Part shown: in pieces, positions 1 to 64,000 of the stretch | Position numbering within the stretch: the stretch's first letter is position 1 | How the letters are laid out: each line of letters starts with the position of its first letter | Made by a program: the position numbers and the translations under genes | Notes under the pieces: model-generated | Seen by the model: only the letters and a program-made list of their open reading frames with translations | Told to the model about the DNA's origin: nothing | Database searches by the model: none | Assembly: GCA_027621355.1 (NCBI GenBank) | Contig: JAQCBZ010000001.1 | Location: forward strand, 53,155-117,154 | Origin: Bacteroidota bacterium | GTDB taxonomy: Bacteria; Bacteroidota; Rhodothermia; Balneolales; Balneolaceae | Direction: 5' to 3' | DNA: 64,000 nucleotides

Positions 1-48
1 TTTCCCCTTAGATTCACCGATTTCGGACAACCCTGATTCCTACTAGCT

Positions 49-1929
49 GTGCAAGATCCTATCTATGTACAAATCACAATGGCCCTCTTCCCGCTAACCA
101 CGGTGTTGTTGGTCTGGGCTATGATTCGACGAGCGCGCCTCTTTCTACATCGTGCACAACTTACGGGTTATAAACCCTCTGAATTTACCCAATGGGTTGT
201 CGGGCAATCCCTTCCAGCTTGGTTACCGTGGAAGTTTCCAGTCCTTTTGATCACGCTGGGTGCCCTCTCCTTTTGGGGTGTGGATTGGCTCTCAGAAACA
301 GCTCTAAGTGTAACGGCCTCAGGACTTGCGCTTCTGTGGACACTCACCCTTGGAGGTGGCCGTGAGGTCCCTATCAAGAAACCTTTGGTTTGGACCCCTA
401 GAGTCAAACGACTCTCGACGACCCTTTTTACAATTTCTTTGGCGGTACTTCTTGCAGGTGCGTTTGTGACTCTTTCTCCTTTGTTGTGGCAAACAGGTTG
501 GGGTTGGGTCACAGGAAGTGCCTTTAATGGTCTCGAAACATGGCTTTCAAACCCTATCCCTTGGTATATGTGGGTGCTAGTGGTCGATATGGCGCTTCCG
601 CTCTGGTTATTACTAGCCCTCTTTGTAAATCGACCCATTGAGCAATCTGTCCAGCGTGGTTACAAAAAAGCAGCCAAGAAGAAACTTGCAGATCACCCGG
701 GGCTCACCGTCGTTGCGATCACGGGAAGCTTTGGGAAAACAAGCACGAAGTATATGTTGGCCAAGCTTCTTGAACAACGATATTCTGTCTGTTTCACCCC
801 AGGGAGCTATAATACGCCCATGGGGTTGTGCAAAGTGATTAATCAAGATCTCCAATCGCACCATCAAGTCTTGCTACTCGAGATGGGCACCCGATATCCT
901 GGCGATATCGCTGAATTATGTGATTTGGCGCAACCCGATCTCTCCGTCATTACAGAGGTGGGTGCAGCTCACCTCGATACATTGGGGTCGTTGGATGGGG
1001 TTCAAGAAGAGAAAGGGACGCTTGCAAAACGGCTGAAGCCAGGTGGGGCCCTTGTTTTGAATCATATGAACCCTCGAGTCTCCGCCATGGCCACATGGGG
1101 GCCCTCCAACAAAACTGTCTGGATGGCAGGCTGGGTTGAGGAAAGTCCTGAGCAGGGTGATGGCGAGCACGGTAACGGCGGTCGCAATGGTGAGCAGGAT
1201 TCACAGGACATGCACGATGAAGTGTGGGCCGGTCAGAAAGGCGCCGATGGCATCAACCAAGTCACACACACCCATGTCCGAGCATCTAAACCGACGTTTA
1301 CCCCTGAAGGAAGCACCTTTGCCTTACATTTTACCCCTTCTCGCGAGTCCATCCATGAAACCTCATCTACTGAATCCTTGGAGACACAGTCCGCCGAAAT
1401 CTCGCTGCCCATTCTCGGCGAGCATGCCGTCTTGAACTTTACCCTAGCCGCATCCGCTGCTTTGCAACTCGGGCTTCGACTCGAAACCATCGCCTCTGCC
1501 GCCTCATCCATGCCGGAGGTTGAACACCGACTCCAACGACGCCCCATGGGGGATTATCTTGTACTTGACGATGCGTTTAATTCAAATCCCGTGGGTGCAA
1601 AACATGCTTTGGATGTGTTGGTCCGAATGGAGGGAAATCAAAAATGGATCCTTACCCCTGGTTTTGTTGAAATGGGCGTTGAACAAGAATCGCTACAACG
1701 TACCTTTGGTGAGCAATTAGGCCAAGCCTCGTTGGATGGATACCTGTTGATTGGCCCCAAGCAAACCTCTTCAATCCGAGAAGGAATCCTGGCAAGCAAT
1801 CCTTCGATGGAAAGCCGCATTCATACGTTTCGATCGACAGCAGAGGCTCAAGCGTGGCTTTCAGAGCACCAAAAACCTGGTGACATTATCCTTTATGAAA
1901 ACGATCTTCCAGACACCTACAATGAATGA
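49..1929 (+). CDS. Mur-ligase family protein (MurF-like) with N-terminal polytopic membrane domain
   Basis: 626-aa ORF. The first ~200 aa form about five hydrophobic helices. These are followed by the P-loop AITGSFGKTSTK, a Mur-ligase middle domain and a DDAFNSNP motif as in the MurF C-terminal domain. There is an acidic/Gly-rich insert, EESPEQGDGEHGNGGRNGEQDSQD. Confidence 0.75.
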   Translation: MQDPIYVQITMALFPLTTVLLVWAMIRRARLFLHRAQLTGYKPSEFTQWVVGQSLPAWLPWKFPVLLITLGALSFWGVDWLSETALSVTASGLALLWTLTLGGGREVPIKKPLVWTPRVKRLSTTLFTISLAVLLAGAFVTLSPLLWQTGWGWVTGSAFNGLETWLSNPIPWYMWVLVVDMALPLWLLLALFVNRPIEQSVQRGYKKAAKKKLADHPGLTVVAITGSFGKTSTKYMLAKLLEQRYSVCFTPGSYNTPMGLCKVINQDLQSHHQVLLLEMGTRYPGDIAELCDLAQPDLSVITEVGAAHLDTLGSLDGVQEEKGTLAKRLKPGGALVLNHMNPRVSAMATWGPSNKTVWMAGWVEESPEQGDGEHGNGGRNGEQDSQDMHDEVWAGQKGADGINQVTHTHVRASKPTFTPEGSTFALHFTPSRESIHETSSTESLETQSAEISLPILGEHAVLNFTLAASAALQLGLRLETIASAASSMPEVEHRLQRRPMGDYLVLDDAFNSNPVGAKHALDVLVRMEGNQKWILTPGFVEMGVEQESLQRTFGEQLGQASLDGYLLIGPKQTSSIREGILASNPSMESRIHTFRSTAEAQAWLSEHQKPGDIILYENDLPDTYNE

Positions 1930-3221
1930 AGCGCCTGAATAGGTTCTTGGTTCATGGCACGACGGCTGGGCAAAATCGTTGCAGCGACACAACATAGCGT
2001 CGTACCCAAAAGCACCGTCAACACGTCTCCCCATTGCAGCTGCACAGGATAGGCGTCTAACAAAAAATCGGTTGATAATCGAAGCAAGCCAAATTCGCCC
2101 TGCAGCCACACCAATCCCATTCCAAGGAGTGTTCCAAAGCCAGCGCCCACAATTCCGAGCCACACTCCATGAAGCCAGAATAATGAACGTAATTCTCGTT
2201 TTGAGAGTCCCATCGTGCGAAGAATGGCAATTTCTTTCCGTTTTTGAAGGACCATCATGGTGAGTGAGCCTACAATATTGAGCAACGCAACCAACACAAT
2301 CATAAAGAGAATCACGGTAGCTCCACGTTTTTCGAGCTGCATCACGTCGTAAAGTGATTTTTGCTGGTCATACCACGTTTGAAGTCTCCAGTGATCGGAT
2401 GGCCAGACCCCGGATGCATCCATTTGGCTCACAAAAACACCCGCGTCATTAAAATCTTGAAGACGTACGTCGAGCGAGGTACCCCCAACGGGCACCCGTA
2501 ATAGACGACGCGCGAGGCCCATGTCGAGTGTAGCCGTAGGTTCGCCCGTGATGGGGTGAGACGCGGTGAAGCCGCGGATGTTGGCAATGAGGGGCCGAGT
2601 AGGGCGGACGGATGTGAGGGCTTGTTGAAGGCGAGGGGCTGAAAGCAGGCCAATTGGATCGCCGATGGACCACCCTTGTTGATTTGCTTGGTTTAGCGAA
2701 ACCAGAACTCCCGGCCTCCCCTCTTTAACGGAAAGATCCGAGTCTCCATACAACACCCTCTCCGACAGCTCACGTGCTGTTGGTTTGTCATCTCCGCCTT
2801 CCTTAACGGCTTGTGCACTTTCTGATGATGTGCCTCCGTAAATCTGTGATTCAGCCATGACCGTGAGGAGCTTCGCCTCACCCCTAGAACCCTGTTGACC
2901 CATTAATACGGCTTTTCCTTCGACACGAACTACGATTTGCTCCACATTGGATTGTTGTTGAAGCCAGTCGATCTGCACCTCATCTGGTACCACATGCGGA
3001 GTGCCAACTGCCGTGATTCGTACATGAGGGTCTTCAGATAATAGCATCGACTGGACTTCTGCGTAAAACCCATTAAACACTGAAAGAATCGCTATCAGTA
3101 AGGATGTCCCCAGGGCAATGCCCAGAATCGAGAGAAACGATAGGGTAGATCGAACGTCGCGAGGCCAACGTACGGCAAAAAGCTTATAGGCAAGAAACCA
3201 TCTAGAGCGCACATTAATCAT
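1917..3221 (-). CDS. LolC/LolE-type (FtsX-like) ABC transporter permease
   Basis: 434-aa ORF with an N-terminal TM helix (SILGIALGTSLLIAILSVFNGF), a large extracytoplasmic insert and a C-terminal FtsX-type 3-TM domain (EIAILRTMGLSKRELRSLF). Confidence 0.8.
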   Translation of the reverse strand: MINVRSRWFLAYKLFAVRWPRDVRSTLSFLSILGIALGTSLLIAILSVFNGFYAEVQSMLLSEDPHVRITAVGTPHVVPDEVQIDWLQQQSNVEQIVVRVEGKAVLMGQQGSRGEAKLLTVMAESQIYGGTSSESAQAVKEGGDDKPTARELSERVLYGDSDLSVKEGRPGVLVSLNQANQQGWSIGDPIGLLSAPRLQQALTSVRPTRPLIANIRGFTASHPITGEPTATLDMGLARRLLRVPVGGTSLDVRLQDFNDAGVFVSQMDASGVWPSDHWRLQTWYDQQKSLYDVMQLEKRGATVILFMIVLVALLNIVGSLTMMVLQKRKEIAILRTMGLSKRELRSLFWLHGVWLGIVGAGFGTLLGMGLVWLQGEFGLLRLSTDFLLDAYPVQLQWGDVLTVLLGTTLCCVAATILPSRRAMNQEPIQALHSL

Positions 3222-3276
3222 GGTGAAAGCCTCGTAGGATTAAAAAATTCATACCTTTACTCTCGTATAAATATTT

Positions 3277-5544
3277 ATGAGCGTAGATCATCATGGCCAT
3301 AAATATTCATGGGATGCACCTTCGACGAGTAAGGCGATCATGAAATCTACTGAATTAAACATCGAGGAACTTGAGGCGATTTCCAACGGCTCTTTCTCAG
3401 ATCCATTTGGCCTGTTTGGCGTCCATTCAAGGCGGTCTGGAAAAGGCTATGTTGTGAGGACCTTTCAACCTCACGCCAGGACTGTGGTTGTGGTCCCGTC
3501 CCGTGGAAAGTCAGTAGAAGCAAAAAAAATTACCCCTGAAGGGCTGTTTGAAGCCAGCTTCCCCACGAGAAAACAGCAATTTGAGTACTCTCTCGATATC
3601 CTCTACGCAGGCAAAAAGAAGTCGGTCAATATAGAAGATCCCTACCGTTTTGGATCACTTATTGAAGATGTTGATATCCATTTGTGGGCGGAAGGAACCC
3701 ATACACAGGCATGGAATTTCATGGGAGCGCACCCAAAAACAGTCGGAGACACTGAGGGCACCCATTTTGTTGTCTGGGCGCCTAACGCGCATCGAGTGAG
3801 TGTGGTGGGTGACTTTAACCAATGGGATGGTCGTCGACATGGGATGCGCTGCCTCCATTCGATTGGGGTGTGGGAGATTTTTCTACCTGGCATTGCACCG
3901 GGTGAGTCGTACAAATATGAACTCCAGACAAGCCCTTTTGACGCCCCGTTTTTGAAAGCCGATCCTTATGCACAGTTTGCTGAGATTAGGCCTAATACCG
4001 CGTCAGTTGTATGGAACAGTGACTTTGCCTGGAGTGATCACGAGTGGCTGAAAGAACGCCGTCAGACCTCCCATCATGAAGCGCCAATCTCTATTTATGA
4101 ACTGCATGCTGGATCATGGCGGCGTGATCCTTCCAACCCAGAGCGGTTGATGAGCTATCAAGAGATTGCCGAGCACCTCATTCCTTACGTGAAGGACCTT
4201 GGCTTTACACACGTGGAGCTCATGCCACTCACAGAGTTTCCTTATGATCCTTCGTGGGGGTACCAAGTCACAGGGTTTTTTGCCCCAACCAGTCGATATG
4301 GATCTCCTGACGATTTAAAATATTTGGTCAATGAGTGTCACAACGAAGGCATTGGCGTGATTTTGGATTGGGTGCCTGCACATTTCACAAAGGACGACCA
4401 TGGCTTGCGTCGGTTTGATGGAACTGCACTCTACGAGCATGAAGACCCTCGGTTGGGAGAACACAAAGATTGGGGAACGGCGATCTTCAATTATGGTAGA
4501 GCAGAGGTGCTCAACTTTCTCCTTTCAAGTGCCAACTATTGGATTCAAGAGTTTCACATGGACGGATTGCGAGTGGATGCCGTCGCCTCGATGCTCTATC
4601 TCGATTATTCCCGAGAGAATGGGCAGTGGATTCCGAACAAACACGGGGGTCGAGAAAATTTGGAGGCCATTCACTTTCTTCAACGGTTTAATACGATACT
4701 CCACGAGCAAACTCCAGGCATTTGCACCTTCGCCGAAGAGTCAACGTCGTGGCAGGGTGTCACACGACCCGTCCATTATGGTGGATTGGGGTTCGATTTT
4801 AAATGGAATATGGGCTGGATGAATGACACACTCACCTATATGGAGCGAGATCCTGTTTACAGGAAGTTTCATCACCAAGATCTGACATTTTCGTTGATCT
4901 ATGCTTTTTCTGAGCAATTTGTGCTCCCGTTTTCCCATGATGAAGTGGTGCACGGCAAGGGATCATTGGCCTCGAAAATGCCGGGAGATGATTGGCAGCA
5001 GCTGGCCAATCTTCGCCTCCTGCTGGCCTATCAGTATGGGCACCCTGGCAAGAAACTCCTTTTTATGGGGCAAGAATTTGGTCAATGGGATGAATGGACC
5101 GAGGCTCATTCCCTGGATTGGCACCTTATGCAATGGGACCGTCATCAAGGAATCCAACGAATGGTCAAGGATTTGAATCACCTCCTGCAGGAAGAGCCTG
5201 CATTGCACAAAATGGATCACCATTGGGAGGGGTTTGAATGGATCGATTTCCAGGATCACGACCGAAGCCTATTATCCTTTTTGCGAAAGACTCACGATCC
5301 TAAAGACTCGCTACTTTGCGTGTGTAATTTTACCCCTTCCGTGGTGGAAAATTATACCCTTGGGGCCCCGAAGGAAGGACCTTATGAGGTGCTTTTTAAT
5401 AGCGATTCCACCTATTATGGCGGGTCCAATGTGGGTGGTACGGCTCCGCATGCCTCGCCCATGCCATGGCAAGGTCAGCCAACGAGCCTCTCGTTAACGT
5501 TGCCTCCATTGGCTATGATAATCTTAAAACCCTCCACCATCTAA
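3277..5544 (+). CDS. glgB: 1,4-alpha-glucan branching enzyme
   Basis: 755-aa ORF with GH13 branching-enzyme motifs (GVILDWVPAHF, HMDGLRVDAVASMLY, FAEESTSW, FSHDEVVHGK). The true start may be the internal Met at 3340 (MKSTELN). Confidence 0.95.
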   Translation: MSVDHHGHKYSWDAPSTSKAIMKSTELNIEELEAISNGSFSDPFGLFGVHSRRSGKGYVVRTFQPHARTVVVVPSRGKSVEAKKITPEGLFEASFPTRKQQFEYSLDILYAGKKKSVNIEDPYRFGSLIEDVDIHLWAEGTHTQAWNFMGAHPKTVGDTEGTHFVVWAPNAHRVSVVGDFNQWDGRRHGMRCLHSIGVWEIFLPGIAPGESYKYELQTSPFDAPFLKADPYAQFAEIRPNTASVVWNSDFAWSDHEWLKERRQTSHHEAPISIYELHAGSWRRDPSNPERLMSYQEIAEHLIPYVKDLGFTHVELMPLTEFPYDPSWGYQVTGFFAPTSRYGSPDDLKYLVNECHNEGIGVILDWVPAHFTKDDHGLRRFDGTALYEHEDPRLGEHKDWGTAIFNYGRAEVLNFLLSSANYWIQEFHMDGLRVDAVASMLYLDYSRENGQWIPNKHGGRENLEAIHFLQRFNTILHEQTPGICTFAEESTSWQGVTRPVHYGGLGFDFKWNMGWMNDTLTYMERDPVYRKFHHQDLTFSLIYAFSEQFVLPFSHDEVVHGKGSLASKMPGDDWQQLANLRLLLAYQYGHPGKKLLFMGQEFGQWDEWTEAHSLDWHLMQWDRHQGIQRMVKDLNHLLQEEPALHKMDHHWEGFEWIDFQDHDRSLLSFLRKTHDPKDSLLCVCNFTPSVVENYTLGAPKEGPYEVLFNSDSTYYGGSNVGGTAPHASPMPWQGQPTSLSLTLPPLAMIILKPSTI

Positions 5545-5557
5545 GGTAGCGCTCGCT

Positions 5558-7108
5558 ATGCGTTTTCCACGATCTTGCGGAATTCTTGTCCACCCCACAA
5601 GCTTTCCTTCACCTTTCGGAACAGGGGATTTTGGGCCTGGAGCAGACTCGTTTCTTGAACTACTGGAGCAGACGAATCAAAGTATTTGGCAGGTGTTGCC
5701 CTTGACCCCTATTGGATATGGTGACTCCCCATATGCTAGCTACTCAGCCTTTGCTGGAAACACCCTTCTCATTAGCCCAGAGCGTTTGATCGAACAAGGG
5801 TGGCTCACCCATGACGAGGTCTATGCTCACACTGTGGAAAGTCGTTGGAAGGCCGATTATGGGAGGAGTCGACAACTCCGTGAGCCCCTTTTTCGACTAG
5901 CATACAATCGATTCAAGGCTCAGAAAGGGGGGGTTAAGAAGGCTCACAAACGCCAAATGGACGCTTACACTCACGCCAATGAGCACTGGCTTCCAGAATA
6001 CGCGCTCTTTATCACCCTGGCCCAGGAGGCGAACTTTTCCCCATGGACAACCTGGGATGCTGGGCTTCGTAAACGGACGAAAACAGCCTTGGACAAGGCT
6101 AGAAGCCATTATGATGAGGAGATTGACTACCAGATGTGGCTACAATGGGTTTTTTCCACGCAATGGAGCGCACTCAAAAAACGGGCAAACGACAAGGGAA
6201 TACGAATTGTAGGTGATATTCCCATTTTTGTCGATCACAATAGCGCCGATGTGTGGGTGCATCGTAAGCAGTTTGCACTGGACAAGGATGGCCACCCAAC
6301 CCATGTGGCAGGAGTGCCGCCCGATTATTTTAGTGAAACAGGGCAGCGTTGGGGCAATCCCCATTATCGATGGGCAACGATGGCCAAGGATGGTTACTCA
6401 TGGTGGGTCCAACGGTTTGCACAAATGTTTCACCTCTTTGACGCAATTCGTGTCGACCATTTTCGAGGATTTGATGAGTATTGGGAGATCCCAGCCGATG
6501 AACCGACAGCCATCCACGGTCGATGGGTGAAGGGGCCCCGTCATGACTTGTTTGAAACCATTCGGGAAAAACTGGGCGATTTACCCATTATTGCGGAGGA
6601 TTTGGGACTCACGACGCCCACTGTGGAGCAGTTGCGGGACGATTTTGACTTTCCTGGGATGAAGATTCTCCAATTTGCATTTGATAGCGACGAATCCAAC
6701 AGCTTTTTGCCTCATAATTATCCCCAAAACTGCGTCGTATACACCGGAACGCACGATAATGACACCTCTGTTGGGTGGTATGACCAAGCCTCTGAGGAAG
6801 AACGACATCGGATGCGCGTCTACACGCGAAGCTCTGGGGATGATGTGGCGTGGGAGTTGATTCGATTGGCGATGTACTCTACGGCAGACCAAGCCATTAT
6901 TCCACTACAGGATTATTTAGCGCTACCAGGGGAGCATCGGATGAATTTTCCAGGCACGGTTGGCTCCAATTGGAAATGGCGCTACACACCCCAAATGTTG
7001 GATAATCTTGATCGAGATCGTATGAGAGAGCTGATTTCGTTGAGTTACCGTGGCCGAGACAAGGGGAATCCTGCGGTCTCCGCCTCAAACCCTTCTGCAG
7101 GTACGTAA
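5558..7108 (+). CDS. malQ: 4-alpha-glucanotransferase (amylomaltase, GH77)
   Basis: 516-aa ORF with GDSPYASYSAFAGN, GDIPIFV, VDHFRGF and IAEDLG motifs. Confidence 0.93.
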   Translation: MRFPRSCGILVHPTSFPSPFGTGDFGPGADSFLELLEQTNQSIWQVLPLTPIGYGDSPYASYSAFAGNTLLISPERLIEQGWLTHDEVYAHTVESRWKADYGRSRQLREPLFRLAYNRFKAQKGGVKKAHKRQMDAYTHANEHWLPEYALFITLAQEANFSPWTTWDAGLRKRTKTALDKARSHYDEEIDYQMWLQWVFSTQWSALKKRANDKGIRIVGDIPIFVDHNSADVWVHRKQFALDKDGHPTHVAGVPPDYFSETGQRWGNPHYRWATMAKDGYSWWVQRFAQMFHLFDAIRVDHFRGFDEYWEIPADEPTAIHGRWVKGPRHDLFETIREKLGDLPIIAEDLGLTTPTVEQLRDDFDFPGMKILQFAFDSDESNSFLPHNYPQNCVVYTGTHDNDTSVGWYDQASEEERHRMRVYTRSSGDDVAWELIRLAMYSTADQAIIPLQDYLALPGEHRMNFPGTVGSNWKWRYTPQMLDNLDRDRMRELISLSYRGRDKGNPAVSASNPSAGT

Positions 7109-7183
7109 ACCCAGAATTTGACAAGGTTTACAATCGTTGCTCAATTTTGTAACTTAATAGTTTACGCGGAATAGCCAAAAAAT

Positions 7184-7999
7184 TTGATTCCGATGCTCTC
7201 AAATCTACCGAATCGTGCTGAAAAGCCACGTAGCGCTGGCGTTACGATGGTGCTGGACAAAGGATACAGCGTTCGTCAAGCCGAAGATCTCTGCGAGGTT
7301 GCGGCTCCCTATACAGATGTTGTCAAGCTTGGGTGGGGTACAAGCCTCGTCACGCAAAATGTCGAAGAGAAAATCGCAGCCTACAGAAAGCATGACATTC
7401 CCGTGTACCTAGGAGGCACATTGTTTGAGGCGTATGTGTTGCGCAATCAGCTAGATGACTATGTTGACCTGCTAAAAACCCATAATATTTGCACCGTTGA
7501 GGTGTCTAATGGGACGATTTGGCTCTCGGATCAACGCAAATGTGACATTATCAAAGAACTCAGCCAAGAATTTGATGTCCTTTCGGAGATTGGATCCAAG
7601 AATCCCAACGACATTATTCCGCCATACAAGTGGGTAAGGATGATCAACCGAGAATTAGAAGCGGGTGCATCCAAGATTATTTGTGAAGCCAGAGAGAGTG
7701 GCACGGTGGGGGTTTTTAGACCCAACGGAGAAGTGAGGTCGGGGCTTATTGATGAAATCACAGACCAAATTCCACAGAAGTATTTGATTTTTGAAGCCCC
7801 TCAAAAGGAGCAGCAGGTCTGGTTTATCCGCAAATTTGGAAGCAACGTAAACCTTGGAAACATCGCACCTGCCGATGTAATCTCTGTGGAAACCCTCCGT
7901 TTAGGTCTTCGAAGTGATACCCTTTTTGACTTCTTTTATGTCGATAATGAACCCTTAATGAGTCGATCAAAGCCCGAAAAAAGCCATCGAAAAGCTTAA
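7184..7999 (+). CDS. phosphosulfolactate synthase (ComA) family protein
   Basis: 271-aa ORF. EKPRSAGVTMVLDKG and VVKLGWGTS resemble the (2R)-phospho-3-sulfolactate synthase family. The start is uncertain: TTG at 7184 or ATG at 7193. Confidence 0.7.
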   Translation: MIPMLSNLPNRAEKPRSAGVTMVLDKGYSVRQAEDLCEVAAPYTDVVKLGWGTSLVTQNVEEKIAAYRKHDIPVYLGGTLFEAYVLRNQLDDYVDLLKTHNICTVEVSNGTIWLSDQRKCDIIKELSQEFDVLSEIGSKNPNDIIPPYKWVRMINRELEAGASKIICEARESGTVGVFRPNGEVRSGLIDEITDQIPQKYLIFEAPQKEQQVWFIRKFGSNVNLGNIAPADVISVETLRLGLRSDTLFDFFYVDNEPLMSRSKPEKSHRKA

Positions 8000-8026
8000 G
8001 GGAACTACACTCCGAGCATTGACCCT

Positions 8027-8833
8027 ATGAATATTCTCTACGCTGCTGCTGAAATTGCCCCCTTTGCTCGCATGAGCAATACAGCTGATCTACTCCGATT
8101 TTTGCCGGCTTCTTTGCAGGATCGAGGCTTTCAGATTCGCATTACACTGCCGAAGTATGGGTCTATTGTGGACCGTCGAAATCGTCTGCATGAAGTTATT
8201 CGTCTAGCAGGGATTGAGGTAGAGCTCGCGGGGAAGAGCGAAAGCATGAAGATCAAGGTTGCGAGCATTCCCAATGCAAAGCTTCAGGTCTATTTTCTCG
8301 ATAATGACACCTATTTCAAGCGTAAGGCGCTCTTCAAAGACCCCAAAACAGATGCGTTTTATGACGATCATGACGAAAGGCTCTTGTTCTATAACAAAGG
8401 AATCATTGAAACCGTGATTCGTTGGGGTTGGAAACCAGACATTATCCATTGCCACGACTGGCCTGCTGGATTGGTGCCGTTGCTGGTACGCACCCTCTAC
8501 AAAGATCACCCCTTATTTAAGGACACCAAGATTGTCTACAACCTACACCACCCTGTGAACGAAGGGTTTCTTGAAGGGGCGAGCATCCTGGAGAAAGCGG
8601 GTCTTCCAGATGATGTGGATATCTCTTCGTATGTCGAGGATGGCAAGGTAGATGTATTGGCTGCAGGCCTTCGCCATAGCGATGTGGTGGTGACCGGGAA
8701 TGAGCTCAAAGATGAATTTGATCACTATTTTAAAACGTACAATCATACACCCGTGAAAATCCAAGGGTCTCCGGAGGATGTCAGTGCCTCCTTTTCAGAC
8801 TTCTACCGACAACTTAGACCTGATGTCGATTAA
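8027..8833 (+). CDS. short glycogen/starch-synthase-like protein (GT5 N-terminal domain only)
   Basis: 268-aa ORF. MNILYAAAEIAPFA...LPKYG...HCHDWPAGL resembles the GlgA N-terminal half. The C-terminal GT domain is absent, and the KxGGL motif position reads RMSNTADL. Confidence 0.7.
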   Translation: MNILYAAAEIAPFARMSNTADLLRFLPASLQDRGFQIRITLPKYGSIVDRRNRLHEVIRLAGIEVELAGKSESMKIKVASIPNAKLQVYFLDNDTYFKRKALFKDPKTDAFYDDHDERLLFYNKGIIETVIRWGWKPDIIHCHDWPAGLVPLLVRTLYKDHPLFKDTKIVYNLHHPVNEGFLEGASILEKAGLPDDVDISSYVEDGKVDVLAAGLRHSDVVVTGNELKDEFDHYFKTYNHTPVKIQGSPEDVSASFSDFYRQLRPDVD

Positions 8834-8851
8834 GGAGTTTTTCAACCGCCT

Positions 8852-10126
8852 ATGCAATCCAGCAGACCTAGCATCCGTTACTCTTTCATGATGCCATACA
8901 GAAACTTTCGTCCAAACGTATTTTTTAAAGGAATGAGCGTTGTTGCCCTTGCCCTTCTACTCTTTGCTGGGTGTGAGGAACCGGGTATAGTTGGAGGTGC
9001 CTTTATTGATGATGAGGGCAATCTTGTCACCAATGAATTTCCTGTCAAAGAGATGACACCTACATCGTCCGTGAGCTACTCTGGTCGGCTGGATGTTGTG
9101 CCGATGGGGCATTATTCTGATCCATTATTCGGGGAAATCACAAGCGTCGGATTAATACGGCCTGACTTGAACTCAATTGCGTTGAATCGAATCGATTCCA
9201 CTGAGCAGGTCGCTTTAAAATTAGTCTTTAACGGGACAGAATACGGTGATACTCTCTCAACAGCATTTTTTGACGTCTACGAAGTGGCTGAGCCTTGGCG
9301 AGGGAAACAACTTCGCTATGGTGACCAAATCAGCTACGATCTGACCAAAAAAATTGGTTCATTTGCCATTGCACAGGCAGATACCGCCGTCCTCCCCATG
9401 CCAGAAGATTGGATTTTCCGGTATAATGGGTTCATCTCTGACACAACGGGTGGAAGAGATTCGAGTTATGTCTTTGGTATGCCAGGCTTTGCCATTGTAC
9501 CAGACGTTGCTAGATCCCAAAAAATGGTGTTTTTAGACCTTGGAACCGATGCGTCTGGTGCTGTGGAGAGTGAAACAACACGACTTTACTCCGAAGACAC
9601 AACGGGAACCTTCCAGTATCAACGGATGGCTGATTGGGGGGCCGCTGTGCAGCGGGATCCGTCCGCTATCCAGCCCATCACGAGCTACAAGGCGATGAAT
9701 ACCTTTGAGGCCTTTCAGAAGATAGACTATGAGTTTACGCGTGAAAGCCTTGTTTCGCAGAATTTGGCTCGTGTAGAGATGATTTTCTATGAGGACACGC
9801 AGCTATTGGATGGGTCGTTGCCTGGCGGTCATGTTCGTCCTGCCGTCACTCGAGCCAATATTCATATCGTAGATGAGGGGGATGTGGGAGAAGAGGTGTT
9901 TGCCAGCTCACCTGTCTTTACCGCAGTCAAGGATACGTCTATTAACGGATTCCGATTTAACCTAACGAGCACTGCAAATTTGTTTCTGTTTGACACCCTT
10001 CAAACTCATAAATACTATCTGACGGTAGAGTCGAACAACGGATTGCTACAACAGACATTGCTACACGGGCCAGAGTCCCCAGACGAATCCAAGAGACCTC
10101 ACATCATTGTTACAGCGATTGAATAA
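8852..10126 (+). CDS. lipoprotein, probably DUF4270 family
   Basis: Signal peptide with lipobox LLFAGC. It sits directly after the short GlgA-like gene, as I recall for DUF4270 genes in Bacteroidota. The family call is from memory and was not searched. Confidence 0.5.
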   Translation: MQSSRPSIRYSFMMPYRNFRPNVFFKGMSVVALALLLFAGCEEPGIVGGAFIDDEGNLVTNEFPVKEMTPTSSVSYSGRLDVVPMGHYSDPLFGEITSVGLIRPDLNSIALNRIDSTEQVALKLVFNGTEYGDTLSTAFFDVYEVAEPWRGKQLRYGDQISYDLTKKIGSFAIAQADTAVLPMPEDWIFRYNGFISDTTGGRDSSYVFGMPGFAIVPDVARSQKMVFLDLGTDASGAVESETTRLYSEDTTGTFQYQRMADWGAAVQRDPSAIQPITSYKAMNTFEAFQKIDYEFTRESLVSQNLARVEMIFYEDTQLLDGSLPGGHVRPAVTRANIHIVDEGDVGEEVFASSPVFTAVKDTSINGFRFNLTSTANLFLFDTLQTHKYYLTVESNNGLLQQTLLHGPESPDESKRPHIIVTAIE

Positions 10127-10127
10127 G

Positions 10128-11468
10128 ATGAATAAAGCTAGCTTTCAACATAGGTCGATACAACTGCTCGCTGGCGCCATGATGATGGGGGTGTTGATGA
10201 TCGCGTCGCCTAACACAGCCTGGGCACAAAATGATGACACTCAAGTAGCCAAAAGTGGTTCTATTTATTCCTATCCAGGCTTTGGCATGCCTGTCGACGT
10301 CATTGGCGCTACGACAGTAACCACCGGATTAGCGGGGATTGGAATGTATGATCCGACGACCTCCAACCTATCCAATCCTGGTGTGTGGGCGTTGTATCAA
10401 TACTCCGTGGGAAGCTTTCAGTTTGGACTCACGAGTCATCATGCAAAAGACACCTTTGGTTCTGCCAAAAACTCGCTTTTCAGCCTAGATCAATTTCACT
10501 TTGTTGCACCGCTGGTCAAGGGAAGACTTGGGCTCTCGGTATCTATGAGCCCCGTGACCCGCTCCAATTTCCGGCTTTACCAAGAGGGCACCTTTACCGC
10601 TGGACCCGATAACATCACCTTCGGAATTGATGAACAAGGAGCTGGGGGGATGAGTCGATTGGAAGTAGGGTTAGGGTACCGAATCACTCGAGGGCTCTCT
10701 GTAGGTGCAGCTCTTGGCTCCTATGTAACTTCGCTGGATAATGAAACCTTTATCTATTTCTCCTCCTTGCGATACACGCCTGTTCTCTTCTCTGAATCGT
10801 TTCGTGGGACAGATTTAGGAGCTAGATTTGGTCTTTTTTACCGCACTCAACCCAAAGATGGGCGTCCCTATGATCTTGAGCTAGGCGCTACCTACCAGCC
10901 AAGCCTTGAAATGGAGCTTGAGCGAAGCAAAGAGGGTTTTAAATCCATCGGCGGGCAAACACAACTGGTGAATCTCGATGTCGATCAAAGCAACCAGTTT
11001 GGCATCATCAAAACAGCTCCTGAGCTCGCTGTTGGGGGGACGATTACATGGAACCGCGCTACGATGATCTCCGCAGAATGGATGCAACAACAATGGGAAG
11101 AGGCTCAATTTGAGCTGGATGCAGAAGAGGAGGCCATGTATTCCAATCGCTCAAAAGTTGGTCTTGGCCTACAGTACCATCCTTTTAGGCGTGTCACTCG
11201 TAATGGATTCTTTCACAATATGAAATATGCGGTGGGAGTATCTCACGATACAGGACACCTCACGATCTCAGGAAACGATATTGTGACAAATAAGCTTGTT
11301 TTAGGACTTGGACTACCTGGACGTAGGTCTACATCTAGCGTTGACTTCACCTTTACGGTCGGCTCTAGAGGAACCGATCGTGATAATCTGCCTGTTGAAA
11401 CTATTTGGGGTGTTGGGGTTTCGTTAAATTTGGCAGAAATTATGTTTGTAAGACCAAAATTTCAGTAA
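10128..11468 (+). CDS. putative outer-membrane beta-barrel protein
   Basis: Signal peptide ending AWAQ, with alternating Gly/aromatic-rich beta-strand-like segments throughout. Start chosen at MNKASF, just after the upstream stop codon. Confidence 0.5.
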   Translation: MNKASFQHRSIQLLAGAMMMGVLMIASPNTAWAQNDDTQVAKSGSIYSYPGFGMPVDVIGATTVTTGLAGIGMYDPTTSNLSNPGVWALYQYSVGSFQFGLTSHHAKDTFGSAKNSLFSLDQFHFVAPLVKGRLGLSVSMSPVTRSNFRLYQEGTFTAGPDNITFGIDEQGAGGMSRLEVGLGYRITRGLSVGAALGSYVTSLDNETFIYFSSLRYTPVLFSESFRGTDLGARFGLFYRTQPKDGRPYDLELGATYQPSLEMELERSKEGFKSIGGQTQLVNLDVDQSNQFGIIKTAPELAVGGTITWNRATMISAEWMQQQWEEAQFELDAEEEAMYSNRSKVGLGLQYHPFRRVTRNGFFHNMKYAVGVSHDTGHLTISGNDIVTNKLVLGLGLPGRRSTSSVDFTFTVGSRGTDRDNLPVETIWGVGVSLNLAEIMFVRPKFQ

Positions 11469-11524
11469 GTTCGAACCTTCAAAGTAGTGTCTAAACTGTA
11501 AGTGATATCCATAATCTTGTACTC

Positions 11525-12877
11525 ATGATTCGACCCATTTCTCATCGACTCTTGACATGGGGCTTGTTCTCAGCCCTCATTATAGGCTTTAGCGTGCCCG
11601 CATTGGCACAAGAAGAAGACCCAGGCACGCCACCCTATGGCATGGAACCTCTTCAGGCCTACTCTCTATTCTATGAAAACTTCCGAATTAAGGATTATCA
11701 AATGGCGGAAATGTATGGCGAGTGGATGCTCGTCTCGCAACCCCGTGAACTAGAAGGTAATCCACGTTTTGCACTCGACACACAGTATCGTCGAATGATT
11801 CAGGTATACGCAGGTCGTGCGGAGCAAGAAAGCGATCCCTCCGTTCGTGCAGAGTACTACGAAAAGGCTGTTGCCCTATTTGACGACACTTATGCGCTGT
11901 TCACAGCCGAAGAGGTCGACCTTTTTGAATGGAAAGTGTTTGAAGGGCAGTTTTTCCAACAAAATTATGCCAATATCCGTAATGCACTAGATCGAACATA
12001 TGGAGCGTATCAGGAGGCATTTGATCTAGATTATCAGCGCCTCACAGAGATCAGTGATGGCTATTACGTGAGGATATTACTCGATAATTATGCCAATACG
12101 AACCAAAAAGATGAGGCGTTGGCGATGATTGATCTTGTCGAGCCAATTGCATCGCCTGCACTGCAGGACTTCATAGATTCAGCCCGAAATGATCTATTTG
12201 ATAGCCCAGAAGAACGTATTGAGTTTCTAGCAGGGCAACTAGAGAAATCACCTGGCGATGCCGCTATTATGAGTGAACTGGCTGCGCTGTATGATGAAAC
12301 CGGTGAGCGAGCAAAAGCTATTGAGCTGTTTACGCAACTCTATGAGCAAGACTCCTCCTATGACAACACTCTACGACTTGCACAAGTCAAGCAGGGGGAT
12401 GCAGATTATTCAGGGTCTAATACGCTTTACTTGCAAGCTTATGATTTGACCGAGGATGTGGATCGCAAAAAAGAGATTGCACTAGAAGTGTCAGAAAACT
12501 TTCAGAGCACCGACAATCTACAACAGGCTCGACGTTATGCAAGACAAGCTCAACAGCTTGATGGACAATGGTACAAGCCGGCAGAGCAAATTGCTCGGAT
12601 TTATGCCGCAGCTGTTTCGCAATGCACGCAAGGCAGAACGATTGATCGTGAAGATAAAACCGTATATTGGCTTGTCTTAGATTATTTTGAAAAAGCAAAA
12701 CGATTAAATTCATCTAATTCCTCCTCCCTGAATCGGTCGATCGAGCAGTACACAGCAGTAATGCCGACAACCGAAGACAAGTTCTTCAACTCTTGGACTA
12801 CAGGGGAATCTTTCACGATTGACGGATCCATCAACGCTTGCTACGATTGGATTAACGAATCTACAACGATTCGATAA
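11525..12877 (+). CDS. secreted TPR-like repeat protein
   Basis: 450-aa ORF with a signal peptide (PALAQ) and helical repeat content with Ala/Tyr/Leu periodicity typical of TPR. Confidence 0.5.
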   Translation: MIRPISHRLLTWGLFSALIIGFSVPALAQEEDPGTPPYGMEPLQAYSLFYENFRIKDYQMAEMYGEWMLVSQPRELEGNPRFALDTQYRRMIQVYAGRAEQESDPSVRAEYYEKAVALFDDTYALFTAEEVDLFEWKVFEGQFFQQNYANIRNALDRTYGAYQEAFDLDYQRLTEISDGYYVRILLDNYANTNQKDEALAMIDLVEPIASPALQDFIDSARNDLFDSPEERIEFLAGQLEKSPGDAAIMSELAALYDETGERAKAIELFTQLYEQDSSYDNTLRLAQVKQGDADYSGSNTLYLQAYDLTEDVDRKKEIALEVSENFQSTDNLQQARRYARQAQQLDGQWYKPAEQIARIYAAAVSQCTQGRTIDREDKTVYWLVLDYFEKAKRLNSSNSSSLNRSIEQYTAVMPTTEDKFFNSWTTGESFTIDGSINACYDWINESTTIR

Positions 12878-12959
12878 GGGTCCGACCAACAAGTAAGATT
12901 TGGGGTTTCGCTCTTAGGGGCAGGGATGGATTGTTTTAAGAAACACGGACAAAAACAGT

Positions 12960-14192
12960 ATGGCTAAATCCCGCAATAAAAGGGGTAAATACAATCCCAA
13001 AAGGGGTCGAAACAACCAAAAAGGTAGGCAGCGCAACAACCAGAAAAAGCGAAGTGGCTTTGTGCCGAAGTTTCAGGATGGACCTGACGTTTTTGTTGCT
13101 GGCACCTATGGCGGTGTGCTAGAAGTCAACGAGAAAGGCTATGGGTTTATCCGGAAGATAGACCATGAATTCACCTATCATCCTGCAGATCCCTTCATAA
13201 AACCTGATTGGGTTCGTAAACAAGATTTGAAGTCTGGTCTTGTACTTGAAGGGGAGTTTGAAGAAGATGCCCATGGTAATCGAAGAGTCTACTCTATTGA
13301 CCGTATTAACCAAAGGCCAGCGGATGAATGGCAAAAAGTAGTTCGTTTCGAACGACAAATCCCTGAGATGCCAACGGAGCCTCTTACGTTGGGTGTGAAT
13401 CCTGAAGAAGTTGAGTTACGTGCATTAGATCTCATTGCACCCATTGGAAAAGGGCAACGAGCCTTGATCGTTGCGCCTCCAAGAACAGGAAAAACGGTCT
13501 TGCTAAAACAAATCGCCGGCGCACTGACCGAGCACCATCCTGAGGTGCATACGTCCATTCTTTTGGTCGACGAAAGACCCGAGGAGGTGACCGACTTCTT
13601 GCGTACTACATCGGCTGAAGTCTTTGCCTCATCCAATGATCGCTCGACACAAAGCCATGTCCGTATTGCAGAAATGGCCTTAGGGTACGCCAAACGTAAA
13701 GCAGAGAGCGGTCAGGATGCTGTTTTGCTCATTGATTCGCTGACACGACTGGGTCGAGCTTATAATGCAGCGCAGACAGGGAGCGGGCGAACTCTATCGG
13801 GTGGCCTTGATATTCGTGCCTTAGAAGTTCCAAAACGGATATTCGGATCCGCGAGAGCTTTTGAGAGTGGTGGCTCGCTCACCATTATCGCTACCTGTTT
13901 GATCGAAACCAATTCACGCATGGATGATTTGATCTTCGAGGAGTTTAAAGGAACAGGAAACATGGAGCTCGTTCTTGACAGAGAGGTTGCAAACGATCGC
14001 ATCTTTCCAGCCATTAATATTCTTGCCTCAGGAACGCGTAATGAAGATAAGTTCATTACCGACTCCATGGATGAACGCAATGCCATACGTCGGTACTTGC
14101 TCAAAAAATCGCCGAAAGATGCGATGCTACAGTTGCTCAAAGTGATTAAAAACACGGATAGCAACGAAGAGCTCTTTATGCAACTTCAGTAA
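12960..14192 (+). CDS. rho: transcription termination factor Rho
   Basis: CSD-like RNA-binding segment GVLEVNEKGYGFIR, Walker A APPRTGKT, Walker B LLIDSLTRL. There is a K/R/N-rich N-terminal tail. Confidence 0.95.
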   Translation: MAKSRNKRGKYNPKRGRNNQKGRQRNNQKKRSGFVPKFQDGPDVFVAGTYGGVLEVNEKGYGFIRKIDHEFTYHPADPFIKPDWVRKQDLKSGLVLEGEFEEDAHGNRRVYSIDRINQRPADEWQKVVRFERQIPEMPTEPLTLGVNPEEVELRALDLIAPIGKGQRALIVAPPRTGKTVLLKQIAGALTEHHPEVHTSILLVDERPEEVTDFLRTTSAEVFASSNDRSTQSHVRIAEMALGYAKRKAESGQDAVLLIDSLTRLGRAYNAAQTGSGRTLSGGLDIRALEVPKRIFGSARAFESGGSLTIIATCLIETNSRMDDLIFEEFKGTGNMELVLDREVANDRIFPAINILASGTRNEDKFITDSMDERNAIRRYLLKKSPKDAMLQLLKVIKNTDSNEELFMQLQ

Positions 14193-14506
14193 ACAGGAAG
14201 CGTTGGGTCTATCTCACGGGCCCAAGCATTGATTCCGCCTGCTAGGTTCGTGACATTCTCAAAGCCTTCTCCTTGCAGAACTTGACAAGCTCTAGCACTT
14301 CGGCCTCCTGAACGACACATTACGATCACTTCTTTGAGCTTGTGTTGCTCAATTTCGTCCACCCGTTCGGATAATTGATCCAGTGGGATTAGCTCTGCGC
14401 CAATATTGCTCAACTCATATTCGTGCTGTTCTCTTACATCCAGCACAAACACATCCTCTTTGGCGTCTAGCTTTTTCTTTAGTTCGTCAACGTTGATCTC
14501 TTTCAT
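14186..14506 (-). CDS. rhodanese-domain sulfurtransferase
   Basis: Active-site loop CRSGGRS. Start taken at MKEINVDELKK; the ORF track extends it to 14554. Confidence 0.8.
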   Translation of the reverse strand: MKEINVDELKKKLDAKEDVFVLDVREQHEYELSNIGAELIPLDQLSERVDEIEQHKLKEVIVMCRSGGRSARACQVLQGEGFENVTNLAGGINAWAREIDPTLPVY

Positions 14507-15266
14507 GACTCGCCTCTTTTTGTTGATATCGCTCCAAATGAAATTGTTTTCCAAGATAGAGATTTCTTGCCTCTTCGTCTTGGGCTAGCTCTTCAGGCGT
14601 TCCTTCTTTAAAGACTTTCCCGGAGTACATCAAGTAGGTGCGGTCGGTAATCGCAAGGGTTTCGTGGACATTGTGATCGGTGATTAAGACGCCTAGATTC
14701 CGTTTTTTTAGATCAGCAATAATGTGTTGAATCTCCTCAACAGCAATGGGGTCGATCCCGGCAAAGGGCTCATCAAGCAGCAAAAACTTTGGGTCTGTCG
14801 CCAGGGCTCGGGCAATTTCTGTACGCCTTCGCTCACCACCTGAGCACTCTGATCCCTTGTTGTTGGAGACATGCTCAAGCCCAAACTCTTGGATTAGCGC
14901 ATCCGCTTTAGCGTCTCTTTCTTGCTTAGGTACCCCCTGGAACTGCATCACGACCAGTAGATTCTCACGGACGGTAAGGTCGCGAAAGACAGAGGGTTCC
15001 TGCGGCAAATAGCCAAGCCCTAGGCGAGCTCTCTTAAACATCGGCTTGTGTGCAATGGACACATCATCGAGCTTAATCGTCCCACGTTCGGCTCGAATCA
15101 ACCCAACAATCATTTGGAACGTGGTTGTTTTTCCTGCCCCATTGGGTCCTAGTAGTCCGACAACCTCTCCCTGTTGGAGCGATAGGCTTACATCGTTCAC
15201 TACAACTCGCGAGCGATAGCTTTTCTTTAACCCTTCAACATAAAGATAAGAGAGGTTGGAAGTCAT
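14487..15266 (-). CDS. lptB: LPS export ABC transporter ATP-binding protein
   Basis: Walker A GPNGAGKTT, signature SGGERRR, Walker B LLLDEPFAG. Length and N-terminus are typical of LptB. Confidence 0.88.
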   Translation of the reverse strand: MTSNLSYLYVEGLKKSYRSRVVVNDVSLSLQQGEVVGLLGPNGAGKTTTFQMIVGLIRAERGTIKLDDVSIAHKPMFKRARLGLGYLPQEPSVFRDLTVRENLLVVMQFQGVPKQERDAKADALIQEFGLEHVSNNKGSECSGGERRRTEIARALATDPKFLLLDEPFAGIDPIAVEEIQHIIADLKKRNLGVLITDHNVHETLAITDRTYLMYSGKVFKEGTPEELAQDEEARNLYLGKQFHLERYQQKEASHERDQR

Positions 15267-15964
15267 ACTGTTATGTCAACAGCCTGTAAAAATGCATCGA
15301 GTAGTTGTCGGCCATCAGTATTGCCCAGTTGTGGCTCAGCTGCACGCTCTGGGTGAGGCATCAGTCCAAGTACATTTCCTTGGCGATTGCAAATGCCCGC
15401 TATGGCGGCCGTGGATCCGTTCACGTTGGCCTTGGGGTCTAGGTCCCCGAGTTCATTCACGTACCGAAAGACAATTTGCTGGTGATCTTCTAGACTTTTT
15501 AGCCCCTCATCGTCGATCCGGTAATTTCCTTCGCCATGGGAAATCGGGACTTTGAAGGTGTCCTCAGGGTCAAGCCCTTGTGTAAAGCGTGATCGATTCC
15601 CGGCCTCTACTTTGAGATGTATCGACTTGCATATGAAACGGAGGTTTTCGTTGTGCAGCATCACACCAGGCAACAACCCGGCTTCGAGTAAGATTTGGAA
15701 TCCATTGCAGATACCAATGACCGGCCCACCCTTTTGGGCAAAGGCTTGTATGGACTCCATAATGGGAGAAAATCTAGCAATCGCCCCCGTGCGTAGATAG
15801 TCTCCATACGAAAACCCACCCGGGATAATCACCATGTCTGGGGTTCCTATGGATGTCTCTTTGTGCCAAACGGAACTTACCTTCGCGCCAAGCACCGTGC
15901 CAAACACATGCTCGGTATCGTGATCACAATTGGATCCTGGGAAAATGGGAATGGCAATATTCAT
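15263..15964 (-). CDS. purQ: phosphoribosylformylglycinamidine synthase, glutaminase subunit
   Basis: 233 aa. GATase-1 nucleophile elbow GICNGFQ and the C-terminal MPHPER motif. Confidence 0.92.
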   Translation of the reverse strand: MNIAIPIFPGSNCDHDTEHVFGTVLGAKVSSVWHKETSIGTPDMVIIPGGFSYGDYLRTGAIARFSPIMESIQAFAQKGGPVIGICNGFQILLEAGLLPGVMLHNENLRFICKSIHLKVEAGNRSRFTQGLDPEDTFKVPISHGEGNYRIDDEGLKSLEDHQQIVFRYVNELGDLDPKANVNGSTAAIAGICNRQGNVLGLMPHPERAAEPQLGNTDGRQLLDAFLQAVDITV

Positions 15965-15966
15965 AC

Positions 15967-16272
15967 TTATCCTTTGATTTCGGTGATCAAGTCAATCTCT
16001 TCTAATATAGCTTTTACCCTCAACGCCTTGTCAAACTCTCCCTCATACACTACCGCGCTTCCATGATGGTGCACTTCAAACGTCAGTTGTGAGGCCTTCT
16101 CCTTTGTGCACTGAATCGCTTTGATAATCTGTGCGATCACCTCCTCAAAGGTGTGGTCCTCGTCATTATAAAGAATCACACGCCAGGGTTCGGATGCAGA
16201 CGTTTCTACATCCTCCAGCTCTAGCGTCTCTTCCGTTGAAGCAGGTTTATTGGCTTGTGTCATGGGCGACAC
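15967..16272 (-). CDS. clpS: ATP-dependent Clp protease adaptor ClpS
   Basis: 101 aa with the core WRVILYNDEDHTFEEVI...FEVHHHG. Confidence 0.88.
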   Translation of the reverse strand: MSPMTQANKPASTEETLELEDVETSASEPWRVILYNDEDHTFEEVIAQIIKAIQCTKEKASQLTFEVHHHGSAVVYEGEFDKALRVKAILEEIDLITEIKG

Positions 16273-16513
16273 GCTTCATTTCTATCTCAACATCTTCCAT
16301 CACGTCATTCGCCAGCAACTTTTGGCACGCTTCCTCTACCTTTTTTTGTGCTTCCTCTTCTGTGGCAGCTTCCACATTCATGGTAATAAGCTTCCCAATC
16401 CTAACGTCTTGGATAGCCGTGAGCCCCAGCTGGTGAAGCGCTTGCTCCGAGGCCTTTCCTTTTGGGTCCAAAATCGATGGGCGAAGGGTTACATGAACCG
16501 AGGCTTGAAACAT
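16247..16513 (-). CDS. purS: phosphoribosylformylglycinamidine synthase subunit PurS
   Basis: 88 aa. VHVTLRPSILDPKG is typical of PurS. It lies upstream of purQ. Confidence 0.88.
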   Translation of the reverse strand: MFQASVHVTLRPSILDPKGKASEQALHQLGLTAIQDVRIGKLITMNVEAATEEEAQKKVEEACQKLLANDVMEDVEIEMKRVAHDTSQ

Positions 16514-16567
16514 GGCAATGAATGAATTACTTGATGGTTTAAAGGTATGATTTCTTGAGCAATGGGG

Positions 16568-17473
16568 CTAGTGGTTGCCGCCTGCTTGAATCCACTGAAT
16601 AAAGGGCCATCTTCTAAACCACGTCATTTGCCGTTTTGCGTATTGACGCGTTGCAATGACAATCGCTTCTTGTGTCTCTAGTAGAGTGGCTTTTCCATCA
16701 AAAAATGGCTTCCATTCCCGATAACCGACACTTTTCATGGGGTTGGAGTCCCAAGAGCACCCGTCATTTAAAAGAGATTCCACTTCCTTTTGTAGCCCCT
16801 TATCTATCATGGTCTGAACACGCGCAGCAATTCGTTCATGGAGTATGGCTCTCTCCATAAAAAGGCCAAACACTGGCTGGGAAGCAAAGAGCGGGTTTGT
16901 AGGGCGATCAAAGCCCTGCTTATGTTGTGTGTGAAAAGAGCTGAAGGGCCTCCCTGTTTGCATCCACACATCAAGCGCCCTCAAAATTCGTTGCCGATTT
17001 AGTCCGTCCATTTGAGATGCGTAGGCAGGGTCCACACTCTGAAGTTTTTGATACAGGCCTGCCAATCCAATGCTCTTTTCTTCTTCTTGAAGTGCTTCAA
17101 GGTGTTGCGCTTCTGAGGGGGGGGCAGCTTCCAGTGGAAACAGTAGGGCCTGCAAATAGAGGGTGCTCCCTCCCACAATAATAAGTGGGGTATTGCGAGA
17201 TTGTGTCTCCTCGATGATGGACGTAGCTTTTTGTTGAAAACTTGACGCTGTTTCGGTGCCATGTGGCGAAACGGTCTGAACATAATGATGAGGAATCCCC
17301 TCTTGTTCCTCTGGGGGGGTAGCCGATGTGCCAATCAGCATACCCCTATAACACTGCCTCGAGTCAGCAGATAGGATTTCGCCCCCTAGGCTTCTTGCCA
17401 TCCGGATGGCTAATGCACTCTTTCCAGAGGCGGTTGGCCCCAAAACTGTGAGGATGGGTGCCCCCGTATTCAT
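16568..17473 (-). CDS. miaA: tRNA dimethylallyltransferase
   Basis: P-loop GPTASGKSALA, DSRQCYRGM, and length of 301 aa. Confidence 0.92.
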   Translation of the reverse strand: MNTGAPILTVLGPTASGKSALAIRMARSLGGEILSADSRQCYRGMLIGTSATPPEEQEGIPHHYVQTVSPHGTETASSFQQKATSIIEETQSRNTPLIIVGGSTLYLQALLFPLEAAPPSEAQHLEALQEEEKSIGLAGLYQKLQSVDPAYASQMDGLNRQRILRALDVWMQTGRPFSSFHTQHKQGFDRPTNPLFASQPVFGLFMERAILHERIAARVQTMIDKGLQKEVESLLNDGCSWDSNPMKSVGYREWKPFFDGKATLLETQEAIVIATRQYAKRQMTWFRRWPFIQWIQAGGNH

Positions 17474-18591
17474 CGCTTACGTAGTTCTGGGATCGCTACT
17501 TTCAATGAGACTCGATGGGTCACGCCTAGATCCGATGCATACCCTGAAAAATCGGTGAATGCATAATCTACCACGACTCTAGTGGTTTCGATACCCAATC
17601 CTACCGCAGGCGTCCAGGTTGCAGATCCCTCCTGAGGCAGGACAAGATCACTCAATCCCCAGCGAAGATGTGCCCAAGTCCATGCTGTGAGTTCAAAGCC
17701 AAGATGGGGTTCAACGCTCATGCCCCCAAGGTTGAGGTTGTAGGCTTGTCGATTTTCTACATGAACCACCACATCGCCCACGACTTGTAATGAAAACTCC
17801 CCAAGGGATTGGGATCGTGCGACAGATAGTCGTGCTGAAGGGCGGACAGATTCTTTGGTAGAGTTTGGCAAGACATCGCCATAAACGGTCTCTAAAGGAG
17901 CAAGCTCCTCGGCATCATAGCGCCAAAATTTTAACATCGAAAAGAGATCATTCACATGAAGCCCCATGCTCCATTGCTCTGACGTTCCTTGAATCGCTGC
18001 GTCCAATCCCGTGCCCCATGCATTGGCAAACGGCCCGACTGTGTGGCTGATCCATTTGATCGAAGCCCCCGTGGACCATGTTGCCCCAAACCAAGAACGG
18101 TCAAGTGACTGTCCGTAAGACAAAAATAGGGCCTGATCGCTCACATTAAAGGTCGTAATCGCACCAGAGGCATTGGCAATGGGGCTTTGGCGGTCAGGGT
18201 CCCATGCGTTGAGGGTGTTTTGTACGCCATTCACCCCTTGTCTTAACCATGAGATCGCAAAAACTCTTCCCTCTTCTATAGGGTACGCAAAGGCAACATA
18301 ATCTCGAGATAAGATACCCCCAAATCGCTCTGATCGCATCCAAATGGTTTCGGGGGTGTCTATCTGACTCAATCCCGCAACGTTCCAGAAAGGGGATGTA
18401 CCATCATGCACGACAGCCCCTTGAGCCTCCCCCATGGCTAGGCCTCTTGCTCCAGCACCCAAAGACAAAAAATCCCCACCATATTTTGCATTTCGGAAGG
18501 ATTGTGCAGATGCCGGGTGTACGCACATCGTCCACAGAAAACCCACTCCAAAGAGGAACTGCCAGTATCGGTAATTCAGGGCGCGTTTCAT
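17470..18591 (-). CDS. outer-membrane beta-barrel protein, PorV/PorQ-like
   Basis: Signal peptide ending ASAQ. GAGARGLAMGEAQGA...FWNVAGL resembles the PorV/PorQ family N-terminus. Start set at MKRALNYRYW. Confidence 0.45.
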   Translation of the reverse strand: MKRALNYRYWQFLFGVGFLWTMCVHPASAQSFRNAKYGGDFLSLGAGARGLAMGEAQGAVVHDGTSPFWNVAGLSQIDTPETIWMRSERFGGILSRDYVAFAYPIEEGRVFAISWLRQGVNGVQNTLNAWDPDRQSPIANASGAITTFNVSDQALFLSYGQSLDRSWFGATWSTGASIKWISHTVGPFANAWGTGLDAAIQGTSEQWSMGLHVNDLFSMLKFWRYDAEELAPLETVYGDVLPNSTKESVRPSARLSVARSQSLGEFSLQVVGDVVVHVENRQAYNLNLGGMSVEPHLGFELTAWTWAHLRWGLSDLVLPQEGSATWTPAVGLGIETTRVVVDYAFTDFSGYASDLGVTHRVSLKVAIPELRKR

Positions 18592-18785
18592 GCTGTAAAG
18601 GTACACATTTTCTAGGGTCACTGAGCTGAGCCGGCTCAATCCACATCTTGGCAGCAACACGTACGAAGCCATGGTGATAAAGCAACGAATTTGTGTATAT
18701 TTTTAGCGTTGAGGAATTCCGTTTTTTCTCTGTACCCATCGCTTAGCAACCTCTAACAAAAACCGCTTCAGAGCCGCCGATTCGC

Positions 18786-19898
18786 ATGAAATTCACAGTT
18801 AATAGTAGCCAACTCAATTCAGGTCTAAGCGCCGTGGTAGGTGCTGTCCCTGGAAAGGCAACCCTCCCCATTTTAGAAACCATATTGTTCAGCCTGGAAG
18901 GAAATACACTCAAGCTGACTGCCACCGATCTGGAAATTGCCATGATCCAAACGGTGGAGGTGGATGGTCAAGAAGCTGGCTCGGTATCTGTACCAGCAAA
19001 ACGCCTTCTTGAAACGCTACGACAGCTTCCAGACACACCCGTCACCTTTGCTGTAGATGACCAACAGTCCATCACGTTCAGTACCGACAAAGGAACCTAT
19101 AAGCTTGTCGGGGAAAGTGGGGAAGACTTCCCCGGTGTGCCGGATCTTACCGACGGCACCACATTAACTTGTGAGAGCGATGTACTCAAAAAGGCCATTC
19201 AGAAAACCCTATTTGCTGTATCCAATGACGATTTGCGACCTGCGATGATGGGGGTCTTTTTCACCGTCACCTCAGAAGGGACAACCTTCGTTGCAACCGA
19301 TGGACATCGCTTGGTAAAATACCACGATGATGGGCTCTCCTCCACCGAGACGCTCACCTTTATCGTGCCCGAGAAAGCGCTTAACCAAGTGCTAAAGTCG
19401 ATTCACTCCGATGCGAGCTCGGTCAGCGTATCTGATTCCCATGTCGTCTTTGAGCATGGAGACACCGTGGTGATCTCGAGGCTCATTAATGAACAATATC
19501 CCAATTACGAATCTGTGATTCCAAAGGATAATGACAAGACCCTCTTTATCGATCGTGAAACGCTCCTAGCAACGGTAAAACGGGTTTCGGTCTTCTCAAG
19601 CACCACAACGCGGCAGATTCGCCTTCAGCTTGGGGAAAATTCAGTCGTTTTGAGAGCAGAGGATTTAGACATGAGTAGTGAGGCCAAGGAGAGTTTAGCA
19701 TGCGATTATGATGGCGAAACCATGGAAATTGGCTTTAATGCACGCTACCTCGGGGACGTTTTGTCAAATATGAACCACGAACAAGTCCGCTTCGAGTTTT
19801 CCACGCCGAACCGTGCTGGCATTGTGAAGCCTGCCACCGAAGAGGAGGGTCGATCACTACTTATGCTGGTGATGCCGGTCATGCTCAATACCTATTAA
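18786..19898 (+). CDS. dnaN: DNA polymerase III beta sliding clamp
   Basis: 370 aa. MKFTVNSSQL...LEGNTLKLTATDLE...ATDGHRL are typical DnaN blocks. Confidence 0.95.
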   Translation: MKFTVNSSQLNSGLSAVVGAVPGKATLPILETILFSLEGNTLKLTATDLEIAMIQTVEVDGQEAGSVSVPAKRLLETLRQLPDTPVTFAVDDQQSITFSTDKGTYKLVGESGEDFPGVPDLTDGTTLTCESDVLKKAIQKTLFAVSNDDLRPAMMGVFFTVTSEGTTFVATDGHRLVKYHDDGLSSTETLTFIVPEKALNQVLKSIHSDASSVSVSDSHVVFEHGDTVVISRLINEQYPNYESVIPKDNDKTLFIDRETLLATVKRVSVFSSTTTRQIRLQLGENSVVLRAEDLDMSSEAKESLACDYDGETMEIGFNARYLGDVLSNMNHEQVRFEFSTPNRAGIVKPATEEEGRSLLMLVMPVMLNTY

Positions 19899-19905
19899 GC
19901 CTAGG

Positions 19906-20697
19906 TTGCCTGCAAGGATTACCCTTACCACAGATTTTGGATTAGAAGACCACTATGTGGCTTCGATGAAAGGGGTGCTGCTTTCGATGGGTCCCTCAGA
20001 TCTACAGCTGATAGATATCTCCCATACCATTCCTGCAAATGACATCATGGCCGCATCCTGGACCGTTCGTGAGGCCATTCGAACGTTTCCTGTGGATACC
20101 GTTCACCTTGTCGTGGTTGATCCAGGTGTCGGAACCGATCGAGACGCAGTGATTGTTCGATGGAACCAGCAATGGTTTGTAGGTCCTGATAATGGGCTTT
20201 TCTCGTTGATGACAGAGCATGAGGGCGTGGAGGCGTGGCGTTTGAACCAGCCCACGTTCTGGCTAGAGGATGTATCGACAACCTTTCACGGAAGAGACGT
20301 GTTTGCCCCTGTAGCGGCCCATTTAGCCAATGGAGTCAATCCGGAGGCCATGGGTAAGCCTGATCATGCCTTGCTGACATGGCGTTGGGTAGAACCGATT
20401 TTGGACCCTGATGGTATTAGAGGCTGGGTTGCCCACATCGATCGGTTCGGAAATCTCATTAGCAACATCCCAGGGGCTTGGATGGTAGACCGGCCAAGGG
20501 GCTCTTTTAAGATCTATGTGGGTAATACGATTATCGATGCACTTCACTCCACCTTTGGATCGGTCGAGGCAGGGGATGAGGTCGCTTATATTGGAAGCTC
20601 TGGCATGCTAGAAGTCGCCATTAATCAAGGCCACGCTGGGGAGTTGCTGGGCGTTCCAAAAGGATCCCAACTTACCGTGGTGTTCCAACATGCTTAG
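19906..20697 (+). CDS. SAM hydrolase / SAM hydroxide adenosyltransferase (DUF62) family protein
   Basis: ITLTTDFGLEDHYVASMKGV at the N-terminus, and FHGRDVFAP. Confidence 0.85.
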   Translation: MPARITLTTDFGLEDHYVASMKGVLLSMGPSDLQLIDISHTIPANDIMAASWTVREAIRTFPVDTVHLVVVDPGVGTDRDAVIVRWNQQWFVGPDNGLFSLMTEHEGVEAWRLNQPTFWLEDVSTTFHGRDVFAPVAAHLANGVNPEAMGKPDHALLTWRWVEPILDPDGIRGWVAHIDRFGNLISNIPGAWMVDRPRGSFKIYVGNTIIDALHSTFGSVEAGDEVAYIGSSGMLEVAINQGHAGELLGVPKGSQLTVVFQHA

Positions 20698-20698
20698 A

Positions 20699-22351
20699 TT
20701 ACATACTCTCGGGTGCTTCGACCCCAAGCAATGACAAGCCATTTTTGAGCACAGTGGCTGTCACCTCGGCTAGCTTGGCGCGCGATGCCATCACGTTCTT
20801 TGGCTCACCCATAATGCGGCATTCGTGATAGAAGTGCGTGAATTCCTGGGCGGTCTCTTGAAGATAGGTGATCACTTTGTGAGGCTCTTTTGCTCGTGCG
20901 GCGGTTTCAATTACGTCAGGGAAGAAAAAGAGTTTTTTCATCAACGAATGCTCCGCTTCATGCTCGAGGGTTGACCACTCTACATCGCCCGATCGATTCT
21001 CGCCAAGCTCTTCAGAAACCTTTCGAAGTACACTCTGAATTCTAGCGTGGGCATACTGGAGATAAAAAACCGGGTTTTTATCACTTGCCTCTTTGGCCTG
21101 AGCCACATCAAACTCGAGATGGGTCGATGGAGACCTCATCAGGAAGAAGAAGCGTGTCACGTCACTACCCACTTCATTCATCAATTCGTCTAGTGTGACA
21201 AAATTCGCTTTCCGAGTGCTCATTTTGTACGGCTTGCCATCTTTTACAAGAGTCACAAATTGATAGACGAGGACATCAATTTTGCTGACGTCATACCCAA
21301 GCACGTCAATTCCTCGCAAGACATCTGGATAGGTATCGATATGATCGGCGCCAAATATATCAATACAGAGATCAAATCCTCGGTCTAGTTTGTCTCTATG
21401 GTATGCGATATCTGGAAGTCGGTATGTGGGCTCGCCCGACTTTTTAATCAACACCGTGTCTTTGTCCTTTCCCAGCTGACTTGTCGCAAACCAAACGGCT
21501 CCATCTTTTTGGTAGACTAAACCCTTTTCGTTGAGTTTTTCTACAACATCATATATCGCTTTGTTCTCATAAAGCGAATGCTCATTAAAAAAAGAGTCCA
21601 TTTTTACCTGCATCCGGTCAAGGGTGCGGGTGATATCCTCCAAAATGGTTTTCTCTGCGGCCTCTTTGAACACACCCTCACCCTCTTCGCTAAGAAGAGC
21701 GTTGCCATGCCCCTCTACAAGGGTTGCTGCAATTTCAGAAATATATTCACCTTCATATCCTCCTTCAGGGAGTTCGGCTTCTTTGCCCAGCTGCTGAGCG
21801 TATCGAGCCTTCACAGACTCACCTAACATGCGCATCTGTCGACCTGCATTATTAAAATAATACTCACGAGTGACCGAGGCACCACACCATTCATAAAGTC
21901 TCGCCATCGTATCACCCAAGACTGCATTGCGGCCATGGCCAACAGTCAAAGGTCCGGTTGGATTCGCACTGACGAATTCTAGAATGATTTTTTTGCCATC
22001 AAAAGCCTTATTGCGACCAAACACATTCGCATGTTCAGCGAGCTCTTTCATCTCTTGATGGTACACGGATGATTTGAAGCGGATGTTGATAAAACCTGGG
22101 CCTGCAACACCAATATCGATGAAAAGGTCACTTTGTGTGCGTAGTGCGTCTGCGAGTTTGGCCGCAATCGATTGGGGTGCTTCCTTGGCCGCTTTGGCCG
22201 AGACCATGGCAATATTCGTCGATAGATCACCATGTGAAGGGTCTTTTGGCGCCTCTATGGTGTAGTTTGGCAGATCGCTCTCCTTAAGATCAAGCGTTAA
22301 TAGGGCGTTTTGGATCGCTTGGTGAAAGAGGGGTTTGAGGCTCATGGACAC
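20699..22351 (-). CDS. argS: arginine--tRNA ligase
   Basis: 550 aa. SANPTGPLTVGHGR (HIGH region), MSTRK (KMSK-like) and a C-terminal anticodon-binding domain. Confidence 0.95.
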   Translation of the reverse strand: MSMSLKPLFHQAIQNALLTLDLKESDLPNYTIEAPKDPSHGDLSTNIAMVSAKAAKEAPQSIAAKLADALRTQSDLFIDIGVAGPGFINIRFKSSVYHQEMKELAEHANVFGRNKAFDGKKIILEFVSANPTGPLTVGHGRNAVLGDTMARLYEWCGASVTREYYFNNAGRQMRMLGESVKARYAQQLGKEAELPEGGYEGEYISEIAATLVEGHGNALLSEEGEGVFKEAAEKTILEDITRTLDRMQVKMDSFFNEHSLYENKAIYDVVEKLNEKGLVYQKDGAVWFATSQLGKDKDTVLIKKSGEPTYRLPDIAYHRDKLDRGFDLCIDIFGADHIDTYPDVLRGIDVLGYDVSKIDVLVYQFVTLVKDGKPYKMSTRKANFVTLDELMNEVGSDVTRFFFLMRSPSTHLEFDVAQAKEASDKNPVFYLQYAHARIQSVLRKVSEELGENRSGDVEWSTLEHEAEHSLMKKLFFFPDVIETAARAKEPHKVITYLQETAQEFTHFYHECRIMGEPKNVMASRAKLAEVTATVLKNGLSLLGVEAPESM

Positions 22352-22435
22352 AAAGACCGGAGGTCTTAACTAAAGGTTCGAAAGAGTTGTTTTGTCAAAT
22401 ATAGCCATTTTTCATGGGCGCTGAGGGCGCCAGTG

Positions 22436-23119
22436 CTAGAGCAACCCCTTCGACCGAAAGCTCACATAATGATCTCCCGCTATAATAATATGATCATCCA
22501 ATGGGATGCCAAGAATCCTCCCCGATTCAGCGATTCGTTGGGTAAGGCTAAGGTCTGCATGGCTCTCCTGGGCCGTGCCAGAAGGGTGATTATGCGCCAC
22601 AATAATCGATCCTGCATGATGAAGGATAGCCTGTCTCATCACCTCAGATGGGTCAACAATCGTCGCAGTCATCCCTCCTTCACTGACCGTTTGGATGCCC
22701 ACCAGCTTTTTTGCGTGGTTCAAAAACCCCACAAGAAAGTGTTCCTTTTTTAAGTCGCGCAGCATGGGGCGAAAAACCTTGACTGCTTCCTGAGGTGAGC
22801 GAATCTTTGGTTTTTCTGTAATCGGTGTGCTATCGATACGTCTTGCCAATTCAAATGAGGCTTCGAGCGTTAACGCCTTCACTCTACCCAGACCCTCTTC
22901 TGTAGCTAGTTCAGCATAGGAGCAGCGAACTAACTCCCGAATCCCACCGTATTTGCGCAACAAGTCCTTGGCTAAGTCTAAGACAGGGCGTTGACGGCTC
23001 CCTGTACGAAGCAAAATGGCCAGAAGCTCTCCTTCTGTTAATGATTTTGCCCCATATCGCACCATTTTTTCCCTAGGTTTTTCTGAATGTCTATCTGTAT
23101 GCCTTTCCGTGTTTTCCAT
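22436..23119 (-). CDS. radC: RadC-family JAB-domain protein
   Basis: HhH-like N-terminus LLAILLRTG and the JAMM motif AHNHPSG. Confidence 0.9.
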   Translation of the reverse strand: MENTERHTDRHSEKPREKMVRYGAKSLTEGELLAILLRTGSRQRPVLDLAKDLLRKYGGIRELVRCSYAELATEEGLGRVKALTLEASFELARRIDSTPITEKPKIRSPQEAVKVFRPMLRDLKKEHFLVGFLNHAKKLVGIQTVSEGGMTATIVDPSEVMRQAILHHAGSIIVAHNHPSGTAQESHADLSLTQRIAESGRILGIPLDDHIIIAGDHYVSFRSKGLL

Positions 23120-23257
23120 GCTCTACAGAACACCTCGTTGGGTTTTCCTTTCATGGCTTTTTTGCTTTTCTGTCATATGTAAGGAATGCGCGCTGAGACG
23201 TTCCGGGTTACAATAAGACGTTAATAGTACACTTCGCATTAAACACATCGCATTCAT

Positions 23258-23725
23258 ATGGTATCCAAAGGAGACAAAATAACGTTCGATTTTCAGTTAA
23301 ATGTGGTTCAAGATGGAATAGAAAAAGAGGTGCGGTTTGATGACCTATTGACCCAACCAACAGTGGTCACGGTGTACATGAAGAATAATACCCGAAGCTG
23401 TGATTTGCAGAATGTCTCCCTTGTGCCTGTCGCTGAGGAACTTGCAAAAAAAGGGATCCAAATTGTCTCCCTTAGCAAAGATGGGTGCAAGTCTCACATA
23501 AATTATGCTGCGAAGCACGGCATCCCATACATCCTGGCATCAGACCCTGACCATTCCTTTGCACAAGCCACCGATTCCATGGTCGAGAAGAAGATGTATG
23601 GAAAGGTGTTTCATGGCCCCTCAAGAAGTGCCTTTTTCATAGATACCGATGGGACCGTTTTGGGGGTCATTGAGAAGGTAACCCCTGCCTCGCACGGAGA
23701 GGAAATCCTCGCTCTCGTTTCGTAG
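23258..23725 (+). CDS. Bcp-type peroxiredoxin / thioredoxin-fold protein
   Basis: 155 aa. The candidate peroxidatic Cys sits in a TRSC context. Overall pattern is AhpC/TSA-like. Confidence 0.65.
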   Translation: MVSKGDKITFDFQLNVVQDGIEKEVRFDDLLTQPTVVTVYMKNNTRSCDLQNVSLVPVAEELAKKGIQIVSLSKDGCKSHINYAAKHGIPYILASDPDHSFAQATDSMVEKKMYGKVFHGPSRSAFFIDTDGTVLGVIEKVTPASHGEEILALVS

Positions 23726-23751
23726 GCAAAAAAAACGTACTATTTAGTGCC

Positions 23752-26310
23752 ATGAAACGACTTGTTATAGTAGAATCCCCGACCAAAACGAAAACCATTA
23801 AGCAGTATTTGCCTGATGATGTGATTGTGGATGCGTCTATGGGGCATATTAGAGACCTGCCTTCCTCCGCTAAAGAGGTTCCTGAAAAGTATAAGAAGCT
23901 TCCTTGGTCCTCACTAGGCATTAATGTAGAGAATGATTTTGAGCCTTTATATGTAATTCCCACTGACAAAAAAAAGGTGGTGAAGAAACTCAAAGACCAT
24001 CTCAAAGGGGTAGACGAGTTGATTCTTGCAACGGATGAGGACCGCGAAGGCGAGGCCATTTCGTGGCATTTGCTTGAGGTTCTCCAGCCCAAAGTGCCTG
24101 TAAAGCGAATGGTGTTTAAGGAGATCACCAAGGAAGCCATCCAACGTGCCCTTGAAGAGACGCGGGAGCTCGATTTAGACCTCGTGCATGCGCAGGAAAC
24201 CCGTCGCTTACTGGATCGGCTTGCGGGATATTCTATCTCTCCGCTTCTGTGGAAAAAAATTGCCCCAGGCCTCTCCGCAGGACGTGTTCAATCTGTTGCC
24301 GTTGCACTCATTGTTGCACGAGAACGTGAGCGATTAGCATTCAGAAAAGGAACCTACTTTGACCTTAAGGCAGTGCTCCATGCAGGCGCCTCATTTGAAT
24401 CACAACTTTCTGCGCTGGATGGAACCCCCATTGCCAAGGGTAAAGACTTTGATGAACAGACAGGGGGGCTCAAAAACCCTTCCGCTGTAACCCTTCTAGA
24501 CCAGGTTACAACCGAGGCCTTGAAGGAAGAATTCGAAAAGGGTGAATGGACCGTTTCAAGCGTGGAAAAAACCCAACAAAAACGGACGCCTGCTCTCCCT
24601 TTTATTACCTCCACACTGCAGCAAGAGGCCAATCGAAAGCTCGGTTTGTCAGCGCGGGATACCATGAGTGTTGCCCAAAAGCTTTATGAAAAGGGGTGGA
24701 TTACCTACATGAGGACCGATTCACCCGCTTTGTCTGATCAAGCGGTTCAAGCAGCACGAGATGGAATCCTTGAGAAATATGGCGAGGCCTATTTAGCCAA
24801 AACTATTCGGCGGGCCAAAGGAAAACAAAAATCAGCCCAAGAGGCTCACGAGGCAATTCGCCCTTCTGGATCCTCCTTCAAAGATCCTGATAAAACAGGC
24901 CTTTCGGGCAGGGAATACAAACTCTACGATTTAATATGGAAGCGAACTGTAGCATTCCAAATGGCTGATGCTCAGCTTGAGTTTACCAATGTCGTGATTG
25001 AGGCTAAAGGAGATAAGCACATTGGTGAATTCAAAGCAAGTGGCAAGCAAGTCCTTTTTCCTGGCTTTTTTAGGGCTTATGTAGAAGGATCTGATGACCC
25101 TGAGGCAGCCCTCGATTCACAGGACAGCCCATTACCCGCGTTGGACAAAGGTCAGTCGTTAGATTGTCAAGATCTTGAAGCCGTAGGCCACGAAACCAAG
25201 CCGCCGGCTAGGTTCACAGAAGCAACCCTAGTGAAAGAGCTCGAAAAACAAGGCATCGGCCGGCCAAGTACATACGCAACGATTATTAGTACCATTCAGG
25301 ATCGTGGCTATGTCGTTTCTGAAGGCAAGGCGCTGGCACCTACATTCACTGCCTTTGCTGTGACCACACTTCTGGAGGAGTATTTCCCAGATATTGTCAA
25401 TACAGAGTTCACCTCGATCTTAGAACAAAAGCTTGACGGCATTGCGCAGGGCACCGTCGACCCAACTGTCTATCTGCGTGATTATTATCTAGGCGAGCGG
25501 GGCTTAAAAGAAGTGGTAGAGAAACAGGAATCAAAAATAGATGCGGCTGTGGCCCGGCGCATTCACTTGCCTATCGAAGGATTGGATGAGAAAGAGATCT
25601 TGATTGGTCGATATGGGCCCTATGTCCGTACGACGTCGAATGGAGAGTCTGTCTCCGCATCGATTCCGAATGACCTCACCCCTGGATCCATCGACGCTTC
25701 AACCCTTGATAAAGTGATACAGGCTGAAAAGGATGGGCCCGTTTCCCTTGGAAAAGACCCTGAAACTGACCTTGATATTTTTGTACTGAGCGGTCGCTTT
25801 GGGCCCTATCTTCAACTTGGTGAGCAGGCCGATCCTAAAACAAAACCAAAGCGAGTCTCAATTCCAAAGGGTGTCGATCCAGGGTCTATTGATTTAGATA
25901 CAGCACTGGGATACCTATCCTTGCCTCGGTTGGTGGGGAATCATCCCGAAACAGGAGAAGAGATACGGGCAGGAATTGGTCGATACGGTCCTTTTGTCGT
26001 GCATCAAGGAACTTTTAAGTCCCTCACTAAGGAGGATCATGTTCTCGATGTCTCGCTCGATCGTGCCCTTGAGCTCTTATCACAAGCACCACAGCGCGGA
26101 GGAGGTAAAACGGTTTTGCTCGATTTAGGGAAGCATCCAGAAAAAGAGACTCCGATTCAGGTGCTCGATGGGCGTTATGGCCCCTACATTAAGGCTGGCA
26201 CGAAAAATATCTCTATACCAAAAGCGATAAATCCATTAGATTTAACCTTAGAACAAGCCCTTGAGTTGATCAAGGCAAAAGAAGGATCTAAAAAGAAAAA
26301 GCGTACTTGA
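23752..26310 (+). CDS. topA: DNA topoisomerase I
   Basis: Toprim start LVIVESPTK and ATDEDREGEAISWH. Four C-terminal GR(Y/F)GP(Y/F) repeats with no Cys4 zinc ribbons. Lys-rich tail. Confidence 0.95.
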   Translation: MKRLVIVESPTKTKTIKQYLPDDVIVDASMGHIRDLPSSAKEVPEKYKKLPWSSLGINVENDFEPLYVIPTDKKKVVKKLKDHLKGVDELILATDEDREGEAISWHLLEVLQPKVPVKRMVFKEITKEAIQRALEETRELDLDLVHAQETRRLLDRLAGYSISPLLWKKIAPGLSAGRVQSVAVALIVARERERLAFRKGTYFDLKAVLHAGASFESQLSALDGTPIAKGKDFDEQTGGLKNPSAVTLLDQVTTEALKEEFEKGEWTVSSVEKTQQKRTPALPFITSTLQQEANRKLGLSARDTMSVAQKLYEKGWITYMRTDSPALSDQAVQAARDGILEKYGEAYLAKTIRRAKGKQKSAQEAHEAIRPSGSSFKDPDKTGLSGREYKLYDLIWKRTVAFQMADAQLEFTNVVIEAKGDKHIGEFKASGKQVLFPGFFRAYVEGSDDPEAALDSQDSPLPALDKGQSLDCQDLEAVGHETKPPARFTEATLVKELEKQGIGRPSTYATIISTIQDRGYVVSEGKALAPTFTAFAVTTLLEEYFPDIVNTEFTSILEQKLDGIAQGTVDPTVYLRDYYLGERGLKEVVEKQESKIDAAVARRIHLPIEGLDEKEILIGRYGPYVRTTSNGESVSASIPNDLTPGSIDASTLDKVIQAEKDGPVSLGKDPETDLDIFVLSGRFGPYLQLGEQADPKTKPKRVSIPKGVDPGSIDLDTALGYLSLPRLVGNHPETGEEIRAGIGRYGPFVVHQGTFKSLTKEDHVLDVSLDRALELLSQAPQRGGGKTVLLDLGKHPEKETPIQVLDGRYGPYIKAGTKNISIPKAINPLDLTLEQALELIKAKEGSKKKKRT

Positions 26311-26350
26311 TGACCGCTTGACATAACTTTTTGTCACAACTGTCGGCCTT

Positions 26351-26929
26351 ATGCCAAACACTTCGGACCTCATTCGGAAAACGACGTTTGTCTATCCTCC
26401 CAATCTGCATGAGCTCGATTTGGCCTCGATGGTCACCATGTATCGCTCAAGAGGGGAGCCCCGCAAAGCGGCTCCTGGAAAAATGTTGGCCTGTGCATTA
26501 ACCAAAGAGCTTATCCGTGAAGGGAAGTGGTGGTTTGGCCTCTATTATAGTCAATCCTCTTGGGACTCCTTGCTTACCAAAAATGCAAAAGGTGTTCCCA
26601 TGACGCCTACAGAGTTTCTGGCCATGGGAAAAATTGCCACTTCACAAGAACCCGTGTATAGAGAGTTTTTGGAGGTTCAGCTTGATGTTTCGCCCAAACT
26701 TTCTTACTTATTACTCAACGACTTAAAGCAGTTTGGGTTCGTGCTCGAAGATCCTCAAAGCGTCCTAACTTTATCCCTAGATGGTGAGAAAGCATTGGAT
26801 GGACTAAGCCGCAGGCTCTTTGAGAAACGCTTTCAACCTGACCTCCTTTTTGACACCCTCGATACAGACTCCTCGTCATCGAGCCCCTCGCGCGCAAGCA
26901 CCGTAAATCAAGTCTCTCTATTTACGTAA
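26351..26929 (+). CDS. hypothetical protein (possible winged-helix segment, Ser-rich tail)
   Basis: 192-aa ORF with no motif I can assign. The C-terminus reads DTDSSSSSPSRAS. Confidence 0.4.
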   Translation: MPNTSDLIRKTTFVYPPNLHELDLASMVTMYRSRGEPRKAAPGKMLACALTKELIREGKWWFGLYYSQSSWDSLLTKNAKGVPMTPTEFLAMGKIATSQEPVYREFLEVQLDVSPKLSYLLLNDLKQFGFVLEDPQSVLTLSLDGEKALDGLSRRLFEKRFQPDLLFDTLDTDSSSSSPSRASTVNQVSLFT

Positions 26930-26967
26930 ACCTTCGAGAGCTGCTTGCCTTTCCTTGAAGCATAACT

Positions 26968-27570
26968 GTGGCTGCTTCAAGCGTCTATCTGCCGCACCCC
27001 TTACTCATTCAATCATTACACTCCATGAACATGAAGAAGGACTTCTTCAAGGCTGTGTTGACCCATGATCAAGACACCTTAAATTCACTTTTGCCACGAC
27101 TCACCACTGAACTCCAACAATACCTGCAGCGACACTATCAAGCAGATCCTCCGGATGCTCAAGATGCTGTTCAGTCTGCCTTGCTCTACGTCATAGAGAA
27201 AATCCACAGTCAATCACTTCACACGCCTGAAGCTGCCCTTAAATACCTCTATCTCACGTCAAGGCATCGCTATCTTCGAACCATCTATCAATCCAAGAAA
27301 CTGGTGTTTATGACAAATGAGCGTCAAGAACCCTTTGTGAATGACTCGCAAGTAGACACCCTGATATTATTGGAAGAACGAGGGGTTTTGGAAGAATGCA
27401 TTGCCAAGCTAAACGTTGAAAGCCAACGATTTGTAAGGGCCTTGCTTCAATCTCCTCCGCCCTCGACAGAGGCGTTGGCTCGGGAGTTTGGGTGTCGTGA
27501 AACCACGATTTGGGTTCGAAAACACCGGCTTACGGCATTGCTCGCACGATGTGTTGAAGGGTCGATGTAA
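26968..27570 (+). CDS. divergent sigma-70/ECF-like protein
   Basis: Region-2-like DAQDAVQSALLYVIEKI and region-4-like HTH STEALAREFGCRETTIWVRKHRL. The probable start is the internal Met at 27025. Confidence 0.45.
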   Translation: MAASSVYLPHPLLIQSLHSMNMKKDFFKAVLTHDQDTLNSLLPRLTTELQQYLQRHYQADPPDAQDAVQSALLYVIEKIHSQSLHTPEAALKYLYLTSRHRYLRTIYQSKKLVFMTNERQEPFVNDSQVDTLILLEERGVLEECIAKLNVESQRFVRALLQSPPPSTEALAREFGCRETTIWVRKHRLTALLARCVEGSM

Positions 27571-27589
27571 TGGGCTAGGACTAGGCTGC

Positions 27590-29680
27590 TCAATCCCTTG
27601 CTGCACCCATCGGCAAAGGTGCAAGCTGTTCTTTGGTATGGTGCATCAAGGTGGGGTGACTTGCAAGGGTAGGCTCCCCGTCTTGTGGTCTCACTTTATG
27701 ATAGGACCCATCAGGCTTGCAGACCCAACTTTGGTGATTATCCTTGAGATAGACCTCCATCACGTATTGTAAGTAGCGCTGGAGCGCAGGAGAGGTAATT
27801 GGCGTAATGGCTTCAATCCTTGCATCAAGGTTTCGGTGCATCCAGTCTGCAGACCCTATGTAATACTCTGGTTGGCCATCATTGGCAAAGATGTAACAGC
27901 GTGAATGTTCCAAAAAGCGCCCTAAAATGGACCTTACTCGAATTCGCTCTGATAGTCCCGGCTTTCCTGGGACGAGTCTGCAAACACCTCGAACGATAAA
28001 ATCCATTTCTACCCCTGCCTCCGAAGCCTCATACAGCAGTTCGATGAGCTCTGCATCTTCTAAGCTGTTCATTTTGGCAACAATACCCGCAGGCTTGCCT
28101 TGCTTTGCATGGTCGATTTCTCTGTGAATCATCTCTACGAAACGGGACCGCATAGAGCGTGGCGCAACGAGCAGCTTGTCGTACGTTTGGGTCAACGCAT
28201 AGCCAGTGAGGCTATTAAATAGTTTGGTTACATCGTCCGCCAGCACTTCATCTGTCGTAAAGAGGCCAAAGTCTTCATAGAGATAGGCTGTTTTGGGGTG
28301 ATAATTCCCCGTACCAATATGGACGTATCGGCGCGGTGCTCCGTCCTCTTCACGAACGACAATTGTTAGTTTGGAGTGAATCTTTAGCCCCGCCACTCCA
28401 TAGGACACATGGACGCCTGCTTTCTCAAGCTGCTGGGCCCAGTAGATATTTTGCTCTTCGTCAAAACGAGCCTTTAACTCCACCAACACAGCAACTTGCT
28501 TGCCCGCATTGGCCGCCCGTATCAACGCATGCATCACAGGGGAGTCGCTTGATGTGCGATAAAGAGTTTGTTTGATCGCCAGGACCTGTGGGTCGGCTGC
28601 CGCTTCTTCCACAAATCGTTGTGTTGACATCTCAAAGCTATGGTAGGGGTGATGCACAAGGTAATCCTGCTTCATCGTTTCAAAAAACGACCCCTGTTCT
28701 TCTTGTTCCTCATAAACTGGGTGTGGCAAGGGGTGCCACGGGTGCTCTTTGAGTGAGTCAAACCCCTTCATGGTGGCAATGGACATGAGGTCAACCAGTC
28801 CAATGGGCCCCTCCATGCGGTAAATGTCCCTCTCCTCCACACGTAATTCCCTCTTTAGTAACTCTGTAATATCATCCGGGGTCTCCGCATCCAGCTCAAG
28901 TCGCACAATTTCAGCAAATCGCCGCTCCCGTAATTCATCAGCGATCATCTCGAGAAGGTCTTCAGCCTCTTCCTCATTGCGCTCTATATCCGCGTTTCTG
29001 GTCACTCGGAATAGGTGTGTTGCCTCTACCTCCATCCCTGGGAAAAAAGCACTCATGTTGAGCCCTATAAGCTCACTTGTCGACACCATAATGCGAGATG
29101 AGTCCGTTTCCTCCATCACAACCCAACGAGGCCTGTTGGCAGGCACTTTAATCCTTGCGTAGAGCTTCTCCTCTGTTTTGGGATGTCGCAATCGCACCAT
29201 ATAGGAGCGACTTTGATTGGAGATCGTTGGGAAAGGGTGCGCTTCATCAATCGCCAACGGCGTAATGATGGGATAGATCTGTGTTTTGAAATACTCCTCT
29301 GCCTTGGCCTGTAGGGCCGGGGATAAATCTGCAAACGACTTCATTTGAATGCCCTTCTCTGCCATCTGCGGAAGAAGTTCTTCAAAATAACAGGAGCGAT
29401 AGGCAGCGATCATCTTTTGAACATCTTCACGGATCAAATCGAGCTGTTGATCAGGCGTTAACCCATCAACAGACAAATCTGTAACCCCCGCAAGCAGCTG
29501 TCTTTTAAGGCCACCCACCCTTTTTTGGAAGAACTCATCAAGATTGGAGCAGACTATGGAGATAAATTTGACCCTTTCCAGTAGCGGCCTGTCACGATCT
29601 TGTGCTAGCGAAAGGACGCGCCAGTTAAACTGGAGCCAGCTTGATTCGTAATTAAAAAAGTGATCATGATGGGTTGCCAT
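27590..29680 (-). CDS. ppk1: polyphosphate kinase 1
   Basis: 696 aa. FFNYESSWLQFNWRVL N-terminus, and KIHSKLTIV plus a second PLD-like domain. Confidence 0.95.
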   Translation of the reverse strand: MATHHDHFFNYESSWLQFNWRVLSLAQDRDRPLLERVKFISIVCSNLDEFFQKRVGGLKRQLLAGVTDLSVDGLTPDQQLDLIREDVQKMIAAYRSCYFEELLPQMAEKGIQMKSFADLSPALQAKAEEYFKTQIYPIITPLAIDEAHPFPTISNQSRSYMVRLRHPKTEEKLYARIKVPANRPRWVVMEETDSSRIMVSTSELIGLNMSAFFPGMEVEATHLFRVTRNADIERNEEEAEDLLEMIADELRERRFAEIVRLELDAETPDDITELLKRELRVEERDIYRMEGPIGLVDLMSIATMKGFDSLKEHPWHPLPHPVYEEQEEQGSFFETMKQDYLVHHPYHSFEMSTQRFVEEAAADPQVLAIKQTLYRTSSDSPVMHALIRAANAGKQVAVLVELKARFDEEQNIYWAQQLEKAGVHVSYGVAGLKIHSKLTIVVREEDGAPRRYVHIGTGNYHPKTAYLYEDFGLFTTDEVLADDVTKLFNSLTGYALTQTYDKLLVAPRSMRSRFVEMIHREIDHAKQGKPAGIVAKMNSLEDAELIELLYEASEAGVEMDFIVRGVCRLVPGKPGLSERIRVRSILGRFLEHSRCYIFANDGQPEYYIGSADWMHRNLDARIEAITPITSPALQRYLQYVMEVYLKDNHQSWVCKPDGSYHKVRPQDGEPTLASHPTLMHHTKEQLAPLPMGAARD

Positions 29681-29733
29681 AGCCTAAAAGTTACTTAGAA
29701 AGCGACGACTTTATGTGTTAAATTCTTCTTACG

Positions 29734-30786
29734 ATGTCCAACCCACTCCTCGACCCATCACTGCCAGACGATACGCCACTAGAAGAGGTCGATAGTACAA
29801 TTCGTCCCTCAAGAATGGATGAATTTATGGGGCAGCACAAAGTGGTGGAAAACCTGAATGTATTCATCCAGGCTGCCAATAAGCGAGGGGAAGCGCTTGA
29901 TCATGTCTTGCTTTCTGGGCCACCAGGACTTGGAAAAACGACCCTTGCGGCCATTATTGCAAAAGAGATGGGCGGGCAGTTTCGTCCCACCACCGGGCCC
30001 GTGTTGGAAAAACCCGGGGATTTGGCTGGCATTCTTACACAGTGTCAACCTGGTGATATACTTTTTATTGATGAAATCCACCGACTTAATACGGTGATAG
30101 AGGAGTATTTGTACTCGGCGATGGAAGATTTTCGGCTTGATATTATGATTGATTCTGGCCCTAATGCACGCAGTGTTCAAATAGACCTAAATCCATTCAC
30201 CCTCGTCGGCGCTACCACAAGAAAAGGGCTCCTCACCGCCCCTTTGAGAGCACGTTTTGGGATCGACATGAGGCTTGATTATTACGAAACAGAGCTCTTA
30301 CAGCGCATTGTTTTACGCTCCGCATCTATTTTGGGCTATGAAACCTCCGATGAAGGGGCGCATGAAATTGCCCGGAGAAGCCGTGGCACCCCAAGGGTCG
30401 CAAACAGACTTTTGCGGCGAACGCGTGATTTTGCCGATGTCGAAAACAAAGAAATAATTGATGCACAAATAGCCGATAAAGCCCTCAATGCCCTCGATGT
30501 AGACATGCACGGGCTCGACGACATGGATGCGCGTATTTTGCGGGCGATCATCGAGAATTATCGGGGTGGACCTGTTGGTCTTTCTACCTTGGCTGTCGCC
30601 GCTGGAGAAGACAAAGGGACGCTTGAGGAGGTCTACGAGCCCTATTTAATCAAACAGGGCTATTTGCAGCGCACTCCAAAGGGTCGGGTTGCAACAGATA
30701 AAGCATACACCTTGCTTGGGATACCCCCACCACCGGCGCCTGGGGCAAATGAACCTTCTTCAGGGCCTTCGTTGTTTGATACATAA
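29734..30786 (+). CDS. ruvB: Holliday junction branch migration helicase RuvB
   Basis: Walker [32 protein letters not shown]. Confidence 0.95.
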
Positions 30787-30909
30787 TGCTTGGCGAGGTT
30801 CAGTGTTTGAACCCTCCAGCACTGGTATTGAATCATTCATTGTGTTAATCCACCGTGTTCATTTTTTGCGTAATTTTATTCATCAACCCTAAGAACCTAT
30901 TTCAAATCC

Positions 30910-32049
30910 ATGTCTACCACGTCTCTTTTTACCTCTGAGTCCGTTTCCGAAGGGCACCCAGATAAAGTTTCCGATCAAATCTCCGACGCCATACTAGACG
31001 CACTGTTAGAGCAAGACCCTAACTCTCGTGTGGCTGTAGAAACGCTCGTCACTACAGGGCTTGCCGTTGTGTCTGGAGAGGTCACCACCAATGGATATGT
31101 CGACGTTCAGGACGTGACAAGGGATGTGATCAAAGAGATTGGCTATACAAAGGCTTCATACCGTTTTGATAGTGAGAGCTGTGGGGTGATTACGACTATT
31201 CACAAGCAAAGCCCTGACATTGCCATGGGTGTCGACCGCGAGGGTGCCGGTGACCAAGGAATTATGTTTGGGTATGCGACTCGTGAGACTCCCGAGTTAA
31301 TGCCCATGACACTTCAATACTCTCATGACATCCTCAAAAAATTAGCGCACATCCGTAAAGAGACCTCTTTGATGCCTTACTTGGGGCCAGATAGCAAAAG
31401 CCAAGTCACTGTAGAATACAATGAAGATGGGTCGCCCAAGCGAGTTCACACCCTTGTCGTATCCACTCAGCATGATGATGGTGTAGAGCAAGCCCAGATT
31501 CAGGAAGATATTAGGAAGCACGTCTTTTCGGAGGTTATCCCCTCTCACCTTATGGATGACGAGCTCATACTGCACATTAATCCGACCGGTAAATTTGTCA
31601 TTGGTGGCCCTCATGGGGACACGGGGCTCACGGGTCGTAAAATCATCGTGGATACTTATGGGGGTCGTGGCGCTCATGGCGGCGGGGCTTTTTCAGGGAA
31701 AGATCCTTCCAAAGTAGACCGATCCGCAGCCTATGCTGCTCGTAATGTAGCCAAAACGATCGTCGCTGCAGACCTCGCCGACGAGTGCTTGGTTCAATTA
31801 TCCTATGCTATTGGTGTGGTAGAGCCTATTTCCATCCATGTCCACACGTATGGGACAGGCAAAGCTTCCGATATCGCATTATCAAATGCCATTCCAAAAG
31901 TCTACGACCTAACCCCTTCGGGGATTATTCGGGCATACGACTTAAAGCGCCCAATCTACCGACAAACCGCGGCGTATGGGCACTTCGGCCGTGATGAATT
32001 TCCATGGGAGAAGGTCACAAAAGCAGACGAGCTCCATAACGCATTATAA
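30910..32049 (+). CDS. metK: S-adenosylmethionine synthase
   Basis: [28 protein letters not shown]. Confidence 0.97.
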
Positions 32050-34707
32050 AGACGGGCCAAACACCACCGCATTGACGGTGAGTCTTTGAGTCCCCATCCA
32101 AAACGCTCGGAAATTCGGATTATCAGCAAACAAGATCACTTGTCCTCTGCCGCTATTTTCCACCACAAGGGCTGCATGTCCTGTAATGGTTTCTTTCGAG
32201 TCAGGGTGCATGTATCCAGCCGCGAGTGGATTGTCTGTATAGACTAGCGGGGATGTATAAGGATTGTCTGGGACGACGAGCGCTCCATTAGAATTCTTAA
32301 ATAATGGCATCCAGCCGTCTTGTGTGTCGACGCCATACAACAGCGGGTGGGTGAAGTCCGCGTCGGCTTTAAAAATCGCTCCCCCTAGCGCCTTCGCCCC
32401 GCGGTCATTCGAAGCGTTGGCATATACTCCTCTTTCTGGGGTGTCCGTAGTTGACTCTGACTGGGTTGTTTCCGTAGAATGAAGCCCAGCACGTCTTGCC
32501 CAAGAGACAGCTCCCCGCTGCACAATCAAAGTGCCACCGCTGCGCACCCATGATTTCAAACCATCTACCCAAGGAGCATCAACAGAGCCTAAATAGGCTG
32601 TTGGTAGAAACACGTGGGTATAGGAGTCAAAAGACGAACCATTCAGCGATGTATTATCTAGAACCGTGACAGGAAGTTCCATCCGCTGATCAAACAAAAA
32701 CCATATCTCACCCGCTTCGTTACTGCTCGTTCCTTCCCCGCCAAGAATCGCAACTTTTGGTGCCTCAAGCGTAGCGATAGAGGGGCTTCCAAGGTCAATT
32801 CCATCGAATGCCAATCCACTGCTTACCTCATGCACAGACACATGAAATTCTTTTGCTGCCTCATCAATCACCTCTTGAACTTTCTCCTTTTCATGACTTT
32901 GCAGTCCATATGGAATCCAAATGGAGCCTGGGTCTAGAGATAACGTTTCATTTCCATGCCGCACTGTGGATCCTTTCATTAAGGCTTTGGTGTGAATGCC
33001 TTCTCCCTGAAGATGGAATAATAGTGCGGGGGCATAGTAATCGTCCCAAGCAAACACAGCACCTACAGCATCTGACGATGGTAGAACTTTTTTAAACTCA
33101 CCTTCAAGGTCTAGCCAATCTCCAGACCATTCAACAGAGCGGAGGCTTAAAGACTCATAGGCTCTGCGGTCCAGCTTCCCAAAAGGCACATCCATTGAAT
33201 AAGGAAGTGTCCAGGCGGAAACATCATAAAATAGAGAGTCTGAAAACTGTGTCGATTCATCAAATAAAGAGAAAATTAATCCCGCCTGAGGCTGTTCTGT
33301 TGGGATGACCCACGCCTCACCTGCTTCAAACGTTGCTCCATCTACGGTCACTTGTTGGGCCAGCTCAAAGAACTCTATTCTCTGGTGATCAAAAATATCG
33401 GCTATGTGCGCATTTTTCGAGCCATCTTTGGATGACCCTACGATATAGGCTTTCACCTCTTGGCTTTTTGCACGATCTACATTGAATGCCGCTGTAGTTC
33501 TCATAAAATCCAATAACTCAATACGCATGGACACCCCTGCTTCCCAGGTGCTTAGCGATGTCTCCACTTGATTTCGGATGGTTTCTGGGAACGAAAGCAA
33601 TCCGTTTTGTGAGTCTTGAAGGTGGCCACGAGAACTCGCCTGCTCAAATAATATCCCAATGGTCCCTTGCACGTCGGGAAATGTAGAGCCCTTCCCATAA
33701 TAGAAATCATCAAAGCTCTCTTTACTATAATAGAGTGAGCCTATATCGTCGAGGCGTTTTGCATGAAACTCCGCAATCTTGCCCGTCAGCGTCTGATTTA
33801 GAGAACGAGTCCCTGGATTTGTTCTAGACGGTATCCCAGGTTGAAAGAAAAACGTGCTATTTGTTCCCATTTCATGGTGGTCAGTCAAAATATTTGGTGG
33901 AAACGACTGAAATGCACGAATTCTGGCTCTACTCTCAGGTTGCGTTACAGGTAGCCAATCGCGATTCATATCAAACCAGTAGTGATTAGTCCGTCCTCCA
34001 GGCCAAATTTCATCATATTCCCGATGATTTGAATCCCCATTAGGATGCATTGATTTGTGCATATTTGCCCAGGTTGCAAATCGATTCAATCCATCTGGAT
34101 TGAGTGATGGATCTAGAATAATTATGGATTGATCTAACATTCTTTCCACTGTTGGCCCTTGGGCTGCGGCCAGAAAGTAGGCAACTGCCAACGCTGCATT
34201 CGACCCACTGGGCTCATTACCATGTATGGAGTAATTCATATTTATCACCACGGGCATCTCTTCCAAAGATAGACTCGAGGAAAGTTCTGGATCTCGAAGA
34301 TTTCGTTGATTCTGCTTGATCTGATCTAATCGAGCATGATTTTCTGGCGATGTAATGGTTAGTTGAACAATCGGTCTATCCTCATGTGTTTTCCCAATCT
34401 CTTGAAAAGTGACTCTGTCGCTCGTTTCAGCAAGCTCTTTCATGACCATCACAAGCTTGTCATGAGTTACATGCCATTTCCCAATTGGATGTCCCATCAC
34501 CTCTTCAGGTTTTACCACATCAGGATCATACGCTATCTCGGGTAGATACGCTTCCACAGCCGCACCTTCTTTTGCAAGCTCAACAGACGAGAAAGACCAA
34601 GGCTTTGAAAAGGGTAACGTTTGTGCTGACACGCTTTGAATTCCGAACAGTAGGACGATCCATAGTCCTGAATAGATAAAAAGGGATGTTTTTGAGTACT
34701 TTTTCAT
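32044..34707 (-). CDS. secreted M14-family zinc carboxypeptidase with large C-terminal region
   Basis: Zinc motif HGNEPSG (HxxE). Signal peptide [29 protein letters not shown]. Start trimmed from the 34830 ORF-track start. Confidence 0.8.
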
Positions 34708-34756
34708 AATGAATAATGGTTGGAGTAGAACGTCTTCTTTGGTGTCCATAATTGAT

Positions 34757-35767
34757 TTAATCGTGGGATTCAATGGACCCACAAACCCATGCATTGGTTT
34801 CATTCTTTTTGGCAATTGATAACACTGCATCTACCGATGTTTCCGGGACGATAGCCATACAACCAAGACCTAGATTAAATGCTTTTCTCATCTCGGCTTC
34901 TTCAATATTTCCCGTCTTTTGTATGAGTGAAAAAATGGGATTCCACTGCCAGCTTTGCCAGTCCATCACAAGTTTTTGTTCTTTGGATAGCACACGTGAG
35001 GTATTCCCTTCAATTCCACCTCCTGTAATATGAGAAAAAGCATGCACTTCTGTCGATTCTAAACACTCATGAATAATCCCCAAATAGGATTTATGAATGT
35101 GAAGAAGTGCTTCACCAACACTTTCCCCTAGCTCAACCACTCTATCGGCTACATCATATTTTTCAAATAGAACTTTACGAGCTAGTGAATATCCATTCGT
35201 ATGCAATCCTGTAGATTCAAAGCCAACACAAACATCTCCTACTTGAACCTTAGATCCATTCAGTATTTTTGATTTGTCAACAATGCCAACAATCGTACCC
35301 GCTAAATCAAACTCACCCGCCTGATATAAATCTGGCATTTCAGCAGTTTCACCTCCAATAAGTGCAACACCATTTTCTTTGCATGCGACGGTAAAACCGC
35401 GTATCACATCTGTTGCTACAGCTGTTTCAAGATGACCCGTTGAGAAATAGTCTAAAAAGAAAAGAGGTTTTGCTCCACAAACGGCAATATCATTGATACA
35501 ATGATTCACTAAATCTTGACCTACTGTATCATAGATTCCCATTTTGAATGCCACCAAGAGTTTTGTTCCAACACCATCTACACTACTTACCAAAACTGGC
35601 TCATCGTATTGATCAAAGGGTGGCTGAAAGAGGCCACCAAAACCACCAATGGATGAAATCACGCCAGGGGTATGAGTTTCCTCAATAGAAGCTTTAATGG
35701 AAGAGACAAGTTCATCTCCTTTTTCAATATTGACACCAGCATCTTTATAGGTGAGAGGTTTCTTCAT
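34757..35767 (-). CDS. purM: phosphoribosylformylglycinamidine cyclo-ligase (AIR synthetase)
   Basis: YKDAGVNIEKGD, IGGFGGLF, and the PurM N/C domain pattern. ATG at 35767. Confidence 0.93.
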   Translation of the reverse strand: MKKPLTYKDAGVNIEKGDELVSSIKASIEETHTPGVISSIGGFGGLFQPPFDQYDEPVLVSSVDGVGTKLLVAFKMGIYDTVGQDLVNHCINDIAVCGAKPLFFLDYFSTGHLETAVATDVIRGFTVACKENGVALIGGETAEMPDLYQAGEFDLAGTIVGIVDKSKILNGSKVQVGDVCVGFESTGLHTNGYSLARKVLFEKYDVADRVVELGESVGEALLHIHKSYLGIIHECLESTEVHAFSHITGGGIEGNTSRVLSKEQKLVMDWQSWQWNPIFSLIQKTGNIEEAEMRKAFNLGLGCMAIVPETSVDAVLSIAKKNETNAWVCGSIESHD

Positions 35768-35773
35768 ATACAC

Positions 35774-36137
35774 TTATCCACAGGCTTTAATGTTGTTTAA
35801 AAGGTATTAAAAAAAACCTTTGTAATAGTAGGGAGGTTCATTTCGGTGGATAAGCATGTTATTCACAAACACAATTTAATATCTGAACAACAGGTGGATA
35901 AATGGGTGGATAAAAGAACCCCTTATTGTTGTCTATTATTCAAAAACAATAGATTTCACACGCTTACACATAATTTATACATTTATAAAGCTTTACAATT
36001 CTAGTGTTGATGATAAAAGGGTTTGAGGGTGTGGACAACGAACCAATAATGTGGATAGTTTGGTATTGTGCATCTTGCTTTCAAATTTCCCACAACTTCT
36101 CCACACAGAGAACCTACTTGTTCACAGGTCATTCACA
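35774..36137. promoter_or_regulatory. DnaA-box cluster with AT-rich tract (candidate oriC or other DnaA-binding locus)
   Basis: One perfect TTATCCACA at 35774-35782. Seven one-mismatch boxes: 35845-35853, 35859-35867, 35893-35901, 35905-35913, 36030-36038, 36050-36058 and 36097-36105, on both orientations. Weaker boxes at 36086, 36118 and 36129. AT-rich tract at ~35920-36000. Confidence 0.6.
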
Positions 36138-36159
36138 CGTCAAAAACCCCAATTAAACG

Positions 36160-36597
36160 ATGAAAGTAGTCCTACAAAGAGTTAAAAAAGCAACGGTTTC
36201 TCCTGAAGGTGAAACGCAAAGAAGCATTGACCAAGGCCTTCTTTTATATGTTGGGTTTGGACATCATGAAACTGCGGAAACCCTCCAGTGGATGTGCCAA
36301 AAAATATGTAAGCTCAGGGTTTTTTCAGATCAAGAGGATAAGATGAACCTTTCTGTGGAAGATGTGAAAGGGGATTTAATGATTATTTCTCAATTCACAC
36401 TTTATGGAGAAACAAAGAAAGGAACTCGACCAAGCTTTATACAGGCTGGTCCTCCAGACAAATCCAAAATCTGGTATCAACAGTTTATACAGCTTTGTAA
36501 AGAAAGCGGCCTACGCGTCGAATCTGGAACGTTTGGGGCACATATGGAAATAGACTCCATAAACGATGGACCGGTAACCTTACTCATAGAACGATAG
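36160..36597 (+). CDS. dtd: D-aminoacyl-tRNA deacylase
   Basis: 145 aa. MKVVLQRVKKA...SQFTLYG...GPVT is typical of Dtd. Confidence 0.92.
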   Translation: MKVVLQRVKKATVSPEGETQRSIDQGLLLYVGFGHHETAETLQWMCQKICKLRVFSDQEDKMNLSVEDVKGDLMIISQFTLYGETKKGTRPSFIQAGPPDKSKIWYQQFIQLCKESGLRVESGTFGAHMEIDSINDGPVTLLIER

Positions 36598-36615
36598 AGA
36601 TAGGGCGTTCTATGA
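36584..36615. terminator. hairpin between convergent dtd and adk (possible bidirectional terminator)
   Basis: 10-bp stem: tcatagaacg (36584-36593) pairs with cgttctatga (36606-36615). It overlaps the dtd stop codon. The flanking T-tract is weak. Confidence 0.35.
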
Positions 36616-36634
36616 GATAGATTTTCCCAGTTGC

Positions 36635-37195
36635 TTATAGGGAGTCTATCACCGACTGAATGCGAGAAAAGACCTCTTCTACAGTCCCAATTCCAAGAAT
36701 AGAGTATACCGTCCCTTTAGATTCGTAGTATCCTTTAACGGGTGTTGTCTCTTTCTGATACACATCTAAGCGATGTTGAATTTTTTCCTCTGTATCATCG
36801 CTTCTTCCCTCCCCTCTTGAGAGTAATCGCTGCAAAAGCACGTCATTAGGAACATCAAGCATAATGAAGGCATCGATGCTGGCATTGACCTCCTTCATCA
36901 CATCTTGTAACCCTTCAGCCTGAGCAACTGTCCTGGGAAAGCCATCAAAAACCACACCCTTTTCAAACGCTGGTTTTTGGAGTTCTTCTTTCACCATATC
37001 CAATACAATGGAGTCAGGGACAAGCTCACCAGCATCAAGGATGGATTTCACTTGCTTGCCAAGAGACGTTTCGTTGCTTATGTGAGCACGAAACAAGTTT
37101 CCAGTGGAAAGGTGGCCCAGGCCGTACTCGAAACATACAGACTGAGCTTGTGTACCCTTTCCAGCACCTGGTGGTCCAAATAATACCAGGTTCAT
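36635..37195 (-). CDS. adk: adenylate kinase (short lid, no zinc motif)
   Basis: P-loop GPPGAGKGTQ; 186 aa. Confidence 0.93.
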   Translation of the reverse strand: MNLVLFGPPGAGKGTQAQSVCFEYGLGHLSTGNLFRAHISNETSLGKQVKSILDAGELVPDSIVLDMVKEELQKPAFEKGVVFDGFPRTVAQAEGLQDVMKEVNASIDAFIMLDVPNDVLLQRLLSRGEGRSDDTEEKIQHRLDVYQKETTPVKGYYESKGTVYSILGIGTVEEVFSRIQSVIDSL

Positions 37196-37197
37196 AC

Positions 37198-37557
37198 TTA
37201 GGACTCCTTGTTTGGATCGCGCTCAGCGATACGGGCCGCTTTACCCGTTAAGTTGCGTAAGTAGAAAAGTTTGCTACGACGCACCTTTCCGTATTTCTTC
37301 ACTTCAATTTTCGCAATAAAAGGGCTGTAAAGTGGGAAAACACGCTCTACTCCAATGCTTCCTGACATTTTGCGAACGGTAAATGCCTGATTAGATCCGC
37401 TCCCCTTACGGTTCAAAACGACACCTTGGTATTGCTGAATCCTCTCTTTATCACCCTCTCTAACACGATAATGTACATTTACCGTGTCACCTGAGTTAAA
37501 GTCAGGGATATTTTCGTTGTTAATCACCGTCTTTTCGACGATATCTACTTTGTTCAT
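37198..37557 (-). CDS. rplS: 50S ribosomal protein L19
   Basis: 119 aa. [22 protein letters not shown]...GVVLNRKG. Confidence 0.95.
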
Positions 37558-37578
37558 ACGGTTCTCCTTGTCAAAGGA

Positions 37579-38277
37579 TTATGGTTTTGATTGATACTTT
37601 TCAAACAAATCGGGTCGGACCCGCTTTGTAAGCTCTTCTGCTTGTTCTTGTTTCCACTGGCGGATTCGTTCGTGATCACCAGAACGCAATACATCTGGTA
37701 CTTCGTGCCCTCTAAAGGAGGATGGTCGCGTGTAGACAGGCCCCTCCAGCAAACCATCTTGAAAGGAATCTGTCATAGCACTATCCACATCGTTGAGAGC
37801 ATTGGGCAACAGCCGAACAACGGCATCCACAATGCATAATGCGGGAAGTTCTCCTCCAGAGTAGACAACATCACCAAAAGAGTACTCTTTGGTGATTAAG
37901 TGATCTCTAACTCGTTGATCTACCCCCTTATAATGACCACAAAGGAGGATGAGGTGTGATTCCAAAGAAAGCTTTGTTGCCTCTTCTTGATCAAAGGGAG
38001 CACCCTGTGGGCTTGTATAAATCACAAGGGGCTTTGTTTGCCCAGACTCCTTCTGTATGTGTTCCACGGCATCAAAAATTGGCTGTGGCGTAAGAACCAT
38101 ACCCGCGCCACCTCCGTAAGGAATGTCATCAACCTTATTATGTTTGTCCGTGGAGTACTCATGCAAATCGTGTGTTTGAATGTCCACGAGGCTGCGCTCT
38201 TGTGCCCGACCTACGATACTATGAGTAAGAGGGCTTTGGAGCAAAGAGGGTACCGCGGAGAGCAAATCTATTCTCAT
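37579..38277 (-). CDS. trmD: tRNA (guanine37-N1)-methyltransferase
   Basis: [10 protein letters not shown]..., [25 protein letters not shown]. Confidence 0.95.
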
Positions 38278-38843
38278 GGCGCCTCCTCCAGAAACATTTC
38301 AAGGTTCGTGCCCTGCAACACCTCCGAGCTGTCTAGCTGCAAAAACTCTTCAATGAAGGGGACCGAGATCTCCTCACCAGAAATATGCTCTATGAGAACA
38401 ATAGGGTGAGCGGGCGTTTCGTCTTGGCGCAGAACAAGTCCAAAAAAGGCACCATCATTGTAGACCCTTAGGCCGATTAACGATTCTTCTTCTGCGGATT
38501 GATCCAATGCTAGACTCCACTCGTCGGTTGCATCTACCCATAGAGATTGATCTCTAAGAGCGTCTGCTTGATCTCTACTTTGAATCCGATCCAGTTTGAG
38601 AAAGAACATTGCTCCTTTAGAGGCCGAAGCACCCTTCTGGAGCGTGAGTTTTTCGATCCTGTGAGGAACAAACTCCCCTCGACTTGATCGAAGATACCCA
38701 GTTAAGCCCGTTGCTAAATTTTGTTCAGCACCGGGTCTGGGGAAAAAACGACATTCACCATGAAGCGAATGGCTCTTTCCAAAGTGTCCCACTTCAAGAT
38801 AGGGGGATGTGTCTCCTCCCGGCTTTAGCGGACTGACTGTCAT
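38274..38843 (-). CDS. rimM: 16S rRNA processing protein RimM
   Basis: 189 aa, lying between rpsP and trmD as in the conserved operon. [12 protein letters not shown] resembles the RimM N-terminal motif. Confidence 0.8.
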
Positions 38844-39535
38844 GCTTCAGGCGCGTCTTTTTTAGACTCTTCTTCAGCAGGCGCTTCCTCAGCAGGTGCG
38901 TCTTCAGCTTTTGGCTCTTCAGCAGGCGCTTCCTCAGCAGGTGCGTCTTCAGCTTTTGGCTCTTCAGCAGGTGCTTCCTCAGCAGGTGCGTCTTCAGCTT
39001 TTGGCTCTTCGGCCGTGGCCTCCACTACAGCGCCTTCCTCAGCAGGTGCATCCTCCGCAGCGGCCTCCGCCTCAGCCGGAGCCTCTTCCTTAGGCGCTTC
39101 AGCAGCTTCCTTCGCCTCTTTTGCTTTTTTCACAAGTTTGTCCTTAAAGGCCTTCTCTTCATCCTCAAGAATTTTAGCAAGTTGTTCCTTACGCGTCATG
39201 ACCTGGGCCATACGCTCATCTCGCCCTTGTTTCCATTCAGCGAGAGCTGCCTCAATCTCTTCGTCGGTTTTACCCCAACGCTGAAGGTGCATTTTTAGGA
39301 GAATACCTTCTCCTTTGAGCAAGTTCCTAACCTTGTCGGTTGGTTGGGCGCCTACACTGAGCCAATGCATAGCGCGAGACTCATCGATGAGGACATGTTT
39401 ATTCTCACTGACATTATCATACCGGCCGATTTGTTCAATAATGCGACCATCACGCGGCGAACGGCTGTCCGCAACGACGATATGATAGTATGGACGTTTT
39501 TTCCGTCCTTTTCGTTGTAATCGAAGCTTAATCAA
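38840..39535 (-). CDS. rpsP: 30S ribosomal protein S16 with ~140-aa Ala/Glu/Pro/Lys-rich C-terminal extension
   Basis: N-terminus MIKLRLQRKGRKKRPYYHIVVADSRSPRDGR is canonical S16. The C-terminus holds three EEPKAEDAPAEEAPA repeats. Confidence 0.93.
   Translation of the reverse strand: MIKLRLQRKGRKKRPYYHIVVADSRSPRDGRIIEQIGRYDNVSENKHVLIDESRAMHWLSVGAQPTDKVRNLLKGEGILLKMHLQRWGKTDEEIEAALAEWKQGRDERMAQVMTRKEQLAKILEDEEKAFKDKLVKKAKEAKEAAEAPKEEAPAEAEAAAEDAPAEEGAVVEATAEEPKAEDAPAEEAPAEEPKAEDAPAEEAPAEEPKAEDAPAEEAPAEEESKKDAPEA
38872..39006. repeat. 45-bp tandem repeat x3 inside the rpsP 3' region
   Basis: The units at 38872-38916 and 38917-38961 are identical. The unit at 38962-39006 differs at one base. 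A partial fourth unit follows. Confidence 0.95.
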
Positions 39536-39575
39536 AAGTTGACTCCTTTACGTTTATTTAGGGTTATGTGGTTGT

Positions 39576-40943
39576 TTACTGAAACATGTTTGGAAGTCCT
39601 TGTTTCCCCATTCCTGGAAGACTTGGCATTCCGGGAATCCCACGCCCCATGCCGCCAAGTTTGTTCATGGACTTCATCATTTTCTTCATCTGCTCAAATT
39701 GCTTCACCAGGTCATTCACGTCTTTTACTGTGTTACCTGAGCCAGAAGCGATCCGCTTTCGACGCGCGGCATTCAACAAGTCTGGATTTGCACGCTCTGC
39801 AAAAGTCATAGACTGTATAATAGATTCTGTTTTTTTGAATGCAGAGTCATCAATTTCTTGCCCGGCAAGCGCCTTTCCTGCCCCGGGTATCATCCCCACT
39901 AGCTCATTCAAGTTTCCCATCTTTTTGATCTTTTGGATCTGATCTAAGAAATCGTTGAGGTCGAAACTGTCCGACTTAATTTTTTTGGAGAGTGCGCGAG
40001 CCTGCTTCTCATCATACTGCTGCTGAGCCCTCTCCACAAAAGAGACAACGTCGCCCATGCCCAGGATCCGCTTGGCAAGGCGATCAGGGAAAAACGGAGT
40101 GAGGGCATCAAGCTTTTCGCCATCACTCAGGAAAAGAATAGGCTTATTCACCACAGAGCGAATGGATAATGCCGCACCCCCGCGAGTATCACCATCCATT
40201 TTGGTCATGACGACCCCATCAAAATCGAGGGTATCATGAAACTGTTTCGCGGTGTTGACTGCATCTTGACCGGTCATGGAGTCGACGACAAACAGGGTCT
40301 GTGACGCATTAACCTGACGATGAATGTCAGACACCTCCTCCATCAACGCTTCATCGACATGCATCCGACCAGCCGTATCAATAATGACCGTGTCGTATCC
40401 CAATGACTTAGCCACTTCTACCCCCTCTTTGGCCGCACGACGTGCGTCTTGTACATCTACAGAATGAACGGGGACGTCAATTTGACTTGCCAGTGTTTTT
40501 AACTGATCCACAGCGGCTGGCCTGTAGACATCCGCAGCCACCAAAAGAGGCTTTCTCCCTTTGTCTTGTTTGAGATGTCGAGCAAGTTTGCCAGAGAAAG
40601 TGGTTTTTCCAGAACCCTGGAGCCCCGCGACAAGAATGACTACGGGGGACTTTCCAGATAAATCTAACTCCTTGTGTTCTTCGCCGAGCGTAAACACAAG
40701 CTCGTCATAGACGATTTTTGTAAACTGTTGTCCAGGATTAACGCTCGTAAGGACATCTTGGCCAAGGGCTTTCTCTTGAACGTTTTGAGTAAAGGACTTT
40801 GCGACATCAAAATTGACATCAGCGTCGAGAAGAGCTCGACGAATTTCGCGGACCGTTTCAGCAACATTTAGCTCACTAATGCGTCCCTCGCCTTTCAGCG
40901 ACTGCAGAGCTCGGTCTAATTTGGAGGATAAATCTTCAAACAT
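39576..40943 (-). CDS. ffh: signal recognition particle protein Ffh
   Basis: GLQGSGKTTF, DTAGR, TKMDGD, and a Met-rich C-terminal M domain. Confidence 0.96.
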   Translation of the reverse strand: MFEDLSSKLDRALQSLKGEGRISELNVAETVREIRRALLDADVNFDVAKSFTQNVQEKALGQDVLTSVNPGQQFTKIVYDELVFTLGEEHKELDLSGKSPVVILVAGLQGSGKTTFSGKLARHLKQDKGRKPLLVAADVYRPAAVDQLKTLASQIDVPVHSVDVQDARRAAKEGVEVAKSLGYDTVIIDTAGRMHVDEALMEEVSDIHRQVNASQTLFVVDSMTGQDAVNTAKQFHDTLDFDGVVMTKMDGDTRGGAALSIRSVVNKPILFLSDGEKLDALTPFFPDRLAKRILGMGDVVSFVERAQQQYDEKQARALSKKIKSDSFDLNDFLDQIQKIKKMGNLNELVGMIPGAGKALAGQEIDDSAFKKTESIIQSMTFAERANPDLLNAARRKRIASGSGNTVKDVNDLVKQFEQMKKMMKSMNKLGGMGRGIPGMPSLPGMGKQGLPNMFQ

Positions 40944-41136
40944 AACTTTCTACGCACGAATGCGTTCCTTGGATTGAGCGATTACGGCGATGACGTTCGT
41001 GTCATTGCACACTCGCAAAAAGCAAAGTCTTAAAAGGTAAGGCAGTTTATGGGGATAAAAAAATGATTTATCGTTACCACCTTACCGTTTGGCGCGGTAT
41101 TTTGGCTTAAATGTACAGCACAACAAATACAGAGGA

Positions 41137-41994
41137 ATGATGGCTGAGGGATTATTAAAAGGAAAAAAAGGAATCATTTTTGGAGCACTGGACGAGCGAT
41201 CCATAGCCTGGAGGGTTGCGCTAGCGGCTCATCGTGAGGGGGCGCAGTGCGTGCTCACAAATGCACCGATTGCGCTACGGCTGGGCACGCTTAACGCATT
41301 ATCTGAAGAAATCAGCGCTCCCATTATCCCATGTGACGTGACGGATCAAGAGGCCATTGCAGATTTATTTGCCCAAACAAAAGAGCATTTTGGCACCGTT
41401 GATTTCATACTGCATGCTGTTGGGATGAGCCCGAATGTTCGAAAGGGGAAGGCTTACACAGATTTAAACTATACGTGGGTTCATCAAACACTGGACATCT
41501 CGGCAATGTCTCTTCACCGAGTGCTCCAACAAGCCACTCAAGATGAAATGCTTAATGATGGGGCAAGCGTCGTGGCGCTCAGCTACATCGGGGCTCAGCG
41601 TATTTTCTCAAAGTACTCAGACATGAACGACGCAAAAGCGTTACTGGAAAGCATCGCAAGGAATTTTGGTAGTAGATTGGGCAAAAGAGGCATTCGTGTG
41701 AACACAGTCTCGCAAGGCCCTACAAAAACATCCGCTGGAACTGGAATTAAGGGATTTGATGGAATGTTCACCTTTGCCGAAAAAATGGCCCCCCTTGGAA
41801 ACCCTACCGCAGACGAATGTGCAGATTATTGTATGACGCTTTTTTCGGACTACACACGAATGGTCACGATGCAAAACCTCTATCATGATGGTGGATTTGC
41901 TACATCGGGAATTTCAGAGGAGCTAGTGGAGGCGTTAGAGAAAGCGTTCAACGAAGAGACCGGCACAAACGAAGGGACAGGTAAAGGCGGATGA
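41137..41994 (+). CDS. fabI: enoyl-[acyl-carrier-protein] reductase FabI
   Basis: LKGKKGIIFGALDERSIAW, and a SYIGAQR...K catalytic Tyr/Lys pattern. Start trimmed to MMAEGLL. Confidence 0.88.
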   Translation: MMAEGLLKGKKGIIFGALDERSIAWRVALAAHREGAQCVLTNAPIALRLGTLNALSEEISAPIIPCDVTDQEAIADLFAQTKEHFGTVDFILHAVGMSPNVRKGKAYTDLNYTWVHQTLDISAMSLHRVLQQATQDEMLNDGASVVALSYIGAQRIFSKYSDMNDAKALLESIARNFGSRLGKRGIRVNTVSQGPTKTSAGTGIKGFDGMFTFAEKMAPLGNPTADECADYCMTLFSDYTRMVTMQNLYHDGGFATSGISEELVEALEKAFNEETGTNEGTGKGG

Positions 41995-42560
41995 TCGTGC
42001 TCGGCATCGACCCAGGGTCAAGAAGAACAGGAATCGCGGTGATCGAGCAAAAATCACCAGGCGGCCCCATGACGATGCTTATGGCTGAAACCTTGCGCTT
42101 AGAATCGCTAAAACATCATACAGAGCGATTGCTGTTAATTCATGATTCTGTTGAAGAGGCGATTCGGCTTCACAAGCCTAACTTAATGACCATTGAAACC
42201 CCAGTCTACGGCTTAGATCCTTTGGCGATGCTTAAGCTTGGTAGAGCGCAAGCAAGCGCGATTCTAGCGGCAACACGTCATGAGCTTGAGGTGAGAGAGA
42301 TTTATCCAAAAGCGGTGAAAAAGGCAATCACCGGAAATGGGAATGCATCCAAGGAGCAAGTGGCAGGCATGGTTCAAACCTATCTTCCCGGGCAGGAGCT
42401 GCCCACGTCTAAAGATGCTACGGATGCCATCGCTATCGCCCTTTGTGGCATCTTCCATGGGGACTCCATGGCACAAGGCGCGGCGAGCCAGTCGACTCGA
42501 ACCAAAGGAAACTGGTCTCAGTTTGTCAAAGACAATCCAAGTCGAGTGAGGCCATCATGA
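41991..42560 (+). CDS. ruvC: crossover junction endodeoxyribonuclease RuvC
   Basis: MIVLGIDPGSRRTGIAVIE, and C-terminal DATDAIAIALC. Confidence 0.93.
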   Translation: MIVLGIDPGSRRTGIAVIEQKSPGGPMTMLMAETLRLESLKHHTERLLLIHDSVEEAIRLHKPNLMTIETPVYGLDPLAMLKLGRAQASAILAATRHELEVREIYPKAVKKAITGNGNASKEQVAGMVQTYLPGQELPTSKDATDAIAIALCGIFHGDSMAQGAASQSTRTKGNWSQFVKDNPSRVRPS

Positions 42561-43150
42561 TTGTATCGTTATCGGGCAAAATCCTTGAGCTTGAAGAGGG
42601 AATGGTTGTCATTGATGTTGGTGGGGTTGGGTATGGGGTTGAGGCATCACAGACGACATTGCATCAGCTCCCTTCAGCAGGTTCAGAGGTTAGCTTGAAG
42701 ATATACCACCACATTACAGATAATGATCAACGACTTTTTGGGTTTCTAGAGCCGTTAGAAAAACGACTTTTTGAGAAACTAATCACAGTCAAAGGGATTG
42801 GGCCAAAAGGAGCATTAACCATTCTTTCGGGACACCCATACCCAGATTTATTGGAAATCATCGTGTCGGGTCAAACGACTCGGCTCTCTTCGGTTCCAGG
42901 GATTGGGGCGAAAACAGCAGAGAGAATAGTATTGGAGCTTAGGGATAAGCTTGGACAGGTAGACATTACCCACTCGAGGGGGCTGGGGAGTACCGACTCT
43001 CCAAATGATGAGGTTCTTTCGGCCCTTGAAGCCTTAGGATATCCAAAGAAGACAGTAGCCGGGGCGCTGCATGAGCTGGCTGGCTCTGCAAACCCACCCA
43101 CCGAAACAGCAAACTGGATAAAACAGGCCCTGGTGATTTTGAATCGATAA
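42557..43150 (+). CDS. ruvA: Holliday junction DNA helicase subunit RuvA
   Basis: MIVSLSGKILEL...GVGYGV. HhH motifs LITVKGIGPKGAL and SVPGIGAKTAERI. The ATGA overlaps the ruvC stop. Confidence 0.92.
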   Translation: MIVSLSGKILELEEGMVVIDVGGVGYGVEASQTTLHQLPSAGSEVSLKIYHHITDNDQRLFGFLEPLEKRLFEKLITVKGIGPKGALTILSGHPYPDLLEIIVSGQTTRLSSVPGIGAKTAERIVLELRDKLGQVDITHSRGLGSTDSPNDEVLSALEALGYPKKTVAGALHELAGSANPPTETANWIKQALVILNR

Positions 43151-43284
43151 GTTTTGTAAATTCATGTCTATCTTTTGGTTAAAGGTGCTTGATTTGATGG
43201 ATGATTCTTTATCAAAACCGCCAAGCCAAACGATAGAGTTGAGTGTTGTGGCACAGCATATTCACTATAAATCAAAGGGGAACC

Positions 43285-43962
43285 GTGGCAAAGAAGAGCA
43301 TATTAGTTGTAGATGACGAGCATGATCTACTCGATCTGCTGGAATACAATCTTAAAAAAGAAGGATTTAAAGTCTATCTAGCAGACAACGGCGAGAAGGG
43401 AATCAACCTTGCCCAAAAACACCAGCCCGATCTGGTGCTCCTGGATGTGATGATGCCTAAAATGAGTGGGTTTGAGGTGTGTGAAGCCCTTCGTCAAGAT
43501 GCAGACATCAAGAGACTGCCCATTATCTTTTTGACAGCAAAAGATGACGAAGCCTCAGAAGTAGAAGGGCTTACCATTGGCGCAGACGATTACATTACCA
43601 AACCCATCAGCACGGTAAAGCTCGTGACGCGAATCAAGGCCTTACTGCGGCGTTATGAGGAGACCGAAGAGTTTGAGGATCAGCTTCGAGCTCTTGACTT
43701 GGTGATTGACCGAGATCGATACATCGTGGTTCGTGGAGCAGAAGAGTTTCAGCTCCCACGCAAGGAATTTGAGCTACTGTACTTTTTAATGAGCCGACAA
43801 GGCAAGGTTTTAGATCGCCAAACGTTATTAAATAAGGTGTGGGGCGATAATATTTATGTTGTTGACCGCACCGTCGATGTTCATGTCCGAAAAATCCGAG
43901 AAAAACTTGGCGAAGGATATATAGAGACGATCAAAGGGGTGGGCTACCGCTTTCGTGAATGA
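43285..43962 (+). CDS. OmpR/PhoB-family response regulator
   Basis: Receiver domain ILVVDDE...DLVLLDVMMP...LTAK. Winged-helix output VDVHVRKIREKL...GVGYRF. Start guessed at the GTG preceded by aaagggg; the ORF track starts at 43243. Confidence 0.88.
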   Translation: MAKKSILVVDDEHDLLDLLEYNLKKEGFKVYLADNGEKGINLAQKHQPDLVLLDVMMPKMSGFEVCEALRQDADIKRLPIIFLTAKDDEASEVEGLTIGADDYITKPISTVKLVTRIKALLRRYEETEEFEDQLRALDLVIDRDRYIVVRGAEEFQLPRKEFELLYFLMSRQGKVLDRQTLLNKVWGDNIYVVDRTVDVHVRKIREKLGEGYIETIKGVGYRFRE

Positions 43963-45056
43963 GCTTTCAATCGTTACGGCGAGCATTTTCTAGGGCAGCA
44001 TTTAGGCTTTCTTTGCCATTATCAGGCATTGTGGCGGCGCTGGTGGGCATCCTTTTGGTATGGCTATCAGACCTCTTTTGGTACTGGATCATCGCAGCCT
44101 CTTTAAGCTCTGGGATTTTTATGATGGTGTGTAGCTATGCCATTATCCATTTATACCATTTTGACCGGCTTCGTCAGCTCCACTCTATTCTTCGAAATAT
44201 CACCAAAAAGGATTTTGGGGAGTATACTGCACGCCAAATCCATCGAGATGAGTTAGATAGCCTGCTCATGCAAGCCATGCGAGCAAGCGAGACCATGGAG
44301 CGAGAAATCGCCCGATTAAATCGGATTGAAAATTATCGCAAAGAATTTATTGGGGATATGTCCCATGAGCTCAAAACACCCATTTTTGCGATTCAAGGAT
44401 TTGTTGAAACGCTTTTGAATGGGGCGATGAATGATCCAAAGGTGAACAAGCAATTTTTGAGTAGGACCATGAAGAATGTGGACCGACTCATTGTCTTGAT
44501 CCAGGACCTAATGGAGATCTCAAAGCTTGAAACGGGTGAAATGCGCGCCAATATGGAGGATTTTTACCTCAAAGAGTGCTTGCTAGATGTTGTTGACGAG
44601 CTGCAGGTTCGGGCTCAAAAAGAGGGGGTGGAGATCCACGTGCAAGACTTTGATAAACACCTCAAGGTTGTGGCGGACCGCGGGCAAATGCGCCAGGTCT
44701 TTGTGAACTTGATGGAAAATGGAATTAAATATAATAAACCAGGCGGAAGGGTAGATGTTGGCCTGAAGCCGTTTCCTAAACGGAGTGAAAAAATCCTTTT
44801 ATACATAAAAGATACCGGCATTGGGATCGCTCAAGAGGACCTAAATCGGGTCACGGAGCGTTTTTATCGAGTAGATAAATCGAGATCTCGCGATAAAGGG
44901 GGTACAGGGCTTGGTCTATCGATCGTCAAGCATATTGTCATGGCCCACGGGGAAAATCTCTATCTTGAAAGTGAACCTGGAGGGGGGTCTACATTTAGCG
45001 TAACCATTGCGCGCCCCTCCGGAGTGGTATTAAACCCAGAAATGGCAGAGGCGTAA
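43959..45056 (+). CDS. sensor histidine kinase (PhoR-like)
   Basis: Two N-terminal TM helices. H-box SHELKTP, N box NLMENGIKY, G boxes DTGIGI and GGTGLGLSIV. Confidence 0.88.
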   Translation: MSFQSLRRAFSRAAFRLSLPLSGIVAALVGILLVWLSDLFWYWIIAASLSSGIFMMVCSYAIIHLYHFDRLRQLHSILRNITKKDFGEYTARQIHRDELDSLLMQAMRASETMEREIARLNRIENYRKEFIGDMSHELKTPIFAIQGFVETLLNGAMNDPKVNKQFLSRTMKNVDRLIVLIQDLMEISKLETGEMRANMEDFYLKECLLDVVDELQVRAQKEGVEIHVQDFDKHLKVVADRGQMRQVFVNLMENGIKYNKPGGRVDVGLKPFPKRSEKILLYIKDTGIGIAQEDLNRVTERFYRVDKSRSRDKGGTGLGLSIVKHIVMAHGENLYLESEPGGGSTFSVTIARPSGVVLNPEMAEA

Positions 45057-45091
45057 CAGCAAACACCGAACGCACCACAACCTAAGTTCTC

Positions 45092-46216
45092 ATGTCAAAA
45101 TCCCCTAGAATTATCGGAGTTCTCATGGCTGGTGGGTCGGGGACTCGTTTTTGGCCTAAAAGCATGCCGAGCAAGCCGAAACAATTTTTATCGCTTTTTG
45201 GCAACCGAACCATGCTTCAAAACACCGTGAGCCGGCTTGACGGGTGGATAGAGCGCGAAGATTGGCGGGTCGTAACCAATGCAGCGTACCGTGAACTGGT
45301 TCAGCGCCAGCTGCCCTGGATGTCGACGGAACAAATACTGGGCGAGCCTGTTGCTAAGAATACAGCCCCGTGTATCGCGGCAGCTGCGGCTAGTGTGTCG
45401 TCAGGAATTAGGGCGGATGCCGAGGGAGCGCAGGAAGACCCAGTGATGGTCGTGATGCCCTCAGATCATGTGATTCAGGACCCCAAGGCGTTTCAAGCGG
45501 TGTTAGACCACGCTGTAGAGGTTGCCATTCAAAGCGATGCGCTTGTAACGATAGGCATTTCGCCGACGCATCCAGAAACAGGCTATGGATACATTCAATT
45601 TGAAAGCCCATCCAGCGCCCAAAACAGCTCACCCCTTGCGGCATCATTAAATGAGAGAGTTCAGGATTATGAGGTCAAGGCGTTTCGCGAGAAACCAGAC
45701 CGCCAAACGGCTGAACTGTACCTAGAGAAGGGAAATTATGTCTGGAATAGCGGATTGTTTGTTTGGCGACTCTCTTCCTTTTTGGAGGCGCTCAAAGAGA
45801 CCATGCCAGACCTGTATGAGCAGTGTGAATCGCTTGCCTCAAAAGGGATGTCTGAAGAAGCCATTCGTCTCTTTTTTGAGGAAGCAGAATCGATTTCTAT
45901 TGACTATGGGCTCATGGAAAAGGCTACAAACGTCCGGGTGGTTCCAGGTGAATTTGGCTGGAATGATGTGGGTAGTTGGACGGCTGCCTATGATTTAGCC
46001 GCCAAAGATTCTGATGGCAATGCATCCAACGCCGAAGCGCTTGTTTCTGTGGGCGCCATGAATAATTATATTGATGTCGACGAAGGGACAGTGGTTGGGA
46101 TTGTGGGGGTTGAGGGGCTGGCTGTGGTTCAATCCGGGGATCGATTGTTGGTATGCCCTATCGATCAGGCGCAAGAGGTAAAAAAAATCGTGGATGAACT
46201 GAAGAATCGCCAGTGA
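45092..46216 (+). CDS. mannose-1-phosphate guanylyltransferase-like nucleotidyltransferase
   Basis: GVLMAGGSGTRFWPKS and GYGYI. 374 aa, with no PMI/cupin extension. Confidence 0.8.
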   Translation: MSKSPRIIGVLMAGGSGTRFWPKSMPSKPKQFLSLFGNRTMLQNTVSRLDGWIEREDWRVVTNAAYRELVQRQLPWMSTEQILGEPVAKNTAPCIAAAAASVSSGIRADAEGAQEDPVMVVMPSDHVIQDPKAFQAVLDHAVEVAIQSDALVTIGISPTHPETGYGYIQFESPSSAQNSSPLAASLNERVQDYEVKAFREKPDRQTAELYLEKGNYVWNSGLFVWRLSSFLEALKETMPDLYEQCESLASKGMSEEAIRLFFEEAESISIDYGLMEKATNVRVVPGEFGWNDVGSWTAAYDLAAKDSDGNASNAEALVSVGAMNNYIDVDEGTVVGIVGVEGLAVVQSGDRLLVCPIDQAQEVKKIVDELKNRQ

Positions 46217-46253
46217 AACCGCGCGCGAGAAGCTGTGCCTGCCTAACGGAGCT

Positions 46254-47012
46254 TCAAATCCAGAGCACTTGCTGATCATGGGCCAAACGAATGTTTGGTG
46301 GTAAGCCATCATGAGTTTGCTGTGTATCCACACTACCATTCATATGAATAAAGTAGGTTTGGGAGACATCTAGAGTCTCCACTAGCTCAACGGCTTGCTC
46401 AATCGTGAAGTGGCTTGGATGCCCATGACCCCATCGAAGAGCTCCGAGGATTAGTATGTCGGCCCCCTCTACAAGAGGTCGGGACGTGTCGGGTAGGCCT
46501 GATATATCGGTCAGGTATACAAGCTCATTGATGCGATACCCTAAAATTGGAAGTGAGCCATGGAGAATGGGGATGGGGGTAATCGTCGCATCCCCAACCT
46601 CAAAAGGCCCCTCAACAGGAATGCAATCTATATGTGTTGATCCAGGGTATCGATCCGAGCCAAACAAATAGTCAAATCTGTGCTGAATCGAGCTCAAAAT
46701 ACGCTCAGATGAGTAGCAGGGGATGGATTTACCGGCATCATAATTAAACGAGCGTAAGTCATCGATGCCTGTGACATGATCCATGTGCTCATGAGTCACA
46801 AGAAGTGCGTCGATCGAGGATAATCCGCTGGCAAGAGTTTGGAGTCTAAATTCTGGGCCTGCATCAATGAGGATAGAGGCCTCCTCGGTTTGCACCCAAA
46901 GAGAGCACCGTGTTCGCTGATCACGAGGGTCGGAGGAGATAGACTCAGCCCCAAAGCCGCCAGCAACAGGCACGCCCATGGAGGTTCCTGTTCCGAGAAA
47001 GATGACTCTCAT
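46254..47012 (-). CDS. MBL-fold metallo-hydrolase
   Basis: HxHxDH motif THEHMDHVTG; 252 aa. Confidence 0.8.
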   Translation of the reverse strand: MRVIFLGTGTSMGVPVAGGFGAESISSDPRDQRTRCSLWVQTEEASILIDAGPEFRLQTLASGLSSIDALLVTHEHMDHVTGIDDLRSFNYDAGKSIPCYSSERILSSIQHRFDYLFGSDRYPGSTHIDCIPVEGPFEVGDATITPIPILHGSLPILGYRINELVYLTDISGLPDTSRPLVEGADILILGALRWGHGHPSHFTIEQAVELVETLDVSQTYFIHMNGSVDTQQTHDGLPPNIRLAHDQQVLWI

Positions 47013-47362
47013 GATGAATCGGAGGCTTGGGACACATCTTGTTCACCGGGGGAGCGATGATCTTCCTGCTCATCAGGGGAGTGATCAATAGACTGCCTTT
47101 GCGCCTCCTTTGCCCAAAACTCATCTAGGAGCTTCCGAACAGAAGGTTTGATGAAGGTTTGCTCCGTGGCAGGATCGCGCTGGAGGACTCGTGCTAAGGC
47201 GCCAATTTGAGACTCTACAGTGCGTCTTGTGTTTAACACAATGCATTTTTCACCCGAAATCACACAGTGATCACTCACAAAGCTCCCTTTTTCTTTGCGA
47301 ATAGAATACCCGATCGCTTCTGCGAGGGCTTCAAGCTCTAAGACAACTTTTTCGGGCTTCAT
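47009..47362 (-). CDS. hypothetical protein
   Basis: 117-aa ORF whose stop overlaps the MBL gene start by 4 bp. Acidic C-terminal tail. No assignable motif. Confidence 0.4.
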   Translation of the reverse strand: MKPEKVVLELEALAEAIGYSIRKEKGSFVSDHCVISGEKCIVLNTRRTVESQIGALARVLQRDPATEQTFIKPSVRKLLDEFWAKEAQRQSIDHSPDEQEDHRSPGEQDVSQASDSS

Positions 47363-47398
47363 GATAGAGAGGGTGAAAGACTACGGTTACTCGCAACA

Positions 47399-48139
47399 TT
47401 AAAATGAGACGCCAACCATCGCACCCCATCCCGAAAGATCGTAATCATACAACTCGCCATCAATTTCATAGCTCGATGTTTCTGCAGTTATCCGAATAAA
47501 CAATCCCGCATTAAGGGCCTTAGGTCGAGCCCGAAGCTCCCCATGAGCGTATAGGCCCTGAAAGGTGCCTCCAAAGATGGAGCCTTGTGAGTTGCTAAAG
47601 CCAAATGCGCCACCGCCGCCCATTAAGAAGGAAAGCCCATTTCCAGCAGATCGAGCCACGACATCGAATCCTCCTCGAGCTTGGAAAGAGCTTTGTGAAA
47701 AGATCGAGGGGCTTTTGTCGAGAGAGACTTTCATAAACTCAGTACGAATCGCAACGGGAGCCAAGAGTTGAAAGGATGGATTCTCTCCGGCAATGAGTAA
47801 GCGACGCCCTAGCTCTGCATAAATAGACCTTGCTGCAGGATCTTCTAAGCCAACGAGGCCATTCGCAAGCCTAAATCCCAATTTTAGGGAAGGTAATTGT
47901 GCCTCTAGCGTAACCATCGGGTGTTCAAACCCAAAATCAGCCTCTCCTTGGGTAAGATTACCCGACGACTCAAAATGTACAAAGGTAAGGCCTGTTGACA
48001 CCGTGACATTGTTCAAGAAGGTTCGTGGGCTTGAGTCTAAAGACTCTGTAAACATTTGAGCCGACACATGTTGTGGCGCAACGAAGAGGATGCACATTAA
48101 AAGGAGCTTAGCGGATAACGCATTTCTTGGATGTAGCAT
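47399..48139 (-). CDS. putative outer-membrane beta-barrel protein
   Basis: Signal peptide LLLMCILFVAPQHVSAQ, Gly/aromatic beta-strand pattern, and a C-terminal residue F. Start trimmed to MLHPRNAL. Confidence 0.5.
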   Translation of the reverse strand: MLHPRNALSAKLLLMCILFVAPQHVSAQMFTESLDSSPRTFLNNVTVSTGLTFVHFESSGNLTQGEADFGFEHPMVTLEAQLPSLKLGFRLANGLVGLEDPAARSIYAELGRRLLIAGENPSFQLLAPVAIRTEFMKVSLDKSPSIFSQSSFQARGGFDVVARSAGNGLSFLMGGGGAFGFSNSQGSIFGGTFQGLYAHGELRARPKALNAGLFIRITAETSSYEIDGELYDYDLSGWGAMVGVSF

Positions 48140-48222
48140 GGTTTGGAACGAAGAGGGAGTGTTGATGGTTTTTACAAAATACAAGACTATCGTATTGCAG
48201 ACTAACCTATTGAAACTGTACC

Positions 48223-48792
48223 ATGAAAATAGTTGCATTAATGATTCCATTCCTTTTCGGTCTTTTTGGCTCAAATGTCAGTCACGACCCTGCTGTGAAA
48301 ATCGCTACTTCTGTTCACGAGTTTGAAGTAAAGACGATCACGGGTAAAGAGGTCTCATTAGCAGAGTACAAAGGAAAAGTACTTCTCATTGTAAACACCG
48401 CATCAAAGTGTGGATATACCCCACAATACGAGGGGCTACAAGAATTGTACGAAACATATAGAGAACAAGGATTTGAGGTTTTAGGATTTCCTTCAGGTTC
48501 CTTCAAACAAGAATTAAGCTCTGACGAAGATATCGCCGAGTTCTGTGATACTCAGTACAGCGTTACATTTCCCATGTTTTCAAAAGTAGATGTTCGCGGG
48601 AACGAACAACACCCACTCTTTAGTTTTTTGACTGGTGAACACGACAAAGAGTCCATGGGTAATGTGAAATGGAACTTTGAAAAGTTCATCGTGTCCAAGG
48701 ACGGTGAGTTGATAAAGCGTTATAGAAGCCGCACGAAGCCAATGGACAAAGACCTTATTGCACTACTCGAGGCTGAATTAGAGAAAGAGTAG
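48223..48792 (+). CDS. glutathione peroxidase
   Basis: VNTASKCGYTPQY catalytic Cys motif, FPSGSFKQE, WNFEKF. Hydrophobic N-terminal leader. Confidence 0.92.
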   Translation: MKIVALMIPFLFGLFGSNVSHDPAVKIATSVHEFEVKTITGKEVSLAEYKGKVLLIVNTASKCGYTPQYEGLQELYETYREQGFEVLGFPSGSFKQELSSDEDIAEFCDTQYSVTFPMFSKVDVRGNEQHPLFSFLTGEHDKESMGNVKWNFEKFIVSKDGELIKRYRSRTKPMDKDLIALLEAELEKE

Positions 48793-48848
48793 TTGCCTCG
48801 GCCGCGCGCTGTGCACGGCAACATTTTATACCGATCTCCATCCCGATA

Positions 48849-48888
48849 GAGGGCCGTAGTTGTTAAGATTACGGCCCTCCTCTTTTTT
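48849..48888 (+). terminator. rho-independent terminator after gpx
   Basis: 10-bp GC-rich stem: gagggccgta (48849-48858) pairs with tacggccctc (48870-48879). A T6 tract follows. Confidence 0.75.
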
Positions 48889-49045
48889 GGACTAGTGATG
48901 AGTTAAACTCAAGACCGATTAACGGCACCTGGAATATCGTTTGAGGCGAAAGTGTCGGTTCAGTTTTAGGATCTGCGAAGAGCAATAGCGGAGAATCTGG
49001 AGTATTGGAACTTGCTTGTAAGGTCCCTATATTTCAGATTCTCTA

Positions 49046-49066
49046 TGGTCCGGTAGTTCAGTTGGT
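49046..49066 (+). repeat. attL: 21-bp direct repeat, a duplicated 5' stub of tRNA-Asp
   Basis: tggtccggtagttcagttggt is identical to 51319-51339. Confidence 0.9.
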
Positions 49067-49121
49067 AATACACAGATCAGTCATAAGTTATATAAAAACA
49101 ACAACTAACGAACTCTCATAT

Positions 49122-49194
49122 ATGATTACAAGATGATTACAAATCGTTGTTTATTGTCTGTTTGAGGGACCAATGATTACAAGATGATTACAAG
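49122..49194 (+). repeat. left-arm ATGATTACAA(G/A) repeats, two tandem pairs
   Basis: Copies at 49122-49132, 49133-49143, 49173-49183 and 49184-49194, all in the same orientation. Confidence 0.9.
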
Positions 49195-49399
49195 TATTCA
49201 TCATCTGTAATCAGTTCAAGTAAGAACCAGAATAGAAGAGTTCTTTTCTCATCATCATAGATCGGTTGTTAGAATGGAAATGTGGAAGACTGGTGGGATA
49301 TCAGAACCACTCACCATGTATGATTTACAGGTAATAGTATTCTATCTATTTCTGTTATATTACGTAGTATGTCTTAATTACTAACTTAATTAATATTTT

Positions 49400-49741
49400 A
49401 TGGAATATGTTAAATACAGGGATATAAGAGATAAATACTGGTTTAGATACTATCCCTCTTCTAAAACACTATACAATATCTTAAACTTCATAACATTCTT
49501 ATTCATCATCATAGGTATTCTTTTGTTTGTTGGAACTATTATTAGTTTTACTGATGGTGGATTATTAAGTGGGATATTTGGTCTTTGGGTAGGAGGAGTT
49601 TTTGTTGCAATACTGATTCAGATATTCATTTTTAGTTTTCTGAAGGAAATGATCAAATTCCAAGTAGATAAAAACTTCTATTACTACGTTTCATGTAGTG
49701 AAGATTTGAAGAAGATCGTAGAGGATGAAAAGAGTGAGTAA
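49400..49741 (+). CDS. small two-TM membrane protein (element cargo), function unknown
   Basis: 113-aa ORF with two long hydrophobic helices (FITFLFIIIGILLFVGTIISF and IFGLWVGGVFVAILIQIFIFSF). AT-rich codon usage matches the integrase gene. Confidence 0.55.
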   Translation: MEYVKYRDIRDKYWFRYYPSSKTLYNILNFITFLFIIIGILLFVGTIISFTDGGLLSGIFGLWVGGVFVAILIQIFIFSFLKEMIKFQVDKNFYYYVSCSEDLKKIVEDEKSE

Positions 49742-49761
49742 CAACCACAAGTGTGATGAAG

Positions 49762-49779
49762 GTGAAGAAACATCTTCAC
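49762..49779. terminator. hairpin between the convergent cargo ORF and integrase gene
   Basis: gtgaaga-aaca-tcttcac, a 7-bp stem. Flanking partial complementarity could extend the stem. Confidence 0.35.
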
Positions 49780-49798
49780 TTCTTGGAGTTGTGATAAT

Positions 49799-51217
49799 TC
49801 ACTCCCCCTGTAATACAGAGTTTATTTCCTTCAATCTGTTCTTGGTATTCAGTTTCCTTGATTGTGATATAGATAGTTCTTTACTGGTGTGTAAGTAGTA
49901 TTTCTCTATCGTCTGTATTTTGTTTCTGGTCATCTGTGAAAGGACCACAAATGAGGAGTTTTTTGAGTGTAGTTCATAGTTTATCATCATATCCCTCAAA
50001 TCGTGAGTTGAACTTATACCATAATCGGAAAGTCCATTTCCTTCAATCAAGAACTTTGTGAAATACTTCCGTAGTGTATCAACATATGTTGGTATAAGGA
50101 GTATCTCGTTTGAGAACATATATAGAATTGTATCAACTATATTGGTTTGATAGGTAGGTTTTAGGTGGTGTATTTCAAGGTAGGTTTCTTTATATGGGAT
50201 ATGTTCAGGTGGTTTCACCCACGAAAACACATCAAAATCCACATTTACTGAACCCCATTTTCTCTTCCAATAAATGTTGAAGATATATCCATTATCATCA
50301 GTTTCCTCCAAATATGAAAAACCACCTTTCGTAGTGTGTTTGTCATCTTTTATTGTCTTTGACTTATATGTGGTTGTTAGTTCTCCGATACGAAATCCAT
50401 ATACAAGTTGGAGGAAAGAGGTGAAGAATATGATCTTCTCTTTTTGGACTATACCTGTTTTGATATACTCTCTCCAAGTATCCCTCATTTCCTTACTACA
50501 AATCTTCAATAGGTTTATGTATTTCTCTTCTGTGTAGAAATCAGGACGAACTTTGTCCCTTATATTGACTGAATACTGATTCTTGATGTATATAGAAGTT
50601 ATGGGGTGGTAAGGAATAACCTTTTTCCCACTTCTTGGTTCTACCAACTCATCAAGGAACTGACGGAAATGAACGAGAGTCACTCTTATCGTTGATGGTT
50701 TTAGTCCTTTATCAACCAACCATGATATGTAGTCATTTACATACTCCTTGAAACTCTCTCTTTGTAAATCTTTTACTGAAATTGGGTTCAAACCAACAAA
50801 TTCCCTGAACTTTCTAATGTGGGATATGATGTCCTGAATAGTTTTCTTTGTTCTTTCTACTCCTCGTTTATTGTCTGAACCTTCACTCCGTAGTTTGAGT
50901 ATGTAATCATCTATGACTTTTAGAAGAGAGGTTCCCTTTTTGGTATAAGTCCCAACCCCTTCTCTTGTTTTCTCTTTGAGTATTTTGGTTGAGTAGATGA
51001 ATGAGTTGATTTCTTCTCCTTTCTTATCAACTGGACAAAGATAGATTAGACGATTGGAACCCTTTGATTTATTGAAATACCAATAGTGTTTGTCCCCTCG
51101 TTTGATGATTACAAACGAACCCTTGGGAATTGTTTTTTCTGTGTCTTGTAAGTATCTTTGAAGTTCGTTTGAGAAACCGAATTGTTCTTTCATAACTCTG
51201 TAATCGTAATCATACAA
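49799..51217 (-). CDS. tyrosine recombinase / phage-type integrase
   Basis: 472-aa ORF with GFRIGEL (Arg I), HDLRD (HxxR) and EKYYLHTS (candidate nucleophile Tyr) in the order expected for a tyrosine recombinase catalytic domain. Confidence 0.8.
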   Translation of the reverse strand: MYDYDYRVMKEQFGFSNELQRYLQDTEKTIPKGSFVIIKRGDKHYWYFNKSKGSNRLIYLCPVDKKGEEINSFIYSTKILKEKTREGVGTYTKKGTSLLKVIDDYILKLRSEGSDNKRGVERTKKTIQDIISHIRKFREFVGLNPISVKDLQRESFKEYVNDYISWLVDKGLKPSTIRVTLVHFRQFLDELVEPRSGKKVIPYHPITSIYIKNQYSVNIRDKVRPDFYTEEKYINLLKICSKEMRDTWREYIKTGIVQKEKIIFFTSFLQLVYGFRIGELTTTYKSKTIKDDKHTTKGGFSYLEETDDNGYIFNIYWKRKWGSVNVDFDVFSWVKPPEHIPYKETYLEIHHLKPTYQTNIVDTILYMFSNEILLIPTYVDTLRKYFTKFLIEGNGLSDYGISSTHDLRDMMINYELHSKNSSFVVLSQMTRNKIQTIEKYYLHTSKELSISQSRKLNTKNRLKEINSVLQGE

Positions 51218-51238
51218 GGAAGAAAAGGAAAACCCGAA

Positions 51239-51273
51239 ATGATTACAAGAATGATTACAAGAATGATTACAAA
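51239..51273 (+). repeat. right-arm ATGATTACAA(G/A) repeats, three copies at 12-bp spacing
   Basis: Copies at 51239-51249, 51251-51261 and 51263-51273. They lie between the integrase start and the tRNA, in the same orientation as the left-arm copies. Confidence 0.9.
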
Positions 51274-51319
51274 TGGAACTGACAAATCCATAAGTTATTG
51301 AAAATCAATGGTATATACT

Positions 51320-51393
51320 TGGTCCGGTAGTTCAGTTGGTTAGAACGCCTGCCTGTCACGCAGGAGGTCGCGAGTTCGAGTCTCGTCCGGATC
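51320..51393 (+). tRNA. tRNA-Asp (anticodon GTC)
   Basis: Folded by hand. Acceptor stem GGTCCGG/CCGGATC (one G-U pair), D arm GTTC/GAAC, anticodon stem CCTGC/GCAGG with loop CTGTCAC, T arm GCGAG/CTCGT with loop TTCGAGT. CCA is not encoded. Confidence 0.93.
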
Positions 51394-51461
51394 GCTCACG
51401 TTGGCAACCCTCTTCTAAATCTCATGAAGAGGCATCGTAAGACATTAAAAAACAGTCATTT

Positions 51462-53339
51462 ATGAACGCTTACGATGTTGTGGTCATAGGGGCTGGGCAT
51501 GCTGGTTCCGAAGCCGCAGCTGCAGCCGCAAAAACAGGATCAAGGACACTGCTCATCACGATGAGTCTCGAAGCCATTGCCAGGATGTCTTGTAATCCTG
51601 CTATGGGTGGTGTTGCAAAGGGTCAATTGGTGCGAGAAATCGATGCGCTTGGTGGCCTGAGTGGCATTGTCAGCGATAGGAGTGGTGTCCAGTTTCGACT
51701 CTTAAATCGAAGCAAGGGGCCTGCAATGTGGTCCCCACGCTGTCAAAGTGATCGACAATTCTATTCTCAGATCATGAGAGAGGAACTGGAATCGATAGAT
51801 AATTTAGATTTTCGACAAGATGATGTCACTGAGCTCATTTTTACTGACGACGGGAGCGCTATCAAAGGGGTTCGGACCCTAACAGACTATGAAGTCCATG
51901 CGAAGGCTGTCGTAGTGACAAGTGGCACATTTTTAAATGGGTTAATTCATATTGGGGAGAAACAATATGGCGGGGGGCGCTCAGGCGAACGAGCCTCCAA
52001 GGGAATCTCGGCTAGCCTGGAATCTATGGGTTTCGAATTGAGTCGACTCAAAACGGGGACACCGCCACGTATTGACGGCCGTAGTGTGAATCTTGATGCT
52101 CTAGAAATTCAATATGGGGATGATGACCCAGTGCCATTTTCTTTTATGACAGACAAGCTGCCTTCGCAACAAGAGCAGCTTACGTGCTGGATTGGATACA
52201 CGGACCCCACAGTACATGAGGCTTTGAGAGGGGGCTTTGATCGAAGCCCGATGTTTAATGGACGCATAAAATCGGTTGGACCGCGGTATTGCCCAAGTAT
52301 TGAGGACAAAATTCATCGATTTGCAGAACGAGATCGACACCAGCTCTTCCTAGAGCCAGAGGGATGGAATACCTATGAGATGTATTTAAATGGTTTTTCA
52401 ACGTCACTACCAGAAGAGGTTCAAATTGAAGCGCTGAACAAAATCGAAGGCTTTGAAAAGGCTCGTATGATGAGACCCGGCTACGCGATAGAGTATGATT
52501 ATGTGCCCCCACATCAAATTAAACGGACCATGGAGACGAAAATCATCTCAGGTCTGTTTTTTGCTGGGCAGATTAATGGAACCACAGGTTATGAGGAAGC
52601 CGCTTGCCAAGGACTAATGGCAGGAGTAAACGCTTCTTTATCGGTTCAAGGCAAGGATCCATTTGTTTTGTTACGATCACAAGGGTATATCGGGGTGCTG
52701 ATTGACGACTTGATTAGCAAGGGGACAGAAGAGCCTTATAGAATGTTTACTTCAAGGGCAGAACACAGAATATTATTGAGGCAGGACAATGCCGATCAAC
52801 GATTGACGGAAATTGGACATGCGCTTGGCCTTGTGACCGAAGAGCGGTATGCCCGTTTCCAACAAAAAATGGAAAAATGCCTTGCATTAGAGCAGTGGGT
52901 TGAGTCTACATCGATCAAGCCTGAGCAAATAAACCCGCTGCTTGAATCCATGGGAAAGTCCCCCATTAAACAGTCTGTAAAGGCAACAGCGATTATTGGT
53001 AGACCTGAGGTGTCACTCGAGATGCTCATCGATGCGGCAAGCGATCGCGAAAGATTAGACGCTATAGGGGCAACTCATCCAGAGATCATGCATACGATTG
53101 AAACACAGTTTAAGTATGCAGGGTATATTGAAAAGGAATTTGAAATGGTTGAGGAGCTAAAAAAACAAGAAGAGCTCACTATCCCTGAGTCCATCCATTA
53201 CAATAAGATCAAAAGTTTGAGCTCAGAAGGAAAATCTAAACTTGAGCATGTGCGCCCAGAAACCCTAGGACAGGCAAGTCGAATCTCTGGCGTATCGCAA
53301 AGCGACCTTGCGGTGCTCTTGGTCTATTTAAAAGGATAA
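51462..53339 (+). CDS. mnmG: tRNA uridine 5-carboxymethylaminomethyl modification enzyme MnmG (GidA)
   Basis: FAD motif YDVVVIGAGHAGSEAA, then GPRYCPSIEDK; 625 aa. Confidence 0.96.
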   Translation: MNAYDVVVIGAGHAGSEAAAAAAKTGSRTLLITMSLEAIARMSCNPAMGGVAKGQLVREIDALGGLSGIVSDRSGVQFRLLNRSKGPAMWSPRCQSDRQFYSQIMREELESIDNLDFRQDDVTELIFTDDGSAIKGVRTLTDYEVHAKAVVVTSGTFLNGLIHIGEKQYGGGRSGERASKGISASLESMGFELSRLKTGTPPRIDGRSVNLDALEIQYGDDDPVPFSFMTDKLPSQQEQLTCWIGYTDPTVHEALRGGFDRSPMFNGRIKSVGPRYCPSIEDKIHRFAERDRHQLFLEPEGWNTYEMYLNGFSTSLPEEVQIEALNKIEGFEKARMMRPGYAIEYDYVPPHQIKRTMETKIISGLFFAGQINGTTGYEEAACQGLMAGVNASLSVQGKDPFVLLRSQGYIGVLIDDLISKGTEEPYRMFTSRAEHRILLRQDNADQRLTEIGHALGLVTEERYARFQQKMEKCLALEQWVESTSIKPEQINPLLESMGKSPIKQSVKATAIIGRPEVSLEMLIDAASDRERLDAIGATHPEIMHTIETQFKYAGYIEKEFEMVEELKKQEELTIPESIHYNKIKSLSSEGKSKLEHVRPETLGQASRISGVSQSDLAVLLVYLKG

Positions 53340-53962
53340 TGTTTCACGTGAAACAATCAGACACGCTGCGTGCTTGCAAGAAGCTGGCCGCAGAGCATAG
53401 CATGGCTCTAAATCACTATGCAGACAGACTGCTCTGGTGGAATGAGAAAGTGAATCTCGTCAGCAGGGATGTTTCACGTGAAACAATCATGAGTCACATT
53501 GAGCACTCATTAACACTGAATGCGTGGCTTAGCCCCATATCTCATTGGGTGGATGCAGGCACGGGTGGAGGGTTGCCTGGCATACCTTTAGCCATTGTGA
53601 ATCCAAGCCTATCGTTTACCTTGAATGACATTGTCCAGAAGAAATGTACAGTCTTGAAATCGATTGTGAGGGAGTTGGGGTTGCCTAATGCGCAAGTGCA
53701 AGAAGGGTCCGTTGCCGATGTTCAGCTTGACCCTAAGACTGGTATTTGCACCAAACATGCATTCAAAATACCACAGCTTCTAAACTTGATTGGAGGGCAG
53801 TCGTCTCAACCAGGTGCAATCTTATGGCTAAAAGGGTTTGAGGAAGCCGTTCAAGACATTGAGAGCCAATCCGAACAAGCATCTTTTGAAATTCTCAGCC
53901 TAGACAGCGGGGAAGACCCATTCTATAAGGGAAAGGCTATTGTGAGGTGGACACCACGCTAA
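53339..53962 (+). CDS. rsmG: 16S rRNA (guanine527-N7)-methyltransferase RsmG (GidB)
   Basis: LLWWNEKVNLVS, and the SAM motif DAGTGGGLPGIPLAI. The ATG overlaps the mnmG stop (TAATG). Confidence 0.9.
   Translation: MFHVKQSDTLRACKKLAAEHSMALNHYADRLLWWNEKVNLVSRDVSRETIMSHIEHSLTLNAWLSPISHWVDAGTGGGLPGIPLAIVNPSLSFTLNDIVQKKCTVLKSIVRELGLPNAQVQEGSVADVQLDPKTGICTKHAFKIPQLLNLIGGQSSQPGAILWLKGFEEAVQDIESQSEQASFEILSLDSGEDPFYKGKAIVRWTPR
53340..53355. promoter_or_regulatory. parS site 1 (perfect 16-bp palindrome TGTTTCACGTGAAACA)
   Basis: Exact match to the chromosomal parS consensus TGTTNCACGTGAAACA. It overlaps the rsmG start codon. Confidence 0.8.
53470..53485. promoter_or_regulatory. parS site 2 (perfect 16-bp palindrome TGTTTCACGTGAAACA)
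   Basis: Identical palindrome 130 bp downstream. The shared block is 21 bp: atgtttcacgtgaaacaatca at 53339-53359 and 53469-53489. Confidence 0.8.
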
Positions 53963-54906
53963 TGAAAGATCTTAACTCTACAGAGCGTGTGATGAAAATG
54001 TTCTCGTTGATGCAATCTTCAACAAAACGCCTCACTATCAATGAGCTAGCCACATTATTTGGCGTATCTAGACGAACCATCTTTCGAGATCTTAATAAAC
54101 TAGAGGCAATCGGCCTTCCTATTACCCACGATCCAGTGGAGGGGTATGGCGTAATGAAAGAGTTTAGAATCCCCCCCATCCAGTTTAATCCCAAAGAGCT
54201 CTCAACCCTCATGGTTGGCATTCAGTTTGTGAAAGCTCAAGTCAATCAATCGTTAAGTGAAGATGCGACCATGGTTGAAAGTAAAATACGCCAGGTTATT
54301 AACCCAGAACTGCGGGCGTTTATGGATCTAATGGCTGAGAGAATGATCATCGATCCAAGCATGACCTTCCAGTCTGAAAAACAAAAAGGAGGAGATTGGT
54401 ACACACTTTCAGGTGCTATTGCTAGTCAGAAAACAATCACATTTTCGTACCGAAATAAAAAAGGCATCACTGAGGACAGAAAAGTAGACCCATACTTACT
54501 CGTTTTTTATACAGATCATTGGAACCTTATTGGATATTCACATGAACGTGAATCGATACGCAATTATATACTAGAAAAAGTAACAAATCTTGTTGTTACA
54601 GATGAAAGCTATGCGCCCAAAGTCAAACTTGACGCCAGGGCCCTGATATTTGATTCTGAGAGCGCAGAAACCATGGTTGATGTGCACGTCGACTCGAAAG
54701 CATTTAAGCGGTTTAGCGCAAATTTACCCACGAAAATAATTAAGTCTAAACCGGAAAACCCCAAAATGATTAAGGTGACTTTTGGCTTCGATAATCTGGA
54801 CTATCTTAATGAATGGCTTCTCCAATTCGGAGCAGATATAAAGGTGATCAGTCCCAAAGAGCTAGTGACCAAACGCCAAGAACTTCTTCACAAGATGATT
54901 TCATAG
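53962..54906 (+). CDS. HTH plus WYL-domain transcriptional regulator (YafY-like)
   Basis: N-terminal HTH LTINELATLFGVSRRTIFRDLNKL. Central WYL-type block ITFSYRNKKGITEDRKVDPYLLVFYTDHWNLIGYS. C-terminal WCX-like region. Start chosen at the ATG overlapping the rsmG stop. Confidence 0.8.
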   Translation: MKDLNSTERVMKMFSLMQSSTKRLTINELATLFGVSRRTIFRDLNKLEAIGLPITHDPVEGYGVMKEFRIPPIQFNPKELSTLMVGIQFVKAQVNQSLSEDATMVESKIRQVINPELRAFMDLMAERMIIDPSMTFQSEKQKGGDWYTLSGAIASQKTITFSYRNKKGITEDRKVDPYLLVFYTDHWNLIGYSHERESIRNYILEKVTNLVVTDESYAPKVKLDARALIFDSESAETMVDVHVDSKAFKRFSANLPTKIIKSKPENPKMIKVTFGFDNLDYLNEWLLQFGADIKVISPKELVTKRQELLHKMIS

Positions 54907-54941
54907 ATCAGCAATAAATCACGGAAAAGTCACCGCCAACT

Positions 54942-57443
54942 TTAGGATTCTTCCTCAGTCGTTTCGATCACTTGTGCACTATCCTCATCATCATTCGCAA
55001 CGCGTGTTACAGCTCCAATTTTGCCGGAGTCGTCTAGCCTCATGATTCTTACACCCTGAGTGTTGCGACCCATCGTACGGATTCCTTTACATTGCATGCG
55101 AATCACTTTTCCACGCTCTGTAATCACCATTAGATCATCTTGATCAGAAACTTCTTTTAGCGCAATCAATTTTCCAGTCTTGCCTGTAATCTTCATGGTA
55201 ATGACTCCTTTTCCACCACGACTTTGTTCGCGATAGTCATCAACCAATGAGCGTTTTCCGTAACCCTGCTCTGCGATGGCTAAAACAGTCGATTCGTGAG
55301 TATTCTTCACTATCACCAGATCTACTAAGTGATCATTAGGCCCAAGGTTCATGCCTCGCACCCCTGATGTATTTCGTCCCATTTGTCGTGCTTGCGATTC
55401 GTGGAAGCGAATGGCACGTCCATTATCGGCTGCCAACAAAATGGTACTATCCCCATCGGCTAGACCCGCGCCCAACAGACGATCCCCTTCACGTACATTT
55501 ATGGCAATAATCCCATTACGACGCGGTCTCGAGTACAATTCAAGAGCAGTCTTTTTAATCACACCTTTTTCTGTTGCCATCAAAATGGATCGGTCTTTAA
55601 TGTACTCTGCATCATCAAGTGATTTGACAGGAACAATGGCCATGACTGAATCTTCTTTCTCAATCTCGATCAGATTCACAATGGCACGCCCTCTGGAGAG
55701 ACGAGTTCCCTCAGGAATTTCATACACTTTGAGCCAGTAACAACGACCATTTTTGGTGAAAAACAGCAAGAAGTTGTGGTTGGTGGCCACGAATAGATGC
55801 TCTACATACTCTTCATCCTTAGTCGTCGTCCCTTTCATCCCTTTGCCACCACGTCGTTGTCGTCGATATCCACTTACAGGCATCCGCTTAATAAAGCCCA
55901 TATTGGAGATCGTCACTACGACATCTTCGTCAGCAATCATGTCCTCAACATTGAAGTCCTCAGCCGAGTACACAATTTGCGTACGTCTTTCGTCGCCATA
56001 CTTTTTCTTCAATTCCTGAAGCTCTTCCTTAATAATGGCCGTTTGAGCGTCACGACTCGATAAAATGCGTCGGAAGTCTGCAATTTTATCAACAATCTCA
56101 CGGTATTCAAGGTCTACCTTGTCTCGTTCAAGGCCTGTGAGTTTCTGCAAACGCATTTCCAGGATCGCTTTTGCTTGGATATCAGTGAGTGCAAATTTCT
56201 TGCGAAGCTCCGTATTTGCAATCGCTGGATTCTTGGCTGCACGAATGGTTTTGATCACCTCATCTAGATTGTCTAAGGCAATTTTCAACCCTTCTAAAAT
56301 GTGAGCACGTGCTTCGGCTTGATCCAGGTCATAAATCGTACGACGAATCACAACCTCAATACGGTGCTCAATAAAGTGACCGATGATCTCTTTGATTGGC
56401 ATCACCTTAGGACGACCCTTGACAAGGGCAAGGTTGATAATCCCAAACGTACTCTGCATCTGCGTATACTTATAAAGCTGATTCAAGACCACGCCAGAGT
56501 TGGCCCCACGCTTTAGCATGATGACAATACGCATTCCATCACGATCCGATTCATCGCGTATCTCTGAGATCTCGGTGATCTTATCAGAGTTAACCTGCTC
56601 TACAATTTTTTGGATCAAGACCGCCTTATTTACTTGATAAGGGATTTCGGTCACAACAAGTTGTTCACGCCCTCCACGTAGCTCTTCTGTATTGGCCCGA
56701 GCACGCATAACGACGCGTCCACGACCAGTCTCATAGGCCTCCTTCACCCCTTCATACCCATAGATGATTCCACCTGTTGGGAAATCGGGTGCTACCAAGT
56801 GCTTCATTATCCCAGCAGTGTCAATCTCAGGTTCATCCATTACCGCCACGACCGCGCCTATAGCTTCAGTTAGGTTGTGGGGTGCCATATTGGTAGCCAT
56901 TCCCACGGCAATCCCTGATGATCCATTAACAATCAAATTTGGGAACATGGATGGCAGGACGGTTGGCTCTGTGAGGGTATCGTCAAAGTTGTACTGAAAA
57001 TCGACCGTCTCTTTGTTGAGATCTGTCAGCAACTCTTCGGCGATTTGCTTCATTCGTACTTCGGTGTAACGCATCGCCGCCGCGCCATCTCCATCCACAG
57101 ATCCAAAGTTCCCTTGGCCATCGACCAGTGGGTATCGAAGTGAGAAGTCCTGAACCATCCGCACGATGGTATCATAAACGGCGCTATCCCCGTGCGGGTG
57201 ATATTTACCCAACACTTCCCCAACAATACGTGCAGACTTTTTGTATGGACGATTGTGAAGCATTCCCAGCTCACTCATCCCATACAACGCTCGGCGGTGA
57301 ACAGGTTTTAACCCATCACGCACGTCTGGTAAGGCTCTGGAAACAATGACCGACATCGAATAATCGATGTAGGATGATTGCATTTCATCTTCAATGGTGA
57401 TAGGAATAATCTTTTCTCTAGACATACGATTGTGTTTGGTCAA
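54942..57443 (-). CDS. gyrA: DNA gyrase subunit A
   Basis: [15 protein letters not shown], the AAMRYTE active-site Tyr region, and a C-terminal beta-pinwheel; 833 aa. Confidence 0.97.
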
Positions 57444-57488
57444 GGAATCGACCGTAGGTTGATTCCTTGACGATGGGTGTCAATGTGT

Positions 57489-59435
57489 TTAGATATCGAG
57501 GTTTGCGTATTTCGCGTTGCGCTCAATGAACTCTCTCCGAGGCTCTACAAGGTCTCCCATTAATGTGGAAAACACCTTATCGGCAGTGGCAGCTGATTCT
57601 ACAGTCACTTGTTGTAGCGTTCTTGTCTCAGGATCCATGGTTGTCTCCCACAGCTGTTCTGGATTCATCTCTCCAAGACCCTTGTAACGCGAGACATCAA
57701 CCTTGCTTTTGTTTTTCTTGTACTTGGCAACAATGCTTGATCTAGTCTCATCATCCCACGCATAATCTACATTTTTGCCCGCTGTGATTTTGTACAAAGG
57801 AGGCGTTGCAATATAAATATGACCCAATTCTACCAAAGGACGCATATATCGGTAGAAGAACGTGAGAAGCAGGGTGCGAATGTGAGAGCCATCCACATCG
57901 GCATCGGTCATAATGATGATTTTGTGATAACGTAGCTTTTCGATTTCAAAGTCTTCGTCGCCATGCCCTACGCTCGTCCCAAGAGCCGTAATCATGGCTT
58001 GAATCTCTTTGTTCTCGAGAATTTTGTTCAGGTTTGCTTTCTCAACATTCAAAATCTTGCCTCGAAGTGGCAAAATAGCTTGGAAACTACGGTTCCGTCC
58101 CATTTTTGCCGACCCGCCGGCTGAGTCACCCTCCACTAGGTATACTTCGCAGTGTTCGGGTTCATTAATGGAGCAATCAGCCAATTTCCCTGGCAACCCA
58201 CCACCACTCATCACACTCTTGCGTTGAATGAGTTGACGGGCTTTCCGTGCCGCCTCTCGGGCTTCAGCAGCAAGCACCACTTTATCTAAGATTTTGCGTG
58301 CTACTTTTGGGTTTTGCTCGAGGAACTCCATCAATTTTTCGTAGATAATCACTTCTACAACACTCTGAACCTCAGAATTTCCCAGTTTTGTTTTGGTTTG
58401 CCCCTCAAACTGCGGTTCAGCCACCTTAACACTGAGCACCGCTGTGAGACCTTCACGAAAATCTTCACCTGAAATGGTGATTTTAGATCCTGATTTAATG
58501 ATCCCGTTTTTCTCGGCGTAGGTTTTAAATGCCCGAGTAAGCGCACGACGGAATCCAGAAATATGGGTCCCTCCCTCGCGCGTGTTGATGTTGTTCACAT
58601 ACGAACTCACATTTTCACTAAAGGAGTTGTTGTAGGCCATAGCCAATTCAACAGGGACATTCTCTTGCTCGCCCTCGATGTGAATGGGCTCATCCATAAA
58701 GCTTTCACGGGCTTCATCAAGGTATTTCACAAAATCACGGGTTCCCCCTAAGTAATGAAACGTCTCTTTGAGCAGTTCACCTGTATCTGGATGGGTATCA
58801 CGCTCATCTATGAGCTCGATTGTAATTTGTGAATTCAGAAACGCAAGCTCGCGTAGACGATCGGCAATAATATCAAACTTGAATTCGACGGTTTGTGTGA
58901 AAATTTCAGGATCAGGCTTGAAAGTAATCAATGTGCCTTGTAAGTCGGTTTTTCCTGTGACTTCCAATTGGGTTTTGGTAATGCCGCGCTCAAAGGTAAT
59001 CTCATGCTTTTTGCCACCTCTCCAAACCTCTGCTTTGAATAGGGTTGACAAGGCATTCACACAGCTAACACCCACACCGTGAAGCCCCCCTGAAACCTTG
59101 TATGAATCTTTATCAAATTTACCCCCAGCATGTAACTTGGTGAGCACAACCTCAATCGCAGGTATCCCCATTTTGGGATGTATATCGACAGGAATCCCCC
59201 GGCCATTATCAGAAACAGAGAGAGATCCGTCTTCATGAATCGTCACAATAATGTGATCGCAATGCCCTGCAAGCGATTCATCAATGGAATTATCGACAAC
59301 CTCATTAATTAGGTGGTGCAATCCTCGTGAGCCAATATCGCCGATATACATGGCGGGGCGTTTTCGTACTGCTTCGAGACCTTCAAGTACTTGGATATTG
59401 GATGCTTGGTATTCAGAACTTGATGTCTTGCTCAT
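57489..59435 (-). CDS. gyrB: DNA gyrase subunit B
   Basis: LEGLEAVRKRPAMYIG, the GHKL ATPase domain, Toprim EVYLVEGDSAGG, and PLRGKILNVEKA. Confidence 0.97.
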   Translation of the reverse strand: MSKTSSSEYQASNIQVLEGLEAVRKRPAMYIGDIGSRGLHHLINEVVDNSIDESLAGHCDHIIVTIHEDGSLSVSDNGRGIPVDIHPKMGIPAIEVVLTKLHAGGKFDKDSYKVSGGLHGVGVSCVNALSTLFKAEVWRGGKKHEITFERGITKTQLEVTGKTDLQGTLITFKPDPEIFTQTVEFKFDIIADRLRELAFLNSQITIELIDERDTHPDTGELLKETFHYLGGTRDFVKYLDEARESFMDEPIHIEGEQENVPVELAMAYNNSFSENVSSYVNNINTREGGTHISGFRRALTRAFKTYAEKNGIIKSGSKITISGEDFREGLTAVLSVKVAEPQFEGQTKTKLGNSEVQSVVEVIIYEKLMEFLEQNPKVARKILDKVVLAAEAREAARKARQLIQRKSVMSGGGLPGKLADCSINEPEHCEVYLVEGDSAGGSAKMGRNRSFQAILPLRGKILNVEKANLNKILENKEIQAMITALGTSVGHGDEDFEIEKLRYHKIIIMTDADVDGSHIRTLLLTFFYRYMRPLVELGHIYIATPPLYKITAGKNVDYAWDDETRSSIVAKYKKNKSKVDVSRYKGLGEMNPEQLWETTMDPETRTLQQVTVESAATADKVFSTLMGDLVEPRREFIERNAKYANLDI

Positions 59436-59696
59436 GCGTGTGCAGGTCTCTTTTTTTTGGGAATGCTAGCGGGGTTTCCACCCGTCATTTTAACTTGCTT
59501 AAAATAGCGTTTGAGGCGTCAAAAAACAACGAATTGACGAAGAAAGACCGCCTGTTTTTTGCTTCATTTCATCTTGCAGAAGGACTTGTGAGGGGATCAT
59601 CAACTTTAGGTTGATTATCAGGCGATTAAACGATAATTTATCTGTCTTTCAGTAATTGTGTCAGTAACACAGTAGGATAAACCAGTTTGGACTCTC

Positions 59697-59942
59697 ATGT
59701 CACGTAAAGACGATATTACAGGACGTACGCCACTGTCGGGATTCCGCTCCTCAAAAGCGAATAATAAGACAAAGCATACCTTCCATTTAAATCTTCACAA
59801 GAGAAGGTTTTATATTCCAGAAGAGGATCGTTGGGTAACACTCAAAATAACGGCGAAAACTCTTCGCACCATTAATAAAAACGGCATTTCTGAAGTCCTC
59901 AAAGAGGCTAAGAAGCAAGGCGTCTTAAGTCCTAAGGTGTAA
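59697..59942 (+). CDS. rpmB: 50S ribosomal protein L28
   Basis: 81 aa. [10 protein letters not shown]...[14 protein letters not shown]. Confidence 0.9.
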
Positions 59943-59944
59943 GC

Positions 59945-60109
59945 ATGGCAAAAGGTAATCGTATACAAGTTATTCTAGAGTGCACAGAGAAGCCAGGCAC
60001 CTCCCGTTATGTGACGATGAAAAATCGTCGTACAACAACCGACCGCATCGAATTAAAGAAGTACAATCCCGTGTTGAAAAAGCACACGCTTCACAAAGAG
60101 ATTAAGTAA
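59945..60109 (+). CDS. rpmG: 50S ribosomal protein L33
   Basis: Translated by hand; not in the ORF track because it is under 60 aa. [54 protein letters not shown], 54 aa. Confidence 0.88.
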
Positions 60110-60111
60110 TC

Positions 60112-60279
60112 ATGGCAAAGAAACAAGCATTTGGCGCAGACGCAGCAAAGCTCAAAGAGTCTCATCGTAAGATGGCCAAGGTCATTGTACCGTACAAAAA
60201 TGAGTCGGGAAAGATTTCGTACAAAACGGCGATGATGGACCAGGAGTCTGTCAAAGAGTATCTGAACGCCAATAAATAA
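60112..60279 (+). CDS. small conserved protein, DUF4295-like
   Basis: Translated by hand, 55 aa: MAKKQAFGADAAKLKESHRKMAKVIVPYKNESGKISYKTAMMDQESVKEYLNANK. Its position right after rpmB-rpmG matches what I recall for DUF4295 in Bacteroidota. Confidence 0.6.
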   Translation: MAKKQAFGADAAKLKESHRKMAKVIVPYKNESGKISYKTAMMDQESVKEYLNANK

Positions 60280-60297
60280 CTCACGGGGGGCGATCCC

Positions 60298-60864
60298 ATG
60301 AACGTCCTCGACGGATTTATACTGTTCCCCCTTCTTGTAGCCCTTCTTTTAGGGCTAAAAAACGGCATTATTAAAGAAGTCTTTGGCCTCTTGGGTTTAT
60401 TCCTTGCGGTAGTGATTTCACTTTGGTTCACAGGACCTCTCTCTATTTTTGCGATGGAGATGTTGGGCATGAGTGAATCGTGGGCGAAATTAGCCACAGG
60501 CGTGGTCTTATTTGTGTTTGTCATCCTGACCGTACAACTCATTGCATGGATTCTGGAGAAGACGATCAAAGCGGCTCAGTTGTCTTTTATCAATCGTGCT
60601 CTAGGGGGTATTTTTGGATTGGCAAAAGCAGCGTTTATGGTAAGTCTATTGTTATGGGCCCTTTCTTTTGTTGATTATCCCGAGCAAACGGAGACGCAGA
60701 GCTCATTGACCTATTCTTATGTGCGCCCTATAGCTCCCGTCACATTTTCTATTTTGGCCCGTTTTATACCCAATACGGAAGATGCGCTTCAACGCGAAGA
60801 TCCCTCCAAAGGGAAAGAGTCCAAACCATCCGACTCTCGTGAGTCCGAATCTCCATTTATTTAA
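60298..60864 (+). CDS. cvpA: CvpA-family membrane protein
   Basis: MNVLDGFILFPLLVALLLGLKNGIIKEVFGLLG, with four TM helices. Confidence 0.8.
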   Translation: MNVLDGFILFPLLVALLLGLKNGIIKEVFGLLGLFLAVVISLWFTGPLSIFAMEMLGMSESWAKLATGVVLFVFVILTVQLIAWILEKTIKAAQLSFINRALGGIFGLAKAAFMVSLLLWALSFVDYPEQTETQSSLTYSYVRPIAPVTFSILARFIPNTEDALQREDPSKGKESKPSDSRESESPFI

Positions 60865-60876
60865 ACCATCCGACTT

Positions 60877-62097
60877 ATGCACTGGGCACCGGTTGAAGAG
60901 CAATTATCGTTAATTAAGCGGGGAGTGTCTGAGCTAATTCCAGAGGAAGAACTTCTTGAAAAGCTAAAAAAAAGCGCCCAAACGAATACACCCCTTAAGG
61001 TGAAGCTTGGATGCGATCCAACGCGACCCGATCTGCATCTTGGCCATTCGGTCATTTTGCGAAAGCTTCGACAGTTCCAGGATTTAGGCCATGAAGCGGT
61101 GCTCATTATTGGGGATTTCACAGCGTTGATCGGTGATCCCACAGGTCAGAACAAAACAAGACCTCCCTTGACTGAGCAAGAGGTAAAGGAGAATGCCAAG
61201 ACCTACCTTGAACAGGTCTACCAAATCCTCGATCCGGAGAAAACAGAATTAGTCTACAACTCAGAATGGCTTGGGGGGCTATCCTTTATGGACATCATTC
61301 GTGAATCGGCTAAAATTACCGTGGCACGAATGATTGAAAGGGATGACTTTTCGAAACGATTCCAGGCGAATGAGCCTATTTCGTTACACGAGTTCTTGTA
61401 TCCGCTTGCGCAAGCCTTGGATTCGGTTCATCTGCATAGCGATGTAGAGCTTGGAGGGACAGATCAAAAGTTTAATCTACTCATGGGTCGTGACATGCAG
61501 CGGAGTGAAGGTCAAGATCCTCAAGTTTGCATCATGATGCCTTTGCTTGTGGGAACCGATGGAGTCCAAAAAATGTCTAAATCGTATGAGAATACGATTG
61601 CGTTGAACGATACGGCCGAAGAGATGTACGGGAAGGTGCTGAGCATCTCAGATGAACAGATTATGCCGTGGGCCGAACTTCTTTCAGAGTATTCAGAAGA
61701 AGAATTATCCGCCCTTCGCGAACAGGTCAACGCAGATCCAAGAAACGCAAAACACGACCTCTCGTGGCACATCACAAGTCTTTTCCATGGGGAAGAGGGG
61801 GCCGCAAGTGGGCGTCACCATTTTGAGACCACGGTGATCCAAAAAACAGTCCCAGACGATGCCCCAGTTCACCACGTAATGGCCGGTGTGGATGAAAGCC
61901 TTATTTCCATCATCACGGGGCTTGGGTTTGCAAGTTCAAACGGAGAGGCCCGGCGCCTCATTCAACAAGGAGGGGTCTCTTTAGACGACGTGAAGGTGAC
62001 CGATGTCCAAGCAAGTGTCACTTTAGAAAAAGGCCAAGAGGTGGTTCTAAAAGCAGGGAAGCGTAAGTTTGCGATTCTTGCCGCAAGAGAATCATAG
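60877..62097 (+). CDS. tyrS: tyrosine--tRNA ligase
   Basis: HIGH motif PDLHLGH, the KMSKS motif, and a C-terminal S4-like domain. Confidence 0.94.
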
Positions 62098-62176
62098 AAG
62101 CATCGTTGTAAGGAACATGGTTTAAAGGTGTCTAATAGAGGAACCACCCTGTTGGACTCTCTATTTCTTCATTGCC

Positions 62177-64000
62177 TTGCACCTTCCAGCTGTTCGAACG
62201 CTCGTTTTTTATGGAATTGGATTAGCCATTGTTTTTGGGCTAGAAGAGGTTGACCTGTCCATCTCTTGGTGGGCCTGCATTCCTTGGGCGCTCCTCCTTT
62301 GGTCTACTCTAGGCTTTGCCTCGTTAGCTCCCTTTACACACCCCAGGATTTGGACCGTTTCAATCCTGCTTTATGTACTGATTTCTGGGGTCTTGTGCGC
62401 TGCCGTTCAACAATCAATGGATACCGCGGAGAGTGATCGCTTCCAGATACTTGATGTGGTTGATAAGGCTACTCTCGAAATAGAAGGGACCTTAGAGCGT
62501 GTAGAAAGGCGCTTAACCGATCAAGAGGTAGAGTGGATTCTCTGGACGCGAGTGCACGCGATGGACACGGTAAATTTCGTGCGTCCTGTTCGAGCTAGGC
62601 TAAGCCATCGACAAGCGTTAGATGAATGTAATGAGCGCGTTAATCGCTGCTTTATGGCCCATGAGGGGCAAACAATTGCATGGAGTATTGAGGTGCGTCA
62701 AAGTCACTCACCGCGAGTTCCTGGGACATTTCATTATCCAACCTGGCTCAAACAACAAGGAGTGGTGCTAACCGGCACGGTACTAGAGTGGTCTGTCGAT
62801 TGGGATGAGTTGCAGCACATGGAATCCATAGATGATGCTAAACCGATGATGTTGAGGGTTCGCGAATCTATCCGACAATCTATCGATCAACGATTTAGTG
62901 AACAGGCGAGTGAGTTTGTCCATGCGTTTGTTTTGGGTGACCGTAGCCGCATGGATCAAGATCAAAAACAGGCGTTCTCCAATTCAGGTTTATCCCACAT
63001 CATGGCAGTATCGGGCCTTCATGTTGGCCTCCTCGTTGCGCCGTTTTGGGTCCTTTTCCCTCTTGTAGCTCCAAAAAAGCACCTGGCTGCGACACTTTGG
63101 ATGACGCTGCTGATTCTTCTGTTGGGATATTGCGCTTTGACTGGTTGGAGCGTGTCGGTCCAGCGGGCAAGTATGATGACCCTGATCATGGCCACGACCC
63201 GTTGTTTTATGATGCAGCGAATTGCCGTACAAACATTGGCTGTAGCGGCGCTGTTTTTGCTACTCAAAAACCCTCAGGAAGTCTTTCAAGCTGGCTTTCA
63301 ACTCTCTTTTGGGGCTGTATTTGGTCTGTTGACATGGATGCAAGCCATTCAACAAGGCGTTTACCGAACGATTCCAACACCTCCTTTGCGCTGGGTTATT
63401 CAATTGATGAGTGTATCGGTGATTGCTCAATTTGTGAACTTTCCAATACTAGCCTCATGGTTTGGCTCTGTTTCGTGGATTTCGCCCATTGCAAATCTTG
63501 CTGTAATTCCCTTTCTGGGCATTGCCATGCCAGCCACGATTTTGACACTATTGGCGCCAGAAACGGTCTTAGCTTGGCTTCCTATTCATCAGTTGTTGAC
63601 GATATTCTTTAAATACGTCTTGAGGATTTCTTCCATATTTGGCACTTCTCAGTGGACCGTTTCGACACAGGCTTGGCCCGCTTGGGCCGTGGCTTGCTGG
63701 GCGATTGGCGCCACCACACTCCGCCCACAAGTATCCCCTCACACACGATGGCGCGGCATACTAGTCCTCTGCACGATCCTTGCAGGCGCGGGTGTGCTCA
63801 AAACCATCGAAAAAGCTCAGCCAGCCCCTTTTCAGGTTTGGATGCTTGATGTAGGACAGGGCGACGCCTTTGTGATTCAAACACCATCCGAGCAGGTATA
63901 CATCCTAGATGCAGGTCTTGGTGGGTGGGGCATGGATAGTGCAGAGCGAGTCATTCTCCCCTTTTTAGCCCATCAAGGGATACATCATATAGAGGGTCTC
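62177..64000 (+). CDS. comEC: ComEC/Rec2 DNA internalization protein (3' end beyond window; start uncertain)
   Basis: Hand translation shows the frame open from 62126 to the window end. Competence-domain motif SNSGLSHIMAVSGLHVG, many TM helices, and the start of an MBL domain (LDVGQGDAFVIQT) at the end. There is no ATG near the 5' end, so the TTG at 62177 is a guess. Confidence 0.8.
   Translation, partial: MHLPAVRTLVFYGIGLAIVFGLEEVDLSISWWACIPWALLLWSTLGFASLAPFTHPRIWTVSILLYVLISGVLCAAVQQSMDTAESDRFQILDVVDKATLEIEGTLERVERRLTDQEVEWILWTRVHAMDTVNFVRPVRARLSHRQALDECNERVNRCFMAHEGQTIAWSIEVRQSHSPRVPGTFHYPTWLKQQGVVLTGTVLEWSVDWDELQHMESIDDAKPMMLRVRESIRQSIDQRFSEQASEFVHAFVLGDRSRMDQDQKQAFSNSGLSHIMAVSGLHVGLLVAPFWVLFPLVAPKKHLAATLWMTLLILLLGYCALTGWSVSVQRASMMTLIMATTRCFMMQRIAVQTLAVAALFLLLKNPQEVFQAGFQLSFGAVFGLLTWMQAIQQGVYRTIPTPPLRWVIQLMSVSVIAQFVNFPILASWFGSVSWISPIANLAVIPFLGIAMPATILTLLAPETVLAWLPIHQLLTIFFKYVLRISSIFGTSQWTVSTQAWPAWAVACWAIGATTLRPQVSPHTRWRGILVLCTILAGAGVLKTIEKAQPAPFQVWMLDVGQGDAFVIQTPSEQVYILDAGLGGWGMDSAERVILPFLAHQGIHHIEGL

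What the first reader, a model, noticed from the sequence alone, without database searches (positions are those of the whole stretch)
49046..51339. 2.3-kb mini integrative element inserted into the 5' end of tRNA-Asp
Seen in sequence: a 21-bp perfect direct repeat, tggtccggtagttcagttggt, occurs at 49046-49066 and 51319-51339. The second copy is the first 20 nt of an intact tRNA-Asp(GTC). Between the copies lies visibly AT-rich DNA with only two ORFs: a 472-aa tyrosine recombinase (GFRIGEL, HDLRD, YYLHTS) and a 113-aa membrane protein. Deleting 49067-51339 in silico leaves one intact tRNA behind its upstream region. Two points are unusual. First, the size is close to the minimum for a self-integrating element; I saw no xis, rep, conjugation or capsid genes on either strand. 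Second, the duplicated core is the 5' acceptor/D-arm part of the tRNA, and the integrase sits upstream of the tRNA. The common arrangement is for the 3' half to be targeted.
Basis: partly seen in the sequence, partly recalled or inferred. Interest (0 to 1): 0.7.

Follow-up and report, generated by a model that had tools for sequence, protein, structure and literature searches.

The report
Tiny integrase islet in tRNA-Asp 5' end
A 2,274-bp piece of foreign DNA, made of one unusual integrase gene, its recombination sites and one orphan membrane-protein gene, sits in the front end of a tRNA-Asp gene; a related genome has the same site empty, so the insertion is real, though it is a rare variant of a familiar kind of mobile element.

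Summary
A perfect 21-bp direct repeat (49046-49066 and 51320-51340) covers positions -1 to +20 of tRNA-Asp(GTC) and brackets 2,274 bp of AT-rich DNA (about 33% GC against 46-49% in the flanks). A related MAG with about 93% identical flanks has gpx, spacer, tRNA-Asp and mnmG with nothing inserted. Its two alignments to the window overlap by exactly the 21-bp core.

The 464/472-aa ORF is a tyrosine recombinase by predicted fold and by conserved catalytic residues, but Pfam's catalytic-domain model does not detect it. A profile search of 1.84 billion cluster representatives found only 66 relatives.

Eight exact ATGATTACAA repeats lie inside the element and none elsewhere in the window. Seven of them form clusters at the two ends, as arm-type integrase sites do.

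Relatives with 41-92% identical integrases sit in the same divergent position at the 5' end of tRNA-Asp or tRNA-Arg(CCT). They carry variable cargo: DUF285 surface proteins, type I R-M systems, a resolvase, and HTH_17 Xis-like genes. A strain whose flank is 99.4% identical carries an integrase gene only 89.6% identical, with different cargo.

Targeting the 5'/D-loop part of a tRNA gene is rare but already documented.

Verdict: a real, minimal integrative islet and a new variant of a known kind. Whether it moves today, and how it excises without an RDF, is untested.

The parts
49005..49033 (+). Promoter-like site of the original tRNA-Asp gene (TTGGAA-17-TATATT). The insertion has separated it from the tRNA, and it now points into the element.
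   Evidence: Promoter scan. The site is conserved in the empty-site relative L049, where it lies just upstream of the tRNA. Its function is inferred, not shown.
49046..49066 (+). attL core: the displaced copy of tRNA-Asp positions -1 to +20 (5' acceptor strand, D-stem and D-loop).
   Evidence: In L049 the two alignments to the window overlap on exactly this 21-mer.
49067..51340 (.). The inserted DNA, 2,274 bp (equivalently 49046-51319), low in GC.
   Evidence: Composition profile. Absent from L049. Present in the near-identical metagenome contigs L036 and L041, and in part in L037 and L038, whose contigs end inside the element.
49082..49091 (+). CATAAGTTAT motif, 15 nt from the core. A second copy lies at 51289-51298.
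   Evidence: repeat family D7. The same CATAAGTT lies 15 nt from the distal core in Gracilimonas halophila L002. Function unknown.
49122..49193 (+). Distal (P'-side) arm-type repeats: two tandem pairs of ATGATTACAA (49122-49142 and 49173-49193).
   Evidence: 8 exact copies in the window, all inside the element, against 0.19 expected by chance.
49400..49741 (+). Cargo ORF of 113 aa, a predicted two-helix membrane protein with no known relatives.
   Evidence: Hydropathy. The only match among 5.8 billion clusters is itself. No Pfam, PHROGs, NCBIfam or PADLOC hit.
49799..51193 (-). Integrase gene, 464 aa from the ATG (the open frame runs on to a TTG at 51217, giving 472 aa). A divergent tyrosine recombinase with an N-terminal beta-sheet domain, a SAM_5 core-binding domain and a catalytic domain.
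51239..51272 (+). Integrase-proximal (P-side) arm-type repeats: three tandem ATGATTACAA units with a 12-bp period. Close strains have two.
51289..51298 (+). Second CATAAGTTAT motif, 21 nt upstream of the attR core.
   Evidence: repeat family D7.
51320..51340 (+). attR core: the 5' part of the restored tRNA, supplied by the element.
51321..51395 (+). Intact tRNA-Asp(GTC), the integration target.
   Evidence: ARAGORN. Rfam RF00005, 69.4 bits.

Best explanation
This is a minimal site-specific integrative element (a genomic islet) of 2,274 bp.

How it got there. Its own tyrosine integrase recombined an element site (attP) with the D-loop/5' region of the chromosomal tRNA-Asp(GTC) gene (attB). attP carries tRNA positions 1-20, so the tRNA is rebuilt at attR from element-derived 5' sequence joined to host 3' sequence. 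The host's original 20-nt 5' fragment is pushed 2.27 kb upstream to attL, together with the host promoter. Strand exchange most likely happens in the D-loop, at the 3' edge of the 21-bp identity block (about +14 to +20).

How the integrase probably works. It is probably heterobivalent, as lambda Int is: an N-terminal domain binds the ATGATTACAA arm-type repeats clustered near both ends, while the core-binding and catalytic domains act on the tRNA D-arm.

What the element carries. Only the integrase, the att sites and one orphan membrane-protein gene. It is the smallest member found here of a small, sequence-isolated integrase clade that carries variable cargo into the 5' ends of tRNA-Asp and tRNA-Arg(CCT) genes of Balneolales-like marine and brackish bacteria.

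Shown: the insertion, its exact boundaries, the empty site, the recombinase fold and conserved catalytic residues, the repeat architecture, the family-wide target geometry, and different element variants at one site in near-identical hosts.

Inferred: the position of the crossover, arm binding by the integrase, present-day activity, how the tRNA is transcribed after losing its promoter, and how the element excises and moves between cells without an RDF or transfer genes.
For: Boundaries and empty site. The 21-bp perfect repeat equals -1..+20 of the tRNA. L049 has flanks about 93% identical and lacks the 2,274 bp; its two alignment segments overlap by exactly the core.

Foreign composition. GC is about 0.33 inside against about 0.47 outside.

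Integrase.
- PF13102 SAM_5 domain at E 5.7e-6; PHROG_1 integrase at E 4.4e-9.
- AlphaFold model with pLDDT 78, whose top four PDB matches are all tyrosine recombinases at probability 1.0.
- R276, K318 (on a beta-hairpin), H405, R408 and Y441 are invariant in 26 homologues. Position 432, nine residues before Y441, is His in the deeper branches and Asn here.

Arm-type sites. There are 8 exact ATGATTACAA copies, all inside the element, against 0.19 expected. Seven of them cluster at the two ends. Relatives have equivalent tandem repeats whose sequence changes with the integrase lineage: TTGTATTCAC in L007 and TTCATAATC in L001/L002, the latter at both ends of the L002 element.

Family-wide geometry. 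The integrase gene diverges from the 5' end of tRNA-Asp in L005, L006, L007, L044, L045-47 and L051, and from tRNA-Arg(CCT) in L001, L002 and L052. L002 has a 21-bp repeat at -1..+20 bracketing 4,555 bp.

Recent mobility. Against L005, the window's mnmG and downstream flank are 98.7-99.4% identical, but the integrase gene is only 89.6% identical, and similarity stops at the integrase stop codon, where a DUF285 gene replaces the orphan ORF.
Against: - No attP circle or excision junction was found, although only viral contigs and the loci already fetched could be searched.
- The element has no Xis/RDF candidate, whereas some relatives have HTH_17 genes. Autonomous excision is therefore doubtful.
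- No sigma-70-like promoter was detected between the integrase gene and the restored tRNA, so how the tRNA is expressed is unexplained.
- The catalytic domain is not recognised by PF00589: only 1 of 26 family members hits it, at E 0.006. Profile searches against PDB sequences and lambda Int are not significant. The active-site assignment therefore rests on the predicted fold and on conservation.
- All close strains found carry the element, and all data come from metagenome assemblies.
Confidence: 0.85

Rival explanations
1. A stranded remnant. A larger island of this family (integrase, HTH_17 Xis, resolvase and defence or surface cargo) integrated and then lost nearly everything by internal deletion. 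What remains is an integrase and an orphan ORF that can no longer excise or spread on their own. This keeps the integration history in the best explanation and denies only present-day autonomy.
For: Every other member with enough sequence is larger: 4,555 bp in L002, and more than 7.5 kb to more than 11 kb in L001, L042, L043 and L051. Several carry an HTH_17 gene or a resolvase that the window lacks. No RDF candidate is present. No excision product was found.
Against: - Both arm-repeat clusters, both CATAAGTTAT motifs and both cores are intact, and the cores are perfect.
- The integrase ORF is full length with every conserved residue.
- A random internal deletion would have had to spare the distal arm exactly.
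- Different element variants at the same site in hosts with 99.4% identical flanks argue for recent turnover.
Confidence: 0.3
2. A non-autonomous hitchhiker. The islet is a satellite of a phage, or is mobilised by a conjugative element, and relies on that helper for packaging or transfer.
For: It has no transfer, replication or packaging genes of its own, so some outside route between cells is needed. Tycheposon-like marine elements are proposed to travel in vesicles or virus particles (bioRxiv 10.1101/2020.12.28.424599).
Against: - The integrase clade was not found in 2.9 million IMG/VR viral contigs.
- tblastn found no match in 50,697 phage records or 72,556 plasmid records.
- There is no oriT, relaxase, terminase or capsid signal.
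- At 2.3 kb it is far below any known satellite.
Confidence: 0.1
3. Not an insertion at all: ancestral host DNA with a chance repeat, or an assembly chimera.
For: One metagenome contig (L039) joins the tRNA-Asp to a different upstream sequence (part of a tRNA-Phe plus a 118-bp spacer). This shows that assemblies around this tRNA can be inconsistent.
Against: - Chance expectation for the repeat is 0.01.
- There is a precise empty site in a relative.
- The same structure was assembled independently in several samples: L036 and L041 show the left end and gpx flank, and L037 and L038 show the right end and mnmG flank.
- A GC step coincides with the repeats.
- The same architecture recurs at another tRNA in cultured Gracilimonas genomes.
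Confidence: 0.01

Closest known systems
Klebsiella pneumoniae genomic islands integrated upstream of tRNA-Arg 'arg2' (arg2A-VII and clade I.d integrases; bioRxiv 10.1101/2020.11.02.365908)
   Same: [quoted passage not shown] The island lies upstream of the tRNA, unlike nearly all other tRNA islands. That paper's authors describe this as a novel 'D-loop' sublocation.
   Different: According to that paper, those integrases have the ordinary N- and C-terminal integrase domains, belong to Gammaproteobacteria and carry full-size islands. The integrase here is missed by PF00589 and has only 66 detectable relatives among 1.84 billion representatives. The element is 2.3 kb.
pTN3-like integrases of Thermococcales (as reviewed in PMC8371274)
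   Same: attB is the 5' half of a tRNA gene. The rebuilt tRNA must be transcribed from an element-borne promoter rather than its own.
   Different: They are archaeal. The review says the recombinant tRNA is expressed from the integrase promoter. Here the integrase gene points away from the tRNA, so a separate outward-facing promoter would be needed. The integrase gene is intact and the att core lies outside it.
Tycheposons of Prochlorococcus and other marine bacteria (bioRxiv 10.1101/2020.12.28.424599)
   Same: A tyrosine recombinase next to a tRNA gene, flanked by full and partial tRNA copies. Modular, swappable cargo. Small serine recombinases and xis genes in the larger members. Each integrase lineage is tied to particular tRNAs. 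No conjugation genes.
   Different: Whether the two integrase groups are related was not tested. Many tycheposons carry replication modules; none was seen here. The window element has only one orphan gene. I did not establish the sublocation used by tycheposons.
Lambda Int-type heterobivalent integrases (mechanistic model)
   Same: Three-part layout: an N-terminal beta-sheet-plus-helix domain, a core-binding domain and a catalytic domain. Repeated arm-type sites differ from the core and flank it on both sides. The profile aligns weakly to the lambda Int arm-binding segment (E 0.079).
   Different: There is no significant sequence similarity. All arm repeats point the same way. The element has no Xis. 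The target is a tRNA D-arm.
Bacteroidota-type integrases with a SAM_5 core-binding domain (for example the NBU1/NBU2 and CTnDOT lineages; cited from general knowledge, not tested here)
   Same: The only Pfam domain detected is PF13102 Phage_int_SAM_5. The hosts belong to the same broad FCB lineage.
   Different: As far as I know, those integrases are recognised by PF00589, and those that use tRNA genes use the 3' end. Here the catalytic domain escapes PF00589 and the target is the 5' end.

Membership tests
Tyrosine recombinase superfamily | Catalytic residues R-K-H-R-(H/W)-Y in the conserved order and spacing | tested here: met
   R276, K318, H405, R408 and Y441 are invariant in 26 sequences. 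Position 432, nine residues before Y441, is His in deeper branches and Asn in the window protein. K318 lies on a predicted beta-hairpin.
Tyrosine recombinase superfamily | Core-binding plus catalytic fold | tested here: met
   AlphaFold2 model with pLDDT 78.3. Foldseek PDB ranks 1-4 are XerH (5jjv), lambda Int (1z19), Tn1549 Int (6emy) and an S. aureus integrase (3nkh), each at probability 1.00.
Pfam PF00589 Phage_integrase (sequence-model membership) | Score above the model's threshold | tested here: not met
   The window protein has no hit. Only 1 of 26 family members hits, at E 0.006. A family profile against PDB sequences finds nothing.
Pfam PF13102 Phage_int_SAM_5 (core-binding domain) | Score above the gathering threshold | tested here: met
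   27.1 bits against a cut-off of 22.3, residues 98-190. 17 of 26 members match at E 0.01 or better.
Heterobivalent (arm-binding) integrases | Repeated arm-type sites, distinct from the core, in both arms of attP | tested here: met
   ATGATTACAA occurs four times near attL and three times near attR. All 8 exact copies are inside the element, against 0.19 expected. L002 has equivalent repeats at both ends.
Heterobivalent (arm-binding) integrases | N-terminal arm-binding domain | tested here: inconclusive
   The model shows three beta-strands followed by a helix in residues 33-84. hhalign to the lambda Int N-terminus gives E 0.079. No binding data exist.
Heterobivalent (arm-binding) integrases | A cognate excisionase/RDF encoded by the element | tested here: not met
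   The window element has no candidate ORF. Relatives L001, L043 and L051 carry HTH_17 genes.
tRNA-integrated genomic island (Islander criteria, PMC4383910) | An intact tDNA plus a displaced fragment in the same orientation (a 5' fragment must lie upstream), an integrase gene between them, and a length of 2-200 kb | tested here: met
   The 5' fragment lies upstream. The 2,274 bp is just above Islander's 2-kb cut-off.
tRNA-integrated genomic island | An unoccupied attB in a related genome | tested here: met
   L049, the TMED105 MAG.
Classical tRNA sublocations (anticodon loop, T-loop, asymmetric 3' end; Williams 2002 as summarised in PMC8371274) | [quoted passage not shown] | tested here: not met
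   The identity block is -1..+20 (5' acceptor strand, D-stem and D-loop), and the promoter-like site is displaced.
pTN3-like / SSV-type integrases | attP lies inside the integrase gene, so integration splits the gene (general knowledge of SSV-type integrases) | tested here: not met
   The integrase ORF is intact, and the core lies 127 bp upstream of its start.
Tycheposons | The integrase belongs to the tycheposon tyrosine-recombinase clades | not tested
Only the architecture was compared.
ICE / IME | A relaxase, oriT or type IV secretion genes | tested here: not met
   No such domains in either ORF. No match to 72,556 plasmid records.
Prophage or phage satellite | Capsid, terminase, packaging or phage-regulation genes, or relatives in viral data | tested here: not met
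   Among PHROGs families, only the integrase family matched. Nothing was found in IMG/VR or in phage records.

The most novel reading that the evidence does not exclude
This integrase clade may have made 5' tRNA targeting into a strategy. By entering at the D-loop, it separates the tRNA from its strong native promoter and redirects that promoter into the element. There it would drive the distal cargo gene. The orphan ORF here, and the 484-aa gene in Gracilimonas halophila, both face inward from the displaced promoter. The element then re-supplies the tRNA with its own 5' part and promoter. One deep-branching member (L052) seems to go further and carry a whole replacement tRNA-Arg gene, leaving the host copy truncated at the D-stem.

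On this reading, the 2.3-kb element shows that integrase plus att sites, about 1.9 kb, is a complete promoter-capturing cargo platform.
Probability: 0.2. Interest if true: 0.65.

Novelty: new variant of a known kind. Interest (0 to 1): 0.5.

Why it matters
tRNA genes are the classic landing sites for genomic islands, and almost all known cases use the 3' part so that the tRNA keeps its promoter. Here a whole integrase clade consistently uses the 5'/D-loop part, in at least two different tRNA species, with precise att sites and a natural empty site.

That gives a clean system for three questions:
- How is a tRNA re-expressed after its promoter is removed?
- How does a D-arm serve as a core site?
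- How small can a self-integrating element be?

The integrase is invisible to the standard Pfam catalytic-domain model, and the element is barely above the 2-kb cut-off of island finders. Elements like this are therefore probably missed systematically in marine Bacteroidota-like genomes. A compact integrase of about 1.4 kb with a defined 21-bp tRNA target and short arm sites could also interest people looking for new site-specific integration tools.

Tried and rejected
- **Sequence links to known integrases.** phmmer and a family profile against PDB sequences found nothing relevant. hhalign against lambda Int was not significant. NCBIfam and PADLOC gave nothing.
- **The orphan ORF.** Its only match among 5.8 billion clusters is itself. 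It is unrelated to the 114-aa protein conserved in larger relatives.
- **Phage or plasmid origin.** No relatives in IMG/VR, INPHARED phage records or PLSDB plasmid records.
- **Circular attP junction.** An exact 34-mer spanning the deduced junction was absent from viral contigs and from all 52 fetched loci.
- **Contig L039.** It at first looked like an alternative junction or an empty site, because it matches the window exactly from 51320 onward. Its upstream part is a partial tRNA-Phe plus spacer, and its tRNA has C5T, which creates a T5·G68 wobble. I judged it most likely an assembly join across a paralogous tRNA-Asp and did not use it as evidence.
- **A promoter for the restored tRNA.** The sigma-70 scan found none between the integrase gene and the tRNA. 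By eye I found no convincing Bacteroidota-type -7/-33 motif. This is left open.
- **Distant relatives (23-29% identity, about 500-570 aa; L003, L004, L010-L035).** No tRNA or other Rfam RNA was found next to them (ARAGORN on all, Rfam on a subset). The 5'-tRNA habit cannot be extended to them.
- **Second repeat copy in L001, L007 and L044.** None was found within the available sequence, so those elements are longer or their contigs end first.
Full report
**1. The observation**

The 21-mer TGGTCCGGTAGTTCAGTTGGT occurs exactly twice in the 64-kb window, at 49046-49066 and 51320-51340. Even allowing three mismatches there are no further copies, and shuffled sequence gives 0.01 matches on average.

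ARAGORN finds a single tRNA in the window, tRNA-Asp(GTC) at 51321-51395, and Rfam confirms it at 69.4 bits. The repeat is therefore the base before the tRNA plus its first 20 nucleotides: the 5' acceptor strand, the D-stem and most of the D-loop.

GC falls to 0.31-0.38 between the repeats, against 0.45-0.50 on either side.

Two credible ORFs lie inside:
- a 472-aa frame on the minus strand, 49799-51217. It is probably 464 aa, starting at the ATG at 51193, where homologues and gene callers begin.
- a 113-aa frame on the plus strand, 49400-49741, with two strongly hydrophobic segments.

The flanking genes are glutathione peroxidase (48223/48241-48792) and mnmG/gidA (51462-53339).

**2. The decisive test: an empty site**

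Homologues of the glutathione peroxidase led to a 35-kb contig of the MAG 'Rhodothermaceae bacterium TMED105' (GCA_002171395.2, locus L049). There gpx is followed after 395 bp by mnmG, with nothing between them except the spacer and tRNA-Asp.

BLAST against the window gives two segments:
- L049:2987-8844 matches window 43211-49066 at 93.3% identity.
- L049:8824-12416 matches window 51320-54912 at 93.4% identity.

The two segments overlap in L049 by exactly the 21-bp core. Deleting 49067-51340 from the window gives a sequence that aligns colinearly with L049, without gaps, across the whole junction.

This is what a conservative site-specific insertion of 2,274 bp looks like. It excludes a chance repeat or ancestral DNA.

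Near-identical contigs from independent samples carry the same insertion. L036 spans the whole element. L037 and L038 end inside it on the mnmG side. L041 runs from gpx through the left core into the orphan ORF.

**3. The recombinase**

By sequence it is an outlier.
- Pfam sees only the SAM_5 core-binding domain (PF13102, E 5.7e-6). PHROGs matches the integrase family only over residues 70-253. NCBIfam gives nothing.
- Of 26 family members, one reaches PF00589, at E 0.006.
- The word-indexed search of 5.8 billion clusters found 25 homologues, all unnamed metagenome proteins.
- An exhaustive profile search of 1.84 billion cluster representatives found only 66 proteins at E 0.001 or better, many of them fragments. 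The clade does not connect by HMMER to the mainstream integrases.

By structure and conservation it is a tyrosine recombinase.
- An AlphaFold2 model (pLDDT 78) has XerH, lambda Int, Tn1549 Int and an S. aureus integrase as its four best PDB matches, each at probability 1.0.
- The family alignment has invariant R276, K318 (on a predicted beta-hairpin), H405, R408 and Y441. Position 432, nine residues before the tyrosine, is His in the deeper branches and Asn in the window protein.
- Residues 33-84 are predicted as a three-stranded sheet followed by a helix. This is the layout of an arm-binding domain. The only part that aligns to lambda Int, weakly (E 0.079), is that N-terminal segment.

**4. 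The recombination sites**

ATGATTACAA occurs eight times in the window, against 0.19 expected by chance, and all eight copies are inside the element:
- two tandem pairs 51 bp apart near attL (49122-49193);
- three tandem copies with a 12-bp period between the integrase start and attR (51239-51272);
- one inside the integrase gene (51105).

Close strains have two copies at the integrase-proximal arm instead of three, a 12-bp length polymorphism.

Relatives have tandem repeats in the same place with lineage-specific sequences: TTGTAATCAT in L005, TTGTATTCAC in L007, and TTCATAATC in the Gracilimonas loci. In G. halophila they also occur near the distal end.

A further motif, CATAAGTT, lies 15 nt from the distal core in both the window and G. 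halophila.

This pattern fits a lambda-type heterobivalent integrase. Binding itself was not tested.

The element supplies the 5' part of the rebuilt tRNA, so the crossover must lie at the 3' end of the identity block. That places it in the D-loop, with the D-stem as a flanking inverted repeat. This is the mirror image of the well-known anticodon-loop and T-loop sites, and it is an inference. In G. halophila the attL and attR sequences first differ at position +21, which is consistent with it.

**5. The family**

| Locus | Integrase identity to window | Target tRNA | Notes |
|---|---|---|---|
| L001, L002 (cultured Gracilimonas genomes) | about 50% | tRNA-Arg(CCT) | In G. halophila (L002) a 21-bp repeat, again -1..+20 of the tRNA, brackets 4,555 bp |
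| L005, L045-47 | 92% | tRNA-Asp | Different cargo (DUF285) |
| L006, L007, L044 | 60-62% | tRNA-Asp | L044 has the same mnmG-gidB-WYL-gyrA neighbourhood as the window |
| L051 | 49% | tRNA-Asp | Carries HTH_17, a resolvase and type I R-M genes |
| L052 | 41% | tRNA-Arg(CCT) | Unusual layout, described in section 9 |

In every one of these loci the integrase gene diverges from the 5' end of the tRNA. L008 (39%) has no tRNA beside its integrase gene and abuts a protein-coding gene instead.

Cargo varies across the family: DUF285/BspA-like surface proteins, type I restriction-modification systems, DNA methyltransferases, a small serine recombinase with two conserved small ORFs, and HTH_17 (Xis/AlpA-like) genes.

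The window element has none of these. It is the smallest member found.

More distant relatives (about 25% identity, 500-570 aa) are not next to any tRNA or Rfam RNA.

**6. Evidence for recent movement**

Against contig L005, the window's mnmG and downstream flank are 98.7-99.4% identical. The integrase gene is only 89.6% identical, and similarity ends at the integrase stop codon, beyond which L005 carries a DUF285 gene in place of the orphan ORF.

Hosts that are nearly the same strain across this locus therefore carry different element variants at the same site, and a relative at about 93% identity has the site empty. Independent acquisition or replacement explains this better than vertical descent.

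Direct proof of excision is missing. The deduced attP junction was not found in viral contigs or in any fetched locus, and raw reads could not be searched.

**7. Consequences for the tRNA**

A promoter-like site, TTGGAA-17-TATATT at 49005-49033, lies just upstream of the tRNA in the empty site. After insertion it points into the element, towards the orphan ORF 350 nt away on the same strand, with no predicted terminator between them.

The rebuilt tRNA now sits behind about 100 bp of element DNA in which the sigma-70 scan finds no promoter. How it is transcribed is unknown.

A published review notes that bacterial integrations almost always keep the tRNA's own promoter. It also notes that archaeal pTN3-like integrases, which use the 5' half, rely on an element promoter, 'a similar situation … seldomly encountered in bacteria' (PMC8371274).

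**8. Comparison with what is known**

In kind, this is a tRNA-integrating genomic island driven by a tyrosine integrase, which is well known. It passes the Islander criteria, including the allowed '5' fragment upstream' configuration, and is just above Islander's 2-kb lower limit (PMC4383910).

It departs from the norm in four linked ways:
- The sublocation is the 5'/D-loop part. This is reported for Klebsiella arg2 islands, where the authors call it novel (bioRxiv 10.1101/2020.11.02.365908), and for archaeal pTN3-like elements.
- The integrase gene diverges from the tRNA, so the tRNA promoter must be replaced.
- The integrase clade is isolated in sequence.
- The element is extremely small and has no RDF, replication or transfer genes.

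In ecology and architecture the family most resembles cargo-carrying tycheposons of marine bacteria: a tyrosine recombinase next to a tRNA, swappable cargo, small serine recombinases and xis genes (bioRxiv 10.1101/2020.12.28.424599). Whether the integrases are related was not tested.

I rate it a new variant of a known kind. The mechanism is ordinary in principle. The combination of features and the integrase clade are not described in anything I could find.

**9. Side observations**

- **L052.** The arm repeats lie beyond an intact tRNA-Arg(CCT) that abuts the integrase gene. They are followed by a second tRNA-Arg(CCT) copy of different sequence that lacks positions 1-9. This reads as an element carrying a complete replacement tRNA and leaving the host copy truncated at the D-stem. 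If so, it is a different answer to the promoter problem and independent support for a D-arm crossover.
- **L039.** This contig joins a partial tRNA-Phe and a 118-bp spacer to a tRNA-Asp with C5T, then matches the window exactly. The resulting T5·G68 wobble suggests an assembly join across a paralogous tRNA-Asp, so I did not rely on it.

**10. Verdict**

Confidence is high (about 0.85) for a 2,274-bp element inserted by site-specific recombination at the D-loop/5' end of tRNA-Asp by a divergent tyrosine integrase. Confidence is moderate to low for present-day autonomous mobility.

Interest is moderate, 0.5. It gives a tidy minimal example and an undescribed integrase clade with a rare target geometry, and it raises a testable question about promoter replacement and capture. 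It is not a new principle.

Noticed in passing
L052:6800-8529 (ERZ28593479 scaffold_7961): A 41%-identical integrase sits 45 nt from an intact tRNA-Arg(CCT). Its arm-type repeats (TTTGTTATC, two copies) lie on the far side of that tRNA. They are followed by a second tRNA-Arg(CCT) copy of different sequence that lacks positions 1-9. It looks as if the element carries a whole replacement tRNA and leaves the host copy truncated at the D-stem.
   Followed up: partly
L039:1-260 (ERZ23495042 scaffold_12882), against window 51320 onward: This contig is 99.96% identical to the window from exactly the start of the core onward. Upstream it has a partial tRNA-Phe plus a 118-bp spacer instead of the element or gpx, and its tRNA has C5T, giving a T5·G68 wobble. 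It is probably an assembly join across a second tRNA-Asp gene, but an alternative real junction is not excluded.
   Followed up: partly
window 49005-49033 and 49400-49741; L002:8690-10144 and 10418-10438: The displaced native tRNA promoter-like site now faces the orphan cargo ORF, on the same strand, with no predicted terminator between them. In Gracilimonas halophila the distal cargo gene is oriented the same way relative to the displaced tRNA upstream region. This could be promoter capture, but it rests on two cases only.
   Followed up: partly
window 49082-49091 and 51289-51298; L002 about 10396-10403: A CATAAGTT(AT) motif lies 15 nt from the distal core in both the window and G. halophila, even though their arm repeats differ. 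A second copy lies 21 nt before the attR core in the window. It may be a site for an accessory factor or an additional integrase site.
   Followed up: no
window 51239-51272, against L036, L005 and L045: The integrase-proximal arm has three 12-bp repeat units in the window and two in otherwise 99.8%-identical contigs and in the 92% variant. This is a copy-number polymorphism in a putative integrase-binding array that overlaps the integrase promoter region.
   Followed up: partly
L005:9417-10072, L045:1616-2623, L001:9695-11755, L043:10642-14815: DUF285 (BspA-like leucine-rich repeat) secreted proteins recur as cargo in several lineages of this element family. Others carry type I R-M systems, methyltransferases and a resolvase with two conserved small ORFs (70 aa and 114 aa).
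   Followed up: partly
L003, L004, L010-L035: A more distant sister group of longer proteins (about 500-570 aa, 23-29% identical) occurs in marine and freshwater metagenomes and in uncultured Bacteroidetes single-cell genomes. No tRNA or Rfam RNA lies nearby. Many of these contigs begin 150-350 bp upstream of the gene, which hints at an assembly break at their own attachment site.
   Followed up: partly
window about 46254-47012 (-): Three genes upstream of gpx there is a 252-aa metallo-beta-lactamase-fold gene. Its precomputed Pfam hits include PF23023 (Anti-Pycsar Apyc1), as seen in the gene tables for L036 and L040. It is conserved in the empty-site relative, so it is a host gene and not part of the element.
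   Followed up: no
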